From Escherichia phage KKE5P: 39,118 bases of DNA. Shown piece by piece: positions 1 through 39,118 of this stretch (position 1 is its first letter; each line of letters opens with the position of its first letter). A program made the position numbers and the translations under genes. The stretch lies in the sequence record PQ356293.1. One strand, 5' to 3'. Below the pieces are notes generated by a model, which did not search any database, was not told the DNA's origin, and saw only the letters and a program-made list of their open reading frames with translations.

Positions 1-127
1 ATCCTCAAGAATCTGACGGGCCTTAGCGTGGTCACAGCAGCGGTGCCAAATCTCTTCCTCCCATGAGGCATCAAACTCAGCAGCACTCATCGCTTGGAAG
101 ACCAGCCAGTCTCCGTCCATCACGAGG
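1..127. repeat. Exact duplicate of 38992..39118 (window-end overlap from a circularised or concatemeric representation)
   Basis: Direct base-by-base comparison: window 1..127 matches 38992..39118; the repeat lies inside gene 6 coding sequence. Confidence 0.9.
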
Positions 128-189
128 ATACCTTTGTCGTCACAACCTTCGCGTAACTCGTAGAACTCCTTCAGCGTCATCAGGCTCAT
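1..189 (-). CDS. 6: Exonuclease gp6, N-terminal fragment (start codon 187..189; continues at window end)
   Basis: Minus-strand translation MSLMTLKEFYELREGCDDKGILVMDGDWLVFQ... is in frame with ORF 38278..39114 across the overlap; combined length 903 nt = 300 aa as in T7 gp6. Confidence 0.85.
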   Translation of the reverse strand, partial: MSLMTLKEFYELREGCDDKGILVMDGDWLVFQAMSAAEFDASWEEEIWHRCCDHAKARQILED

Positions 190-578
190 AGGGCCTCCTC
201 AGCTGTGCTCATGGCAACCGGAACGATATCCAGCAGCTTACGCTCAGGGTCTAAGGTTGGAGCAGCAGCGTGAACCCAAGTGGTCACAACGCGAGTCTCA
301 CGGCGTTCTTCGAGAACGTTAATCTCTTCACCGTAGGTCTCGAACCCATCGTATGCGGTCGTATAACCGTCAATGGTCAGACGCTTACCAACATACATCG
401 CCAGCACCACAGCCAGCTCGCGGTCATCGTCCATCTCATCTTCGGCTCGCTCAGCGGTAACGTCAAGGAACATCGTAGCGTCCACCATATCGTGCTTCAG
501 ACGACCACCTTCCTCGCACTCACCACATTCCATGATGTAGTGCCACAGTGACAAGTTGTCTTTCTTAGTGAGAATCAT
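186..578 (-). CDS. Hypothetical acidic protein, 130 aa (about 29 D/E vs 13 K/R); no T7 counterpart recognised
   Basis: ATG at 576..578 overlaps upstream stop as ATGA; its stop overlaps gene 6 start as ATGA; GGGGGTG SD-like upstream; sits in the gene 5.9 slot. Confidence 0.65.
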   Translation of the reverse strand: MILTKKDNLSLWHYIMECGECEEGGRLKHDMVDATMFLDVTAERAEDEMDDDRELAVVLAMYVGKRLTIDGYTTAYDGFETYGEEINVLEERRETRVVTTWVHAAAPTLDPERKLLDIVPVAMSTAEEAL

Positions 579-781
579 TCTGCACCCCCTTTAGCCACTA
601 CCAACACCTGAGTAAACTTACGGAACGTCTTAGTACCCCAATGGCTAACGCCCACCTGAACGCTCTTAGCAGTGATTCTCTCCACCTTCGTGGTCAGGAA
701 CTCAGCATACTGAGCACTGGCATACACAATTGTGTCACCAATCTCAATGGGTGTACCACAGTAATCTACAGGCTTACTCAT
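575..781 (-). CDS. Hypothetical protein, 68 aa (MSKPVDYCGTPIEIGDTIVYA...), in gene 5.9 position but not resembling T7 gp5.9
   Basis: ATG at 779..781 overlaps gp5.7 stop (ATGA); track ORF 575..835 trimmed to first ATG after the gp5.7 stop. Confidence 0.55.
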   Translation of the reverse strand: MSKPVDYCGTPIEIGDTIVYASAQYAEFLTTKVERITAKSVQVGVSHWGTKTFRKFTQVLVVAKGGAE

Positions 782-987
782 ACGCAACCTCCCATTCGTT
801 TCAGAAAGCGAACACCTTGGGACGTGATTTCCCAAGCGCCACCATTGCGCCCACTAGTGGTCAGGCACGATATGTGACCACGGGAAGCGGCCTCCGCTAC
901 GAGGCTCGCATTGTTCCGTACATAGTTGGACTGGAAAGTCTTAGGGCAACTTTTGATTGCTTGCAGCACTTTCAGGTAGTCAGACAT
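778..987 (-). CDS. 5.7: gp5.7, 69 aa
   Basis: Protein MSDYLKVLQAIKSCPKTFQSNYVRNN... recognised as T7 gp5.7; start overlaps gp5.5 stop. Confidence 0.85.
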   Translation of the reverse strand: MSDYLKVLQAIKSCPKTFQSNYVRNNASLVAEAASRGHISCLTTSGRNGGAWEITSQGVRFLKRMGGCV

Positions 988-1286
988 CAGAACACCTCCC
1001 GTACAGTTGCAGGAGAGAACTTGAAGCAGTCACCATCGGCGTACTCTTCCCTCATCTCCTTGATACCTTCACGCAGCGCCTGTTTGACTACGAACGCCAT
1101 CACGCCTTCCATACCGTTGGTCAGGAACTGCACCAGTATCTCACGCTGCTTATGGGACACACTTTCGTCCCCATCGCGAGCCATCTTAGCGATGCGCTTA
1201 ACATCTTCGAACAGAGCAGCTTCGACGTCGCTTGGCATTACAGCGGTAACGTTGAAGGACACTTTAAATTTCTTGGTCATAGCCAT
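987..1286 (-). CDS. 5.5: gp5.5 (H-NS-binding protein), 99 aa
   Basis: Starts MAMTKKFKVSF... after AAGGAG SD; track ORF 987..1343 trimmed to the ATG at 1284..1286. Confidence 0.85.
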   Translation of the reverse strand: MAMTKKFKVSFNVTAVMPSDVEAALFEDVKRIAKMARDGDESVSHKQREILVQFLTNGMEGVMAFVVKQALREGIKEMREEYADGDCFKFSPATVREVF

Positions 1287-1299
1287 AATAATTTCTCCT

Positions 1300-1605
1300 T
1301 TATTTCTTGACAAGTTTACGTTCTCTGTTTGTCTTAACAACATGGTCCCGCTTCGGTATACACTGTAGGTGCTCCACGTTGCAGCACCCTCTATTTAGGC
1401 ATAGATGGTCTATCTCGTAACCATCTGGTATAGGTCCTCGGTGTTGCTCCCACACCCATCGGTGGAACATGAAGTTCTTCTTCTCACCTTTACGAGAAGA
1501 CCCTACGCTGTACCGGAAGTATCCATCTTGGTTTCTCTTATGGGAAACGCATACGATACATCCGGTAGGCATCTTGTGAAACCGTAATGTAGCAACGCCT
1601 CCCAT
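1300..1605 (-). CDS. 5.3: gp5.3-position HNH-motif protein, about 101 aa
   Basis: GGAGGT SD then ATG at 1603..1605 just after gene 5 stop; HNH-like motif DGYEIDHLCLNRGCCNVEHL. Confidence 0.7.
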   Translation of the reverse strand: MGGVATLRFHKMPTGCIVCVSHKRNQDGYFRYSVGSSRKGEKKNFMFHRWVWEQHRGPIPDGYEIDHLCLNRGCCNVEHLQCIPKRDHVVKTNRERKLVKK

Positions 1606-1615
1606 AGTACCTCCA

Positions 1616-3730
1616 TTAATGGCATTCTTTCCAGTTGGCTCCCGTCTTACCTTCCGTGTCGAGTAAGCAGCGGAAGTTCCAATGGTCTCCAACCCAACGC
1701 ATCGCCTCCTGTGCAACTTCAATGACAGTCTTAGCGATTTCTTCTGTACGACACGCTACCTGAATTTCATCATGTATCCATGCCATGTACGCAAAGTCCC
1801 CATCCCAGCCGTGCTTCAAGCCTTTCTCTACGAGCATCTCTTCGGTCTTGATAATCCACAGTTTGCAGATAAGAGCACCAGCAGATTGCAGTAGTGTATT
1901 CAATGCAGCGTGAGGACTACGAACGTGTACCTTACGACCGTCCAGACCTTTAATCCAGCGGCGTTTCCACTTGACTCGCTGTTCGCCAGCTACCCACTGA
2001 GAGGACTCGACAAGTGTCTGTTGGATAGACTCACGGAGTGCTGCAATAGCTGGGGTGTTCTCAAGGAATTTCTTCTTGAGTTCCTTACCGCGTTCTTTAC
2101 CAGCGCCAACAATCTGTCCAATCTTCTCATCACCAGCACCATAAAGGAACCCATAGATGAACGTCTTGGCGTTATCACGGGTAGGCAATTCGGCAGCCAT
2201 CTGGTTCTTAGTGTGAATGTCACCATTAAGAATCTCGTGAGCGTACTCTCCGTCATCAAAGCGAGCCATGAAGTGGGCCAAGCAGCGTAGCTCCAGACCG
2301 GATGCGTCGATACCAGCCTGAATCCAAGGCTTACCAGTAATACCGTCTAGGTGATGTTCAGCGCCAAAAGCAGCGCGGCACTTATCACCATAAGGAGAAC
2401 GGACACCGGGCACCTGTGCGAGGTTAGGGAAAGCGTGAGTAGCGCGCCCAGTAACAGCGCCGTTGGGATTAACAGAACCATGAATTTTACCATCCTCAGC
2501 AACGTAACGAAGCCACGCCTTGTCTCCCTCAGCAGACTGTCCGATTCGCTTCTGAATCATCAGGTACTCTTTAATGAGGTCGATAGCAGCTTGCTTCTCA
2601 GGGTCATCTACACGTACTCCTTCGAGTACCTCATCGTCCACCACAGGAGCATTCTTATCGGTGAACTTAGTCGGGACCCATCCAGCCTCTTGGAGTTTCT
2701 TCTGAATGTGGTCACGAGACGATGGGTTAAACACTACGTGCTCTACCGGAGTATACGGAGCACCAGCAACGTACTCGCGGGTATCCAGTTCGCAAGGCTC
2801 TCGGCCTTCTCGCTGTGCCTTGTTCTTCGGCTTCTTAAAGATACCTCCGACTTTAGGTATCTTAACGCGAGGATACTTAGGAAGTGGTTTACCTGTCCTC
2901 GGATGGCAGAACATTTCGGTGCCACCTTTAGGCTGATACCATGTCCCGAACGTTTCGGTCAATTTACGTAGCAACTCAGAGCGGCGAGCAGCCAACTCTA
3001 CGTACAACTCTTCGATTGCTTTCGTGTCAAACGGGAATCCATTGCGCTCTTGCTTAGCGAGCAACCATGCAGCACGATGTTCAACGTCAACGGCCTCAAG
3101 GGATTCTGACCAGAACGTAGTGTAGCCTACATCCGTAAAGTCAATATCAGGATGGAAGTAGTGTTTGTCAGAGAGTAGCTTCTCAAGGAGAGCCTTAGTG
3201 ACCACAACGTCCTGAACGTTATATGCCATCATCTCTTCGTTGAAGTTCAACCACTCCATTCCGTCAACATATTCTTCACCCTGCTCTTCAAGCATACGCT
3301 TAAAGTCGTCCTTGTATTCACCCTTCATTTCTCCTAAGCGATAACCCCACGCCTCCAGAGCGTGAGACCCAAAGCGTTTCCCCGGCAGTTTACCGGAACG
3401 CAGAAGACCCATATCGGTGTCCTTTAGGTTGGAGTGAATCAGGCGTGACAGCACAAGTGTGTCAATACAGTTCTCACGAGGAAGGTGGAACTCTCGGTTC
3501 AATTGCAGCTTTGCCAGTTTGGTCAGTGCAGGAACGTCATACTTGTGACCGTTGTGGAACACAATAAGACCGCCTCGTGCAACCTCGGCTTCCAGCGCAT
3601 CCAGATACGCACCGAAGTCACTCGGACGGTAGCTTACGTACTCAGCGGTGGAGTAGTCGTAGATAACCCCGCAGTGGAACTTAGTGACGCTCTCTAAGAG
3701 GGCGTTAGCTTCGATGTCAGAAACGATCAT
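1616..3730 (-). CDS. 5: DNA polymerase gp5, 704 aa
   Basis: Full-length match from memory to T7 DNA polymerase ([32 protein letters not shown]...), same length. Confidence 0.98.
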
Positions 3731-3748
3731 ATTGATTTCTCCTATTGA

Positions 3749-4156
3749 TTATCGCGACTTAACAATCTCTTCATACGAGACAACCGTCAGTAAACCTGTG
3801 TGAATCGTGCTGGTCTTATCAGCAACGATTGCCCCTCGTGGAGTAACGCCTGTGATGTATGACACTTTTGCATATTTGCCACTCACTGAGCGGACGTAGC
3901 CATACCCACCAACAACTCCCATGTCAACCTTAACCCAATCACCGGCCTTGACGTGGGTCATAGTGTCCTTATCGAACACCTTGTGGCTCAGCTTGTTAAC
4001 TTCTGGTTTCTTCCAGCCAGTCTGTCGTGTCCAAGTCCAGCCCAAGTTCTTCAAGATGTGAACAGCGGAGCGAGTCTTAGCTTCATGGTACTTAACGTCC
4101 TCCAGTTCAGCTTCCAACTTAGCGATTTCTGCTTGGATAACTTTAGGGTCACGCAT
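3749..4156 (-). CDS. 4.7: gp4.7, 135 aa
   Basis: Starts MRDPKVIQAEIAKLEAELEDVKYHEAKTR immediately downstream of phi4.7; track ORF 3749..4240 trimmed. Confidence 0.8.
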   Translation of the reverse strand: MRDPKVIQAEIAKLEAELEDVKYHEAKTRSAVHILKNLGWTWTRQTGWKKPEVNKLSHKVFDKDTMTHVKAGDWVKVDMGVVGGYGYVRSVSGKYAKVSYITGVTPRGAIVADKTSTIHTGLLTVVSYEEIVKSR

Positions 4157-4162
4157 GATAGT

Positions 4163-4185
4163 ATCTCCTATAGTGAGTCGAATAG
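4163..4185 (-). promoter_or_regulatory. T7-RNAP promoter phi4.7 (class II, divergent -17..-13)
   Basis: Promoter-sense ctattcgactcactataggagat; core -12..+6 matches T7 consensus, 3 mismatches upstream. Confidence 0.6.
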
Positions 4186-4189
4186 TATT

Positions 4190-4245
4190 CATGAAGGCCA
4201 CCGCTTGGGCGACCTTGAGTATACCACTCTTAGCTATCACATCTT
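4190..4245 (-). promoter_or_regulatory. RNase III processing hairpin (R4.7-like)
   Basis: Imperfect inverted repeat ggccaccgcttgggcgaccttgagtataccac sharing the ggcc...gaccttgag motif of other sites in the window. Confidence 0.5.
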
Positions 4246-4500
4246 GTTGAGGATAGCCATAGCTTCATCTACGCGACCAGCTTCATGAATCGCTGTCACG
4301 GCAGCTTTGGTAAGCGCATTGACCAGACGCAGTGCTTGCTCATCTGTCAACGTCATACGCTGAGTGTGATTCTTATGGGACTTAGAGTCCTTCCAGCGGT
4401 AAACCATAGTCGCCTTGCCGTTGCGAACGTTGATGTGGACTCGACGGTTCCACTGGTCAGAGGTATCGGACAGACGGATAGTTTCAGCTACGTTAGACAT
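4237..4500 (-). CDS. 4.5: gp4.5, about 87 aa
   Basis: Starts MSNVAETIRLSDTSDQW after AGGAGA SD; track ORF 4237..4527 trimmed to ATG 4498..4500. Confidence 0.8.
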   Translation of the reverse strand: MSNVAETIRLSDTSDQWNRRVHINVRNGKATMVYRWKDSKSHKNHTQRMTLTDEQALRLVNALTKAAVTAIHEAGRVDEAMAILNKM

Positions 4501-4519
4501 AATGATTTCTCCTGTTTGA

Positions 4520-4732
4520 TTACTCAAAGAATTTGGAAAGCTGTTGAGCTTGAGTAGCTACACGGGCAGCTTCTGTAACCTTAGTGGATGCACTGTCGGC
4601 AAGTTCGTTGGAGCGAATCGCCAGAGCGCGTGACTGTGTGGCCTCTTTACGAGCCTCATCGTTCAGGCGTTTGGCTTCCACGTTGTACATACGAACCAGC
4701 AGTTGGCCTAATTTCTTAATCAGTTTGAACAT
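4520..4732 (-). CDS. 4.3: gp4.3, 70 aa
   Basis: MFKLIKKLGQLLVRMYNVEAKRLNDEARKE...; directly downstream of phi4.3. Confidence 0.8.
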   Translation of the reverse strand: MFKLIKKLGQLLVRMYNVEAKRLNDEARKEATQSRALAIRSNELADSASTKVTEAARVATQAQQLSKFFE

Positions 4733-4737
4733 TGTGT

Positions 4738-4760
4738 GTCTCCTTTAGTGAGTTGTATTA
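4738..4760 (-). promoter_or_regulatory. T7-RNAP promoter phi4.3
   Basis: Promoter-sense taatacaactcactaaaggagac. Confidence 0.8.
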
Positions 4761-4824
4761 ATTTCTGAATACGCAATAGGAGCACAGACACGAATCGTCC
4801 GGTCTGTGTCCATATGGGTTCACA

Positions 4825-6543
<1,719 letters not shown>

Positions 6544-6575
6544 TCAACATTGCGAACAAAGGGAAACCGTTGTGG

Positions 6576-6598
6576 TCTCCCTTTAGTGAGTTCAATTA
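6576..6598 (-). promoter_or_regulatory. T7-RNAP promoter phi3.8
   Basis: Promoter-sense taattgaactcactaaagggaga followed by ccacaacggtttccc leader also seen at phi10. Confidence 0.8.
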
Positions 6599-6599
6599 A

Positions 6600-7055
6600 T
6601 TATCCACGGTCAGAAGTGACCAGTTCACCCTTCTCCCACCAACGCTTAAGGTCGAACGATGGGCAAGCCTTGGGTGCGACATCGTGATGGGCTTTCAGTA
6701 CAGCGCCTTCGTACTTAGCCAGCAGTGTGACAAGCAGCGAGCGGAGGGATTGCATTTGGGCTGGCGTAAAGTTAGCGTCAAACTTACCTTTATCATCGAT
6801 ACCACCTACAAGGCAGACACCAATTGAGTTGTGGTTGTGGCCTTTAGCGTGAGAGCCTACAGCCATCTCATCTCGACCCGCCTCTACAGTGCCATCACGC
6901 TTGATGATAAAGTGATAGCCTACGTCCAACCAACCCTGCTCTTTGTGCCACTGGCGAATCTCACGTACACCTACGTTCTGGCTTGGCTTGGTTGCTGAGC
7001 AATGCACAAAGATTGCATCAGTAGATTCACGTTGTTTAAACTGTACACGAGACAT
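6600..7055 (-). CDS. 3.5: Lysozyme / N-acetylmuramoyl-L-alanine amidase gp3.5, 151 aa
   Basis: MSRVQFKQRESTDAIFVHCSATKPSQNVGVREIRQWHKEQGWLDVGYHFII... recognised as T7 lysozyme. Confidence 0.95.
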   Translation of the reverse strand: MSRVQFKQRESTDAIFVHCSATKPSQNVGVREIRQWHKEQGWLDVGYHFIIKRDGTVEAGRDEMAVGSHAKGHNHNSIGVCLVGGIDDKGKFDANFTPAQMQSLRSLLVTLLAKYEGAVLKAHHDVAPKACPSFDLKRWWEKGELVTSDRG

Positions 7056-7504
7056 TATTTATTTCCTCCTTTCCTTTTTAATCTATCAAAGGGGACCTCC
7101 TTCTTGGGTTCCTTTATCCACTCAGCAGGTATCAGTTTATCAGCGAACTTAATACCATGCTTTTCGCAGAACTCTCCATAAGACGTTGGAGAACCTTTGT
7201 ATAACTTAGTACGTGAGCTTGAGAAGACAATACGGATGTCTAGCTCGGGGTGCTGCTCTCTAATTAATAAGTGCTTCTTTCTATCATCGCTTTCCCACAG
7301 ACCCTTTGTCTCAACGAATATACCGTTGGGAAGTAAGAAGTCTGGAGTGTAAGTGTGATTGCTCGCCGGAATTACATAAGGCACTTTCCACTCTTCATAC
7401 TCGAATTTAATACCTTTTGATTCCAACTGCTTTGAAACCTTGTCCTCTAGGCCAGAGCGAAACGCTCCAACCTTTCGGATTCCTTTAGCGCCGTAACCTG
7501 CCAT
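7055..7504 (-). CDS. 3: Endonuclease I gp3, 149 aa
   Basis: MAGYGAKGIRKVGAFRSGLEDKVSKQLESKGIKFEYEEWKV...; track ORF 7055..7552 trimmed to ATG 7502..7504. Confidence 0.9.
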   Translation of the reverse strand: MAGYGAKGIRKVGAFRSGLEDKVSKQLESKGIKFEYEEWKVPYVIPASNHTYTPDFLLPNGIFVETKGLWESDDRKKHLLIREQHPELDIRIVFSSSRTKLYKGSPTSYGEFCEKHGIKFADKLIPAEWIKEPKKEVPFDRLKRKGGNK

Positions 7505-7904
7505 GTCGCCTCCCTTTGCGTATATCACAAATAGTCTGTTGGGAGACACCATAGGTGCGAGCTAAGGATACATTGGACTCGCTGGACTCCATGATTGCCA
7601 TTACGTCTTCGTCTGAAAGTTTATACCCCTTGTGTGAGCGACCCTTATTTACCATGTCGGCGGAGTTCTCTTTTGGAGTTCCTATGGATAGGTGTTCAGG
7701 GTTACAACATAATGGATTATCACAGGAGTGCAGGACGGTAGAACCTTTCGGAGCATTAGACATTACACGATGGCAGTAGACAACCTTTCCGGTATTGCTA
7801 CACCACACCTGCCCGTAACCTTTAGAGTTCTTCGCACCCTGCCACTCCCAACATCCAGCGGAAGTCACCCTGACTCTCTCAAGGATTTTCTCCCGCAGTT
7901 CCAC
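7485..7904 (-). CDS. 2.8: gp2.8, HNH-motif protein, 139 aa (apparent GTG start)
   Basis: First codon at 7902..7904 is GTG on the coding strand, GGAGA about 8 nt upstream; motif CHRVMSNAPKGSTVLHSCDNPLCCNPEHL. Confidence 0.75.
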   Translation of the reverse strand: MELREKILERVRVTSAGCWEWQGAKNSKGYGQVWCSNTGKVVYCHRVMSNAPKGSTVLHSCDNPLCCNPEHLSIGTPKENSADMVNKGRSHKGYKLSDEDVMAIMESSESNVSLARTYGVSQQTICDIRKGRRHGRLRR

Positions 7905-8606
7905 TTAGAAGTCTCCGTCTTCGTCTTCTTCTTCGTAGGACTCACTGTCGTCTTCGTCCCAGCTTTCTTCGTCGCGTGGTTTGCTCGCTTTGGCAGAACC
8001 AGAGGCAACATAGCCGCTCTCTTCAACTTCGTCAGCCCAATCGTCTTCACCACCACCAAAGGTAGCCAGTTCGACCAGCATTACGGATTCCAGTTGCAGC
8101 TTAACGCTTGCACCTACAGCGGTGTTCCACTTGTACGGAACCAGAGAGTACTTGACTTTCAGCTTAGAGCCGCCACCGATAATCGGAACGTCTTCAATCT
8201 TCTTACCTTTGGAGTCCACCACAACCAGATTGATGTGCTTGGTCTCTTTGGTCTTCTTGTCTTGGAAGGAAGCATAGCACTTGAACTTAAAGGTAGTCGT
8301 ACCGTCACCGTTATCGAAGAACGGCATGTCGCCTTCATACGGTTTCAGCGGTTTCTTACCACGAGCTACAGCAGGCGGGTTAGCTTCGTACTCCTCAACG
8401 GCAGCAGCATAAGCCTCTTCGTGACACTTCACGATTTCATCGACCATACGCTGGCAGCGCGGGTCTTTGTTGGGAATAGTCAGGTCAACTTTGTAGACAC
8501 CACGAGGGTTCCCGAAGCCACGCTCTTCGTTACCGTAGTCCGGCTTAGCGATGTAAGCGTAAGGTTCAGCAATACCCAGCGCAGAGGTGAAAATCTTCTT
8601 AGCCAT
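7905..8606 (-). CDS. 2.5: ssDNA-binding protein gp2.5, 233 aa
   Basis: MAKKIFTSALGIAEPYAYIAKPDYGNEERGFGNPRGVYKVDLTIPNKDP... with acidic C-terminal tail ending DGDF. Confidence 0.95.
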   Translation of the reverse strand: MAKKIFTSALGIAEPYAYIAKPDYGNEERGFGNPRGVYKVDLTIPNKDPRCQRMVDEIVKCHEEAYAAAVEEYEANPPAVARGKKPLKPYEGDMPFFDNGDGTTTFKFKCYASFQDKKTKETKHINLVVVDSKGKKIEDVPIIGGGSKLKVKYSLVPYKWNTAVGASVKLQLESVMLVELATFGGGEDDWADEVEESGYVASGSAKASKPRDEESWDEDDSESYEEEDEDGDF

Positions 8607-8656
8607 AATGTTAATCTCCTTTAGGTTTCGTTTGGTTTCTCAAAAGGGAGTCTTCC

Positions 8657-8676
8657 CTCCCTAATAGTGAGTCGTA

Positions 8677-8679
<3 letters not shown>
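8657..8679 (-). promoter_or_regulatory. T7-RNAP promoter phi2.5
   Basis: Promoter-sense taatacgactcactattagggag (T at -1 as in T7 phi2.5). Confidence 0.8.
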
Positions 8680-8984
<305 letters not shown>

Positions 8985-8995
<11 letters not shown>

Positions 8996-9302
8996 AGCAC
9001 TTGTCCTTATGTTTCTCGTACAGTTCGCCATAGAACCCAGCCTTCGCCATGTCCTTCTCTAAGTAAGCCAGTTCGGATTTCTTACCAGCCCGTAGGCGAT
9101 ACTTTAAGATGTTCCCAAAGCAATACCCCTTGAACTGCTCACGGGTCATCGAACGGGCAATCACTTCGATAGCCTCAATGTCGTCGAACAGGATGTAGTG
9201 GCTTGGAGTACGGACACCAGCTATATCTTGTGGTTTGTTGACTACAGGCTCACAGGTGTGTGGGTATCTGCCGTCATTCTCTAAACACGCCATGCAGACC
9301 AT
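8985..9302 (-). CDS. 1.7: gp1.7-like protein, shortened (105 aa vs about 196 aa in T7)
   Basis: N-terminal CxxC and C-terminal SHYILFDDIEAIEVIARSMTREQFKGYCFGNILKYRLRAGKKSELAYLEKD match T7 gp1.7 ends; middle region missing. Confidence 0.7.
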
Positions 9303-9562
9303 CAGAACACCTCCTTGATTCGTTTGAGTAACAGACGGACGAACGGGAAGTGGGTCACTTCCACGCTAAGAACCGGACGTTTCTTGTCTATTGCTTTCTC
9401 GAAGTCACCACGAGTGATGATGATGTGTACGCTCGGTGACAAAAGAACTGTGTCACCAATAAGAGGTAACTTAGCTCGGCGTTCGCTCGCACACACGATT
9501 GAACGGTCAGCACGGCGAACCGTGAAATTCTTAAGACTTTTGTTGAAATGCAGTCGAAACAT
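9302..9562 (-). CDS. 1.6: gp1.6, 86 aa
   Basis: [39 protein letters not shown]...; directly downstream of phi1.6. Confidence 0.8.
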
Positions 9563-9567
9563 ATAGT

Positions 9568-9590
9568 GTCTCCTTTAGTGAGTCGTATTA
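9568..9590 (-). promoter_or_regulatory. T7-RNAP promoter phi1.6
   Basis: Promoter-sense taatacgactcactaaaggagac. Confidence 0.85.
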
Positions 9591-9677
9591 AGCGTGACCA
9601 TCTGGCATATCATCATCGCTATAATGGAGCGCAAGGCATCCGACGATGATGATTAGTAGTGGCATTAAGTACATCAT
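9588..9677 (-). CDS. 1.5: gp1.5, 29 aa
   Basis: Hand translation MMYLMPLLIIIVGCLALHYSDDDMPDGHA between phi1.5 and phi1.6. Confidence 0.55.
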   Translation of the reverse strand: MMYLMPLLIIIVGCLALHYSDDDMPDGHA

Positions 9678-9684
9678 AAGGTGT

Positions 9685-9707
9685 ATCTCCTATAGTGAGT
9701 CGTATTA
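9685..9707 (-). promoter_or_regulatory. T7-RNAP promoter phi1.5
   Basis: Promoter-sense taatacgactcactataggagat. Confidence 0.85.
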
Positions 9708-9708
9708 A

Positions 9709-9737
9709 ACGCAGAAAGGCCCACCTTTCGGTGAGCC
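9709..9737 (-). terminator. Early terminator TE for host RNA polymerase
   Basis: Phage-sense hairpin ggcucaccgaaaggugggcc followed by uuucugcg, immediately after ligase stop. Confidence 0.7.
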
Positions 9738-9744
9738 AGTGTGA

Positions 9745-10836
9745 TTACATTTTCTCTTGAGGGTTGTCCTCGGTGCCACGGAACATTACGAACGATGGGT
9801 GACGCAGAGAACCATCGGGTGTTTCCTCCATGTAGCTGATTTGGCAAGCGTAGCTGTTGTACGGGTTGATGTCGTCCAGCGATTCCATACCGCACTCCTC
9901 GCGCTCAACGTCAGTCATGCAGTGGTTCCATACGTACATCCGTTCTTCGATAACCTTGGCGGTGAACTCGTCCATTAAGGCGCGAGAGATGTTTGTGGCG
10001 TTAACTACACGACCACTCTCAAGAAGCACCTCAAAACCAATCACTTTACCTTCATTAGCCAGACCTTTTGTACCCCATACCAGACCCTGAATGATTCCGT
10101 CAGCTTCGTTTTCAGGTTTCATTTTCCACCAGCCGGACTTCTTACCGCGCTTATAGATACACATCGGGTCTTTCACAATGAGACCCTCATGCCCTTCCGC
10201 TCGCTTCTGCTCGTACAGTTGCTGTAGTTCTACCATGTCGTAGACCTCGTAAGACTCAGCCGCTTGCCATTCGATTTCTGGAAAGTATTCCTGTAGCAGA
10301 GGCAGCATGTTCTTAACGTGTTCCTGCATGAGCAACGTCATGACATCGCAGTCTTCTCCAGACTCCACGAGGTGCAGTGGTAGGATAGCGTACAGTTTGA
10401 CTTGGAGTTTTGCGGCGTGTAAGTTGAACGGAACTTTATCTTTCTTACGGACTGGTTCAACGAATAACACTTCATGGAACTCTTGGTTCTTAGTGTCTGT
10501 CCATTTGGTGCGCAGTAGGCCAGACCCTGCGTTGAAGTCTACACCTTTGACCATGAGTTCCCCATCAAGCATAAAGCCATCCTTGTAGAAGCAACGGTCA
10601 TCGCTCAGTAAACGCTTCCAGCGAACATCGAATCCGTTTAAGTGCTCCAGTGCCGGAATCGTTTTAGATACACGAGAGAGCCAGCAACTGTTAGCAGTAT
10701 TGTCTACGCAGATGTTCCCACGCACACCATCGTACTTAATGTCAGCGATAAGATACCCAGCGTTATCCAGAGCTTTCTTAATGGAAGACTCTGCGAAAGA
10801 TGTTGCTTTAAACGGGTTGGTCTTAATGTTCATCAT
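9745..10836 (-). CDS. 1.3: ATP-dependent DNA ligase gp1.3, 363 aa
   Basis: MMNIKTNPFKATSFAESSIKKALDNAGYLIADIKYDGVRGNICVD... with KYDGVRG adenylation motif. Confidence 0.97.
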   Translation of the reverse strand: MMNIKTNPFKATSFAESSIKKALDNAGYLIADIKYDGVRGNICVDNTANSCWLSRVSKTIPALEHLNGFDVRWKRLLSDDRCFYKDGFMLDGELMVKGVDFNAGSGLLRTKWTDTKNQEFHEVLFVEPVRKKDKVPFNLHAAKLQVKLYAILPLHLVESGEDCDVMTLLMQEHVKNMLPLLQEYFPEIEWQAAESYEVYDMVELQQLYEQKRAEGHEGLIVKDPMCIYKRGKKSGWWKMKPENEADGIIQGLVWGTKGLANEGKVIGFEVLLESGRVVNATNISRALMDEFTAKVIEERMYVWNHCMTDVEREECGMESLDDINPYNSYACQISYMEETPDGSLRHPSFVMFRGTEDNPQEKM

Positions 10837-10859
10837 AGTGTTTATCTCCGTGTTTTGGT

Positions 10860-10897
10860 TAAATGACTAAGGCCACTCAATGAGCGACCTTAAGCAT
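10860..10897 (-). promoter_or_regulatory. RNase III processing hairpin (R1.3-like)
   Basis: taaggccactcaatgagcgaccttaag imperfect inverted repeat upstream of ligase. Confidence 0.5.
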
Positions 10898-10920
10898 TGT
10901 CCCTATACTGAGTCGTATTA
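10898..10920 (-). promoter_or_regulatory. T7-RNAP promoter phi1.3
   Basis: Promoter-sense taatacgactcagtatagggaca (characteristic G at -5). Confidence 0.85.
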
Positions 10921-11175
10921 CTTCCAGTCCTTCAACTGGTCGTACATATGGTTCAACCAAGCGGTTCCCATGTTGTACAATACGTCTTCATCGCGATGGA
11001 AGAATGTTCTGGAGTCAATCATGTTCCCAGTACGGTCTTCAATCCGAAGGTGCATGGTCTCCTTTATGTTTGGTGAACCTTCCTGCTCAACAACTATAAC
11101 AGCAAGGTCCAACTGGTAGAGCCTGTTGCAAGCAGCTTTGAGGTCATTCAGATTCCCACTGTATAAGCGTCCCAT
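10918..11175 (-). CDS. 1.2: gp1.2 (dGTPase inhibitor), 85 aa
   Basis: MGRLYSGNLNDLKAACNRLYQLDLAVIVVEQEGSPNIKETMHLRIEDRTGN... Confidence 0.9.
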   Translation of the reverse strand: MGRLYSGNLNDLKAACNRLYQLDLAVIVVEQEGSPNIKETMHLRIEDRTGNMIDSRTFFHRDEDVLYNMGTAWLNHMYDQLKDWK

Positions 11176-11176
11176 C

Positions 11177-11305
11177 TTACTGGCCCTCCCAGCTACGCTT
11201 ATGTGAGCGGTCGCGCTTGGTCTTATTCAACTTGCGACCTTTGGTTGCCTCGAAGTCATGAGCGTTACGGTTAGAACGTTTGGTCATCTTTTCGAAGTTA
11301 CGCAT
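11177..11305 (-). CDS. 1.1: gp1.1, 42 aa basic protein
   Basis: Hand translation MRNFEKMTKRSNRNAHDFEATKGRKLNKTKRDRSHKRSWEGQ. Confidence 0.65.
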   Translation of the reverse strand: MRNFEKMTKRSNRNAHDFEATKGRKLNKTKRDRSHKRSWEGQ

Positions 11306-11383
11306 ACTTAAAATCCTCTATTAGTAATTCTTTAATTTAAATCTCTAATTAACACTTAAGGGTCTTAAAGTTAAACCTTAAGG
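11306..11383 (-). other. AT-rich region adjacent to phi1.1A/phi1.1B (likely primary replication origin element)
   Basis: AT-rich stretch ttaaaatcctctattagtaattctttaatttaaatctctaattaa; by analogy to the T7 primary origin. Confidence 0.4.
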
Positions 11384-11406
11384 TTCTCCTATAGTGAGTC
11401 GTATTA
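11384..11406 (-). promoter_or_regulatory. T7-RNAP promoter phi1.1B
   Basis: Promoter-sense taatacgactcactataggagaa. Confidence 0.85.
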
Positions 11407-11458
11407 ACCGGAAGAAGGTCAACCATAAAGGCCACTCTTGCGAATGACCTTGAGTTTG
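11407..11458 (-). promoter_or_regulatory. RNase III processing hairpin (R1.1-like)
   Basis: accataaaggccactcttgcgaatgaccttgagtttg between the two 1.1 promoters. Confidence 0.55.
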
Positions 11459-11481
11459 TCCCTCTATAGTGAGTCGTATTA
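11459..11481 (-). promoter_or_regulatory. T7-RNAP promoter phi1.1A
   Basis: Promoter-sense taatacgactcactatagaggga. Confidence 0.85.
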
Positions 11482-11489
11482 ATTTGACG

Positions 11490-14141
11490 TTACGCGAACG
11501 CGAAGTCTGACTTAAGGATGTCTTGGAGGTTCAAGTTACCTTTAGCCGGAAGTGCTGGCATTTTGTCCAATTGAGACTCATGCAACTGGTCAGCGAACTG
11601 GTCGTAGAAGTCAGCCAGTACATCGCAGGACTCGTAGGTGTCAACCATAGTTTCGCGCACAGCTTTGAACAGGTTGGCAGCGTCAGCAGGAATTGTCCCG
11701 AAGGAGTCATGAATAAGTGCAAACGATTCGATTCCGTACTTCTCGTGTGCCCACACTACAGTCTTACGCAGGTGGCTACCATCTTGACTATGCACAAAGT
11801 TAGGAGCAATACCAGACTCCTGTTTGTGTGCGTCAATCTCGCTATCTTTGTTGGTGTTAATGGTCGGCTGTAGACGGAACTGACCGAGGAACATCAGGTT
11901 CAAGCGAGTCTGAATGGGCTTCTTGTATTCCTGCCACACAGGGAAACCATCAGGAGTTACCCAATGCACCGCGCAACGCTTGCGTAGAATCTCCCCAGTA
12001 TTCTTATCTTTGACCTCAGCAGCCAGCAGCTTAGCAGCAGACTTGAGCCAGTTCATTGCCTCCACAGCGGCTACCACAGTCACGCTCACAGATTCCCAAA
12101 TCAGTTTCGCCATGTATCCAGCAGCCTGATTCGGTTGCGTGAACATCAGACCCTTACCGGAATCGATGGCTGGCTGAATGGTATCTTCCAGCACTTGTTG
12201 GCGGAATCCGAACTCTTTGGAACCATAGGCCAGCGTCATGACTGAACGCTTAGTGACGCTACGAGTAACACCGTAAGCCAGCCACTGACCAGCCAGAGCC
12301 TTAGTGCCCAGCTTGACTTTCTCAGAGATTTCCCCAGTGTTCTCGTCGGTCACAGTAACTACTTCGTTGTCGGTCCCGTTGATTGCATCTGCTTGTAGAA
12401 TCTCATTGACTTTCTTAGCGACAATCCCGTAGATGTCCTGTACGGTTTCGCTAGGCAGTAAGTTAACTGCACGACCGCCCACCTCATCACGGAGCATCGC
12501 GGAGAAGTGTTGAATACCAGAGCAAGACCCGTCGAACGCCAGAGGCAGCGAGCAGTTGTAGCTCAGGCCGTGATGTTGCACCCCAGCGTACTCAAAGCAG
12601 AACGCAAGGAAGCAGAACGGAGAATCTTGCTCAGCCCACCAAGTGTTCTCAAGTGGAGACTTAGCGCAAGCCATGATGTTCTCGTGGTTGTCCTCAATGA
12701 ACTTGATGCGCTCAGGGAACGGAACCTTATCGACACCAGCGCAGTTTGCACCGTGGATTTTCAGCCAGTAGTAACCCTCCTTGCCGATTGGTTTACCTTT
12801 AGCCAGCGTCAGCAGACCCTTGGTCATGTCGTTACCTTGCGGGTTGAACATTGACACAGCATAAACACGACCGCGCCAGTCCATGTTGTAAGGGAACCAG
12901 ATGGCCTTATGGTTAGCGAACTTGTTGGCTTGCTCAAGCATGAACTCAAGGCTGATACGGCGAGACTTGCGTGCCTTGTCTTTGCGGTATACGGCAGCGG
13001 CAGCACGTTTCCAAGCGGTGAGCGCCTCAGGATTCGTGTCGATGTCTTCCGGTTTCATCGGGAGTTCTTCGCGTTCAATCGCTGGGATGTCTTCGACTGG
13101 GCAGTGCTTCCACTTGGTGATTACGTTGGCGACCGCTAGAACTTTCTTGTTGATTTTCCAAGCGGTGTTTTGCGCAATGTTAATCGCTTTGTACACCTCA
13201 GGCATGTAAACGTCTTCGTAGCGCATCAGTGCTTTCTTGCTGTGAGTGCGCACCAGCGCCAGAGGACGGCGACCGTTAGCCCAATATCCACCCCCAGTAA
13301 TACCAGTCCAAGGCTTAGGAGGAACTACGCAAGGTTGGAACATCGGAGAGATACCAGCCAGTGCCCCAGCGCGAGTAGCGATAGCCTCAGCGTATTCAGG
13401 CGCGAGTTCGATAGTCTCAGAGTCTTGGCCCACTACGCCAGCGTTTTGGCGGTGCAAGTTAACCATTCCGGTTGACTCAATGAGCATCTCAATGCAGCGC
13501 ACGCCTACGTGAATGGAGTCCTCCTTGTGCCACGAAGACCACGCCTCGCCACCCATCAGACCCTTAGAGAGCATATCAGCTTCGACAACCTGCATGAATG
13601 CTTTCTTGTAGACGTGTCCTACTCGCTTGTTGAGTTGTTCCTCAACGTTTTTCTTGAAGTGCTTAGCTTCAAGGTCACGGATTCGACCAAAGCGCGCCTC
13701 ATCCTCAATGGCCCGACCGATTGCGCTTGCTACAGCCTGAACGGTTGTATTGTCTGCACTGGTTAGACAAGCAAGGGTGGTCTTGATGGTGATGTACGCT
13801 ACCGCTTCCGGCTTGATTTCTTGCAGGAACTGGAAGGCTGTCGGGCGTTTGCCGCGCTTAGCTTTCACTTCCTCAAACCAATCGTTGATGCGTGCAATCA
13901 TCTTAGGGAGAAGGGTAGTAATGAGAGGCTTAGCGGCAGAGTTATCCGCAACCTCACCAGCTTTAAGTTGACGCTCAAACATCTTGCGGAAGCGTTCTTC
14001 ACCCATCTCGTAAGACTCATGCTCAAGGGCCAACTGTTCGCGAGCCAAACGCTCACCGTAGTGGTCAGCCAGAGTGTTGAACGGAATAGCAGCAAGTTCG
14101 ATGTCAGAGAAGTCGTTCTTAGCGATGTTAATCGTGTTCAT
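11490..14141 (-). CDS. 1: Single-subunit DNA-dependent RNA polymerase gp1, 883 aa
   Basis: Near-identical from memory to T7 RNAP along full length (MNTINIAKNDFSDIELAAIPFNTLADHYGERLAREQLALEHESYEMGE... to ...SDFAFA). Confidence 0.99.
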   Translation of the reverse strand: MNTINIAKNDFSDIELAAIPFNTLADHYGERLAREQLALEHESYEMGEERFRKMFERQLKAGEVADNSAAKPLITTLLPKMIARINDWFEEVKAKRGKRPTAFQFLQEIKPEAVAYITIKTTLACLTSADNTTVQAVASAIGRAIEDEARFGRIRDLEAKHFKKNVEEQLNKRVGHVYKKAFMQVVEADMLSKGLMGGEAWSSWHKEDSIHVGVRCIEMLIESTGMVNLHRQNAGVVGQDSETIELAPEYAEAIATRAGALAGISPMFQPCVVPPKPWTGITGGGYWANGRRPLALVRTHSKKALMRYEDVYMPEVYKAINIAQNTAWKINKKVLAVANVITKWKHCPVEDIPAIEREELPMKPEDIDTNPEALTAWKRAAAAVYRKDKARKSRRISLEFMLEQANKFANHKAIWFPYNMDWRGRVYAVSMFNPQGNDMTKGLLTLAKGKPIGKEGYYWLKIHGANCAGVDKVPFPERIKFIEDNHENIMACAKSPLENTWWAEQDSPFCFLAFCFEYAGVQHHGLSYNCSLPLAFDGSCSGIQHFSAMLRDEVGGRAVNLLPSETVQDIYGIVAKKVNEILQADAINGTDNEVVTVTDENTGEISEKVKLGTKALAGQWLAYGVTRSVTKRSVMTLAYGSKEFGFRQQVLEDTIQPAIDSGKGLMFTQPNQAAGYMAKLIWESVSVTVVAAVEAMNWLKSAAKLLAAEVKDKNTGEILRKRCAVHWVTPDGFPVWQEYKKPIQTRLNLMFLGQFRLQPTINTNKDSEIDAHKQESGIAPNFVHSQDGSHLRKTVVWAHEKYGIESFALIHDSFGTIPADAANLFKAVRETMVDTYESCDVLADFYDQFADQLHESQLDKMPALPAKGNLNLQDILKSDFAFA

Positions 14142-14159
14142 TTAGTGCCTCTTCCAATT

Positions 14160-14212
14160 AATAAATCGTATCTATTCAGGCCACCCGTAGATGACCTGTA
14201 AGATAAGACTAT
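14160..14212 (-). promoter_or_regulatory. RNase III processing hairpin (R1-like) upstream of gene 1
   Basis: Phage-sense ttatcttacaggtcatctacgggtggcctgaatag. Confidence 0.55.
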
Positions 14213-15291
14213 CAGCCCATAAACATTGCGTCAAGTTTCTTATCGATGTTAAGTGCGCGACCACCAGCGATAGCCATTCTGTCAACGTTGTGCCAATGCG
14301 CTGCAATTCGTTCCTCAAGAGCCTTAAAGTCCATAGCGAACATATTGTCGCAGAGCATAGCGATATTGGTCCATCCCATTACATTCACAGCCACCTCATG
14401 GTTACGAAGTTCTTGGCGCTCAGCCATGCGCAACTCAGCAAGCATTCTCTTGCGTTTCGCTTGGTGTGCTTTACGTGCCTTACGGTTACGGCGCTTTACT
14501 TTGCGTGCCTCCAATCGGCCCACATGACGTGCCTTACGTTCCTTAGCGCGGTCGATTACTTTCTGTCGTGCGGCCTCCTCGACTTCCCTAATGAGTTCCT
14601 CAGGGTCAATGCTGAATGCGCCACCGTCTTTCTTCTGAGAGAATGACACAGGGTCGGTAATGTACGGTACATCGTTATCATCGAACATGATGTTGCCACT
14701 GTGCATGTCAAACGATGCGATTCCCTCAAAGAACTTGCGGATTAGCTTGCAAGTCTCGACGAACTCGCCATCCCATCCAGTTAACCCATCGTGCGCACCT
14801 GATTTGTAGTCAATGATGTCTCTTGCAATCTCAGCATACTTCTCGTGAGTGTCATTACCCCACGATTCACAGTCGTTGAGCGCATCCAGCACCACCGTAT
14901 AGCATCCAGCGTGGCGCTGTACATCGTAGACGTTAGGGATACCAGCGCGACCCTGATACATGCGGCAGAATGCGGTATATGCAGCGCCTGAGTCCTCTTT
15001 CTTAAAGCCCACCTTAATCACTCTGTTAGGCAGCAGCGGGTGTCTATAAGCAGCCGAGAAGTGACCATTACCGAGCATCTTAAACCCTGCGTCAGCCGTG
15101 AGACACTTCAAGGTAGTCCACCAATCTTGGTGCTCAAGTGCCTGATTCAGTTCGGTTAACTCCCCATCGCATGTTTCGCTGTTGACCATCTCGACCAGCA
15201 AGTCGATGAGCATACCTTGGCGCTTGTTAAGTTCACAGATTGGCAGTGCTTTGATTGCGTCGATAGCGTTCATGATGTCGGTGATGTTCAC
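14212..15291 (-). CDS. 0.7: Protein kinase / host shut-off protein gp0.7, about 359 aa (apparent GTG start)
   Basis: (V)[49 protein letters not shown]...; T7-type start aligns to GTG at 15289..15291 with GGAGA upstream. Confidence 0.85.
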
Positions 15292-15310
15292 TTTGTGTAT
15301 TCTCCAAATG

Positions 15311-15448
15311 TTAGATGTTGTTGAGCTTGCGGTTAGTGCGTAGTTCACGCTTAAGGCGTTCGATTCGCTGTTTCATTGCGAACCCATCAGGCGTGCATAC
15401 AGTTGCCCCGTTGGGCGTGTGGATAGGCATAACGTAGTGTTTCAGCAT
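15311..15448 (-). CDS. Small early protein, 45 aa (gene 0.6-position)
   Basis: Hand translation [45 protein letters not shown]; assignment by position only. Confidence 0.45.
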
Positions 15449-15576
15449 TTGCGTAGTGCCCCCGTTACGATGCAAGCGACCAAGTAAGCGCCTACAGCCA
15501 CACCTAAAGCCTTCCCAAAGGATGCACCTACAGCTAGACCAAGAGCGGTTAGCAGACCGATAGTAAGCATAGACAT
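15442..15576 (-). CDS. Small hydrophobic early protein, 44 aa (gene 0.5-position)
   Basis: [44 protein letters not shown] after GAGGGA SD; track ORF 15442..15684 trimmed. Confidence 0.5.
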   Translation of the reverse strand: MSMLTIGLLTALGLAVGASFGKALGVAVGAYLVACIVTGALRKC

Positions 15577-15590
15577 TACTCCCTCGTAAG

Positions 15591-15647
15591 TAAAGTGATA
15601 ATCATAAAGGCCACTCATTAGGAGCGACCTTGAGTTTACCACTTGGT
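15591..15647 (-). promoter_or_regulatory. RNase III-type processing hairpin, copy A
   Basis: Contains agtgataatcataaaggccactc, a 23-nt string repeated exactly at 15889..15911. Confidence 0.5.
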
Positions 15648-15664
15648 AGACTTGAAGCCTGTTG

Positions 15665-15865
15665 TCAATCGTTCCAACCCGCACATGTTGCTTGGTGTAT
15701 CACACAGGCTTGATACTCCTCTTGCGCTAAAATCGGGTTCACCCAAAATGTGACCTGTTTGCCGTATCGCACAACGTAGGAGCATCCCATTGACCCGTGG
15801 TAATACTCACGCAGCGTTACAGTGCATTGGCCTTTGATTTTAGATGTTGCCAGAAGTTTACTCAT
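15665..15865 (-). CDS. Hypothetical early protein, 66 aa (MSKLLATSKIKGQCTVTLREYYHGSMGCSYVV...)
   Basis: ATG at 15863..15865; lies between two near-identical RNase III-type hairpins; track ORF 15665..15937 trimmed. Confidence 0.5.
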   Translation of the reverse strand: MSKLLATSKIKGQCTVTLREYYHGSMGCSYVVRYGKQVTFWVNPILAQEEYQACVIHQATCAGWND

Positions 15866-15886
15866 GGTGTTAGTCCTATAGCGTGT

Positions 15887-15940
15887 TAAGTGATAATCAT
15901 AAAGGCCACTCGCATGGAGCGACCTTGAGCCTATCACTCA
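15887..15940 (-). promoter_or_regulatory. RNase III-type processing hairpin, copy B
   Basis: gtgataatcataaaggccactcgcatggagcgaccttgagcctatcac; paralogous to copy A. Confidence 0.5.
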
Positions 15941-16086
15941 GCAGACTCCAAGGCAATAGCCTTGTTGTTTTCGTACAGTTCCTTGAGGTGTTCCATTGCG
16001 AGCGACCAGTTAAAGCCACAGCGCACCATATCGCTATAGAACAGTACAGTTTGAGCGGTCAGACCATATTGCACGTTGTTAGCCAT
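15934..16086 (-). CDS. 0.4: gp0.4, 50 aa
   Basis: Hand translation [50 protein letters not shown]; start overlaps ocr stop (TAATG). Confidence 0.65.
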   Translation of the reverse strand: MANNVQYGLTAQTVLFYSDMVRCGFNWSLAMEHLKELYENNKAIALESAE

Positions 16087-16490
16087 TACTCTTCATCCTC
16101 CTCATGGCCTTCCTCTTCCTCGACTTCCTCAGGGCACTCGTTCAGCAAGTCCTCGACTTCCTCGACTTCCTCAAGGTACTCGTTCAGCAAGTCCTCAGCG
16201 TCTTCCCAGAGGTCAATCGTGAGTTGCTCATAGATACGTGCTTGCAGGATACGGATTACGTCCTTGGTGTCCGGCATCAGACCAGAGTCTTCGAACTCAA
16301 GGTCAATGCCCTCGCTTGCCATTACATTGAAAACGTCACTGTAATAGTGCGGAACGGCGTTATCGGCAGCATCATGAATAGCATCGTGCAGGTCATCAGT
16401 GTCGCGGATGTCATCATAACGGATGTTTTCTTTCAGCATTTCGTAAGCGTGGTCGAAAACGTTGCGATAAGTCATGTTAGACATAGACAT
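16086..16490 (-). CDS. 0.3: Ocr, DNA-mimic anti-restriction protein gp0.3, 134 aa (extended acidic tail)
   Basis: [50 protein letters not shown]... matches T7 Ocr; about 17 aa longer at C-terminus. Confidence 0.9.
16121..16197. repeat. Tandem duplication (period 42 bp) inside the ocr 3' end
   Basis: cgacttcctcagggcactcgttcagcaagtcct at 16121..16153 recurs with two substitutions at 16163..16195. Confidence 0.8.
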
Positions 16491-16510
16491 TTGTGTTACC
16501 TCGTGCAGTT

Positions 16511-16560
16511 GTTAGTGAATATCATAAAGGGCACCTTGCGATACCCTTGAGTTATCCGCT
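16511..16560 (-). promoter_or_regulatory. RNase III processing hairpin (R0.3-like)
   Basis: gtgaatatcataaagggcaccttgcgatacccttgagttatc upstream of ocr. Confidence 0.5.
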
Positions 16561-16757
16561 AGTCATGCACTCAAGAGTTATTTACCAGATTGTTAAAGAA
16601 CTTTAGGCTACAGTTTCGTCGAGCCGAGGCTATTTCAGTGTTAGCCGTCACTTGCATTATAAGTGCGACAAGCTCTTTATTATCGTGGTCGCTTGTGCTT
16701 TCGCCATCTATCCACTATGTCGCGTTTTTACACCTACGACACTCGGTGTCTTTCATG

Positions 16758-16798
16758 TGGTACATCGTACCGTGTTTACTTCTTGTTGTCAACCGTTT
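16758..16798 (-). promoter_or_regulatory. Host sigma70 early promoter A3
   Basis: Phage-sense TTGACA (-35) and TACGAT (-10) with 17-bp spacer. Confidence 0.6.
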
Positions 16799-16867
16799 TG
16801 TTTCACCTTATGTGCCGTGGTGCGCTTAAGTCACCTAGAAGACACCGTTTGTCCGGCTGACGTTACG

Positions 16868-16908
16868 TTGTGTATCTTACTGCATGTTACTTCTTGTTGT
16901 CAATGCCT
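16868..16908 (-). promoter_or_regulatory. Host sigma70 early promoter A2
   Basis: Phage-sense TTGACA (-35) and TAAGAT (-10). Confidence 0.6.
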
Positions 16909-16994
16909 GTTTTTCGTATGACTTATCAGGCTGTCTACTTATCCGGTTGACTCCGGTATCTCAGGGAGTGGCTTTAAGGCCGTTGTCCCGTTGA

Positions 16995-17035
16995 CGTGAT
17001 GAATAGTAAACGGTAGGACTCTTTAAGTCAATACT
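16995..17035 (-). promoter_or_regulatory. Host sigma70 early promoter A1
   Basis: Phage-sense TTGACT (-35) and TACTAT (-10) with 17-bp spacer. Confidence 0.6.
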
Positions 17036-17085
17036 CTTTTTAAAATTCTTTAATTTCTCCCCCTTTAAGGCCTCTTTAAGTAGTC

Positions 17086-17108
17086 TCTCCCTATAGTGAG
17101 TTGTATTA
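17086..17108 (-). promoter_or_regulatory. T7-RNAP promoter phiOL
   Basis: Promoter-sense taatacaactcactatagggaga. Confidence 0.75.
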
Positions 17109-17109
17109 A

Positions 17110-17330
17110 AGACAATGATTAAAGGTGTCTCTTTATAGGTAACAACAAGGCGTCTTTAGGTATGGTCTTTAGGTATGGTCTTTAGGTGGAGTCTTTAGAA
17201 GATACTTTAAGATGGGGATTGACTGAATGGGTCTTTAGGTGTAGTCTTTAGGATGTAGGCGGTAGGAATGACTTTAGGAGGTGACTTTAGGAGGATACTT
17301 TAGGAGACTGAACAGATAGGGACACAGAGA
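17110..17330. repeat. Array of about 10 CCTAAAG (plus-strand CTTTAGG) heptamers at about 11-12 bp spacing, left-end side
   Basis: Repeated ctttagg in gtctttaggtatggtctttaggtatggtctttaggtggagtctttag... Confidence 0.7.
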
Positions 17331-17487
17331 GACACTCAAGGTAACACCCAAAGGGACAACTCAAGGTAAACCATAAGGCCATCCCAACCCTTAGGGAACC
17401 CTCAAGGTCAACTGAAAGTTGACTCAAGGTGATTGGCTGGGCTTAAGGGACCCCTATGGGGGAACTTTGGGTTCTTAAACTGTGAGA
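17328..17487. repeat. Probable direct terminal repeat (single collapsed copy); physical left end near 17487
   Basis: RC of 17480..17487 is TCTCACAG, the T7 left-terminal sequence; downstream about 85 percent similar to T7 bases 1-200 from memory; length by analogy. Confidence 0.5.
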
Positions 17488-17489
17488 TA

Positions 17490-17660
17490 GTCACTCAGAT
17501 TTTTATGGTATATTTTAAAGGGCCCTCTAGGAACTCCTCAGGCCCTCTCTAGGACCCTCTTTAGGTGACACTGATAGGATGGCCTATCTTTAGGTATAGA
17601 CCTTACGGATAGACCATTAGAGGCTCTTTATGGGTATACTTTAGGACTTGACTCTATAGG
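17490..17660. repeat. Heptamer-like repeats (ctttagg / ctctagg) on the right-end side of the terminal repeat
   Basis: ccctctaggaactcctcaggccctctctaggaccctctttaggtgacac... Confidence 0.55.
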
Positions 17661-17727
17661 GATGAAGTGGTGTGATGCAATCATACCGCTGAATCCCTCG
17701 GTGAGCCATCAGTCGGTCAGGAAGACC

Positions 17728-17877
17728 CTAATCACTACAAGTGAGTATAGAGCAAACGGTAGACTCCAGTGAACTGAGGTCTCCAGTAAGAGATGCGTAC
17801 CCAAGGGCAGCACAAAGTACCACAAGAAAGCGGTAGGTGACTCTATGCCGCAGTAGGTTCAACAATAAGCGGAACAT
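17728..17877 (-). CDS. 19.5: gp19.5, 49 aa
   Basis: Hand translation MFRLLLNLLRHRVTYRFLVVLCAALGYASLTGDLSSLESTVCSILTCSD. Confidence 0.6.
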   Translation of the reverse strand: MFRLLLNLLRHRVTYRFLVVLCAALGYASLTGDLSSLESTVCSILTCSD

Positions 17878-18031
17878 GAGTCTCCTCCCTTTATGTTGGA
17901 CTTTAAGTTAAGGTGATATTAATACAATATAATCACCATTCTTAGAGGACACTTTAGGTACACCACTATGCATACTTTATGCACTCTATAAGTATTCATT
18001 CAGTATCTATATAGTAACCTTTCGTCCCTCC

Positions 18032-18054
18032 TCTCCCTATAGTGAGTCGTATTA
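18032..18054 (-). promoter_or_regulatory. T7-RNAP promoter phiOR
   Basis: Promoter-sense taatacgactcactatagggaga (exact consensus). Confidence 0.85.
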
Positions 18055-18135
18055 ATTTATCGTGTCTTTTCAGTAACTTAAGGAACTGACCATCCATGGT
18101 CTATAATGCATCCCTATGCAGTCCTAATGCATAAA

Positions 18136-19896
18136 TCACCACTCAATGAAAGACGTACCGTAGCCCTCATCGTCCTCAGAGTACACATCAACTCCTCCTA
18201 CAGACATCTCAATGATATGCGTAGCGGCAACCGTAGGACGCATCATGTGTTCCTCAAGGAAGTCAGCAAGCACTTCACCTTCGACCTTAACGGAATCCAA
18301 CTGCATGGACTCACGGAGATACTCAATGCCTAACGCAAGGGCATCCAATCGGTCATCATGTGCCAGAGCGCCTTTCTCACGAGTGATACGGGTCATCTGG
18401 TAGAACAGTGAGTACTTAACGTCATGCTTACCGTCTACGTCACGAGCGGACTGATAGTCTGCCCTAATGACCTCATCACGAATGACAAGGCGGTGAGTCT
18501 GCATGACTGGCTCAAGGGTATCACAAATACGCATCTCCTTCATACCACGAGCACGAATCTCTTCCATCGCACAGTTGTGGTGTTTAAGGAGGATAGGACT
18601 GAATACCTTACCAAACATACCATCACCGAAGTTACTCTCGTAGACAACCGTCTGGACTCCCCATTGCTTAGCTTTCTTGGCGAGCGACTCAAGGGTCTTA
18701 TCGGAGTAACCATCACGGAAACCTCCAGCTTCCATTAGGTAGATGTAACCGTTGAGGGTGTACAGCACAGCGTAACCTGTTTCATCCTTACCACGACCAC
18801 TTGGGTCAATGACCAGAATCTTCTGTTGATACTGACCAGAGTTGTTGGAGCAGTCGTGATAGGTATGCAGGTCATCACCCTTAAGGCCCACGTTAGGAAG
18901 GTCCTCAATGATGTTCTGACGGTTCGGAAGCCACTGGTAATGCATTGGTGCCTTCTCTAAGTCTAAGGCCGCTACTATAGCGTCACGGAGCCTCAGAGGG
19001 TACTTCTCGGCATCACTCAGGTTCGGGTTAAGCATGAACTGTAGCGTAAAGCCAGCCTTACCGTATTCCAATTCACGCTCACGTAGGTCATCACGGTCGA
19101 ATCGCACAGGGTCTGTTGGAGTACCAGCCAGAGCCTCAGGATTCTCCTCGTACTCCGCACGGAGCATTGGTGCCAGACGCTGAGAGTAGTAGAGGTTCTC
19201 TTCGCGTGTCCTTGGGTATAGAGCAGGCCAGATGATAGTGGTGTACCCACGGTTATCTTCAAGTTCCTTATAGAGAGTCATCTCAGTCTGAGGTGTTCCA
19301 AGGTAGATAACACGAGAAGTTGGCAATGGTTTAAGTAACGCAGCGAACTCCTGAACGAGAGTCCATAGCTTCTCACGGGCACCCATAGTAGCACTGTTAG
19401 ACGGAATCTCAACGTCATCAGCGATGATAATGTCAGCACGGCTACCAGTTAACTGACCAGTGATACCTACCGATTTCACACTAGGAGAGTGGTCAGGCTT
19501 AGCTGGGCCAACGTCAAAGCTGATTACAGAGTCACGCTGTCCGGGTCTCGGCTTCAACTCACTGAGAAACGGTAGAAGGTCAATGATGTTCTTGATGAAG
19601 ATGGAGTTAGCGTCTGCACGTTCCTTAGAAGCTGATACGATAAGTATCTTCAACTGAGGGTCTCTCCATAAGGACCACACAACGAACGCACAAGTGATGA
19701 ACGACTTACCGATACCACGGAAAGCCTGTAGGATGAACTTCTTGTTGTCTCCATTCGCCAGACATCGGGCCATGTCAATTTGACACTTAGTCGGCGGCGG
19801 GAGAGCAAGAGCCTTCCACAATACGAACAGGAACGCCACGAAGTCGCCCTTTAGTTGCGCCACAACGAGCGCATTACGATTGGCCTGAGTAGACAC
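18136..19896 (-). CDS. 19: Terminase large subunit gp19, 586 aa (apparent GTG start)
   Basis: (M)[65 protein letters not shown]...; first codon at 19894..19896 is GTG after AAGGAGGT. Confidence 0.97.
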
Positions 19897-19905
19897 ATTA
19901 CCTCC

Positions 19906-20349
19906 TTACTTGATTTCCTGCTTGCGTTGTAGTTCACGAATAGTATCCTGTAACGCACGAATCCACGCGTCACCCTTCTGTGTCACTGCGATAATACGTT
20001 TAGCATCTCGGTCGTCAAGTTCGGCTCGACCATCAGGCTCGAATCCACACTGACCATCGGAGGTTCCGGTAGTCTTGATTCTGACGCGCAACCGCTTATT
20101 GTCGCTACGCAAATCAGAAATAATCCTATCAGTGCTCCCTTCCAGCGCGGCAAGGTCTTCTTGATACTTAGCCGATATTTCATTGATTGCTCTTTGAGTG
20201 CTCGCTGTAGCCTCAACTCTCTTAACGTACTCATTCTGTACCTCCTGTTTCCACTTGGCGTCCATTGAGTCTGACCCTAGATGCCATCCTAATCCGAATA
20301 GCATCCCAGCGAGAACCCAAGGGACTAGCTTACGTAAAAATTGCAGCAT
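19906..20349 (-). CDS. 18.5: gp18.5 inner-membrane spanin (Rz-like), 147 aa
   Basis: MLQFLRKLVPWVLAGMLFGLGWHLGSDSMDAKWKQEV... with N-terminal TM segment. Confidence 0.9.
   Translation of the reverse strand: MLQFLRKLVPWVLAGMLFGLGWHLGSDSMDAKWKQEVQNEYVKRVEATASTQRAINEISAKYQEDLAALEGSTDRIISDLRSDNKRLRVRIKTTGTSDGQCGFEPDGRAELDDRDAKRIIAVTQKGDAWIRALQDTIRELQRKQEIK
19983..20234 (-). CDS. 18.7: gp18.7 outer-membrane lipoprotein spanin (Rz1-like), embedded in 18.5 in another frame
   Basis: Lipobox-like TISGC and proline-rich tail; embedded +1 frame arrangement. Confidence 0.75.
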   Translation of the reverse strand: MSTLRELRLQRALKEQSMKYRLSIKKTLPRWKGALIGLFLICVATISGCASESRLPEPPMVSVDSSLMVEPNLTTEMLNVLSQ

Positions 20350-20404
20350 AATGCCTCCCGTTAACTTTCAGATTTCACGTAGGAGCATCTCGTGTAGACA
20401 ATGA

Positions 20405-20452
20405 CATCCATAAAGACCACTATAGGTAGTGGCCTTGAGTATATCACTGTAA
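20405..20452 (-). promoter_or_regulatory. RNase III processing hairpin (R18.5-like)
   Basis: ccataaagaccactataggtagtggccttgagtatatcactg. Confidence 0.55.
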
Positions 20453-20713
20453 AGTATAAACATCGTCATCAGTCAGACCATTCTCGCCGACTTTCTCTTT
20501 GTACTCTTCAAGAGCACCAGCAAGGCTGCCCAAGATGTTAACATCAGGCTGCAACTTACCAATCTGGAACTTGTGGCGGTCTAACAGTTTGTTGATGGCG
20601 TTGTAGAGTTGCGGGGTCCGACGCTCGTCGTTGGCTAAATCAGCAAGCATACGCTGAGCCATCGCAGTGTCCAACATCTCTAAGAACGCAATGAGGCTCT
20701 TATCTTTTTCCAT
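20444..20713 (-). CDS. 18: Terminase small subunit gp18, 89 aa
   Basis: MEKDKSLIAFLEMLDTAMAQRMLADLANDERRTPQLYNAINKLLDRHKFQ... Confidence 0.9.
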   Translation of the reverse strand: MEKDKSLIAFLEMLDTAMAQRMLADLANDERRTPQLYNAINKLLDRHKFQIGKLQPDVNILGSLAGALEEYKEKVGENGLTDDDVYTLQ

Positions 20714-20716
20714 ATA

Positions 20717-20920
20717 TCACTCCTTATTGGCTTTCTTCCAGTCAATAATCTTATCGACTACCTTGGCACCAATCTGAACCACTGTGTAGGCGATAGCTGC
20801 AACGTAGAACCACTCATTAAGACTCAGCCCGAAGAAAAGCCGAGCAGCGCCATCAGCCACACCCGTGCCAACAATAGGTGCAGCCTTGACTAACTCATTA
20901 TTAAAATCTAAAGACAGCAT
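20717..20920 (-). CDS. 17.5: Holin gp17.5, 67 aa
   Basis: MLSLDFNNELVKAAPIVGTGVADGAARLFFGLSLNEWFYVAAIAYTVVQIGAKVVDKIIDWKKANKE. Confidence 0.9.
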   Translation of the reverse strand: MLSLDFNNELVKAAPIVGTGVADGAARLFFGLSLNEWFYVAAIAYTVVQIGAKVVDKIIDWKKANKE

Positions 20921-20973
20921 GTATCGTCTCCTTTATTTAAAATATGGACATTCCGTTGTCCTGCTCGTGTTCC

Positions 20974-22851
20974 TTACGTTTGTGGGTAGTCACACACTAC
21001 GTCAATATAGTTGATTGCCTGTACTCCAGAACCTGTAGCCGCTACTAGTTTAACTTGATTCGCCGCAGGGAACTCTAAGGTGTACGACCAGTTAGCTAGA
21101 GTGATGTGCATTCGGTCAGCAGTGTTTGGCTGGAGGAACGGGCTACAACGGTATACCTGAGAGTTGGGGTTTTGGCTATCGGTGTGTGCGCCAATTACTA
21201 GCATCTTGTTGAGAATATCCTCAGAGCAAGTCACTGTTCTTCCAGTCGCAAGTTGTCCTTGAGACGTGCGGTCGCTAAACACTCGGCGAAGGAACTTCTG
21301 TCCAGACTTCTCGAGGTTCTCATTAGTAACCATACGTGTAAGTAGTTCGGTATAAACCTGCTCGACGCGAGAAGCCAACACAGCGGCATCCACTGAACCC
21401 GGATTGTTGACAACACCGTGAGTCCTGATAACCCAGACAATCACGATGCCATTCATACGGGCTTCATTAATGTCCTTCTTGTAGACGTCGTTCCACAGTG
21501 ACGCGTCGAAACCTAACTGAGCACCACCGGTATCGTTAGTTGCACCTTTGTTGGAGCGCCCAGCGTTGTAGAATGCACCAGAGGCACTGGAGGCCAGCTC
21601 ATTATCGGCAAGTGTAATCAGACCCTCAATGTTTGGTAGAGCTGACTTCTGAACGTCACCTACAGTAAACCCAGCGTCACCACGGAACACAGGAGCCTTA
21701 ATGGAACCCGCATAGACACCGTTTAGGTCTGGTACACGGAAAGTGGTCGTACCGTTACCTAAGGTATAGCAACCACGTTTACCGGGGTCAGCAAGCCATA
21801 CGTCGTCAGAGACAACCGGGAGGTGCCCTGCCAGTAACTCAGCGACTAGTGCAGGGAACTGGTTGCGGTTCAATAGTTGCCCGTCACCGTATACTGTACC
21901 CGGCTTAGCGTAAGTACGAGAGTTGTGAATCTCAAACTCACCAACCTGACGTACGGCCACGCCGTTAATCCGGTCAACCAGAGTGTTAAACTGAATTAGC
22001 TTATCGGATTCAGTCTTTGCACTACTTGCAGATGTCGCAGCGTTGCTCTCAGATACAGCGGCCTGTTGAGCAGACGTGTTGGCTGCATCGCGGTAACCCA
22101 GAGCATCATTGGCGTAATCACCAGCACGGTCAGCCTGTGCCTTAGCGTTCGCTACTTGTGCCTGAGAGTTACCCGCAGAGATTGCAGACGCATTAGCGCT
22201 TTCCTCAGAGGTCAACGCCCAATGCTTAGCGGAATACTGATTGGGGACCACGGGTGTACCTTTAGGGTTCTCAGCCCACTTCTTCGCCAACTGCTCGGAA
22301 GCCTTTGAGTTTGTCTCAGAGGTCTTAGCGTTATTCTCAGAAGTCTTCGCTTTGTTCGCACTATCGGCGGCACTACCAGACCAGCGATTCATCTGACCAA
22401 CCGTAACAGCGTCACCGGGGTCAATGCCATCCGCTACATTCACCACACGTCTACCACGCGCATCTAGATGACCATCGTTGTTTACACCTATAGTGTCAGA
22501 CGTTAAATCTCGCGCCTCTTCTGCCACATGCATAGTCTGAATCTGGGCCACGTTAAGGTCATACGCACGGAGGATAGAGCCATCTGTAAAGTCAACCAAT
22601 CGGTCGGTAGTGGATGTAACCCGCCGTACCTCGATGGTTTCATAGCTATCAGCCGGACCCCAAGCCTTAGTTAGGGATATGGTTGTTCGAGTAGCGAATC
22701 GGTAGTCTGCATTGATGGTAAGCACTTTACGGTCCTTACCAATAAGAGTTACCACTACGAACTTACGGGCCAGATACTCAAACGGGATATTAAAATCACG
22801 AGTTGAGCCATCTAACGGGTAAGTCAAAACGGTCTTAATTACGTTAGCCAT
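20974..22851 (-). CDS. 17: Tail fibre gp17, 625 aa (T7-like N-terminal domain, divergent shaft and distal domain)
   Basis: N-terminus MANVIKTVLTYPLDGSTRDFNIPFEYLARKFVVVTLIG... matches T7 gp17; beyond about residue 165 it differs from T7 as recalled. Confidence 0.9.
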   Translation of the reverse strand: MANVIKTVLTYPLDGSTRDFNIPFEYLARKFVVVTLIGKDRKVLTINADYRFATRTTISLTKAWGPADSYETIEVRRVTSTTDRLVDFTDGSILRAYDLNVAQIQTMHVAEEARDLTSDTIGVNNDGHLDARGRRVVNVADGIDPGDAVTVGQMNRWSGSAADSANKAKTSENNAKTSETNSKASEQLAKKWAENPKGTPVVPNQYSAKHWALTSEESANASAISAGNSQAQVANAKAQADRAGDYANDALGYRDAANTSAQQAAVSESNAATSASSAKTESDKLIQFNTLVDRINGVAVRQVGEFEIHNSRTYAKPGTVYGDGQLLNRNQFPALVAELLAGHLPVVSDDVWLADPGKRGCYTLGNGTTTFRVPDLNGVYAGSIKAPVFRGDAGFTVGDVQKSALPNIEGLITLADNELASSASGAFYNAGRSNKGATNDTGGAQLGFDASLWNDVYKKDINEARMNGIVIVWVIRTHGVVNNPGSVDAAVLASRVEQVYTELLTRMVTNENLEKSGQKFLRRVFSDRTSQGQLATGRTVTCSEDILNKMLVIGAHTDSQNPNSQVYRCSPFLQPNTADRMHITLANWSYTLEFPAANQVKLVAATGSGVQAINYIDVVCDYPQT

Positions 22852-22902
22852 TTTACCTCCTTAAGTAAATCTATGAGACTACAGGGAGAAGATTCTTTCG
22901 CC

Positions 22903-22925
22903 TCTCCCTATAGTGAGTCGTATTA
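22903..22925 (-). promoter_or_regulatory. T7-RNAP promoter phi17
   Basis: Promoter-sense taatacgactcactatagggaga overlapping gene 16 stop. Confidence 0.85.
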
Positions 22926-25900
22926 TTTCCGACGCTCCCTCAAGTTAACACCATTGGCCTCATAAATCTTAATCACAAGCTGTTGAGTTAGAGGGTCGTT
23001 AGGCACTAACTCTTTGGTCGAGTTCATTAAGCCAGTCATGAAGTCCTGCTCGGTTGCCTTGTTAGGTGAATTAACCACACCAGCAGCATTCATTAGGGTA
23101 GCCCCCACGTTAGCCACAAAGCCAGCAGAAGGCATCTGCTCCAGAAGGTTCGAACCCATAGCTCCCATTACCTCTCTTGAGGTGTACGGTTTGTTTGGGT
23201 CACGCTCCTTCATGGTGTCCTTAGGTAGAATCGTGGAGCGAACCATCTTGGAGGACTCGACCCCTAAGACACCGCCAATGAGGTCAGCCATAGCCAAAGG
23301 GGCACCTAATTGAGAACTACGAGACAACGAAGCGTGAGCAATCATGGTTGGGTCCAGTGCGCGCTCCAAGTATTCTTTACGTTGCTCCTTAGGCATCCCA
23401 TACGCTTTGACGTGTGCAGCCATAGCGTAGTAACCACCAGCGAGACCCATAGAGATGATACCAGTCAGCGCAGCGTCAATCGCTCGGTTGTTCTTGTAAC
23501 CATCATAGAAGGTTCGAATGAACTTAGAGTTAAGGGATTTAATGGTGAAAGACTTAAACTGCATCACCATCTTACCCAATGCCCCGAACGCATGGGAATC
23601 CTGTAAGGACACCTTATGCGGACGCAGCATTGCCTCATCAGCTACCTTGTCAGCCAGTCGCCATAAGTCCATAGCGCGAGGGTCCATAGAGAACGCTTGC
23701 TTATCCTTAACGGTAAACTTCCCGTCCTCGCCACGGACCATGTGTTCCTTGATGAGAGACTTAATGCCAGCCATCTGCTCAGGTGTCACAGAGGCACCAC
23801 GAAGGAATCCTTCTTTCTCCCAGCGGGTAGTCTTACCTGTTAGGGTGGCACTAATAACGTCCCCAAGCATACCTTGACGCGCAGCATCCAGAAGGTAGTT
23901 AGTGGTTCCGTTCAGCATCTTAGTCCACGGAGAGCGAGCAGCCAGTTCCTGTGTGGAATACTTCAAGGTCCCTACGATGTTCGCCACAGCGGGTCCGGTA
24001 TCAGTCGCTTCCCTTAGGCGCTGCACAATGTCAGCACGTTTAGGGCGAATCAACTGGTCCACCTCCTTCCCGAACAGAGACGCATGGAGTTCCTTGAGTT
24101 CCTTAGCGGAAACTGGTTTAGACTTGTAGAGTGTATCTCGCAGAATTGGGATACCGTGACCGAGAGCACGCACGTTACCTGTGGCAAACATCCCAGCAAT
24201 CTCAGTAAGGTTCTGAGCACCCATATAGGCGTTCTTAGCGAAGAACCCTAGGTCATTGATGGCTCGCATAGAGGTTTCCCACACAGTGTCCTGATTGCGT
24301 CTAGCACGACCAGTAAGAATCTTAACGGTATCCATTAGAGCATGAACCTCGCCAGTCTTCTTACCGTCACCCTCAGCTTTCGCTTTGAGAGCCAAAATCT
24401 CATCCTTAAGTTCCTTAGTGGTTTTACCAGTGGACCCCATGATGGCGATGTCACCATTAACACGGCGGTCATACGCTGGCATGATGCGGAACATATCGAA
24501 GTCCCTTAGGTCGTTCACTGAGAATTGCTGTCCGTCTGGCATAGTGATGGATAAGTCCGAATCGAACAAGTTGCGTGCCTCAAGGAATGAGTTGTTCTCG
24601 ATGCCCACTAAGCCCTCAATGTTCTCTTCGATTATGGAACTGTTGGTGAACTGGTCGGAATGGGAGATACCATACGCCTTATCCATAGCGTACTTCTCTA
24701 CCATCTCTGGCGTTACTTCCTTCACCCCATGCAATTCCTTAAGCATCTCATCGACTCTCGCCTTGACCTCAGGTCTGGAGACGTAGCTGTTCATCCATGA
24801 GCGAGCAATACCTTCCTGTAAACCTTCGGCACCGTAGCGTTGAACCATCAGCGCCTTAGCGTGTCGGTCATACACATGAGGAACGTAAGTACCTTTGTGA
24901 CGACTCTCAGGGAAGATACTAACAGCCTTCGTATTGCCGAAGATTGCTGGGTTCTCCATGAGTTCACGCTTGGTGTCAAAGTGACGCTTAATGATGTTCA
25001 TAACTACTCTCTCAGGCGGAGTGAGTGCATTCTGCAACTCTGGACGCTCAATGGCTAATGCCGCTCTACGATAGATAGTGTATCGAGCCTCTTCGCGAGA
25101 CATCTTAGCACCACCAGTAGAGAACTCAGGGTCTTTCATCGCGTCAGACATTGCTTTGTACAAGTCATTGTAAGTACGCTGGTCAGTACCGTGAAGCCGC
25201 TCGTGAATGTCAGAAGCTGTTGCACCGAACTTACCTGAGGAACCAGACTGCATACCAGTAGGAGAGCGAACGAGGTCGATAGCCACTCTACGGATGTCAG
25301 CATCGTCAGACCCCAAGGTCTTCAAGCCAATCTCGGTGAACCCAGCAAGTTTGATTCCTCGCGCAGCCTTCTCAGGGTCAACCTCAGAGAACTCTTTTAG
25401 AGTCTTAGGGTTGATTGGGTTGCTTGCACTTATAACGGAGCCATCATGCAGCACCACAGCGCCTTTCTCGGTCGGTAAGTCCTCATAAGGAATACCGTTA
25501 TGCTCACCTTCAAACTTCATGTTCTCAGTGTTCATCCGAGAGAGGTCCGTAGAGTTTGCGTTGCGTGCTGTCTCACGGGCTTCCATTCGCATCATAGGAC
25601 CAATGAACTCATTGTCAAACTCAGCTTCTGGTTTGCTACGTTTCAGTCCAGCAGCTACAGCGTCACTGATTGCGGACATACCAGCACCAAACATAAAGCC
25701 GCCTAAAGCAGCACCTGAGTAGTCAGCGTCACCACCCGCTATGGAGGTACGGAGACCTTCGGATGCAACGTTAAGCGCAGCACTCTCGGCACCAACTACA
25801 AGAGCCTTATTGACTAACTTAAAGCCCTTACCAGTTACACCGACCATAGGAACATAACTGAGTGGGTCCACGCCAGCACCAATAACTCCAGCACTAAGTT

Positions 25901-26879
25901 TGGCACCTAGACCAGCTTCGGCAGCGCGGGAGTCATTCTCAAAGTTCTCGTTGGCTAACTTAATGAGTTCGTCAAGATTCTCAGGGGAACCGCCAGTTAC
26001 CACGTTGATATACGCAGGGTTCTTAACCTCAGTTCGAATCTTCTCTAGCTCTTCTGGAGTCCAGGTGTGAGAGTTCCAGCGAGTCGGCGTAATGGTGTCT
26101 TTAAACACATCAAAACCATTATCGAGACGACCAGCACGGAAAGCCATACCAGCGACTGAGTTGGAGAGTTCAGCTTCGGCAGCGTCTTTGAATCCGAAGA
26201 AGGTTGAACGACTGTTGTATTCGTCAAGCGTTTCTCCGTGGGTCTCCCAAAAGTCCTTGGCGAATGGTTTCGCCGGAGCCTCCTGTTCGATACCCTTAAC
26301 GTCAAAACTTGTGGACTCAGGAAGTTCCTGTGTCACCTTCTGCTTATGACCAATTCCAGCCAGTCCTACCTCAGCCGGAATTCCTTTACCCTTTGGGGTG
26401 ATACCACCAAAAGTTTCCAACTGTCCAGCCATAGGTGACCGAGCGACATCCAGAAGGCTACGCATATAGTTGCGCCCCTCCTCAGAGATGGACGCGAAGT
26501 CTCCCTTAGAGTACGCCTCAAGTTGTGGATTACCCAAGCGTCCCTCGCCTTGGTTATACGCAAGGGCAGCTTTGAGTTCATCACCATCAAACTTACCAAC
26601 CAGATTCGCAAGGTGCTTAGCGGCAGCGTTGATAGCCAACTCAGGATTCAGTCGGTCATCGTCTGGACCATCGGTAACACGCAGACCCATTGCCTTAGCG
26701 GTTGCCTTGGTGAATTGCATCATACCCAACGGTCCAGTCTTAGATTTTGCTGTAGGTACAAAACGTGATTCCGTCCAAGCGACTTTACGTAAAAGGTCAT
26801 AAGAGACCCCGTTGGCATCAGCCGCCTTCTGGAACAGACCATCATAATCACTTGGTACGTTCTTATCGTACTTATCCAT
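22923..26879 (-). CDS. 16: Internal core protein gp16 with N-terminal lytic transglycosylase domain, 1318 aa
   Basis: MDKYDKNVPSDYDGLFQKAADANGVSYDLLRKVAWTESRF... nearly identical to T7 gp16 from memory. Confidence 0.98.
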   Translation of the reverse strand: MDKYDKNVPSDYDGLFQKAADANGVSYDLLRKVAWTESRFVPTAKSKTGPLGMMQFTKATAKAMGLRVTDGPDDDRLNPELAINAAAKHLANLVGKFDGDELKAALAYNQGEGRLGNPQLEAYSKGDFASISEEGRNYMRSLLDVARSPMAGQLETFGGITPKGKGIPAEVGLAGIGHKQKVTQELPESTSFDVKGIEQEAPAKPFAKDFWETHGETLDEYNSRSTFFGFKDAAEAELSNSVAGMAFRAGRLDNGFDVFKDTITPTRWNSHTWTPEELEKIRTEVKNPAYINVVTGGSPENLDELIKLANENFENDSRAAEAGLGAKLSAGVIGAGVDPLSYVPMVGVTGKGFKLVNKALVVGAESAALNVASEGLRTSIAGGDADYSGAALGGFMFGAGMSAISDAVAAGLKRSKPEAEFDNEFIGPMMRMEARETARNANSTDLSRMNTENMKFEGEHNGIPYEDLPTEKGAVVLHDGSVISASNPINPKTLKEFSEVDPEKAARGIKLAGFTEIGLKTLGSDDADIRRVAIDLVRSPTGMQSGSSGKFGATASDIHERLHGTDQRTYNDLYKAMSDAMKDPEFSTGGAKMSREEARYTIYRRAALAIERPELQNALTPPERVVMNIIKRHFDTKRELMENPAIFGNTKAVSIFPESRHKGTYVPHVYDRHAKALMVQRYGAEGLQEGIARSWMNSYVSRPEVKARVDEMLKELHGVKEVTPEMVEKYAMDKAYGISHSDQFTNSSIIEENIEGLVGIENNSFLEARNLFDSDLSITMPDGQQFSVNDLRDFDMFRIMPAYDRRVNGDIAIMGSTGKTTKELKDEILALKAKAEGDGKKTGEVHALMDTVKILTGRARRNQDTVWETSMRAINDLGFFAKNAYMGAQNLTEIAGMFATGNVRALGHGIPILRDTLYKSKPVSAKELKELHASLFGKEVDQLIRPKRADIVQRLREATDTGPAVANIVGTLKYSTQELAARSPWTKMLNGTTNYLLDAARQGMLGDVISATLTGKTTRWEKEGFLRGASVTPEQMAGIKSLIKEHMVRGEDGKFTVKDKQAFSMDPRAMDLWRLADKVADEAMLRPHKVSLQDSHAFGALGKMVMQFKSFTIKSLNSKFIRTFYDGYKNNRAIDAALTGIISMGLAGGYYAMAAHVKAYGMPKEQRKEYLERALDPTMIAHASLSRSSQLGAPLAMADLIGGVLGVESSKMVRSTILPKDTMKERDPNKPYTSREVMGAMGSNLLEQMPSAGFVANVGATLMNAAGVVNSPNKATEQDFMTGLMNSTKELVPNDPLTQQLVIKIYEANGVNLRERRK

Positions 26880-26905
26880 TTAGGGCCTCCTTATGTAGCC
26901 TTTAG

Positions 26906-29149
26906 TTACTCCTTACGTCCGTAGATGAACTTAGGAGTCTGTTTACGTTTCTCTCGGACTCGTTTAGCAGCAGCCTCACGGGCCTTCGTAGCGGCGACGA
27001 TAGGCGCTCGCTTGTTCACATCAGCCAGAGCCTTCTCACGAGATTTCTCTTCGAGTTTCTTCTGGTTATCGCTCCAGACCTTCGATAGCAACTCTTTGTC
27101 GTACCGGACCCGGACTTGACCAGTGGTATCCATAAGGTAAATGGAGTCACCTTGAGAGTACATGGTCAGTTGCTTGTTGGTTATCCACTGGTTGTTCGCG
27201 ATGATTCCCTTACGTGCTTCCTCAATAATATCACGACCTTGCTCCCATGATTTCGGGTCAGAGTTGACTTGCATCAGGTTCTTCGGAATTACACCAATGG
27301 TATCACCGTCAACATCGTCACCAGTGAACGTGTGGGTAGATTCCTTAAGGAACTTGGTCATCTGCTCCATAGCCATACTTTCGTTCCCTGAGCGATACTT
27401 AACGGAGTCATAAATCTTACGTGCGGACTCGCGCAGTGACGCTGGCATACGGGCAATCTCTGGAGCCTTAGACGCGTTCAGTGCGGACTCGAATGCTTTA
27501 TCGTCCTCAAAGCGTTGCTCTTTGGACCGCTTAACAGTCAGTCTGTCAGCATCAAGAATAACCTGAGGGTCAATGCCCTGCCTGTCCATCATGTCCATAG
27601 TCAGGAATAGCTCAGCTTGGTCTGGGTACAGCGCAGCAATCAACTGAGGGTCGGCATTGCGGATTCTACGTAGAGCATCCAGCGCTGGTGTTCGTTCAGG
27701 CAACTTACCGTTAATCACAGCGGCAGACCACTCTTGACTAGCGTCAGTCACCATAGTCCCGATTGCTGTACGGAATGCACCGTCCTTAGAGTCCGCTTGA
27801 AGGTATTTCAGCTTCATCATGTCCTTGGCGCTATCTGGAATGTCCATACGGTCAATCTCAGCGAGCTTCTGGTTGGCGTAGTTAACCATATCGCTATGCT
27901 TGAACTCACCAGTGTTCTCGTTGACTGGCATATCCTTAAAGTCCGTGGAGACCCACTCACCGTTGATTCGCTTCTGGAACTGCCTGTCGATTACGTCAAG
28001 TTTGTTCATAGACTTCATGGAGTCATCCAGAGCCTTGGCCTGAGCTTTCGTCCACGCGTTCATCTGGTTCTGAACTTGCTCCTGTGCGGAGATTAACCAT
28101 TGACGTTGCGGTGTCATCTGCTCATCAGGTTGCACCTTATCGAGTTCAGCCTTGATACCTTGAAGCATCTCCCACGCAGTACGAGGGTCCTCTTGGTTCA
28201 GCGCAGAGTTAATCTTCAAGCGGTACTGCTCGTTCAGCTTAGCGTCATTCTCAAACTGAGAACGTTGCGCTGTAACCATGAGAGCATTCCATTGTTCTTC
28301 GCCCATTAACTCTCGGTAAGTCGTAGTGGCTCCGTTAAGGGTTACCTTCTTGTCGCCGACTCGCATAAGGAAGTCAGCACCACCAGCACGGTTAGAAGCG
28401 TCACTGAACGCTTGGCTTATAAGCTGTGTGGCCTGAGCGTCCGATGGGATTGCCCCAGTAACCAGACCGTTGTCGATGTACTTCTCAAAGAAGTCAGCAG
28501 AGTCTTGGCGGCGAAGCATATCAGGGTCTTGAAGGACACCGTTGAGTTCCACTCTGCTGTTCATGATGGCACCCTTCTGAGCTTGCTGGCTCAAGAAGTT
28601 ATCATGTGCTCCATACAGCGAGACGTTACGCTCAGTAATGTCCCCATTGAACCCGCGCTGATAATCAACGTCATCAGGGTCAATCCCGAACTGCTCAGCG
28701 TATGCCTTAGCGCCCTCTTGAAGACGACTGTGACGGTACTGCTCCATCTCTTCACGAGTACGGAATACACCCTCTTTGACCTTCTGCATAACGTCATCGT
28801 CAACAAGGTACGCAGCGTTACGACCAGTCTTGACTCGTAGCGCTTCCATAGCGTATGGGTCATCCTGATACAGAAGGGTTCCGTTGTTGAGAGCTTCTCG
28901 GCGTTGCTCAGGGGTCAACTTACGGATAATCTCGTTAGAGCGTTCATCGGCTAGGTCGCGTGCTCGTTTCTCCTTAGCAGTATACATATCGGCACCAGCC
29001 TTAGCGAACAGACCAATGGTGTCTAATAGGCTGGACTTTGGTTGCTCAGCCTGAGTGGTTGCTGCACGATAACCCATACCACCAGTCCCGCCTCGTAACC
29101 GCGAGAGTCCCGGTTGTGCCGCTTGAAGGGCAGATTCAATCTTACTCAT
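26906..29149 (-). CDS. 15: Internal core protein gp15, 747 aa
   Basis: Length and sequence match T7 gp15 from memory. Confidence 0.97.
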   Translation of the reverse strand: MSKIESALQAAQPGLSRLRGGTGGMGYRAATTQAEQPKSSLLDTIGLFAKAGADMYTAKEKRARDLADERSNEIIRKLTPEQRREALNNGTLLYQDDPYAMEALRVKTGRNAAYLVDDDVMQKVKEGVFRTREEMEQYRHSRLQEGAKAYAEQFGIDPDDVDYQRGFNGDITERNVSLYGAHDNFLSQQAQKGAIMNSRVELNGVLQDPDMLRRQDSADFFEKYIDNGLVTGAIPSDAQATQLISQAFSDASNRAGGADFLMRVGDKKVTLNGATTTYRELMGEEQWNALMVTAQRSQFENDAKLNEQYRLKINSALNQEDPRTAWEMLQGIKAELDKVQPDEQMTPQRQWLISAQEQVQNQMNAWTKAQAKALDDSMKSMNKLDVIDRQFQKRINGEWVSTDFKDMPVNENTGEFKHSDMVNYANQKLAEIDRMDIPDSAKDMMKLKYLQADSKDGAFRTAIGTMVTDASQEWSAAVINGKLPERTPALDALRRIRNADPQLIAALYPDQAELFLTMDMMDRQGIDPQVILDADRLTVKRSKEQRFEDDKAFESALNASKAPEIARMPASLRESARKIYDSVKYRSGNESMAMEQMTKFLKESTHTFTGDDVDGDTIGVIPKNLMQVNSDPKSWEQGRDIIEEARKGIIANNQWITNKQLTMYSQGDSIYLMDTTGQVRVRYDKELLSKVWSDNQKKLEEKSREKALADVNKRAPIVAATKAREAAAKRVREKRKQTPKFIYGRKE

Positions 29150-29155
29150 AGTTCA

Positions 29156-29746
29156 TTACCTCCCCGTCTTGGTTCCTTTAGCGGCAACAATAGGTGCCTT
29201 ATTTGTTGACTTAGAATCGAACGCCCCAGATGCGTAAGAACTCGCAGCGGCAGACCCCATGATAGCCAGAGGGTCAAGAACCATCTGTAGCTTACTCTTC
29301 TGTTTCTGTTCGCCCTTGTAGATTTCGTCAATCTGGCTTGCAGCACTTTGAGTGCCACCAAGTTGCTGTGCGAAGATTGCTTGGTAGTCACGGCGATAGT
29401 TCTCAGTTACCATGTTGGCTTCCCGAATGAACTGACCCTCCGTGACCCGCTTAATGCGGTCCATTGAGGCACCTTCGAGCATACTCTCTCCGATAGCCGC
29501 TCGGATTGACCCCATAGCCTGAACCTTCTGCATGTTCTGAGAGGTCAACTCAGAGGACGCTTCCTCAAGGCGACTTCGAGCTTGCAACGATAGGTCAGCA
29601 TTCTGGATGTTCGTCTGCTTCATGATTTCCATAGCTTGACGACGACCCGCAGAGGTCTGAGCGGCAATCATTTTGGCCTGAGTGTTCTGACCACTAATAG
29701 CCTGAGCCCCAGCCAATGCGATTGGAATTGCAGCCATCCAACACAT
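29156..29746 (-). CDS. 14: Internal core protein gp14, 196 aa
   Basis: MCWMAAIPIALAGAQAISGQNTQAKMIAAQTSAGRRQAMEIMK... Confidence 0.95.
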   Translation of the reverse strand: MCWMAAIPIALAGAQAISGQNTQAKMIAAQTSAGRRQAMEIMKQTNIQNADLSLQARSRLEEASSELTSQNMQKVQAMGSIRAAIGESMLEGASMDRIKRVTEGQFIREANMVTENYRRDYQAIFAQQLGGTQSAASQIDEIYKGEQKQKSKLQMVLDPLAIMGSAAASSYASGAFDSKSTNKAPIVAAKGTKTGR

Positions 29747-29750
29747 ATGG

Positions 29751-30167
29751 TTATCCTCCTTTCGTTATTGTGAATAGTTGAAATTGACCATCTAATGTGT
29801 ACTCTTCGTGGAATACCGCACCGATAGTCTTGAGGAAACGAATGTGGGACGTATTGCCTACCCATACGTAATTCCAAAGAGTATCATACTTCTCAAGCAT
29901 CTTATCGCGATACTCCATGATTAACTTACGGAACTCTCGCTTAGCTTTTCCACTAAGTCGCCACACTTGGTCACTCGTAACGAACCAGCACTGGTCCCCG
30001 CAGTTACCGCCGATAGCTAGAGGGAACCCATGTAGGCTCAACGTGACACACTCGGAAGCATCAGGGAATCTCGGCTCAATACCAGCAGCCTTAGCTTCAA
30101 GAATGTCATGGTGAGCCGGAGTGAATACCTCAAAGTCTGTACTTTTAGTAGGTCTTATAATCATCAT
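29751..30167 (-). CDS. 13: gp13 virion assembly protein, 138 aa
   Basis: MMIIRPTKSTDFEVFTPAHHDILEAKAAGIEPRFPDASECV... Confidence 0.9.
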   Translation of the reverse strand: MMIIRPTKSTDFEVFTPAHHDILEAKAAGIEPRFPDASECVTLSLHGFPLAIGGNCGDQCWFVTSDQVWRLSGKAKREFRKLIMEYRDKMLEKYDTLWNYVWVGNTSHIRFLKTIGAVFHEEYTLDGQFQLFTITKGG

Positions 30168-30194
30168 AAGAAAACCCTCCCGTAGTCGTATTGT

Positions 30195-30217
30195 TCTCCC
30201 TATAGTGAGTCGTATTA
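30195..30217 (-). promoter_or_regulatory. T7-RNAP promoter phi13 within R13-like inverted repeat
   Basis: Promoter-sense taatacgactcactatagggaga flanked by gttctccct / agggagaac. Confidence 0.85.
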
Positions 30218-30247
30218 ATTTCGAGCCACCACAGGGAGAACATTCAA

Positions 30248-32635
30248 TTAAATACCGGAACTTCTCCGTAAGTAGTTACCTTCCCAGCCACATCCAATGA
30301 TGTTCAGCGGGGTAGTCTCATCAGACAAGACGGACACTGTATTGTACTTGGCGTTACCAACCACAGGGAATCGGTATTGTCCGGTCCCTAAGTTCAATCG
30401 CCCAGCCCTCAGAGTGTTAGAGCCTAAGCGAGCACCAGCCATTGTGTACTTCCAGTTGGACGATTGGTTCTCAACATAAATAGTGAACGCCCCAGAGTTC
30501 TCATAGTTCACCCACGCTCGGCGTAACTGCAAGCGCCCAATGTCTTCCGTGGAGGTAGACCCATCGTCGGCAGTTTGCTTGATGAGGAACTTAGAGAACT
30601 CGTAGACGAAGTTGATGTTGAATCCAATGTACACCATTCGACCCTCCAAGTTACCGTCGAGTCTCAACCAAGGGTCGCTTTGCCACCCATCCGAAGGTTG
30701 CTCAAATACAGTTATCTTGCCGTCAGGCTCCAGTACAGTGATTTTACCCCTCCCGAAGTTTGCACCATCATAGATTGTTGGTAGGTGAACCGAGGTAGTG
30801 AAGGTGTCATCGTTGTATGTTCCACTGGGAATCGTATAGCGAATCTTCATGTCCATAAAGGCACGATACGGTTCGCCTTGTAAGTCAATGGCGTTCTTAG
30901 TGAAAGAGACTTTAGCTAGGAACGTATTGAACTCATTGCGCAGAATCACATACATGTCCGAGTTGATACTCTGGCAAGCTAGAACCTGCACGTTTTCCCC
31001 AAAGTCCCAATGAGACCACGACTGTTGTCTTAACTCTTCGTTCAGATACAGGAATTTGTACATGAAGATTTTACTAGGGTCCCCGTGAGATAGTACAGAA
31101 CAGAAGTTTTCCGTACCACTACCGCAAATACTAAACACACCATTTGGGATGTAGTTAGGAACGTGTGCTGTGATGTCCTCCGCGTTCTTAACGGAACTGA
31201 CATCCTGCACAGCGTAGTATCTGTGGATGGACGTGTAGCTGGACCTCGGACTAGCAAAGTAGACATTACGCCCGATACCATAAGGTCTCGCTCGGTCCTG
31301 TACGTCAAACTGAGTCGTTAGGTTCAACTCAACCGACTTCGACGTGAGAGTACCAGAAGCGGTCAGGACGAATTGTGCTTCATCGGACCAGATGAGTAAC
31401 TCTTCTGAGAACGGAACGGCGTACTTGAGGACTGCTATTCGGTTGGTACTCACAGCTACGTCTATAGGGTCGTCATCACTAAGGTTCGCAACGGACGCAG
31501 GGTAGAAGTTGAAGTATTTGGCTGTACGACTCAATACGATGTTCTCCCCACTAAGGAATCCTAAGCGGTTACGGAAGAAGAACACATCGTTAATACTTGA
31601 GTCAACAAAAGAAGGCCAAGGGTTGGTGTCAGTGTCACCACAAGACTTAGGAGACCACTCAAGCCACTTGAAGTCGAAATTACCGTCAGAGGCTCGCACA
31701 AGAGCGTGTGGCATAGTTTCCCATAGGACTTGGCTATCAGTGTTCCAACCCAAAGTCTCAGCCCAAACTTTCCTCTCAGCGTCATACTTAACATAATACT
31801 GGTCGGCAGACCTAGAGGCGTCCCCTACGATTTTCACCATGTAGCCGTTAGGGGCATTAGGTGGCAACTTAGAGAACGACTGAGCGTAGTGGGTCACAGG
31901 GTTAATCAACTGGTCTGCGTATCCATCTTTAGTCGTGAAGGAGTCAATCTGTTGACCACTAGGTGCGGTAACGTGTATGAACCCTTGCCCCACAGCTACA
32001 TCCCATCCAGACAAGTTAGTTCGCATCTTCTTGGCTAACTCTTCGGCTAACCACTGGGCATCCGTATTGTTCACGTGTGCCGGTTGACTACCATCTGGGA
32101 TTTTATACTTCGCAACATCTTTACCGTTAATGTGTACAATTAGTTCCCTACCATACTGACCACCACGAACGTTAATCAACCCGTCTTGCTTAGGGTTGTA
32201 ATTCGGTAAGTTGACAGACGTTGTGTCCTTCTGTACAACAACGTTGCGGTTAACGATGAACGTATAATCTGCTACAGTAACCATTCGCAGGTCGCTACGT
32301 GGGTTAGCGGTCTTGATGTAGTCGGAACCGTTAGGATACCTAACTTGCTTCTCGTTCCCAGCGAGGTCGAACACTCGGATATCACTACCAGTGAACACAG
32401 CATAATACTGCTCGCTTTCATCACGATTAATCAGGTGGATGTACGGAGCTTGGCCTAACGCATCACTGTCTCCAAGTGTCTTAAGGAAAACCATTGGTGG
32501 ACGCTTTTGGAGGCCCTCGGTCTCCGAAGACCAACCGTTAACTTGGCGTGACCCTTGGTCTGGATAACGAAGGATGTCAGGCTGTTGGCTGATACCACCC
32601 TTCAAGTTCTTGATTGATTGGCTAATGAGTGCCAT
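30248..32635 (-). CDS. 12: Tail tubular protein B gp12, 795 aa
   Basis: MALISQSIKNLKGGISQQPDILRYPDQGSRQVNGWSSETEGLQKRPP... Confidence 0.97.
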   Translation of the reverse strand: MALISQSIKNLKGGISQQPDILRYPDQGSRQVNGWSSETEGLQKRPPMVFLKTLGDSDALGQAPYIHLINRDESEQYYAVFTGSDIRVFDLAGNEKQVRYPNGSDYIKTANPRSDLRMVTVADYTFIVNRNVVVQKDTTSVNLPNYNPKQDGLINVRGGQYGRELIVHINGKDVAKYKIPDGSQPAHVNNTDAQWLAEELAKKMRTNLSGWDVAVGQGFIHVTAPSGQQIDSFTTKDGYADQLINPVTHYAQSFSKLPPNAPNGYMVKIVGDASRSADQYYVKYDAERKVWAETLGWNTDSQVLWETMPHALVRASDGNFDFKWLEWSPKSCGDTDTNPWPSFVDSSINDVFFFRNRLGFLSGENIVLSRTAKYFNFYPASVANLSDDDPIDVAVSTNRIAVLKYAVPFSEELLIWSDEAQFVLTASGTLTSKSVELNLTTQFDVQDRARPYGIGRNVYFASPRSSYTSIHRYYAVQDVSSVKNAEDITAHVPNYIPNGVFSICGSGTENFCSVLSHGDPSKIFMYKFLYLNEELRQQSWSHWDFGENVQVLACQSINSDMYVILRNEFNTFLAKVSFTKNAIDLQGEPYRAFMDMKIRYTIPSGTYNDDTFTTSVHLPTIYDGANFGRGKITVLEPDGKITVFEQPSDGWQSDPWLRLDGNLEGRMVYIGFNINFVYEFSKFLIKQTADDGSTSTEDIGRLQLRRAWVNYENSGAFTIYVENQSSNWKYTMAGARLGSNTLRAGRLNLGTGQYRFPVVGNAKYNTVSVLSDETTPLNIIGCGWEGNYLRRSSGI

Positions 32636-32658
32636 TAGAGCCTCCTTATTTATTACTA

Positions 32659-33249
32659 TTAGCGAGTCAGTAGACCAGAAGTGAACGCATCGCCATCCAG
32701 CATATTGTACCCACCGTAGTCCACTTCGTACTCCATGCAGAGACGTCGAGCCTCATCTTCCTCTTCTTGGAGTACACCCTCTACTTCTGGTGCCCCAAAG
32801 AATCGGTTGTTGAACTGACGGGAAGCCTTAGTGACAATCCAGTAACGGAAGCACTCAGGCATCTCGTCGTAGTCTCGGAGACGAATAATGTTCACGGTAA
32901 TACCCGACTCAAAGCGGTCTGATTGACTCGTTCGGTCATACACATAGCCACCTCGGTTAACGTAGATGGATTGACCGGAAGTAGCCATTAGTGATAAATA
33001 ATCATCACTGTATACAATCAGGTTGGAGTAAACATCAGGCAATAGCGTTACGCCTTCCTCAATGTTGAACGTCCACCCACGAGACTGAATCTGTCTGTTA
33101 ATCTTGTTGAGAATACGACGAGCGTTCGCTACATCCGCGTTAGCATCACCTTCCAGCGTTGATACCGGAGGTTCTCCGATAGATGCCAGAATGTCGTTCA
33201 CAGCGGATAACTCAGCGGCAGTCTCAACGTTCATATCGTATGAGCGCAT
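32659..33249 (-). CDS. 11: Tail tubular protein A gp11, 196 aa
   Basis: [66 protein letters not shown]... Confidence 0.95.
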
Positions 33250-33264
33250 ATAGTTCCTCCTTTA

Positions 33265-33315
33265 AGCAAAAAAACCCCTCAAGACCCGTTTAGAGGCCCC
33301 AAGGGGTTATGCTAG
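33265..33315 (-). terminator. T7-RNAP late terminator Tphi
   Basis: Phage-sense ctagcataaccccttggggcctctaaacgggtcttgaggggttttttg. Confidence 0.85.
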
Positions 33316-34505
33316 TTATTGCTCAGCGGCGGCGGCAGCCAACTCAGCTTCCTTTCGGGCTTTGTTAGCAGCGCGTGTGCGTGCGGCCTTCTGTGCTGGC
33401 GTTAAGGTTTCTTCGGTTGAAGTAACACTCACCTCTTCGGGACTAGCAGCGACCGTTGAGGCCACTCCCAGCATTACTCCCCCGCGAAAACCACCGCACC
33501 AGCAGCTTCTGGGCGCAGACCACCGTGGCCCATCGCGTACTTAGCGATAATCTGGTCCGCTTGGAAGTTAGCGCGGCGAGCACGCTCAAGAGCCAAGTCA
33601 CGCAGCTTCACAGTACCTACCGCAGATCGGTGCATGAACAGGCCGATAACGTTGTCCTTAGCAACCTTGTCATTACCACTAGCGGTGGCAGGGAAGGCGT
33701 GCTTCTGGCCCTCCGTATCCTCACGGGTAGTACCAGCGCCACCAGCGGTGAGGTGTGGGACCTCTACAACCTCAAAGCCCATAACGTTGCGGATAGAACC
33801 CTTCTCAGGGTCAATCAGAGCAGCGTAGTTTGCAGCGTTCGGCATCAGTGCTGCCAGAATCGCAGAGTAGCTATCTGGGTCACAGTAGAACACACGGTCA
33901 GCAGCCGGAACGTAGTTCTTGGTCAGGGCAGCGCGAGCCTTGGTCAGAGCCGCGATAATCTCCTTACCCAGAGCTACTTGGTCGGCAATTGCAGCCTTGG
34001 CCTGAGTGGTCTCAATAACAGTGGCAGAGCCTAGACCAGAAATGTTCTCATTAGTGGTGCTCGCCAAGTTGCACAGTCCGGCAATCTCAGCCAGAACCGC
34101 ACCATCAGCAGCCATCGCCAGAGATTCACCTAACTGAGAGGTGTACTCAGAGCGAACGTCGTAGTGGTTCATCGCGTCCTCAATGTCGTAAATCAGAACG
34201 TCAGCCGTCAGGAGACCATCAATGGTGATTACCTTCTCGGTGTGTTTGATGTCTTTACGTTTATCGTCGAGGTTCTCACCCGGAGCCAGATACGCTGCCT
34301 GAGTACGACCCAGCACAGGGAACTGAGCGGATTTACCACTGGAGATGGAACGAACCATGTGGCGAGAAGTGGTCACAGAGGTACGTGCGAATGCGGTCAG
34401 AACTTCGCCACCGAATACTTTCAGGAACAGCGCCAGTTTGTCGGAACCGCTCGCACCTTTACCTTGGTTAGTACCCAGTTGCTGTCCACCAGTCATGTTA
34501 GCCAT
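33316..34505 (-). CDS. 10B: Minor capsid protein gp10B via -1 frameshift near 33486..33492
   Basis: GGTTTTC about 10 nt before 10A stop; -1 frame continues GVMLGVASTVAASPEEVSV...AAAAAEQ to stop at 33316..33318. Confidence 0.55.
33474..34505 (-). CDS. 10A: Major capsid protein gp10A, 343 aa
   Basis: MANMTGGQQLGTNQGKGASGSDKLALFLKVFGGEVLTAFARTSVTTSRHMVRSISSGKSAQFPVLGRTQAAY... Confidence 0.99.
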   Translation of the reverse strand: MANMTGGQQLGTNQGKGASGSDKLALFLKVFGGEVLTAFARTSVTTSRHMVRSISSGKSAQFPVLGRTQAAYLAPGENLDDKRKDIKHTEKVITIDGLLTADVLIYDIEDAMNHYDVRSEYTSQLGESLAMAADGAVLAEIAGLCNLASTTNENISGLGSATVIETTQAKAAIADQVALGKEIIAALTKARAALTKNYVPAADRVFYCDPDSYSAILAALMPNAANYAALIDPEKGSIRNVMGFEVVEVPHLTAGGAGTTREDTEGQKHAFPATASGNDKVAKDNVIGLFMHRSAVGTVKLRDLALERARRANFQADQIIAKYAMGHGGLRPEAAGAVVFAGE

Positions 34506-34563
34506 ATGTATGTCTCCTTCTTAAAGTTAAACAAGAATGATTTCTAGAGGGAAACCGTTGTGG

Positions 34564-34586
34564 TCTCCCTATAGTGAGTCGTATTA
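34564..34586 (-). promoter_or_regulatory. T7-RNAP promoter phi10
   Basis: Promoter-sense taatacgactcactatagggaga followed by ccacaacggtttccctctagaaat...aaggagacatacatATG. Confidence 0.9.
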
Positions 34587-34598
34587 ATTTAGAGTCTA

Positions 34599-35522
34599 TC
34601 AGAAGTTCGAATCGATTACTTTCTGTTCGACTTGACGACGATAGTTGGCATCCGTGCGATACCGAGGGTCACTCATAGCTTTAATCATCTCGCTACGGTC
34701 CGCAAATCCCTCACGCTTGGTAGCCTGAGGTTTAGCCGGAATAGCACGATTGGTCACACTACGAGTTGGCTTACGACCAAACGCCTTAGCGCGAGACTCA
34801 CCAGCCAAGTTGATGATGGCCTTAACGGTCGCTAAGTCACGATTGGTCAACGCATTGTCCAGCGACTGTGCAGCTTCAGGGTTGTGCGTCTCAAGGTGAT
34901 TGTACAGCGCGTCAAAACGTTCACGACCACCAGCGTACTCAATGACACTGTTTACGTACTGCTCCACCAGAGCCTCTTGACCGCGAATGTACGAGTCAAT
35001 GAAAGCCTTCGTGTAGCCAATTTCAGCCAGCTTAGCGTAGGACTCAGCGGACAACTCTTCGTTCTCCTCGTACTCACGCTGGATAGCCTCAATTGTCTCA
35101 GCACTCATGCCACGCTCGGCAGCAATGTTAATCATCTCTTGGAAGCCCTCTTCGTGCTCACCAAGTTGCTCAGAGGCGGCTACCAGTTCTTCTGGAGTCT
35201 CACCCAGTGGGGTAAACTCTTCGGAACCCTCGGTGTCATCAAGGTCTTCTTCTCCAGCGTCCACATCGGTCGGCTCAGAGCCATCGCCAATGCGAACCTG
35301 AATGCGACCCTCGTCGTCCTCTTGACCGAATGGGTCAGCGTTGTCATACAGGTCACGTTCAGTTTCCGCTTCGTCGGACGCTAACTCGATTGCATCATCG
35401 CCATCACGGGCAGCAACATCAAGAGCCAGCATATTCTGCTCATGTTCCTCAACGGAACCACCAGACATCACAGCGGAGTTCACGCCAAAAGATGCATATA
35501 CGTCTGCATTAGATTCAGCCAT
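34599..35522 (-). CDS. 9: Scaffolding protein gp9, 307 aa
   Basis: MAESNADVYASFGVNSAVMSGGSVEEHEQNMLALDVAARDGDDAIELASDEAETERDLYD... Confidence 0.95.
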   Translation of the reverse strand: MAESNADVYASFGVNSAVMSGGSVEEHEQNMLALDVAARDGDDAIELASDEAETERDLYDNADPFGQEDDEGRIQVRIGDGSEPTDVDAGEEDLDDTEGSEEFTPLGETPEELVAASEQLGEHEEGFQEMINIAAERGMSAETIEAIQREYEENEELSAESYAKLAEIGYTKAFIDSYIRGQEALVEQYVNSVIEYAGGRERFDALYNHLETHNPEAAQSLDNALTNRDLATVKAIINLAGESRAKAFGRKPTRSVTNRAIPAKPQATKREGFADRSEMIKAMSDPRYRTDANYRRQVEQKVIDSNF

Positions 35523-35601
35523 TATTATTGTCTCCTTAAAGTTGAACTACAGGAAGACCGAGGACTCCAACCTCTTGTCACCGCTCATTTCAAAGATGAG
35601 G

Positions 35602-35624
35602 TCTCCCTATAGTGAGTCGTATTA
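35602..35624 (-). promoter_or_regulatory. T7-RNAP promoter phi9
   Basis: Promoter-sense taatacgactcactatagggaga overlapping gene 8 stop. Confidence 0.85.
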
Positions 35625-37232
35625 AATGCCCGGCTGTAAACCTACGGAATCAGCGGCAGCAGCCATAGCCTCAGGAGAAGCTGTAGCCTGTGCAGCCATA
35701 CCTTGACCAAGCGCAGCAGCACCATTGTCCATACCCATTTGCATAGCCTGTTGTGCCATCTGCTGTTGCTTCTGTTCTTCGGTGAGAAGAATGCCAGAAG
35801 TATCAATACCGATAGCGTTGGCAATGCGCAACTTAATCATCGCAAGGTTAATATCAGGGTCATCCCTCATCGGCGCTAGTGCAGCCCACGCAGCAACACA
35901 CCGCTCCAGCTTATCAAGGTCTTGTCCTCGACCGATTGCTTCCAGACCTGTACTAATGGTTGGCTCTACAGCTTCCTTAGGTAACTCAGGAATCTGTTGC
36001 GTGGCTTGTAGTTGCTTCAAGAGCACTCGTACCAGAGGCAATTGTAATTCTTGAGAAAGGATGGAGTAGACACCACCTAAAGTATCTTCAAGTTCAGAAG
36101 CGACATACCGAATCTCTTCGGCGGTCACACGTTCCCCTGTACGCTGAACCGCAGAGTTCAACATAAAGGCAAACGAAAGGCGAGCCTCAATAGCGTCACT
36201 GACGGCCTTGGCTACAGTAAAGTCTGCTTGCTTCTCCAGTTGGAGGAACGAGATGTCTTCTGGGCGACCAGTAACGAAGTCCCCAGTCTGAGCCTTGGTC
36301 AGTCGGCGTGGCTGGGTAATACCAGCAGGGTTCACTAAGCCGATAACCTTAGAGCTAATCATTGACATCTTAACGATAGCCTCTTGGAGATTCTCAAGGG
36401 ACCGTAAGTCACCCAAGTATTCCTCAATGTACGAACGACCATAGGATTCGCCGTCCAGACGAACCATCCGAATCGGGATGTACGGACAAGCCTCTTTAGG
36501 GTAAGTTCCATCGGAGCCTTGTACCTCCATGCCCTCGACCTCTTCGTATCGGAGGTATTCACCAGAGTCCTCATCCAGATAGATGTGAGTGTACACGTCG
36601 ACGGTCTCATCAGCTTTCTTCTCACCACCTTGACCTTCTACAGCCTTACGGATGTCCTCAGGGAGAGCGCCAAAAGCTATCTGGTCACGAGTCACCATTT
36701 GCAGAACGTTGCCGAATGCGTCTCGTTGGACCACATAAGAAGACAATCGGTACAGCTTCATGGGATTGTAGTTTGACCCTTCTGGTTCCGGTAGGTACAG
36801 CAGGACGTTACCCGCTACGACTAACTGCTTGAGAGCCTCAAAGAGAGTCACTCGGTAACTGTTAGACTCAATGTAGTTCATGATGATACGCTCTACCATC
36901 GATAGACCCTCATCAACCTTAGCGAGTCCATCGGGGTCGTTCAGTAACTGTTTTGCCTCATACTCAGAGATGGTCAGCTTCATCCACGTTTGCATCGGGA
37001 AGAGGGCCAACATGAGCTTAGAGGCCAAGTTATTGAGACCGCGAGCACCCACAGCTTGCCACGGAGTCGTGTAGTCTGTGGATGAGTTATCGGAATCCTT
37101 AGGGAAGAGGGACGGAATGGTGTACTGAGCGCAGTTTTGAGCACGAGTCTCGTAAGGAGCGCGGTCGTTCTTCAATCGGTCATAAACGGACTTCGCGCCT
37201 TCCTCGGCTAGACCTGTACGCTTCTCAGCCAT
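35622..37232 (-). CDS. 8: Portal (head-tail connector) protein gp8, 536 aa
   Basis: MAEKRTGLAEEGAKSVYDRLKNDRAPYETRAQNCAQYTIPSLFPKDSDNSSTDYTTPWQAVGARG... Confidence 0.98.
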   Translation of the reverse strand: MAEKRTGLAEEGAKSVYDRLKNDRAPYETRAQNCAQYTIPSLFPKDSDNSSTDYTTPWQAVGARGLNNLASKLMLALFPMQTWMKLTISEYEAKQLLNDPDGLAKVDEGLSMVERIIMNYIESNSYRVTLFEALKQLVVAGNVLLYLPEPEGSNYNPMKLYRLSSYVVQRDAFGNVLQMVTRDQIAFGALPEDIRKAVEGQGGEKKADETVDVYTHIYLDEDSGEYLRYEEVEGMEVQGSDGTYPKEACPYIPIRMVRLDGESYGRSYIEEYLGDLRSLENLQEAIVKMSMISSKVIGLVNPAGITQPRRLTKAQTGDFVTGRPEDISFLQLEKQADFTVAKAVSDAIEARLSFAFMLNSAVQRTGERVTAEEIRYVASELEDTLGGVYSILSQELQLPLVRVLLKQLQATQQIPELPKEAVEPTISTGLEAIGRGQDLDKLERCVAAWAALAPMRDDPDINLAMIKLRIANAIGIDTSGILLTEEQKQQQMAQQAMQMGMDNGAAALGQGMAAQATASPEAMAAAADSVGLQPGI

Positions 37233-37246
37233 GTGTCACCTCCTGT

Positions 37247-37543
37247 TTAAATGTTGATGCCGCCACCAGCGCTACGAGCCACACTCAAGGACTTCTTACC
37301 GCCAGCGCGAGCTTTCTTACGTCCGCTTTCGGTCTGTGCTTCGTCCTCAGTGGAAACCTCTTTCTCTGGTACGTCAACAATCTGTGCAGCAGGAGTGGCC
37401 TGTGCTTGAGGGACCTCTACAACCTGAGCGCCACCATCTGCACCTACTGCACCAGCAAGACCCTTAGCTACCTGCTTTACTGGCTTGGTGACCTGTTTTA
37501 CCACTTTCTTTACGGCCTTCTTGATTTTCTTAAATAAACCCAT
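37247..37543 (-). CDS. 7.3: gp7.3 tail-associated protein, 98 aa
   Basis: MGLFKKIKKAVKKVVKQVTKPVKQVAKGLAGAVGADGGA...SVARSAGGGINI. Confidence 0.85.
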   Translation of the reverse strand: MGLFKKIKKAVKKVVKQVTKPVKQVAKGLAGAVGADGGAQVVEVPQAQATPAAQIVDVPEKEVSTEDEAQTESGRKKARAGGKKSLSVARSAGGGINI

Positions 37544-37569
37544 GAGTTATACCTCCTCTTAGATGGTTA

Positions 37570-37821
37570 TCACTTCTTGCCAAAAGCTGATTTGCGAATG
37601 GCAGACTTCGTGCGGCTTGATGCTTGATACTTCTCCACAGAGTTGTCCCTGTCTACTTTTAAGGACTTGCGCCCAGACATCTCAGAACCTTCTGTCTCCA
37701 TATCGTCACTCGAACCGCCGAACTCAACACTTGACACCTCCTGAGTCAGTGGTGCAGGTTCTACCGCACGTACCTGATTCGTGTCAATCTTTGGCGTCTT
37801 AATCTTTGGTGAGAAACACAT
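37570..37821 (-). CDS. 6.7: gp6.7, 83 aa
   Basis: MCFSPKIKTPKIDTNQVRAVEPAPLTQEVSSVEFGGSSDDMETEGSEMSGRKSLKV...; track ORF trimmed to ATG 37819..37821. Confidence 0.85.
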   Translation of the reverse strand: MCFSPKIKTPKIDTNQVRAVEPAPLTQEVSSVEFGGSSDDMETEGSEMSGRKSLKVDRDNSVEKYQASSRTKSAIRKSAFGKK

Positions 37822-37825
37822 AAGG

Positions 37826-38080
37826 TCAATCCTCCCCATCGTCTCTTAGTTGTTCCTTGCGCAACTCAATCTCGTCAATGATGTTAGAGGCATACTGTAG
37901 GCCCTGAATGAAACCCAAGATGTGAGCTTCACTACAGCCACTAGCACGCATAAATCCTATATGACCAGACGCTTCGAGGTACGCGTGGTTGAATCGAACC
38001 TGTAGATACTCAGCGGTTGCACGAGGTACATCTGGAATATCGTTAGGGTTCTTAAGTAAATGGTTAATAGGTGTTAACAT
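37826..38080 (-). CDS. 6.5: gp6.5, 84 aa
   Basis: [57 protein letters not shown]...; track ORF trimmed. Confidence 0.85.
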
Positions 38081-38095
38081 AATACGATTCCTCTT

Positions 38096-38190
38096 AGAGT
38101 TAAATCTTAAAGTAATAATCATAAAGGCCCCTATCTCCCTATAGTGAGTCGTATTAATTTAGGGACCTTGAGTTTATCACTTAGAGTCTT
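38096..38190 (-). promoter_or_regulatory. RNase III-type imperfect hairpin bracketing phi6.5 (R6.5-like)
   Basis: gtaataatcataaaggcccct ... agggaccttgagtttatcac flank the promoter. Confidence 0.45.
38127..38149 (-). promoter_or_regulatory. T7-RNAP promoter phi6.5
   Basis: Promoter-sense taatacgactcactatagggaga (exact consensus). Confidence 0.85.
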
Positions 38191-38290
38191 GTAACGCCTT
38201 GATTATTCGGGCTAAGTCCCAAAGGCCCCACGCAATGAGGCACATTCCGAGGGCACAAAGACCAATGCCAATATATGCTACGGCCTCCAC
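38177..38290 (-). CDS. 6.3: gp6.3, 37 aa (apparent GTG start overlapping gene 6 end)
   Basis: Hand translation (M)EAVAYIGIGLCALGMCLIAWGLWDLARIIKALQDSK; AAGGAG 8 nt upstream. Confidence 0.5.
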   Translation of the reverse strand: MEAVAYIGIGLCALGMCLIAWGLWDLARIIKALQDSK

Positions 38291-39118
38291 AGGTAAATCT
38301 CCTTGTCAATAAAGTTGTACTCATTGAACCGCAGGATGCGCGCCATCTGGCCTTGCTTGATAACATCCTCTTCGGTCATGCCAGCCTTAGCACCAATGGA
38401 CTTAATGCAGTCCCAGAGCGTCTCATGTGGCTCAGGGTCGCGTTTAACCCACTTAGTGACCTCTTGCCCTTTGTTCTTCCCAGACTTAAGCACAGAGGTC
38501 TTAGGCTCGGTAATGAACGGGTTATTCAGGAAGTCCTCGGCAGTATCACCCCACCCCGCAATCCCTGAGTAACCATCGGTGATGTCACCCTTGATTGTCT
38601 GGAATAGATGCCACCAGTCAGCGGACTCTTCGGTCTGAGTCAGGATGTTACCAGTTGTACACCACAGGAAGTCGCAGTTAGGGATGGTCTTAAAGTCCTT
38701 ATCGCACGAGATGATTACAGCCTTACGAGCACCGAATGCAGACGGATTGGAAGCAATTACTCCCATAACGTCATCACCCTCAAGCATAGGCTCACGGATG
38801 CAATAGAACTCTTCGCGCTCAAAGAGGGCCTCAAGGAACTCAAAGTAACCTACAGGTTTCTTGGTGGCCTTACGGTTAGCCTTGTAGTTCGGGTCCACCA
38901 GTTCTTTGCGCCAGTTAACGCTATCTGTGAACGCAAGGACAATCGGAGCACCTACCCAAGCCTTCTTGCGGGTCTCATAGGACTTGATGGAATCCTCAAG
39001 AATCTGACGGGCCTTAGCGTGGTCACAGCAGCGGTGCCAAATCTCTTCCTCCCATGAGGCATCAAACTCAGCAGCACTCATCGCTTGGAAGACCAGCCAG
39101 TCTCCGTCCATCACGAGG
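38278..39118 (-). CDS. 6: Exonuclease gp6, C-terminal 280 codons (N-terminus runs off window end; see 1..189)
   Basis: ...MDGDWLVFQAMSAAEFDASWEEEIWHRCCDHAKARQILEDSIKSYETRKKAW... matches T7 gp6 to the C-terminus. Confidence 0.95.
   Translation of the reverse strand, partial: LVMDGDWLVFQAMSAAEFDASWEEEIWHRCCDHAKARQILEDSIKSYETRKKAWVGAPIVLAFTDSVNWRKELVDPNYKANRKATKKPVGYFEFLEALFEREEFYCIREPMLEGDDVMGVIASNPSAFGARKAVIISCDKDFKTIPNCDFLWCTTGNILTQTEESADWWHLFQTIKGDITDGYSGIAGWGDTAEDFLNNPFITEPKTSVLKSGKNKGQEVTKWVKRDPEPHETLWDCIKSIGAKAGMTEEDVIKQGQMARILRFNEYNFIDKEIYLWRP

What the first reader, a model, noticed from the sequence alone, without database searches (positions are those of the whole stretch)
37232..37570. 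Genes 7 and 7.7 appear to be absent
gp6.7 ends at 37570 and gp7.3 starts at 37543 (26-bp gap); gp7.3 ends at 37247 and gp8 starts at 37232. In T7 as I recall, gene 7 (about 133 aa) sits between 6.7 and 7.3 and gene 7.7 (about 130 aa) between 7.3 and 8. Their absence fits the smaller genome and a reduced, non-essential gene set.
Basis: partly seen in the sequence, partly recalled or inferred. Interest (0 to 1): 0.4.

Follow-up and report, generated by a model that had tools for sequence, protein, structure and literature searches.

The report
T7-like phage lacking genes 7 and 7.7
This complete T7-like phage genome really lacks T7 genes 7 and 7.7, but this is ordinary accessory-gene variation: 7.7 is an optional mobile nuclease gene, and gene 7 is missing because the phage carries a different version of the surrounding gene block.

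Summary
On the minus strand, gene 6.7 (37570-37821), a 26-bp spacer, gene 7.3 (37247-37543), a 14-bp spacer and gene 8 (35622-37232) lie directly next to each other. T7 has gene 7 (133 aa) and gene 7.7 (130 aa, HNH endonuclease) at these two junctions.

No gp7 homologue exists anywhere in the window. The only gp7.7-like hits are the HNH genes at the 2.8 and 5.3 positions.

The two absences have different causes.
- **Gene 7.7** is an experimentally dispensable HNH gene that most non-T7 isolates of the genus seem to lack. Genomes without it, the window included, share a distinct allele of the first ~300 nt of gene 8. This fits a homing-endonuclease empty site.
- **Gene 7** is present in essentially every isolate at T7-level identity (about 177 records). 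The window belongs to a wild clade whose 33-nt 6.7/7.3 junction is identical in 22 independent sequencing runs. Here all of 6.7 and the first half of 7.3 form a divergent block inside a 91-96% T7-like backbone. This indicates module exchange, not a recent deletion.

The layout matches T3-like phages. "Streamlining" is only partly right, because the genome also gained DNA elsewhere. Interest is low.

The parts
38134..38156 (-). T7-type class III promoter (phi6.5 equivalent) that drives the 6.5-6.7-7.3-8 transcription unit
   Evidence: Perfect 23/23 match to TAATACGACTCACTATAGGGAGA. The next perfect copy downstream is at 35602-35624, and there is none in between.
37826..38080 (-). Gene 6.5 (84 aa); the T7-like backbone to the left of the divergent block
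   Evidence: 94% amino-acid identity to T7 gp6.5. 95-96% nucleotide identity to T7, 3A_8767 and phiA1122.
37570..37821 (-). Gene 6.7 (83 aa, core/ejected virion protein), in the divergent clade-specific allele
   Evidence: Pfam PF17570, E = 4.7e-28. Matches PDB 9JYY/9JYZ 'Protein 6.7' at E = 1.5e-36. Its 5' part is only ~75% identical in DNA to T7-type genomes, and its 3' ~60-100 nt has no DNA match. Within the gene-7-less clade it is 95-97% identical. At protein level it is 96% identical to P0001, and every other hit is <=80% identical, or <=78% among full-length matches.
37544..37569 (-). 26-nt 6.7/7.3 spacer where T7 has gene 7; it carries the gene 7.3 ribosome-binding site (GAGGAGG)
   Evidence: Read directly from the sequence. 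The alignment to T7 shows 402 bp of gene 7 replaced by about 8 unique nt. The 33-nt junction string is identical in 22 Logan loci.
37247..37543 (-). Gene 7.3 (98 aa, tail-channel protein); the 5' ~135 nt belong to the divergent block and the 3' part is T7-like
   Evidence: Pfam PF11653, E = 8e-42. Matches PDB 9JYZ 'Protein 7.3' at E = 5e-35. Positions 37408-37543 are poorly alignable to T7, while 37247-37407 is 91-93% identical. The N-terminus MGLFKKIKK resembles the T3 type MGFFKKIKK, not the T7 type MGKKVKK.
37233..37246 (-). 14-nt 7.3/8 spacer: the empty site where T7 carries the HNH gene 7.7
   Evidence: The gap from the 7.3 stop to the gene 8 start is 14 nt in the window, 3A_8767 and 13 Logan loci. 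It is 405 nt in T7 and phiA1122 and 391 nt in L008-L016.
36933..37232 (-). First ~300 nt of gene 8, in the allele found only in genomes without an HNH gene at the 7.7 site
   Evidence: Window against T7: 59 mismatches in 300 nt here, against 65 in the remaining 1311 nt (Fisher p ~1e-14). The differences are mostly synonymous. The allele class tracks HNH presence in all 26 sequences compared.
35622..37232 (-). Gene 8 (portal / head-tail connector, 536 aa)
   Evidence: 97.9% amino-acid identity to T7 gp8 over 536 residues.
35602..35624 (-). T7-type promoter (phi9 equivalent); end of the transcription unit described here
   Evidence: Perfect consensus match.
7485..7904 (-). Gene 2.8 HNH endonuclease, a paralogue of 7.7 and not a relocated copy
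   Evidence: 95% identical to T7 gp2.8 at the syntenic position, and 50% identical to gp7.7. Pfam HNH_3.
1300..1722 (-). HNH endonuclease ORF at the gene 5.3 position (start codon uncertain), a second paralogue and not gene 7.7
   Evidence: Pfam HNH_3, E = 8e-19. Only 37% identity to gp7.7 over 41 residues. T7 gp5.3 itself has no hit in the window.

Best explanation
The window is a complete, circularly assembled genome of the T7 genus (Teseptimavirus). Genes 6.7, 7.3 and 8 lie directly next to each other, the arrangement known from T3-like phages. Both genes are truly absent, for two unrelated reasons.

1. **Gene 7.7.** This is a free-standing HNH endonuclease gene that is optional in this genus, and the window carries the unoccupied site. 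Genomes with an HNH gene there, of either of two types that are only 50% identical to each other, carry a different version of the first ~150-300 nt of gene 8 than genomes without one. That pattern is what homing with co-conversion of flanking DNA, or a protected target site, would leave. The inference is that the window's gene 8 start is the 'empty, possibly cleavable' allele.

2. **Gene 7.** This is an accessory 'host range' gene, and its product is not seen in solved T7 virion structures. It is missing because a ~414-nt block has a different ancestry from the T7-like backbone around it and contains no gene 7. The block covers all of 6.7, a 26-nt spacer and the first ~45% of 7.3. It is shared, with an identical junction, by a wild clade seen in many sequencing runs. 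So the loss is an inherited or recombined module state, not a recent deletion.

The parts of gp6.7 and gp7.3 that are ordered in the T7 virion are conserved. Both downstream genes keep strong ribosome-binding sites inside one phi6.5-driven transcript. The phage should therefore assemble normally.

Shown: the absence, the layout, the clade, the mosaic block and the allele association. Inferred: homing activity of the HNH genes, and recombination as the route by which gene 7 was lost.
For: - **Layout and absence:**
- **Collinear with T7:** the genome is ~92-93% identical to T7, with discrete indels of -408 nt at gene 7 and -391 nt at gene 7.7.
- **Same layout in other genera:** T3-like phages PoeticCupcake, phiYeO3-12 and SH2 have 6.7, a 27-nt gap, 7.3, a 10-nt gap, then 8. 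Foetvirus P1723 also lacks both genes.
- **Gene 7.7 is optional:** 3A_8767 and the 33 best-matching isolates have an insert the size of gene 7 only. T7-type 7.7 DNA occurs in 108 records, almost all T7 strains and Yersinia pestis phages. Seven more records match at 60-80% identity, and the three checked (C5, HZ2R8, LNA7) carry a ~68%-identical HNH gene next to gene 8.
- **Gene 7.7 is dispensable:** it was deleted without loss of viability in PMC12153263, PMC9825161 and bioRxiv 10.1101/2025.09.07.674715.
- **Gene 8 allele dimorphism:** it is tied to HNH presence in 26 of 26 sequences. Mismatch density is 19.7% in nt 1-300 against 5.0% in the rest, p ~1e-14. The window-type allele is found at >=90% identity in 41 phage records.
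- **Gene 7 is near-universal in the genus:** 177 records have gp7 at >=90% identity, against 175-177 records at T7-level nucleotide identity.
- **A gene-7-less clade exists:**. The 33-nt junction is identical in 22 of 22 Logan loci, each from a different run.
- **Mosaic block:** nucleotide identity to T7-type genomes is 95-96% in 6.5, 75% in the 5' part of 6.7, unalignable across the 6.7 3' end, spacer and 7.3 5' end, then 91-93% in the 7.3 3' end. The block occurs both with and without an HNH gene downstream.
- **Structural parts conserved:** gp6.7 residues 2-15 are 13/14 identical to T7 and residues 34-50 are 12/17 identical. The gp7.3 C-terminal segment (T7 residues 82-99) has one substitution. 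These are the regions resolved in PMC11784390.
- **gp7 is not in any PDB entry, whereas gp6.7 and gp7.3 are:**
- **One transcription unit:**
Against: - No donor lineage for the divergent block was found. T3-like and Foetvirus sequences are only 47-77% similar there. Exact-junction scans of IMG/VR and JGI contigs gave nothing.
- The last ~17 nt of the spacer (GGAGGTATAAnTnATGGGT) match the 3' end of T7 gene 7. An old deletion in a diverged T7-like ancestor therefore cannot be excluded.
- The 5' half of gene 7.3 is hypervariable even among phages that have gene 7. Part of the flank divergence is thus not specific to this clade.
- I found no experiment showing homing or cleavage by gp7.7. The allele association could reflect shared ancestry of a recombined segment. 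The nine L008-L016 loci are near-identical, so the number of independent lineages is small: about two HNH types and three or four HNH-less backgrounds.
- The '177 versus 175-177' comparison is a count of records, not a record-by-record match.
Confidence: 0.85

Rival explanations
1. Gene 7 was lost by a recent, simple deletion from an otherwise T7-like genome, for example recombination between short repeats during propagation. The absence of 7.7 would be a similar deletion.
For: The right-hand 17 nt of the 26-nt spacer resemble the 3' end of T7 gene 7 and the 7.3 ribosome-binding site. The left edge sits right after the 6.7 stop codon. The net loss at the two sites (408 + 391 nt) is about the size of the two genes.
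Against: The sequence on both sides of the gene 7 gap is not T7-like. The 5' part of 6.7 is 75% identical, the 3' part of 6.7 is unalignable, and the 5' part of 7.3 is poorly alignable, whereas 6.5 and the 3' part of 7.3 are 91-96% identical. The junction is identical in 22 independent runs and occurs in at least two different downstream backgrounds. No useful microhomology was seen at the T7 breakpoints. For 7.7, the empty site is the commoner state among isolates that are not T7 itself, and it comes with its own gene 8 allele.
Confidence: 0.1
2. The absence is an assembly or binning artefact. Gene 7 or 7.7 would be present in the real phage but collapsed or skipped by the assembler.
For: The window is an assembler product with a 127-bp end overlap. 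No reads are available to check.
Against: Twenty-two independently assembled contigs from different runs have the same 33-nt junction, and thirteen have the same 14-nt 7.3/8 spacer. All flanking ORFs are intact, with proper ribosome-binding sites. No gene 7 fragment exists anywhere in the window.
Confidence: 0.01
3. The functions are retained elsewhere. Either the genes moved, or an unrelated gene replaces gene 7, for example the extra 130-aa ORF at 186-578, which is almost the same size as gp7.
For: The window has extra ORFs that T7 lacks: 130 aa at 186-578, 68 aa at about 578-781, and an ORF at 15665-15937. HNH genes are present at the 2.8 and 5.3 positions.
Against: The 130-aa ORF has no similarity to gp7 (BLASTP E = 0.14). 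It belongs to a different PHROG family (19215, against 2746 for gp7), and it sits at the same site in Foetvirus P1723 (97.7% identity). None of the extra ORFs matches gp7's PHROG family or an acetyltransferase family. The HNH genes are syntenic with T7 genes 2.8 and 5.3, so they are not relocated copies of 7.7.
Confidence: 0.04

Closest known systems
The gene 6.5-6.7-7.3-8 arrangement of T3-like phages (Teetrevirus: phiYeO3-12, SH2, PoeticCupcake)
   Same: The gene order is the same, with no gene 7 and no 7.7. There is a 27-nt spacer between 6.7 and 7.3 (26 nt here) and a 10-nt spacer between 7.3 and 8 (14 nt here). gp7.3 starts MGFFKKIKK, against MGLFKKIKK here.
   Different: The window's backbone is T7-like, ~92-93% identical to T7. 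The local sequence is not T3-like: DNA identity is ~77% over only a third of the block, and the 3' end of 6.7 and the spacer do not align. It is therefore not a recent T3-to-T7 transfer.
Natural T7-genus isolates without gene 7.7 (Salmonella phage 3A_8767, vB_EcoP_IME390, PHB20 and others)
   Same: The 14-nt 7.3/8 spacer is identical, and they share the same gene 8 5' allele at 95-98% identity.
   Different: All of these keep gene 7 (402 bp) and the T7-type 6.7 allele.
T7 gene 7.7 and the other free-standing HNH genes of T7 (2.8, 3.8, 5.3), treated as homing endonucleases in bioRxiv 10.1101/2025.09.07.674715
   Same: The site between 7.3 and 8 is occupied in some close relatives and empty in others. 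A divergent flanking tract accompanies occupancy, as expected for homing endonuclease genes.
   Different: The window has no gene at this site. I found no cleavage or homing experiment for gp7.7 in the papers searched.
Foetvirus phage P1723 (MT465573)
   Same: It also lacks genes 7 and 7.7. It shares the window's 130-aa ORF between 5.7 and 6 (97.7% identity) and the tail-fibre C-terminal region (95% identity).
   Different: Its gp6.7 and gp7.3 are only 47% and 54% identical to the window's, and its spacer is 10 nt. It is therefore not the source of the gene-7-less block.

Membership tests
Teseptimavirus (T7-like phage genome) | Collinear with T7 at high nucleotide identity over most of the genome | tested here: met
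   ~92-93% identity over ~90% of the query. There is a single collinear chain of blastn matches with discrete indels. Of the 56 T7 proteins tested, 49 have hits, most at 90-99% identity.
Teseptimavirus (T7-like phage genome) | Single-subunit RNA polymerase and T7-consensus promoters | tested here: met
   gp1 is 99% identical to the T7 RNA polymerase. There are ten matches to the 23-nt T7 promoter consensus, six of them perfect, against 0 expected by chance.
Teseptimavirus (T7-like phage genome) | Presence of gene 7 (PHROG 2746), as in the other genus members examined | tested here: not met
   No tblastn hit better than E = 1.9. 177 phage records carry gp7 at >=90% identity. This is a typical feature of the genus, not a formal criterion for it.
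T3-type (gene-7-less, 7.7-less) 6.7-7.3-8 arrangement | 6.7 followed by a short spacer and then 7.3; 7.3 followed by a short spacer and then 8 | tested here: met
   26-nt and 14-nt spacers here, against 27 and 10 nt in three T3-like phages.
T3-type (gene-7-less, 7.7-less) 6.7-7.3-8 arrangement | Local sequence derived from a T3-like phage | tested here: not met
   Only ~77% identity over about a third of the block, and the 6.7 3' end and spacer are unalignable.
Empty site of a free-standing HNH homing endonuclease gene | The gene is present or absent at the same intergenic position among close relatives | tested here: met
   The distance from the 7.3 stop to the gene 8 start is 14 nt in the window and 14 other sequences (L001, L007, L018-L029). 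It is 391 or 405 nt in 11 others.
Empty site of a free-standing HNH homing endonuclease gene | A flanking tract of elevated divergence (co-conversion or protected target) linked to occupancy | tested here: met
   Gene 8 nt 1-300 is ~80% identical between occupied and empty genomes, against 94-97% further downstream. The association holds in 26 of 26 sequences, p ~1e-14. Few of these lineages are independent.
Empty site of a free-standing HNH homing endonuclease gene | The endonuclease cuts the empty allele and the gene is over-inherited in mixed infection | not testable with these tools
   This needs enzyme assays or phage crosses. No such experiment for gp7.7 was found in the papers searched.
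GNAT acetyltransferase fold (for T7 gp7, the protein this phage lacks) | Mixed alpha/beta GNAT topology | tested here: met
   AlphaFold2 model with mean pLDDT 90.6 and pTM 0.83. All 50 best PDB matches are GNAT enzymes, with E from 8e-6 and TM-score up to 0.70, and there are 248 matches at E <= 0.001.
GNAT acetyltransferase fold (for T7 gp7, the protein this phage lacks) | Conserved acetyl-CoA-binding motif Q/R-x-x-G-x-G/A after strand 4 | tested here: inconclusive
   The corresponding stretch (INPEADSKGLQRFL) is not conserved as that motif in the 11-sequence alignment; the glycine varies to S, A or E. There is no Pfam hit.

The most novel reading that the evidence does not exclude
The window represents a wild T7-genus clade with no counterpart in the isolate collection searched. 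It has done without gene 7, a gene otherwise kept at >=92% amino-acid identity in every isolate at T7-level identity. It also carries a foreign tail-fibre tip. Combined with the prediction that gp7 has a GNAT acetyltransferase fold, this would make T7's long-unexplained 'host range' gene testable. The question would be whether gp7 is an enzyme that modifies a host or virion component and is needed only on some hosts. A second, smaller reading is that the window's gene 8 start is the natural cleavage target of the 7.7-type HNH endonucleases.
Probability: 0.25. Interest if true: 0.4.

Novelty: new member of a known kind. Interest (0 to 1): 0.15.

Why it matters
It matters little for the window itself. 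Presence or absence of small accessory genes and of HNH endonuclease genes is routine in T7-like phages, and the layout found here has been known from T3-like phages for two decades.

The modest value lies in three points.
- Gene 7 can be absent in nature from a phage that is otherwise T7-like. This gives a natural control for working out what gene 7 does.
- The two alleles of the gene 8 start give a concrete candidate target for the 7.7-type endonucleases.
- The locus shows how module exchange, rather than deletion, reshapes the gene content of these phages.

Tried and rejected
- **Relocated or diverged copies.** tblastn with T7, 3A_8767 and phiA1122 proteins at E <= 10 found no gp7. Only the HNH genes at the 2.8 and 5.3 sites matched gp7.7.
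- **The 130-aa ORF at 186-578 as a gene 7 substitute.** Rejected: no similarity, a different PHROG family, and syntenic with a Foetvirus ORF. Other extra ORFs were scanned and none matches gp7's family or an acetyltransferase family.
- **A donor for the gene-7-less block.** T3-like phages and Foetvirus P1723 share the layout but not the sequence. A distant-mode blastn of the junction found no phage record covering >=80% of it. Exact-junction scans of IMG/VR and JGI metagenome contigs found nothing. An exact-sequence look-up of the window's gp7.3 found nothing.
- **Microhomology at the T7 breakpoints, as a sign of deletion.** None convincing.
- **Literature on gene 7 function.** Eight full-text searches and several papers gave data on gp6.7, gp7.3 and the dispensability of 7.7. 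For gene 7 they gave nothing beyond the 'host range' label in the T7 record.
- **GC content as a sign of foreign origin.** T7 gene 7 is 48.8% GC against 48.4% for the genome, which is uninformative. Gene 7.7 is 44.8%.
Full report
**What the window is.** All long ORFs lie on the minus strand in T7 gene order. The first and last 127 bases are identical, so this is a closed assembly with a unit length of 38,991 bp. It is ~92-93% identical to T7 and to isolates such as vB_EcoP_IME390 over ~90% of its length. No record of the phage collection matches it more closely. A whole-genome comparison with T7 gives one collinear chain of matches, interrupted by discrete indels. Of the 56 T7 proteins tested, 49 have tblastn hits, most at 90-99% identity.

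**Checking the observation.** On the minus strand, gene 6.7 ends at 37570 and gene 7.3 runs 37543->37247. Gene 8 starts at 37232. The real 6.7 start is the MCFSPK codon at 37821.

The T7 reference has gene 7 (19130-19531, 133 aa, 'host range') between 6.7 and 7.3. It has gene 7.7 (19848-20240, 130 aa, HNH endonuclease) between 7.3 and 8.

gp7 from three phages finds nothing in the window (best E = 1.9). gp7.7 hits only gene 2.8 (7485-7904, which is 95% identical to T7 gp2.8) and an HNH ORF at the 5.3 position. Perfect T7 promoters lie at 38134-38156 and 35602-35624 with none between them. So 6.5-6.7-7.3-8 is one transcription unit, and both downstream genes have strong ribosome-binding sites.

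**Gene 7.7.**
- The closest isolates (3A_8767, IME390, PHB20, C2 and about 30 more) have an insert of only ~400 bp relative to the window, which is gene 7. Their 7.3/8 spacer is the same 14 nt.
- T7-type 7.7 DNA occurs in 108 records, almost all of them T7 laboratory strains and Yersinia pestis phages. Seven more records match at 60-80% identity. The three I looked at (C5, HZ2R8, LNA7) carry a ~68%-identical HNH gene next to gene 8.
- The gene has been deleted from T7 without loss of viability (PMC12153263, PMC9825161, bioRxiv 10.1101/2025.09.07.674715).
- Presence of an HNH gene at this site goes with a different version of the start of gene 8. The window, 3A_8767 and 13 Logan contigs without the gene are 95-100% identical to each other over gene 8 nt 1-300. 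They are only ~80% identical there to T7, phiA1122 and nine Logan contigs that carry an HNH gene. Further downstream all of them are 94-97% identical.
- Window against T7: 59 mismatches in the first 300 nt and 65 in the other 1311 nt (p ~1e-14). The differences are mostly synonymous and the tract ends near nt 293-330.
- The Logan HNH is only 50% identical to gp7.7. Even so, it sits at the same place with the T7-type gene 8 start (98.7% identity over nt 1-75).
- This is the footprint expected of homing endonuclease genes that carry along, or need, an altered flank. Cleavage itself is untested, and the number of independent lineages is small.

**Gene 7.**
- tblastn with gp7 finds 206 phage records, 177 of them at >=90% amino-acid identity. 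This equals the number of records at T7-level nucleotide identity, 175-177. Gene 7 is therefore close to universal in the genus, and the window is the exception.
- Weaker homologues (38-64% identity) occur in phages that match gp7 much less closely, such as Ebrios, IME15, vB_YenP_AP10 and phiEap-1.
- T3-like phages and Foetvirus have no gene 7 and show the same layout as the window.
- The window is not alone. Its gp6.7 is 96% identical to a protein cluster seen on 16 contigs, and its gp7.3 is 95-99% identical to clusters on about 28 more. Every contig inspected has 6.7 (83 aa), a 26-nt gap, then 7.3 (97-98 aa).
- A 33-nt string across the junction is identical in all 22 Logan loci fetched, each from a different sequencing run.

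**How gene 7 was lost.** Nucleotide identity to T7-type genomes changes sharply along the locus:

| Segment | Identity to T7-type genomes |
|---|---|
| Gene 6.5 | 95-96% |
| 5' part of 6.7 | 75% |
| 6.7 3' end, spacer and first ~135 nt of 7.3 | unalignable |
| Rest of 7.3 | 91-93% |

- A ~414-nt block (about 37408-37821) therefore has a different history from its surroundings.
- Its gp7.3 start (MGLFKKIKK) resembles the T3 type rather than the T7 type.
- The block occurs both with and without an HNH gene downstream, and next to different 6.5 3' ends.
- This favours replacement or retention of a gene-7-less module over a recent deletion.
- Two cautions apply. The last ~17 nt of the spacer match the end of T7 gene 7. 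No donor lineage was found in T3-like phages, Foetvirus, IMG/VR or JGI contigs.

**Consequences for the virion.** gp6.7 and gp7.3 are built into solved T7 virion structures, whereas gp7 is in none. The ordered parts reported by Zheng et al. (PMC11784390) are gp6.7 residues 2-15 and 34-50 and the gp7.3 C-terminal loop, residues 84-98. All are conserved in the window: 13/14 and 12/17 identical, and one substitution in the gp7.3 C-terminal segment (T7 residues 82-99). The divergent parts are the tails that are disordered in T7. Normal assembly is therefore expected; this is an inference.

The genome is 786 bp shorter than T7 counted with a single copy of its terminal repeat, and the two sites account for 408 + 391 nt. 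The genome also loses 1.4, half of 1.7 and 3.8. It swaps 5.3 for another HNH gene. It gains ~444 nt at the 5.9 site, ~211 nt in the tail fibre gene and ~295 nt near 0.4/0.5. Mosaic turnover of accessory genes describes this better than reduction.

**Side result.** The protein this phage lacks, T7 gp7, has no Pfam family. From an 11-sequence alignment it is predicted with high confidence (pLDDT 90.6) to adopt a GNAT acetyltransferase fold. All 50 best PDB matches are GNAT enzymes. The usual acetyl-CoA-binding motif is not conserved, so enzymatic activity is open. I found no paper in the library making this link.

**Verdict.** It is a new member of a known kind, namely a T7-genus clade with the T3-type 6.7-7.3-8 arrangement. 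Interest is low.

Noticed in passing
window 1-127 and 38992-39118: The first and last 127 bases are identical, which is the signature of a circularly closed assembly. The unit genome is 38,991 bp, and gene 6 is split across the window ends.
   Followed up: yes
window 186-578 (-) and about 578-781 (-): T7 gp5.9, the RecBCD inhibitor, has no detectable homologue. Between 5.7 and 6 lie a 68-aa ORF (PHROG 2251, function unknown) and a 130-aa ORF (PHROG 19215, function unknown, no Pfam hit). The 130-aa ORF is 97.7% identical to the ORF at the same site in Foetvirus phage P1723. Logan locus L028 has the same 130-aa gene.
   Followed up: partly
window 20974-21963 (-): The C-terminal ~330 aa of the tail fibre gp17 (625 aa, against 553 in T7) are 95% identical to Foetvirus phage P1723, whose host is E. 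coli K-12. Only the N-terminal ~300 aa are T7-like, at 56% identity. This is a second module shared with Foetvirus and suggests a receptor specificity different from T7's.
   Followed up: partly
window 36933-37232 (-), and loci L001-L003, L007-L029: The first ~300 nt of gene 8 exist in two allele classes about 20% apart, mostly at synonymous sites. The class tracks presence or absence of an HNH gene upstream. The T7 allele is as far from the window's as the alleles of other genera are (77-81%).
   Followed up: yes
window 6513-6548 and 1300-1722 (-): Of T7's four HNH genes, only 2.8 is kept. Gene 3.8 is absent (34 nt in the window against 372 nt in T7). Gene 5.3 is replaced by an unrelated HNH_3 ORF.
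   Followed up: partly
window 8985-9302 (-) and about 9591-9748: Gene 1.7 (nucleotide kinase) is represented only by its C-terminal half, matching T7 residues 96-195. Gene 1.4 has no homologue.
   Followed up: no
window 15665-15937 (-): About 295 nt of extra DNA lie between genes 0.4 and 0.5 relative to T7. It holds an ORF matching PHROG 6500 (function unknown).
   Followed up: no
not in the window: T7 gp7 (NC_001604 19130-19531; proteins P0199-P0209, model m9b916c459ba7): T7's 'host range' protein gp7 has no Pfam family but is confidently predicted (pLDDT 90.6) to have a GNAT acetyltransferase fold. The canonical acetyl-CoA-binding motif is not conserved. Invariant Cys and His residues (H74, C113, H121, plus the nearly invariant C119) might form a metal site. 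No paper in the library links gp7 to this fold.
   Followed up: partly
L008-L016 (Logan runs SRR232532xx), locus positions about 929-1324 in L008: A second type of HNH gene (131 aa, 50% identical to T7 gp7.7) occupies the 7.3/8 site in gene-7-less phages and overlaps the 7.3 stop codon. The ~68%-identical DNA matches in phages C5, HZ2R8 and LNA7 may be the same type.
   Followed up: partly
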